From NCBI GenBank assembly GCA_021399345.1, contig JAAFKI010000080.1, positions 1 to 13,825 of the forward strand: a DNA stretch of 13,825 nt, given 5' to 3'. This DNA comes from Candidatus Heimdallarchaeota archaeon. GTDB taxonomy: Archaea > Asgardarchaeota > Heimdallarchaeia > Heimdallarchaeales > Heimdallarchaeaceae. Positions 1 to 13,825 of this stretch are shown one piece after another. The notes below the pieces were generated by a model. It saw nothing but the letters and a program-made list of their open reading frames with translations, did not search any database and was not told where the DNA came from. The position numbers and the translations under genes are program-made. Positions within the stretch are counted from its first letter, which is position 1. Each line of letters begins with the position of its first letter.

Positions 1-633
1 ATCAAGGATCACGGGAGAGGAATCAGAAGTATTATCCAGTATTATTTGAAAAAGCAAACACAATTAAGATTACAATATGTGCAGCAGCAAAAAAAGCAAT
101 TGAAAAAGAGAAATAAACTCAGCTATGGTCCAGCTTACTATGAACTTCGCGAGAAATGGCGGAAGAAACTCAAAGATGCCATTCACAAACTCACAAAATA
201 CTTGGTAGACTTGTGGGTGGAAAGAAACTTACATGAAGTCATCATTGGATATAATGCGAAATGGAAGCAAAATGTTCATTTCTGGAAGAAAATTACACAG
301 ATGTTTGTTGCCATTCCCTTCATGAGAATTATCAACCAGCTGAAATACAAAGCAGCTGAACATGGAATTAAAGTTGAGCTCATCCCTGAACAATATACTT
401 CCAAAAGCAGTTTTTTGGATAATGAGTTTCCTAGGTTTAGGGAGAAGTATGTTGGACGAAGAATAGAACGAGGGTTATTTCGTTCAGCTCAAGGCCATCT
501 AATCAATGCTGATGTCAATGCTGCATATAATATCTTAGTTAAAAGCGATCCGAAAGCACTACCTAAGCGGAGTGTGAACGGGGTAGGAGGATACGTGATG
601 TATCCACGTAGAGTGAGTGTAGACCCACAATGA
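1..633 (+). CDS. tnpB: TnpB RNA-guided endonuclease (IS200/IS605/IS607 superfamily), 5'-truncated by the window edge
   Basis: Frame 1 is open from base 1 (IKDHGRGIRSIIQYYLKK, matching the TnpB G..IKSINQYYNK-type motif). Other motifs: DAIHKLTKYLVD, VIIGYN, PF..IINQLKYKAAEHGIKV, EQYTSKSSFLD, GRRIERGLFRS, and RuvC-III INADVNAAYNIL. No Cys4 zinc finger. Confidence 0.93.
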   Translation: MKDHGRGIRSIIQYYLKKQTQLRLQYVQQQKKQLKKRNKLSYGPAYYELREKWRKKLKDAIHKLTKYLVDLWVERNLHEVIIGYNAKWKQNVHFWKKITQMFVAIPFMRIINQLKYKAAEHGIKVELIPEQYTSKSSFLDNEFPRFREKYVGRRIERGLFRSAQGHLINADVNAAYNILVKSDPKALPKRSVNGVGGYVMYPRRVSVDPQ

Positions 634-723
634 CCTCTACAAAAGAAGTTCAACAACTCTTGTCTATTATGACAAGATGACAACAACTCATCATGAAACA
701 AATCGTGTAGAGGGAAGGTTAAA
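555..723 (+). ncRNA. Putative omegaRNA/reRNA scaffold of TnpB
   Basis: Several inverted repeats overlap and follow the tnpB 3' end: GGATAC 589-594/GTATCC 600-605; TGTAGA 618-623/TCTACA 636-641; CCTCTACA 634-641/TGTAGAGG 706-713; TCTTGTC 658-664/GACAAGA 671-677. CAACAACTC is directly repeated at 651 and 681. The position is typical of TnpB guide RNA scaffolds; boundaries are approximate. Confidence 0.6.
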
Positions 724-1407
724 TCACCTTTTCCAGAACCTCCACCATTTTTTGGATGTAGATCCTTCTACTTTTTTAACTGTCTTTCTTAATTCCAGAA
801 TTCCGTCCCTTAAACCCAATTTAAAGATAAGCTCACGAAAACCATCAGGTTCATTTTCTTCTTCGATCACATAAATAATTGGAGCTCTTTTTCTCTCTAC
901 TTCTAGCTGTCTTGTAATTCTACCAGCTTCATATTTCTCTTTGACTTGGCTATCTTTACCAATCCAGATATAAAGAATGTTAAAAGCATCTAAGACAAAA
1001 GCATCATCGGATTGGAAGTGTTTGTGTTCAACAGGTAGTTCTGAAACTATTATCTCTCCTTCATCATTCTCCTTAATTTGAAGTAATTTGTAATCTTTCT
1101 CATACTTTGTATCAATTGATTTCAGAAAACCTAAGGTATCTCCTTCAACAACTTCAAAGTCGAGCTGCTCTTTAAAAACTGCAGGTTCTAGACCTTGATT
1201 AATGGTTTCAATTTTCAGTTCCTTATTTTGGTCTTCAATCTTCTTTGCTCCCCAAGAACCAATAAACTTCTCATCAGCAAAAGATTTGGAACCTAACCAT
1301 ATCCAGAGATTAACCTCTGTTTCAATGACATAAACATCACCATTAAGAAACTGATAAGGTTCCTTGATAGGTATCAGTTCATTTCCAACAATATGAAATA
1401 CTTTCAT
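724..1407 (-). CDS. Two-domain gelsolin-like actin regulator (Asgard 2DGel type)
   Basis: Two gelsolin repeats: FLNGDVYVIE..LWIWLGSKS..DEK..INQGLEP..F and FQSDDAFVLD..LYIWIGKDS..EK..IEEENEP..F. The linker is GFLKSI, and the C-terminal extension contains LRKT and KKWWRFWKR. Confidence 0.92.
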   Translation of the reverse strand: MKVFHIVGNELIPIKEPYQFLNGDVYVIETEVNLWIWLGSKSFADEKFIGSWGAKKIEDQNKELKIETINQGLEPAVFKEQLDFEVVEGDTLGFLKSIDTKYEKDYKLLQIKENDEGEIIVSELPVEHKHFQSDDAFVLDAFNILYIWIGKDSQVKEKYEAGRITRQLEVERKRAPIIYVIEEENEPDGFRELIFKLGLRDGILELRKTVKKVEGSTSKKWWRFWKR

Positions 1408-1430
1408 GAATAGATTTTTCAGTTATAGCG

Positions 1431-1444
1431 TTAAAACCTTTCTC
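1431..1444 (-). promoter_or_regulatory. Archaeal BRE + TATA promoter of the gelsolin gene (probably leaderless)
   Basis: The minus strand reads GAGAAAGG-TTTTAA, ending 23 nt upstream of the ATG at 1407. Confidence 0.55.
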
Positions 1445-1475
1445 CTAGATAGTCATTACTCAAAGTGTTTGTTTT

Positions 1476-1859
1476 CTAGTAACCATGTAATAAGACATAG
1501 TAAATATTGTAAATCATCCTTTGGAGTTTGCCATCATTCTGAGTTTTTTCAAAAACAATCTTTAAATCTATCTTCTGACCAGATTTCTCCACTAATATGA
1601 ATTCATCACCATTTCTAGAATAGTTAAGATTGAATTCTTCTTCAAAGAACTCTTTAAGATAACTTATCTTACCCTCTTCCAAGACATCTTCAAATTCCCA
1701 ATATGATATGCCTAAACCAGCTTCAGGAGGATGCACACCTTGAATGATGAAATTTAGTACAATATCCTTTTTTTTACACTTTGGACATTTTAACTGATCA
1801 AAAAGGGTTTCATAATCGCTATCGAATTTGCTCTCACATTTTTTACAGATGAATTTCAT
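1476..1859 (-). CDS. Hypothetical protein with an N-terminal zinc ribbon
   Basis: MKFICKKC...KCPKC gives a CxxC-x16-CxxC ribbon, followed by an acidic alpha/beta region. A TATA box lies about 22 nt upstream. Confidence 0.8.
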   Translation of the reverse strand: MKFICKKCESKFDSDYETLFDQLKCPKCKKKDIVLNFIIQGVHPPEAGLGISYWEFEDVLEEGKISYLKEFFEEEFNLNYSRNGDEFILVEKSGQKIDLKIVFEKTQNDGKLQRMIYNIYYVLLHGY

Positions 1860-1881
1860 CTTATTCTAGTAGGAATACTGA

Positions 1882-1890
1882 TTTATAAAA
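1882..1890 (-). promoter_or_regulatory. TATA box of the Zn-ribbon gene (leaderless)
   Basis: TTTTATAAA on the minus strand, 22 nt before the ATG at 1859. Confidence 0.5.
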
Positions 1891-2237
1891 ATATTCAAAT
1901 AAAAAAATAAAAAGGAATTATTGAAGAAGTATATAGTGATCCATGTTTCAAGGTCTTCTTTTAACAAGGGAGACTATACAAAAAGGTAGGATATTAAATG
2001 ATAGCACAGTGTTTCTCAATTTAAATGGAAAAAAGTTAATATTTTTTCTTTACTTTTCCAAAATTCCAATAACAGACACTTTAACAGCTTTTCACACAAA
2101 GTTTTTAAATTGGAATAAACAGAAATCTTTCTGGTTAGCCATTCTCTGGGGGTTCAAAACTGACTGGTCTATTAAGTTCTATTGAAACAGATTATCAACC
2201 GAATAATAAACTCAGAGATATCTATCAAACTGTTTTC

Positions 2238-2852
2238 ATGCTTCAAAAAGTTCTCATAGTTCATCAAGAGACTAGTCTTCCCGTCTTTGAAAAAGACATT
2301 GAAAATACTGTTCCTTATGATGCGGCTATGATCACTGGAGTTCTACAAGCTATTTCATCAATTGGTCAAGAAATGATTGGGAGACCAACAGGTTTCAAGA
2401 AACTACAATATCATGGTTTCGAAGTAACTGGTTCATATTTCAATGGTTTTACAATCTATGTATTTTCAGAAACAGAACTCGTTGAAGAAATAGAAAAGGG
2501 AATGCAGGATCTAATTAAATGGTTCAGCAAAACCTTCAATTCTAAGAAAGATAATTGGGATGGTTCATTGGATGTTTTCAAAATTAGTAGAGCAATAATT
2601 GAAAGCAAAATATCTCAAAACCTATTTATATGGTTACTTTATCCTTTCAAGACATCAAAGGATCAAAATATGGAAGAAGAAAATCTTTCTATTCTTGGAA
2701 AACAAATCTTTGAATGTATTGAGAAGGAACAGAAATGCTCAGCTGCTCTAATTTTAGACCACTTTAAGATCTATGATGAAGAAGAAATTCTTTTTGAGAT
2801 TTTCAATCTAGTTATTAATGGATACATTGAGACTACTTCTAACGATAAATGA
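2238..2852 (+). CDS. Soluble longin-like + winged-helix protein (paralogue A); true start possibly CTG at 2160
   Basis: KVLIVHQETSLPVFE..DAAMITGVLQAI..FKKLQYHGF..IYVFSE..KWF..WDG..IWLLYPF fits a longin-like beta-beta-alpha-beta-beta-beta-alpha-alpha pattern. The C-terminal ILFEIFNLVINGYIE looks like a wHTH. It aligns with the C-termini of the 3972 and 7335 proteins. Confidence 0.85.
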   Translation: MLQKVLIVHQETSLPVFEKDIENTVPYDAAMITGVLQAISSIGQEMIGRPTGFKKLQYHGFEVTGSYFNGFTIYVFSETELVEEIEKGMQDLIKWFSKTFNSKKDNWDGSLDVFKISRAIIESKISQNLFIWLLYPFKTSKDQNMEEENLSILGKQIFECIEKEQKCSAALILDHFKIYDEEEILFEIFNLVINGYIETTSNDK

Positions 2853-2865
2853 ATGGAGTTGAATA

Positions 2866-3051
2866 TTAGTTCCCAGAGTTTCTTTTGCGTACTCCCTCAA
2901 TCATCGCAATTTTATCTTTTTTACCTTTTATCCCTCTAAATTGTATTCCACCTTTCTCAAAACCTTGTCTTTCATCAGTTTGAAACTCTGGTGGGGTTTG
3001 AGGAAACATTTTTAGTAAAAGATTAGAAACAAATTTTCCTATTTTACTCAT
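2866..3051 (-). CDS. Small basic hypothetical protein with an N-terminal amphipathic helix
   Basis: 61-aa ATG ORF filling the gap between two genes without overlap. A TATA-like TTAAATA lies about 30 nt upstream. The N-terminus is MSKIGKFVSNLLLKMF. Confidence 0.55.
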   Translation of the reverse strand: MSKIGKFVSNLLLKMFPQTPPEFQTDERQGFEKGGIQFRGIKGKKDKIAMIEGVRKRNSGN

Positions 3052-3176
3052 TTACTTTCAAATATAAGATACATTCGGAAATATTTAACATTGATGGTTT
3101 AATGGTCACTTGAACAATTTTAAAATATGTAAAGAAGTATACTATAATTTAAGAGAAATTAAGAGGTAGACTGGAT

Positions 3177-3863
3177 TTGAACTACGAAATAATGCTTCAA
3201 GATGTTTTCATGATAAGAAAATTACTTGTAGTTCAACATGAACAGTGTTTACCAGTTTTTGAAATGGACTTAAATAGCCATGTTAACCTTGACCCTTCTC
3301 TTATCTGCGATGTTTTACAGACACAAGATCCTACTCAGGTAGAAAAAATCAGTTCAACAGCTGATATAACTAAAATAAAGTATTACGGTTTCATTGTTTT
3401 AACTACAAGTTATGGGTCATACACAGCTTATCTATTCACTGAACAAGATTTGCAAAGTGATCTCGAAAAAAGTATCGTAGAATTAGTTAAATGGTTTGAT
3501 TTAGTTTTTGGTTTTGATAGTTCAGAAGGAGAGTATTCCGAAGAATTTTCTGATTATTATAAAATAAGTATAATGGACAAAATAACTCATCTGTTTCATC
3601 TATGGTTACTCTACCCACTCGAAATAGATATTCGCAAGCTAGCAGAAATCGAAAGCGAGAGCGTGATATTAAGAGATATTCTAACTCATTTTGCAGAAAA
3701 CAAGCAAACCTCTATAATGAGACTATTAGACGATTTACAGAAATATCCAGTAAATGAAACACTAGGATTATTGTTCAAACTTGTTGAGAAAGAATTTGTT
3801 ATAACCAGTATATCTGATCAGTATACTCAAACATTTTTCGAACTTGATAGAAATAAAGTATGA
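3177..3863 (+). CDS. Soluble longin-like + winged-helix protein (paralogue B, divergent)
   Basis: RKLLVVQHEQCLPVFEMDL..DPSLICDVL..ITKIKYYGF..AYLFTE..KWF..LWLLYPL..LLFKLVEKEFVI. SD-like GAGGT upstream of the TTG start. Confidence 0.85.
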   Translation: MNYEIMLQDVFMIRKLLVVQHEQCLPVFEMDLNSHVNLDPSLICDVLQTQDPTQVEKISSTADITKIKYYGFIVLTTSYGSYTAYLFTEQDLQSDLEKSIVELVKWFDLVFGFDSSEGEYSEEFSDYYKISIMDKITHLFHLWLLYPLEIDIRKLAEIESESVILRDILTHFAENKQTSIMRLLDDLQKYPVNETLGLLFKLVEKEFVITSISDQYTQTFFELDRNKV

Positions 3864-3957
3864 ACTTTAGAAATCTAAATAAAAATCGTTTAATTGCTAC
3901 TTTACATAGATATAAATAATAAATTAACTTTCAAATATTGAGTAAAGGTTATTAGAT

Positions 3958-3967
3958 GTGGGGTTTC
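3958..3967 (+). promoter_or_regulatory. Shine-Dalgarno-like motif GTGGGGTTTC
   Basis: The identical 10-mer occurs at 7320-7329 before ATG 7335. Similar GGGGT motifs lie at 2149-2153 and before the permease ATG. Confidence 0.55.
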
Positions 3968-3971
3968 TTAT

Positions 3972-6900
3972 ATGCAAAGAGCAGCGCATAAAGTCAAAAT
4001 TTATTCAGTTGTGTTTCTTATAGTGCTTAGTTTGTCAATTTATCAAGAACAACTAGTTTCTAAATCAGACTATCAAGAGAAAAACGATATAATAACTTTA
4101 GAACAATATAACCCTGTCTATGTTTCTGATTCTGAACTCCTTTACACTCCAATCACTAATGTATCTGGAGTAGGAAGTAGTTTATCAGGAAAAGATGTTC
4201 TAACTGTTAATGACTATCAATCTCTTAACCTTACTTACAATGAAATAAGTGGGCAATTTGAAGATAATTACACTATTGATCCAATCGCAGGTTATGATCC
4301 ATTTAGACTTAATTATAACATTTCAAGCATCATCGCAAAAACCGATTTGTATCCAATAGAAGCTGAAGGAGATACACAAATGGCGTTAGGTGATGCTTTT
4401 TCAAGACTTGCTATAGCTCAAAGTTTTGATGTTATTTGGGATTATGCAGTCTTTTCAGGTGCTAAATTATACCTTATCGATGATGGTCCTCTTGGTGGAA
4501 CTGAATTAGATTTATTTCTAGTAAAAGCAAATGATTTGACTGGACAACCAAATATGACTGATATTTTATCTAGCGATATTAACGGTCCGTATACTGAAAC
4601 TAATTCACTGCCAGCTAGTACTATTGATAATTTACCCTTTTATGATTTTGCAGATGTTGTTTTGGAAAGTGGCAAATATTTTGTTGTTGCAAATCTAACA
4701 GTTGTTGGAGGACCTAAAAACTTCTTTTGGTATAGTTATAGTGTAGCGCCACTTGATAGTGATACTTACTATATGGATAATTCTGGTGTTTGGAACCTCC
4801 AATTAACTGATCATACTTTTATTCCTCAACTTCTACCAAGTTATGATAATGGAACAGCTTTGGCTTTTAGTGATTTATCCCAGATATCTTTACAAGATAA
4901 TTCTGTAGATGTTCCTTCTACAACTTCATCTATTTCTTCAACTGGATTTCATTTGCTAAGTTGTGATACTTCAGTGGAGTTAGTGTTCAATAATTCTTAC
5001 TCTTTTTCAAAAGATGTGACAGTTGATACTTCTTTTACAGCAATCAATTCAACATCTGGCATTTACTCTAATATATGGACATTACAATGGTCAACTTCAG
5101 AAGCTGATTATTCACCTTATCCTAATATGGAAAGGTCCATTTTAATATTCACTCCTACTGACTGGTCTGATAGTTCTACCTGTTATTATAACGACACTGA
5201 TGTCCTTAGCTCTCTGAAAACGATTGATGGATATTTGGTTAATTTAGGATTTAACATTTCTGCAGGAACATTTAGATTAGAAACTATGAGTCTTAATTAT
5301 GTTCAACAATTGACTCTTTCAGACGATTCCGGACCTGCAAGTATCTTCTCTTTAGGATATTGGACTACTGATACTATCGATGCCTTTGGAAATGAAGGCT
5401 CAACCGTGAATTTCGAAATTAATGTTCAGAATAATGAGGATACTGGAAGTACAAATGTTACTTTGTTTGATCCAAATGGAAACATTTTACCACAAAAGAT
5501 AGCTCTTCCCTCAAACCTTACATATATTGATATTTCTTCGTATACAAAGAATGGAATACTATCTAGTGGTTCTGGATTATATGCCTCAAGTTTAACCTTC
5601 GATCCATCAGCATATGGATCTGATATTGCTGGCGAATGGACAGCTTTTGTTTATTGGACCAATGGTACTCAATCGGGTTTATTTGCTAAAAAAATATTTG
5701 TTGAAGCTGAGATAGTTTTCAATCCTTCTTGGGAAACACTTCCAAATAGTGATGTATGGACCTATATTACTTCAAATACAATCTTAAGAATGAACGGTGA
5801 TTCGTTAAGAGCTCGTTCAGATTTCTACTCTATAAGTGAACCTTTCTTTGGTAGTATGGGGCAAGCATTAGTAAATGCAACTGTTTCTTATACTACAAGT
5901 TGGGGTCTTTCTGGTAATTTTAGTGAGAATGGTGTGCTTTTCAATTCTACAGTTCCAATAAGTGTTGATGCTGGTTTTCATACTATAACTTTGGATGCCT
6001 CTAGCTCGCAGAGTAAATCTAGTAAGATACAACTAAATCTAGAAGTTTTCAACTTGTTCTCATTAGTTGTAGATCAGGCTTCTATAGAGATTAATTCTAC
6101 AGATGAAGCTGTTCTAAGATTCAAATTATTGAATATGACTGATCCTTTGCAGAGTGTTATTTATCCTGATGATTTTAGTGTCTATATCAATGATGCACTA
6201 ATAGCTGAAGGTTTTTACGAGCAGACCATAGATGGAGATTGGGTTGTATTAACAATGACTATGCAAACCTCAGGAACCCATAAAGTAACTGTAACTGTTT
6301 CTAAGGCAAATTTCAAAGCTGGATATCTTGATGATCAGAGTAGTTTTGATTACACCGTTAAAGTCAATCCAACTGAACAACTACAACTCCCTCCTTATCT
6401 CATTATCATAATCGTTGTAGGAGGTATTCTTCTAATAACTCTTCTAACAGCTGTAATAGCAATTCCAAGATCTAGAAAATCCAAAGCTCCAATTGTAGAT
6501 GTGCAGAGTAAAGCTAAAGTTGTAGGGTTGCTAGATAGTGTTCTTTCTATGCGAAAAATATTGTTTATTCATTCTGAAACCAGCTTGCCTGTTTTTGAGC
6601 TTGATATTGGAAGTGAGCATTCAATAGAAACTGCTCTTGTATCGGGTTTTCTAAGTGCTGTCGAAACCATGGGTAAAACCCTTGGAGGTAGTGATACTGG
6701 AGAAATTAAACGTCTCGAGTATAGGAATTTCGTTGTTACAGGTGCTAGTTCAGAAACTTATACAGTTTTTCTCTTCTCTTCAAATGAAGTCATAAAGGAA
6801 TTTCAAGCAAGATTGTTTGACCTGATAATGTGGTTTGAATATAGTTTCAAAATCAAAGAAAAAGTGTGGAATGGAAAGAAAGAGATGTTCAATTCTAAGA

Positions 6901-7172
6901 AGAAACTCATTGAAGACAAGGTTGCAGAATCTCTTTATCTGTGGATTTACTTCCCTCTCAGATTCAACAAGCAAAAATCAGGTGAAATTAAGAAACTTGA
7001 TAAAATGGAACAAAAAATTGCAGAATTTGGAAAGAAGAAAGGAGAAGTCACAATTAGTTCTCTATTACAGAGATATAGTGATTATGAAATTGAGGACACT
7101 CTTACAGCTGTTTTCGGTTTGGTTAATAAAGGGATTCTGATACGAAACCAATTTTCTTCCTTTAGCGGTTAG
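3972..7172 (+). CDS. Large single-pass membrane protein: signal peptide, beta-rich glycosylated ectodomain, TM helix, cytoplasmic longin-like + wHTH module (receptor-like R1)
   Basis: Hydrophobic N-terminus (IYSVVFLIVLSLSI). About 800 aa of S/T/D/N-rich ectodomain with about 19 N-x-S/T sequons. TM YLIIIIVVGGILLITLLTAVIAI (about 6396-6464) followed by RSRKSK. The C-terminal module (from about 6549) is homologous to ORFs 2238 and 3177. Confidence 0.9.
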   Translation: MQRAAHKVKIYSVVFLIVLSLSIYQEQLVSKSDYQEKNDIITLEQYNPVYVSDSELLYTPITNVSGVGSSLSGKDVLTVNDYQSLNLTYNEISGQFEDNYTIDPIAGYDPFRLNYNISSIIAKTDLYPIEAEGDTQMALGDAFSRLAIAQSFDVIWDYAVFSGAKLYLIDDGPLGGTELDLFLVKANDLTGQPNMTDILSSDINGPYTETNSLPASTIDNLPFYDFADVVLESGKYFVVANLTVVGGPKNFFWYSYSVAPLDSDTYYMDNSGVWNLQLTDHTFIPQLLPSYDNGTALAFSDLSQISLQDNSVDVPSTTSSISSTGFHLLSCDTSVELVFNNSYSFSKDVTVDTSFTAINSTSGIYSNIWTLQWSTSEADYSPYPNMERSILIFTPTDWSDSSTCYYNDTDVLSSLKTIDGYLVNLGFNISAGTFRLETMSLNYVQQLTLSDDSGPASIFSLGYWTTDTIDAFGNEGSTVNFEINVQNNEDTGSTNVTLFDPNGNILPQKIALPSNLTYIDISSYTKNGILSSGSGLYASSLTFDPSAYGSDIAGEWTAFVYWTNGTQSGLFAKKIFVEAEIVFNPSWETLPNSDVWTYITSNTILRMNGDSLRARSDFYSISEPFFGSMGQALVNATVSYTTSWGLSGNFSENGVLFNSTVPISVDAGFHTITLDASSSQSKSSKIQLNLEVFNLFSLVVDQASIEINSTDEAVLRFKLLNMTDPLQSVIYPDDFSVYINDALIAEGFYEQTIDGDWVVLTMTMQTSGTHKVTVTVSKANFKAGYLDDQSSFDYTVKVNPTEQLQLPPYLIIIIVVGGILLITLLTAVIAIPRSRKSKAPIVDVQSKAKVVGLLDSVLSMRKILFIHSETSLPVFELDIGSEHSIETALVSGFLSAVETMGKTLGGSDTGEIKRLEYRNFVVTGASSETYTVFLFSSNEVIKEFQARLFDLIMWFEYSFKIKEKVWNGKKEMFNSKKKLIEDKVAESLYLWIYFPLRFNKQKSGEIKKLDKMEQKIAEFGKKKGEVTISSLLQRYSDYEIEDTLTAVFGLVNKGILIRNQFSSFSG

Positions 7173-7270
7173 AATTCTCACCTATGCTTGTTCTTCATAA
7201 CATTTGAAAGAGATTCAAAGTCTATCTTTAGTGAAATTAAGTAGAATTCTTGTCCAAAAGTAACTAATAA

Positions 7271-7278
7271 TTTATAAA
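7271..7278 (+). promoter_or_regulatory. Possible TATA box for the second large membrane protein
   Basis: TTTATAAA in the intergenic region upstream of the SD-like motif at 7320. Confidence 0.4.
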
Positions 7279-7334
7279 TAAAAACTGTTTTGTAAAATAA
7301 ACAACAATTCTAACATGAAGTGGGGTTTCAATTT

Positions 7335-10300
7335 ATGGTTCAAGAAAAGTCCAAGAGTTATTTGTTACTCATTATATTGTTCTTAAATTTAGCTAGTTTC
7401 GGATTAGATACAAATATACAAGGAATTCAAGATGTTAATCAAGTTAATAATCTGATTAATGCAGAAGATAATTTCAGCATCATTAATAATCACAAAATAC
7501 ACCAAACTGTCAAATTAAATTATGATCCTATTGATTCCTTCGAAGGTACAGGAAATACTTTTTCAGTTTTAGATGAACTCAGTGTAATGCATTCTACTAG
7601 TCTTTCATTAAATGAAGGTAACAATCAAGAAGACAGTTTTAATCTGCAATCTCCAACTAGTTTTACTCCAGATATTCTTACTTATAACCTATCAATAAGT
7701 AGCACATCTGATATCTATGAGCTTCCGGTTTCTGTTCAAAACAAACATGCAACTCTTGATTCTGGTACAATACGATTAGCTCAAGCTTTTCAAGTTAATT
7801 ATGACTATGCAGTATTTTATGGTGCTGAACTAGATTTGGTAATTGATGGACCTACTCTTAGCAATGATGAAATCGAGCTGTATGTTGTAAAAGCAGATGG
7901 ATTGATTGAACCTAATTTAGCAGATATTCGAGCTTATGAAATTAATGGTCCTTATAATTTATCGAATTCTATTCCTGCGAGCTTATTAGCAAATTATGGT
8001 GATTATGATTTCTTGAATGTAACAAAAACGGGAGAAACAGTATTAGAGATGGGAACATATTTTGTAGTAATAGAGTTAACTGTTGTAGATGACACCGAAG
8101 ATGAATATGACTGGTTAGGTAAGCAAGGAGGAGAATCTGAATATCCTTATTACACTCATGATGGAGCTTCATGGACTCATATATCCGATGAAACAAGAGG
8201 ATTAAATGTAGAATTGATGCAATCTGATTCAGAAGGTAATGCACTTGAAATTACTGACCCTTCAACTATTTCTTTAACTGATAATGCAGTTCCAATAACC
8301 TCACTTACACAAGATATTGTAGGAGATGGAGTTCACACACTTAGTTCAAATACTTCTGTAGAAATCTCTATGAATAATTCATATGCTTTCAATCGAATAA
8401 TTACTGCTTCTTCTACTTACAGTGTGTTAAATTCATCTCACTTGGACGAAACTGTATCTTGGACAATTAACTGGACAAGTGGACTTTTGAATTTACAATC
8501 ATATACAAACCCCATAAGAAGCCAAGAGCTTCATACATCAGATGATTGGAACAATGTTACATTCAGTTTAATGGTAAATGACTCAATCTCTATTCCTGGA
8601 GCTAAAACGTCATCAGGATATCTTTTTGACGTGATCACACTTCTTACAGGTGATAAATATGAATCAGGTAGCTTTTCATTTACAACTACTAGTTTAAATT
8701 ATCTTTATGATATATCATTAAATTCGAATTCGTTTAATTTGGGATACTGGACCACAAATGGAACACATGCAACAGGTTATAATGGATCAACAGTAACAGC
8801 TGATGTTTATATTAAAGATTCTTTATTAAATGACGAACTATCAGGAAATGTCAATTTCACTCTTTATGACCCTAATGGAAATATTGTTCCTGTTAAGAAT
8901 GATAGTCTTTATCCAACCATAATATTTTCGGATGTTACTCCTTATACTATCCTAGATAGTACTCAAGAAAGTGCAGGTACGTATTCGATAAGTACAGTGT
9001 TCGATCCATCAATTAATGGAACAGATATAGAGGGTTCATGGACAGCTGTTTGTTATTGGAATAATGGTACTGAAATTGGTTTTTACAGTTTAACTGTTTC
9101 TGTTAGCAAATCAACAACAGCATCTTTCAGTTGGGAAGAAACAGTTGGGGGAGATGATTACACTAATTCTTCTATTTCGATTGACAGAATAAATCAAGAA
9201 AGTGTAAGTGTTCGAATTTTATATAATAATGTGAGTGATCTATTCTACTCGGGAGAAGGAACACCTATAACAGCTGCCCCCGTTGCCTATAATACTTCAT
9301 GGGGAACATCTGGATTCTTAAGCTTTGTTGATCCTTACTATGAAAGCAATATACTAATTGATACTGTTACTGGTAATTATTCAATTACTCTATCTGCAAC
9401 TGGTTCAAATCTACAAGAGCATTCAATAACTTTCGATATTCACGTTTATCATACTTTTATAATAAATCCAACCTCAGCAGGAAACTTCCAAGCATATTAT
9501 AATGATGATGAATCACTAGTGCAATTCTATGTTGAAGACACTTCAAATTCTAGTGCTTCAATTCTTCCTGATGATTATGCATTCTATTTAGATAATGTTC
9601 TCTTAACCGATATTATAGATTATAATGTTAAAGAGTCTGCAGGTACAAATCTAATTCAATTAGAGCTCTACAGTGATATTGCTGGACTTGATTTACTCCC
9701 AAGCACTTATTCAATCAGAATTTCTGTAACTAAAGATGATTTCATTGTAAACTATAGTCAAGCTAATGCTACTACAACAGTTAACTTACAGATATTGACA
9801 ACTACAACATCCTTAGAAATTGTCTCTTCCGATGATGAAATACATCATGGTAATGAAACAACAATCACTTTTCACTATGTAGATACTATTCATTCAGAGA
9901 ATATCTTGGGAGCAAGTTTTGATATTTCATTTGATCTTGATTCAGAAGATGCAGAGATAATTGGAACTCCAACAGAAACAATGGGATTATATTCAGTTAC
10001 AATTAGAATTAATGCTCCTACAGAACTGAGTATCAACATCTTCCTAACAATCAACAAACCTGGATACGAAGCAAAATCAAGCATAACAATAAAATCAATT
10101 TCGATAATTCCTCCTATAGAAGATGAAGGTATTCCAATTTATATTTACATAATTATTGGCATCTTCGCCTTAATTGTAATAGTTACACCATCAACAGTCT
10201 TTGTTAGAAGAAAGTTTGATAAGGATGAAAGAGCTGAAAAAGCACTTTTTGCAAGAATATATGGTTTGTATGAAAGTGTTTTATCTATTACAAAATTAAT

Positions 10301-10922
10301 AATTGTCCATAAGTCTACTGGCTTACCAGTTTATGAAATGGATTTAGGTTCAGAGATTTCTCTAGATCCTTCACTTATTACAGGATTCCTTACAGCTATT
10401 GCCTCAATGGGTGTGGAGTTAAGAGATGATAAAGCTGGTTCTATTAAAAGACTACAATATAAGAATTTTTCAATAACTGGTTCTGAATCTGGACAATTTA
10501 CTCTTTATACTTTCTCAGAAACAGATCTTAATGAGGAGATAGAAGGGAAATTAACAGTTATTAGTGAGTGGTTCGCTAAAATGTTTAGTGGTGTAACAGA
10601 AGAATGGGATGGATCCACAGAAGTCTTTCGTATAAACCTCCAAGGAATCACTGAAAAAATCATGAAGGAAATTCATCTATGGATTTTTTATCCTTTCACA
10701 GTATCTCCATATAAACAGACTGAGATTGAAGAATTTAATGGTTTACGAAAACGTTTAGTTGAATATATTACTGAAGGAGATAATATTACCATAAGTCGTA
10801 TCTTTGATGAACTTGATGATATTAGGATTGAAAAAGGACTCCCAATAATTTTTGAATTTATTGAAAATGGGATTTTGATTCCCGTTTTCGATGCATATAA
10901 AATTGCTACAGTCCGTTTCTAA
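7335..10922 (+). CDS. Large single-pass membrane protein, paralogue of 3972..7172 (receptor-like R2)
   Basis: The ORF track starts at GTG 7320, but that codon is part of the SD-like motif, so ATG 7335 is more likely. Signal peptide YLLLIILFLNLASFG. Ectodomain motifs shared with R1 (DYAVF.GA.L, INGPY, LGYWTT, DPNGNI.P, FDPS, W.NGT, TSWG). TM at about 10131-10205 followed by RRK. Cytoplasmic DPSLITGFLTAI..IKRLQYKNF..WDG..LWIFYPF..FEFIENGIL. Confidence 0.9.
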   Translation: MVQEKSKSYLLLIILFLNLASFGLDTNIQGIQDVNQVNNLINAEDNFSIINNHKIHQTVKLNYDPIDSFEGTGNTFSVLDELSVMHSTSLSLNEGNNQEDSFNLQSPTSFTPDILTYNLSISSTSDIYELPVSVQNKHATLDSGTIRLAQAFQVNYDYAVFYGAELDLVIDGPTLSNDEIELYVVKADGLIEPNLADIRAYEINGPYNLSNSIPASLLANYGDYDFLNVTKTGETVLEMGTYFVVIELTVVDDTEDEYDWLGKQGGESEYPYYTHDGASWTHISDETRGLNVELMQSDSEGNALEITDPSTISLTDNAVPITSLTQDIVGDGVHTLSSNTSVEISMNNSYAFNRIITASSTYSVLNSSHLDETVSWTINWTSGLLNLQSYTNPIRSQELHTSDDWNNVTFSLMVNDSISIPGAKTSSGYLFDVITLLTGDKYESGSFSFTTTSLNYLYDISLNSNSFNLGYWTTNGTHATGYNGSTVTADVYIKDSLLNDELSGNVNFTLYDPNGNIVPVKNDSLYPTIIFSDVTPYTILDSTQESAGTYSISTVFDPSINGTDIEGSWTAVCYWNNGTEIGFYSLTVSVSKSTTASFSWEETVGGDDYTNSSISIDRINQESVSVRILYNNVSDLFYSGEGTPITAAPVAYNTSWGTSGFLSFVDPYYESNILIDTVTGNYSITLSATGSNLQEHSITFDIHVYHTFIINPTSAGNFQAYYNDDESLVQFYVEDTSNSSASILPDDYAFYLDNVLLTDIIDYNVKESAGTNLIQLELYSDIAGLDLLPSTYSIRISVTKDDFIVNYSQANATTTVNLQILTTTTSLEIVSSDDEIHHGNETTITFHYVDTIHSENILGASFDISFDLDSEDAEIIGTPTETMGLYSVTIRINAPTELSINIFLTINKPGYEAKSSITIKSISIIPPIEDEGIPIYIYIIIGIFALIVIVTPSTVFVRRKFDKDERAEKALFARIYGLYESVLSITKLIIVHKSTGLPVYEMDLGSEISLDPSLITGFLTAIASMGVELRDDKAGSIKRLQYKNFSITGSESGQFTLYTFSETDLNEEIEGKLTVISEWFAKMFSGVTEEWDGSTEVFRINLQGITEKIMKEIHLWIFYPFTVSPYKQTEIEEFNGLRKRLVEYITEGDNITISRIFDELDDIRIEKGLPIIFEFIENGILIPVFDAYKIATVRF

Positions 10923-10944
10923 TCTCTTTTTTCTCTTTCTTTTT
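10923..10944 (+). terminator. Archaeal oligo-T/pyrimidine terminator
   Basis: TCTCTTTTTTCTCTTTCTTTTT immediately after the R2 stop codon. Confidence 0.55.
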
Positions 10945-10960
10945 GAGAAACTATTTTATA
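10945..10960 (+). promoter_or_regulatory. BRE + TATA promoter of the DsrE-like gene
   Basis: GAGAAAC-TATTTTATA, then SD-like GGTGGT at 10983-10988 and a GTG start at 10992. Confidence 0.5.
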
Positions 10961-10991
10961 CCTACTTTTTTAATCATTCTAAGGTGGTTTA

Positions 10992-11330
10992 GTGAAAAAA
11001 ATACTTTTTGTTATTTGGTCAGCAAACAAAGGAATCTTCACTCATGTAATGATGAACGTATTAGACTTCAGTGAAAAAGGATATGAAGTTGGTGTTGTTT
11101 TTGAGAGTGAAGGATGCAAACTAGTTTCAGATTATGAAGAAAACAAGAATGACAAATTTGAGAAAATGAAAGAATTAAACTTGATTGCCTCAGTCTGTAA
11201 AGTTTGTGCAAAATCTCTGGGTGCACTTGAATCAGCTGAAAGGCAGAATCTTCCTATACATGATGATTTGTTTGGTCATACTCCTCTAGAAAAATGGGTA
11301 AAACAAGGATACGAACTAGTATCCGTTTAA
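10992..11330 (+). CDS. DsrE/DsrF-like family protein (sulfur relay/peroxiredoxin-like fold)
   Basis: 112 aa with KILFVI..H..N......GYEVGVVFESEGCKL..VCKVCAKSLG..GH..L..W..QGY, the pattern of CxxC-type DsrE proteins. Confidence 0.8.
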   Translation: MKKILFVIWSANKGIFTHVMMNVLDFSEKGYEVGVVFESEGCKLVSDYEENKNDKFEKMKELNLIASVCKVCAKSLGALESAERQNLPIHDDLFGHTPLEKWVKQGYELVSV

Positions 11331-11345
11331 TTTTATCAAATCATT

Positions 11346-11630
11346 TCAATTGGATATTAATTTCGAGTTATTTCTTGTTATTTTGAATACAACTGGATTT
11401 TTGTAATCAGGACAACAAATAGTTACAGAATCCGGGTCCTCTTCCCAAGGAAAACTTGCACCAATATTTATACCAAGAGCATAAGGATATATTGAATTGA
11501 AAGCTGCTGCGCAGATTTTTCCTCTTTCTTCGGGATATTCAAACTTATCTCCTATTTCATGTCCGTAGGGACAACTACCTGCTTCTAGAATGTTTACAAT
11601 TTCAATGAATGTTGAGTTCTTTTCTGACAT
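11346..11630 (-). CDS. TIGR04076-family small Cys-rich protein
   Basis: GSCPYGHEIGDKF..ICAAAFNSIYPY..G..FPW..CCPD..NPVVFKITR signature. Confidence 0.85.
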   Translation of the reverse strand: MSEKNSTFIEIVNILEAGSCPYGHEIGDKFEYPEERGKICAAAFNSIYPYALGINIGASFPWEEDPDSVTICCPDYKNPVVFKITRNNSKLISN

Positions 11631-11640
11631 ACTTCTACAT

Positions 11641-12147
11641 CTACTTTTTCTGTTTCTTTAATGCTGACATAAGTTTTTCTCGTAAATCTTGATCGGAATA
11701 ACCTCCTACTCTCTTCATCGTAGAAACAATTTGACCAAAATGTGTATGCTCATGCAATAACATTCCAGCAATTAATTTTGCTCGAGTGTTTACTCCAAAA
11801 CCTGAATCTATTACCTCCTCCTCTTGTTCGGGTGTTAGTTTTTCCATTTCACTCTTCAGTTTGGATGTAATTCTTTCAAATTCCTTTTTCATTTCTTCCA
11901 AAGGAACCTTTCCTTCTGGTTTAGTACCATATTGAAGACCATGTTTACTATCTTCAATTTCCAAACCTGGGAAATAATTCTTTAACCAAGTGATTGAAGA
12001 AAGAAGATGCCTAAAGGTATTCTCTGGTGACCACAATTCTTCTTCCAGCTTTCCATACCATATTTTTTCAGGAAGATCTTCAAAAAGCAAGAAGAAATTA
12101 TTTCTTTCTTTTTGTGTTGCTTCAAACAAATCAATTAATTTATACAT
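11641..12147 (-). CDS. DinB/YfiT-like metal-dependent four-helix-bundle protein
   Basis: WSPENTFRHL and HEHTHFGQI supply the three-His metal site of the DinB_2 superfamily. The gene is probably co-transcribed with the TIGR04076 gene (10-bp gap). Confidence 0.85.
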   Translation of the reverse strand: MYKLIDLFEATQKERNNFFLLFEDLPEKIWYGKLEEELWSPENTFRHLLSSITWLKNYFPGLEIEDSKHGLQYGTKPEGKVPLEEMKKEFERITSKLKSEMEKLTPEQEEEVIDSGFGVNTRAKLIAGMLLHEHTHFGQIVSTMKRVGGYSDQDLREKLMSALKKQKK

Positions 12148-12171
12148 ATTAAAATAAAGAAAATGAAACTT

Positions 12172-12180
12172 CTATAAAAA
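12172..12180 (-). promoter_or_regulatory. TATA box of the DinB-like/TIGR04076 unit (leaderless)
   Basis: TTTTTATAG on the minus strand, about 24 nt upstream of ATG 12147. Confidence 0.5.
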
Positions 12181-12291
12181 TTGCATTCATACAAAGTAAT
12201 TCTCAGATGGAGTAATAATGAGATTAATTCCATTTATTGATTTTATCTCTGATAATATCCAAGAAAAGAAGATCTCACTTAAGAAGTTCTG

Positions 12292-13584
12292 CTAAACTAT
12301 ATTGGGATTAATAAAAGTTATTATCCAAATTATCCAATAACCTATAATTAGAATGACACCAATCCCACTAATTATTCTCTTTTTCCCTTCCAGAAGTTTG
12401 ATTCCAGAAGCATTCACAGCTCCAAAAATTATCATGAAAATGACGCTTGCAGCCATGGCAACTACTTCTAAACTGAACAATAGAACAAAAATCATACTTA
12501 GAATGCCTGAAATGATTATCGCTCTCATTGGAACTCTTGTTTTTGGACTTATTTTTGCAAATGCCTTTGGAATTATTCGTTCATGAGAAAGCATGTAGGA
12601 TAATCTAGAAGAACCCATTAAAGTAGCGTTTATTGCTGATGCAGCTGAAATTATTGCTGCAATTGCCATAATAATCGCACCTGTTTCCTTCAGAAATGAT
12701 TGTCGAGCTGCATGAGTTAGAATTACCTCTCCCATTTCTCCGACATCCGAACCTAATATTCCTACAGTTATAATTGCCACAGAAACATAAAGAATGAGTA
12801 CAATAATAATGGAGAGATACATCCCAATGGGTAAATCTCTTTCTGGATTCTTCATCTCTTCAACAGAGTTAGAGAGAATTTCAAAACCCTCCATGGAAAC
12901 AAAAATAAGGACAGAGCTCGTAATTACAGGTATTATTGTTTGACCAAAAGTACTAGAAAGGGAGAAATTAGTTTTTTGAACTGCAAAAATACCAGTAATG
13001 ATATAAAAAACCAAAATTGATACTTTTGTCAGAACAAGCAAGTTTTGTGCTCTACTCGATTCTTTAACTCCAAGCATATTAAGCCCAATAAACAGAAGTA
13101 TACTAATTAGCTGATAAATAAAAGCTGATGAAGTGACGGTATAATCAAATGCACCAAAAGGAGGATGAAACTCCCAAAGAACTTTTTCTCCAAAAATAGG
13201 TAAAACCTCTCCCAAATATCTCCCAAATGTCATAGCATAAAGACTAATAGAGAAGGTATATCCAAACCATAGAATTATACCTAAAAAACCTGAAAACCAT
13301 TTCTTCTTGAAAGCTTGTTGAGCATAAATAAAAGCTCCACCAGCTTTAGGATATCTCAAGGCTAAATGAACATAGCTGAAGGCAGTAAAGGAACTTACAA
13401 CACCTGCTAGAATGAACGATAAAAATGCCATTGGGCCTGTGTTATTGATTACTATACCTAGAACGCTAAAAACACCTCCACCAATAAGCGCACCAACCGC
13501 AATACCTAGAGCTTCCTTTAAGCCAAGCTCTTTAGATAATTGGATTTTTACATCGTTAGTGTCGGTGGTTTGGTCTTTTGCCAT
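12292..13584 (-). CDS. APC-superfamily amino acid permease
   Basis: 430 aa with about 12 hydrophobic segments. Motifs: LGLKEALGIAVGALIGGGVF, YPKAGGAFIY, GFEILSNSVEEMKNPERDLP, SSRLSYMLS. SD-like GGGGT upstream. Confidence 0.95.
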   Translation of the reverse strand: MAKDQTTDTNDVKIQLSKELGLKEALGIAVGALIGGGVFSVLGIVINNTGPMAFLSFILAGVVSSFTAFSYVHLALRYPKAGGAFIYAQQAFKKKWFSGFLGIILWFGYTFSISLYAMTFGRYLGEVLPIFGEKVLWEFHPPFGAFDYTVTSSAFIYQLISILLFIGLNMLGVKESSRAQNLLVLTKVSILVFYIITGIFAVQKTNFSLSSTFGQTIIPVITSSVLIFVSMEGFEILSNSVEEMKNPERDLPIGMYLSIIIVLILYVSVAIITVGILGSDVGEMGEVILTHAARQSFLKETGAIIMAIAAIISAASAINATLMGSSRLSYMLSHERIIPKAFAKISPKTRVPMRAIIISGILSMIFVLLFSLEVVAMAASVIFMIIFGAVNASGIKLLEGKKRIISGIGVILIIGYWIIWIITFINPNIV

Positions 13585-13697
13585 TTGTACCCCAACTGAA
13601 TGAAAAAAAAATCAGAATGGAATTTATATTTGTTTGGGTAATCTTCATTTTTACTTTTAATATAAGAAACTTTTTGTACATTTTTTGGTGTTTATAT

Positions 13698-13825
13698 AGT
13701 GTGACGTAGATTCTACTATGAAGGATTGTAGATATGCACCGCTTCACGGTGATCCTCGGGTCTACATCCAACAACCATCCAAAAGCGAACCGTAAGCATC
13801 TTTGTATGAAGATGTGGGCGGGGTA
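13698..13825 (+). ncRNA. Structured non-coding element (candidate ncRNA or IS end), truncated by the window edge
   Basis: GC-richer than its surroundings and preceded by TTTATATA (13691-13698). Stems: GGATTGTAGA 13723-13732/TCTACATCC 13761-13769 enclosing CACCG 13737-13741/CGGTG 13747-13751; CATCTT 13797-13802/AAGATG 13809-13814. Identity and strand are uncertain. Confidence 0.4.

Follow-up and report, generated by a model that had tools for sequence, protein, structure and literature searches.

The window (the whole stretch of 13,825 nucleotides of Heimdallarchaeal DNA analysed here) contains four co-oriented + strand genes, two for small stand-alone proteins (S1 and S2) and two for large single-pass surface proteins (R1 and R2), that have a module of about 200 residues in common, for which a longin fold followed by a winged helix is predicted. 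The explanation we favour, with our confidence about evenly balanced, is that R1 and R2 are surface glycoproteins with an Ig-like stalk that are coupled to the cytoplasm through longin dimers that their tails form with each other or with S1 and S2. R1 and R2 represent a new architecture assembled from known folds, the asCOG NPRL2-like longin families having been compared by description only. The initial annotation knew of no characterized system of this kind, and in the literature we likewise found no description of such a combination of module and surface protein.

The gene for S1 (2238–2852, + strand, 204 aa) encodes the stand-alone longin + winged-helix module and nothing else, while that for the second stand-alone protein, S2 (3177–3863, + strand, 228 aa), starts with TTG and has in-frame ATG codons at 3192 and 3210. 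They are followed by R1 (3972–7172, + strand, 1066 aa) and its paralogue R2 (7320–10922, + strand, 1200 aa), the latter with a GTG start and an ATG at 7335. The region had originally been taken to begin at position 2160, where the sequence is non-coding or unconserved; the first gene begins at 2238. Open reading frames and hydropathy agree with the earlier description of two stand-alone proteins and two proteins of more than 1000 residues with signal peptide, single transmembrane helix and the module as tail. Both R1 and R2 are type-I proteins that possess a hydrophobic, signal-like N-terminal segment, a single strong hydrophobic helix with basic residues after it and the module at the extreme C-terminus, starting 27–33 aa past the helix. 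In R1, an all-beta ectodomain (residues 28–810; 4053–6401, + strand), a chain of Ig-like beta-sandwiches with many N-glycosylation sequons, precedes the transmembrane helix (approximately residues 811–833; 6402–6470, + strand; hydropathy peak 3.1 at 811–829), the sequence RSRKSK and the cytoplasmic module (residues 858–1057; 6543–7142, + strand). The ectodomain of R2 is homologous and longer; its transmembrane helix (approximately residues 937–959; 10128–10196, + strand; hydropathy peak 2.75 at 937–955) is followed by RRKFDK and the cytoplasmic module (residues 988–1187; 10281–10880, + strand).

That four consecutive + strand genes share the module was substantiated by an alignment with 30–37% identity to S1 and 21 invariant columns, and matches of the module profile in the genome reached E = 1e-96 to 1e-99, far beyond chance. 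The sequence motif put forward earlier holds for S1, R1 and R2 but not for S2, which deviates at G.L.A and W[DN]G: its helix alpha1 is divergent (G34D, A38T and a proline inside the helix) and the W[DN]G motif is absent. None of the Pfam and NCBIfam models matches the module. Pfam NPR2 was found neither in the four proteins nor in 85 family members nor in the whole genome at E <= 1, and Robl_LC7 is present in seven other genes of the genome and in none of the module genes. A domain search of the four proteins gave no known signalling domain, kinases included, in agreement with the suggestion of a kinase-free system.

The AF2 model of S1 (pLDDT 88.3, pTM 0.81) exhibits the topology bb-a-bbb-aa followed by the winged helix and thus points to the fold that had been anticipated. 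The best 50 Foldseek matches of the module are all longin or Roadblock proteins, VIA Z-scores amount to 11–12 over residues 1–135 against Trs23, Sec22b, AP5 sigma, AP4 mu and Fuzzy and to 11.3 against the Lokiarchaeal longin dimer 8yqg, and the nearest solved winged helix is that of MecI (Z 8.8, residues 144–204, 59 aa, rmsd 2.5, 19% identity). In eukaryotes, longin platforms serve small GTPases and vesicle coats. The trafficking longins, i.e., TRAPPC4/Trs23, TRAPPC1/Bet5, sedlin, Sec22b, VAMP7, Ykt6, the N-terminal domains of AP sigma/mu, zeta-COP, Fuzzy/Inturned, Mon1-Ccz1 and SRX, share with 8yqg and the modelled module the same beta2-alpha1-beta3-alpha2-alpha3 topology (Z 10–12 over about 120–130 residues). 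Unlike in these proteins, a winged helix follows in the module, the longin-type families of Pfam give no sequence match to it, and in R1 and R2 it forms the C-terminal tail of a type-I surface protein, tethered at the inner membrane face. In longin SNAREs this arrangement is reversed, with a cytoplasmic N-terminal longin, a C-terminal anchor and no ectodomain; for the module, no partner of the GTPase, SNARE or coat kind is known. Roadblock/LC7 proteins (MglB, LAMTOR2/3, Asgard Roadblock homodimers) have the alpha-beta core (Z 9–11 over about 95–103 residues) and the predicted dimer geometry in common with the module; the model, however, has strand beta1 at its start and two helices at its end and therefore conforms to the longin permutation, not to Roadblock. 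The order of an N-terminal longin and subsequent winged-helix unit(s) is also that of NPRL2/NPRL3 from GATOR1, paralogues that heterodimerize (Levine 2013, PMC3747258), and Asgard genomes have been reported to contain many longins of the NPRL2-like kind in fusion with signalling domains (bioRxiv 10.1101/2020.10.19.343400). In contrast to the module proteins, NPRL2/3 are soluble, much larger and contain more than one winged helix, and they are absent among the structural matches listed for the module.

Longin–longin pairing of a soluble copy with a receptor tail, as proposed in the initial annotation, is predicted for S1 and the tail of R2. The complex model scored 0.65 (best control 0.00), a value reached by 58 of 80 solved complexes and by 2 of 110 mismatched pairs, the score being a model confidence that may partly reflect memory of solved longin/Roadblock dimers. 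Three runs agree in at least 90% of the contacts, with a partner pLDDT of at least 77, and the modelled interface is built from alpha1 and beta3 of both chains with antiparallel beta3–beta3 pairing, i.e., from the elements that define longin dimers (Levine 2013, PMC3747258). As close paralogues also pass such pairing tests, the score cannot tell which of the four modules pair.

Co-location of soluble and membrane-bound copies was borne out by a synteny survey of related Heimdallarchaeota MAGs, in which the cluster of S and R genes is kept between the same flanking genes; it recurs in genomes of the same genus. The stoichiometry is not fixed because S1 occurs without S2 in L011 and L012 and only S2 resides next to the receptors in L016. 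Lokiarchaeal relatives of about 750 aa are membrane proteins encoded as tandem pairs with no soluble copy next to them, so that the family as a whole does not depend on a soluble partner. Module matches were detected in 196 of 201 Asgard genomes; of the 217 full modules, 209 are C-terminal and 200 follow a transmembrane helix, from which they are separated by a median of 27 aa (IQR 27–31). In a phylogenetic tree, S1, S2, R1, R2 and R3 constitute stable orthogroups, S1 as a clade of its own and S2 on a long stem branch. Orthologues are 89–90% (L008–L010) and 67–68% (L011–L014) identical for S1, 94% (L016), 91–92% (L009, L010) and 76% (L014) for S2, 87% (L016), 72% (L018) and 44% (L011) for R1 and 73% (L017) and 57–60% (L010, L016, L018) for R2. 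The membrane-distal tip of R2 (residues 30–330; 7407–8309, + strand) is hypervariable, with 27–42% identity to orthologues whose module is 89–92% identical, and it is divergent in L016 despite 96–97% identity of the genes flanking the cluster. Its dN/dS is 0.57 vs. 0.07 for the module, and dS against L016 is far higher for R2 (0.8–1.7) than for the flanks (0.16–0.34). The tail modules, on the other hand, are strongly conserved under purifying selection (dN/dS 0.05–0.07 for R2 and, against L016, 0.15 for R1), and a dN/dS of 0.13 against L016 indicates the same type of selection for S2.

For the ectodomain of R1, AF2 yielded an all-beta model (pLDDT 87.6) with a Nitrosopumilus maritimus S-layer protein as best Foldseek match (3.6e-12) and further matches to titin, alpha2-macroglobulin, adhesins and IgCAMs; none of the Ig-type Pfam domains was significant in the four proteins. 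R1 contains 19 sequons (11.2 +/- 3.0 in shuffles; none in the tail) and R2 contains 24 (16.7 +/- 3.3 in shuffles), and the ectodomains are poor in K/R, acidic and rich in S/T/N. R1 and R2 thus resemble archaeal S-layer proteins, bacterial adhesins and eukaryotic IgSF adhesion molecules in their chain of all-beta Ig-like sandwiches, their glycosylation sequons and their variable distal end, and IgCAMs and cadherins also in the combination of one transmembrane helix with a folded cytoplasmic tail for soluble partners, a likeness at the level of the fold only (8–14% identity, low TM-scores). There is no evidence for lattice formation, an S-layer feature, in R1 and R2. Unlike R1 and R2, none of the matched structures carries a longin tail, and we know of no S-layer, adhesin or IgCAM protein that does. 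Of the extracellular sensor or adhesin suggested earlier, the multi-Ig-like surface, adhesin or S-layer-type appearance stood, whereas no ligand sensor was recognizable.

The Foldseek matches of the ectodomain, with an S-layer protein at the top and adhesins and titin-like Ig chains behind it, are just as compatible with R1 and R2 having no more than a structural function in the envelope. R1 and R2 would then be components of a non-crystalline Asgard surface coat or plain adhesins, no information would cross the membrane, the module would serve only assembly, sorting, anchoring or lateral clustering, and S1 and S2 would either assist in assembly or be remnants of a duplicated tail. We regard this as a serious though unlikely alternative. 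The sequon-rich, acidic and S/T/N-rich composition it can invoke is typical for archaeal envelope glycoproteins, and many copies of the family per genome and its near-universal presence in the phylum also speak for it. Asgard cells furthermore have numerous surface proteins and no ordered S-layer (PMC9834061). A passive anchor, however, would not need a tail that is the most conserved part of the protein (dN/dS 0.05–0.15), a tightly conserved spacing of 27 aa from the membrane and separate soluble orthogroups maintained under purifying selection; in addition, at least two families of ectodomains, unrelated by BLAST, occur in combination with this one module.

In the explanation we prefer, R1 and R2 would be glycosylated type-I surface proteins, each with a stalk of Ig-like domains and one transmembrane helix, whose fast-diversifying tip most likely binds an external target such as another cell, a partner organism, a virus or a polymer. 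The short juxtamembrane linker of conserved length would set the longin and the acidic winged helix against the inner membrane face. As a putative dimerization unit that pairs via helix alpha1 and strand beta3 like longin/Roadblock domains, the module would enable the receptor tails to pair with each other or with S1/S2; the soluble copies may complete the tail platform, cap it or compete for it, and the finished dimer together with its acidic winged helices may recruit a putative cytoplasmic partner.

It is rather doubtful that a tail–tail or tail–soluble dimer acts as a membrane-tethered platform, GEF or GAP for a small GTPase, in which case external binding would be relayed to the switch of one of the approximately 49 Ras/Arf/Rag-like GTPases encoded by the genome. 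GTPase genes at 15 module loci (4 in 256 kb, i.e., 0.31 per 20 kb) are at the genome-wide density of 0.30, which leaves the GTPase link drawn in the initial annotation without genomic backing, and the 13.8-kb contig of the window has none. Since Asgard GTPases have been reported outside the operons of their longin/Roadblock partners (PMC10933270), missing synteny is weak evidence, and single loci do point to such a link: a tandem pair in the Lokiarchaeal locus L021 has directly behind it two genes for Arf/Rag-like GTPases, both of them with a gene for 143 aa next in line, and the distant soluble paralogue on C169 and a gene for a RagA-like GTPase stand in one co-oriented row. The module profile also gives weak matches to fusions of Rag-like GTPases, in their C-terminal domains. 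Dimers of longin and Roadblock domains serve GTPases generally as platforms (Levine 2013, PMC3747258) and the S1–R2 tail dimer is predicted at the canonical interface, but GTPase binding is not common to all longins: it is missing in SNARE longins and in the AP subunits sigma and mu.

It is highly improbable that the winged helix binds DNA, with the tail or a soluble copy as a membrane-controlled, tethered or released repressor of the BlaI/MecI type, even though MecI is structurally closest, Pfam Penicillinase_R reaches E = 0.027 in one member of the family and, as in BlaI/MecI with BlaR1/MecR1, a gene for a BlaR1-like M48/M56 membrane peptidase accompanies the soluble paralogue on C169 (same strand, 36 bp downstream). 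DNA-binding winged helices are usually basic, while those of S1, S2, R1 and R2 are mostly acidic or close to neutral, with net charges of -9, -3, +3 and -6 (family median +1; recognition-helix region -5, 0, -3 and -2), which argues against DNA binding and makes the earlier proposal of an output to DNA unlikely for these four proteins; moreover, a tail about 30 aa from the membrane could hardly reach DNA unless cleaved, the cluster in the window has no protease gene, unlike BlaR1/MecR1 systems, and sequence matches of the module family to DNA-binding winged-helix families are single and insignificant, Penicillinase_R included. In the module the winged helix is furthermore C-terminal to a longin, unlike in BlaI/MecI.

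Besides the four genes of the window, the genome has, as the fifth copy of the module, a membrane-bound one (C169, 1666 aa) and, as the sixth, a distant one that is soluble. Longins of the same type also occur there in fusion with TPR and multi-pass membrane proteins, a distribution to be expected of a modular adaptor domain.

The window represents an entire contig (C7) of a genome of 3.27 Mb that is 88.6% complete. Four genes of identical orientation spanning positions 2238-10922 encode two stand-alone soluble proteins, S1 (2238-2852, + strand, 204 aa) and S2 (3177-3863, +, 228 aa), and two large receptor-like proteins, R1 (3972-7172, +, 1066 aa) and R2 (7320-10922, +, 1200 aa). The initial annotation had noted a module common to all four proteins, and this observation was confirmed, with 30-37% identity over about 200 aa and 21 invariant columns. 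In S1 and S2, the module makes up approximately the whole protein, while in R1 and R2 it is located at the extreme C-terminus, 29-33 residues past the sole strong internal hydrophobic helix. Both R1 and R2 feature a signal-like hydrophobic segment at the N-terminus and a basic cluster directly after the TM-like helix, and their long N-terminal parts are acidic, rich in S, T and N and poor in K and R. N-x-S/T sequons number 19 in R1 (11.2 ± 3.0 in shuffled controls) and 24 in R2 (16.7 ± 3.3), and none is present in the R1 tail. The combination of signal-like start, TM helix, basic cluster and sequon distribution argues for an orientation of R1 and R2 with the N-terminus outside and the C-terminus inside the cell.

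On its left side, the cluster is flanked by a two-domain gelsolin gene (724-1407, - strand) and a small Zn-ribbon gene (- strand), and on its right side by genes for a DsrE-like protein, DinB and an amino-acid permease. The contig starts within a TnpB/Cas12f-like gene of which the 3' part is present (1-633, +; Pfam OrfB_IS605 and Cas12f1-like TNB). An 80-aa open reading frame immediately upstream of S1 (1943-2185, +) is probably no gene, as it has neither a Pfam match nor a counterpart in related loci.

When 1.84 billion representative proteins were searched, 297 clusters were retrieved at E ≤ 1e-3; an alignment of 85 modules from this search served as the basis for modelling S1 with AlphaFold2 (pLDDT 88.3, pTM 0.81). 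Residues 1-128 of the model exhibit the longin order β1-β2-α1-β3-β4-β5-α2-α3 without an N-terminal helix (strands 2-9, 14-20, 54-58, 61-68 and 71-77; helices 29-47, 83-103 and 112-128). The best 50 Foldseek matches were all longin or Roadblock proteins. VIA-align gave Z scores of 12.2 for Trs23 (125 aa, rmsd 3.3), 12.1 for Sec22b (122 aa, rmsd 2.9), 11.6 for AP5 sigma (129 aa, rmsd 3.1) and 11.3 for the solved Lokiarchaeal longin dimer 8yqg (130 aa, rmsd 3.7), with Bet5, AP4 mu, Fuzzy and sedlin also falling within Z 11-12 over about 120-130 residues; as these matches are tied, the module is not assignable to a single longin subfamily. The longin fold followed by a winged helix that had been predicted from sequence was thus borne out by the AlphaFold2 model, Foldseek and VIA-align.

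Neither the four proteins nor the 85 alignment members matched any Pfam longin-type family (Longin, Sybindin, Sedlin_N, Clat_adaptor_s, etc.) at E ≤ 1, and nothing significant was obtained with Pfam for the four proteins, 36 full-length relatives and 85 modules or with NCBIfam for six proteins. Sequence profile matches in the PDB found with the 4- and 85-sequence alignments were limited to spurious coiled-coil ones (haemagglutinin HA2 and BICD) and to Z-alpha winged helices at E ~1, and a fold search of the ESM Atlas with the module returned unannotated Asgard clusters only. According to its predicted structure, the module is a longin by fold and a member of no curated sequence family. Roadblock/LC7 proteins are set apart by a circular permutation, as a result of which they begin with a helix and have only one helix at the C-terminus, whereas the S1 model begins with β1 and has two C-terminal helices; Pfam Robl_LC7 was detected at seven other loci in the genome and at none in the window. 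The order of longin and winged helix is common to the S1 model and NPRL2/NPRL3 of GATOR1 (PMC3747258), which is a likeness of architecture only, and families of "NPRL2-like longins" have been reported from Asgard genomes (10.1101/2020.10.19.343400). Pfam NPR2/NPR3 found no match in the four proteins or the 85 members, NPR2 had no match at E ≤ 1 in the whole genome (at 88.6% completeness), and NPRL2, NPRL3 and DENN-type longins did not occur among the structural matches listed.

Residues 137-199 of the S1 model form a three-helix winged-helix unit (helices 152-164, 169-175 and 181-193) with a wing strand at 197-199. Residues 144-204 resemble MecI (VIA-align Z 8.8, 59 aa, rmsd 2.5, 19% identity), this likeness being a single match row from a search that barely probed the winged-helix part of the model. 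The net charge of the domain is -9 in S1, -3 in S2, +3 in R1 and -6 in R2 (family median +1), and that of the helix-3 region is -5, 0, -3 and -2, respectively. By charge, the four domains fall short of the basic recognition helix and wing of DNA-binding winged helices of the BlaI/MecI type, and Pfam returned no significant match to DNA-binding winged-helix families, only isolated insignificant ones. The acidic to near-neutral charge disfavours the earlier proposal of an output to DNA via the winged helix, which is probably not a DNA reader in these four proteins and, judged by charge alone, would be a protein-binding winged helix.

Of the 201 genomes sampled from the phylum, 196 contained matches to the module profile, as did all 85 of high quality, usually with many matches per genome; the best 150 matches all cover the whole module, while weaker ones may cover the longin half only. 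Named sources comprise Heimdall-, Loki- (Promethearchaeota), Thor-, Hod- and Hermodarchaeota, and every annotation reads "hypothetical protein". In a sample of 217 full-module proteins that under-represents short proteins, a TM helix lies at most 80 residues upstream of the module in 200 cases (median gap 27, IQR 27-31), and the module forms the end of the protein in 209. In its distribution, the module behaves like a portable unit that membrane proteins carry on their cytoplasmic side. In a large Lokiarchaeal family of about 750 aa it is situated behind an ectodomain not related to the Heimdallarchaeal type by BLAST; these proteins are typically encoded in tandem pairs or triplets without adjoining soluble copies, and no soluble copy was detected in the Lokiarchaeal loci L021 and L022 even at E ≤ 10. 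A conserved 194-aa gene beside the Lokiarchaeal pairs encodes an unrelated multi-pass membrane protein and not a soluble module copy. The longin half also occurs without winged helix in the genome studied here, C-terminally in two TPR proteins of about 677 aa and fused to several multi-pass membrane proteins (contigs C143, 26372-28402, -; C192, 33052-35088, -; C147, 3283-4446, +; C123, 38396-39493, -; C153, 21908-23230, -). As an adaptor domain, this longin type has been reused widely.

The initial annotation had further suggested that soluble copies pair with receptor tails. This is supported in silico by complex models of S1 with the R2 tail including its juxtamembrane linker, each chain with its own alignment, that scored 0.65 (0.65, 0.61 and 0.65 in three runs), with 0.00 for the best of three controls. 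Of 80 solved complexes, 58 attained the same mark, as did 2 of 110 mismatched pairs; the score expresses model confidence and may in part be owed to solved longin/Roadblock dimers. Contact agreement between the runs was at least 90%, and partner pLDDT was at least 77. The predicted interface is pseudo-symmetric, involves α1 and β3 of each chain with antiparallel β3-β3 pairing, and comprises residues 27-49 and 51-61 of S1 plus their R2 equivalents, among them G43 and E45 (S1 numbering), which are nearly invariant in the family. Contact through α1 and β3 is the defining feature of longin and Roadblock dimers (PMC3747258). Since paralogues of 30-37% identity would probably pass as well, the score is not informative on specificity among the four modules. 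In α1 of S2, Asp replaces the invariant Gly, Thr replaces the invariant Ala and a Pro is located inside the helix; S2 is under purifying selection (dN/dS 0.13) and may have a pairing mode different from that of S1, R1 and R2.

Co-location of soluble and membrane-bound copies, which had been anticipated, is conserved: the 13 related loci recovered all came from Heimdallarchaeota-labelled metagenome-assembled genomes, and in several of these loci the cluster is bracketed by the same genes. Its content varies. The window has S1, S2, R1 and R2, and locus L010, from a close relative, combines S1, S2 and R2 with a broken R1 and with a partial receptor frame (5458-6822) whose tail is of a third type, R3. 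L011 and L012 each have S1 and two receptors, L016 has three receptors together with S2, and L017 and L018 have two or three adjoining receptors, of which the first is truncated where the contig ends. Gains and losses of genes are concentrated at this locus. The R1 region of L010 (2353-6822) is broken into frames 2353-2934, 2822-3208, 3250-4911 and 5458-6822, so that either the receptor gene is degraded or the assembly contains errors. In L016, also from a close relative, positions 1992-6131 encode a TPR protein, a 282-aa protein of unknown kind and a NosD/beta-helix protein in place of S1 (region 1860-3176 of the window), and a gene for R3 (10732-14316) lies between R1 and R2 that is absent from the window (region 7173-7319).

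In a phylogenetic tree of the modules, S1, S2, R1, R2 and R3 appear as separate orthogroups, and both soluble types group with one receptor-tail type (support 99/97). The existence of separate soluble orthogroups indicates that S1 and S2 are old, maintained genes and not fragments. When the window is compared with L016, the flanking genes are 96-97% identical (dS 0.16-0.34), S2 is 94% and R1 87% identical, and R2 is 58% identical (dS 0.8-1.7). Within R2, identity is 27% for the membrane-distal 300 residues and 89% for the module. All dN/dS values are below 1, ranging from 0.05-0.15 for the modules to 0.57 for the R2 tip, and the low module values imply that the tails are constrained as much as housekeeping neighbours. 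On sequence comparison, the distal tip of R2 is replaced or diversified between close relatives, a pattern that is usual for exposed binding surfaces.

For residues 28-812 of R1, AlphaFold2 with 30 homologues predicted an all-beta chain (pLDDT 87.6). Its best Foldseek match is the S-layer protein of Nitrosopumilus maritimus (3.6e-12), followed by titin, alpha2-macroglobulins, bacterial adhesins and Ig-superfamily adhesion molecules; more than 500 matches at E ≤ 1e-3 were all Ig-like chains. As far as the model goes, the likeness to tandem Ig-like sandwiches is one at the level of fold only, and so is the resemblance to S-layer and Ig-like surface proteins, for which R1 likewise has a predicted secreted all-beta Ig-like chain. 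A recognisable ligand-binding sensor domain was not found in the ectodomain, and leads from an ESM Atlas feature search with it to archaeal lectin-like and Ig-like proteins were sub-threshold (0.85). Prokaryotic one- and two-component transmembrane receptors have known cytoplasmic output domains such as histidine kinase, HAMP, MCP, GGDEF or Ser/Thr kinase. Pfam and NCBIfam detected no domain of these or any other kinds in R1, R2 and 36 relatives. Cryo-electron tomography of a Lokiarchaeon revealed no ordered S-layer and numerous complex surface proteins (PMC9834061), and the longin-tailed proteins are candidates for some of these.

No published description was found of a type-I surface protein whose cytoplasmic tail is a longin, and we know of none in eukaryotes. 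In nearly all Asgard genomes sampled, a longin type unannotated in Pfam and NCBIfam emerges as the standard tail that single-pass surface proteins have inside the cell. Its spacing from the membrane is tightly conserved, and in Heimdallarchaeota soluble paralogues are encoded alongside. This is a new architecture made from known folds that is widespread in Asgard archaea and deserves experimental follow-up, for which the small soluble proteins and the tails are easy targets in expression, structure determination and binding screens. Asgard archaea have a set of eukaryote-like building blocks to which longin domains belong, and the elaborate Asgard surface is thought to mediate cell-cell contacts relevant to eukaryogenesis. 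Should the tails form recruiting platforms, they would provide a testable link from this surface to the internal longin/GTPase/cytoskeleton repertoire. A further-reaching scenario, which we regard as rather unlikely, would be an Asgard-wide kinase-free coupling of surface to cytoplasm, in which Ig-like receptors with polymorphic tips employ the longin-winged-helix platform and its soluble paralogues for recruiting GTPases or cytoskeletal and membrane-remodelling factors. If true, it would constitute a prokaryotic forerunner of the coupling of eukaryotic adhesion or cargo receptors to longin adaptors and GTPases and lend a molecular identity to the "complex surface proteins" on Asgard cells.

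Signalling from the receptors to a GTPase or to DNA had been put forward as a hypothesis, the GTPase branch of which lacks support from synteny. The genome contains about 49 small-GTPase genes, and these are not enriched near modules, with 4 in 256 kb around 15 loci (0.31 per 20 kb vs. 0.30 genome-wide). This negative result is weak evidence, because Asgard GTPases are reported generally not to share operons with longin or Roadblock genes (PMC10933270). Two exceptions were noted, one of them being the row on contig C169 that is described below. The other is in L021 (14968-17154, +), where directly behind a tandem pair of module proteins of about 770 aa an Arf/RagA-like GTPase gene plus a 143-aa gene without Pfam match occurs twice in succession, an arrangement missing from the syntenic loci L022-L025.

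The gelsolin gene of the window, one of two in the genome, is about 0.8 kb away from the cluster with one gene in between. Gelsolin-like genes with weak Pfam matches are also found 0.8-3.7 kb from tandem module-bearing membrane genes in the Lokiarchaeal loci L022 (13051-13896, -) and L025 (15947-16768, -), and none was seen near such genes in L021 or L024. This proximity may be due to chance or may go back to an ancient connection with the actin system.

A distant sixth full-module protein of the genome, soluble and 214 aa in length, is encoded on contig C169 within positions 215168-221512 (3168-9512 of locus L028, minus strand). There, a co-oriented row consists of genes for a RagA/Arf-like GTPase (414 aa), a DAG-kinase-like protein (308 aa), a 154-aa protein, the longin-winged-helix protein and a peptidase. 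The latter, an 849-aa BlaR1-like membrane peptidase of the M48/M56 type, starts 36 bp downstream of the longin-winged-helix gene and is a notable neighbour because the winged helix of the module is closest to MecI, a repressor controlled by a protease of the BlaR1/MecR1 type.
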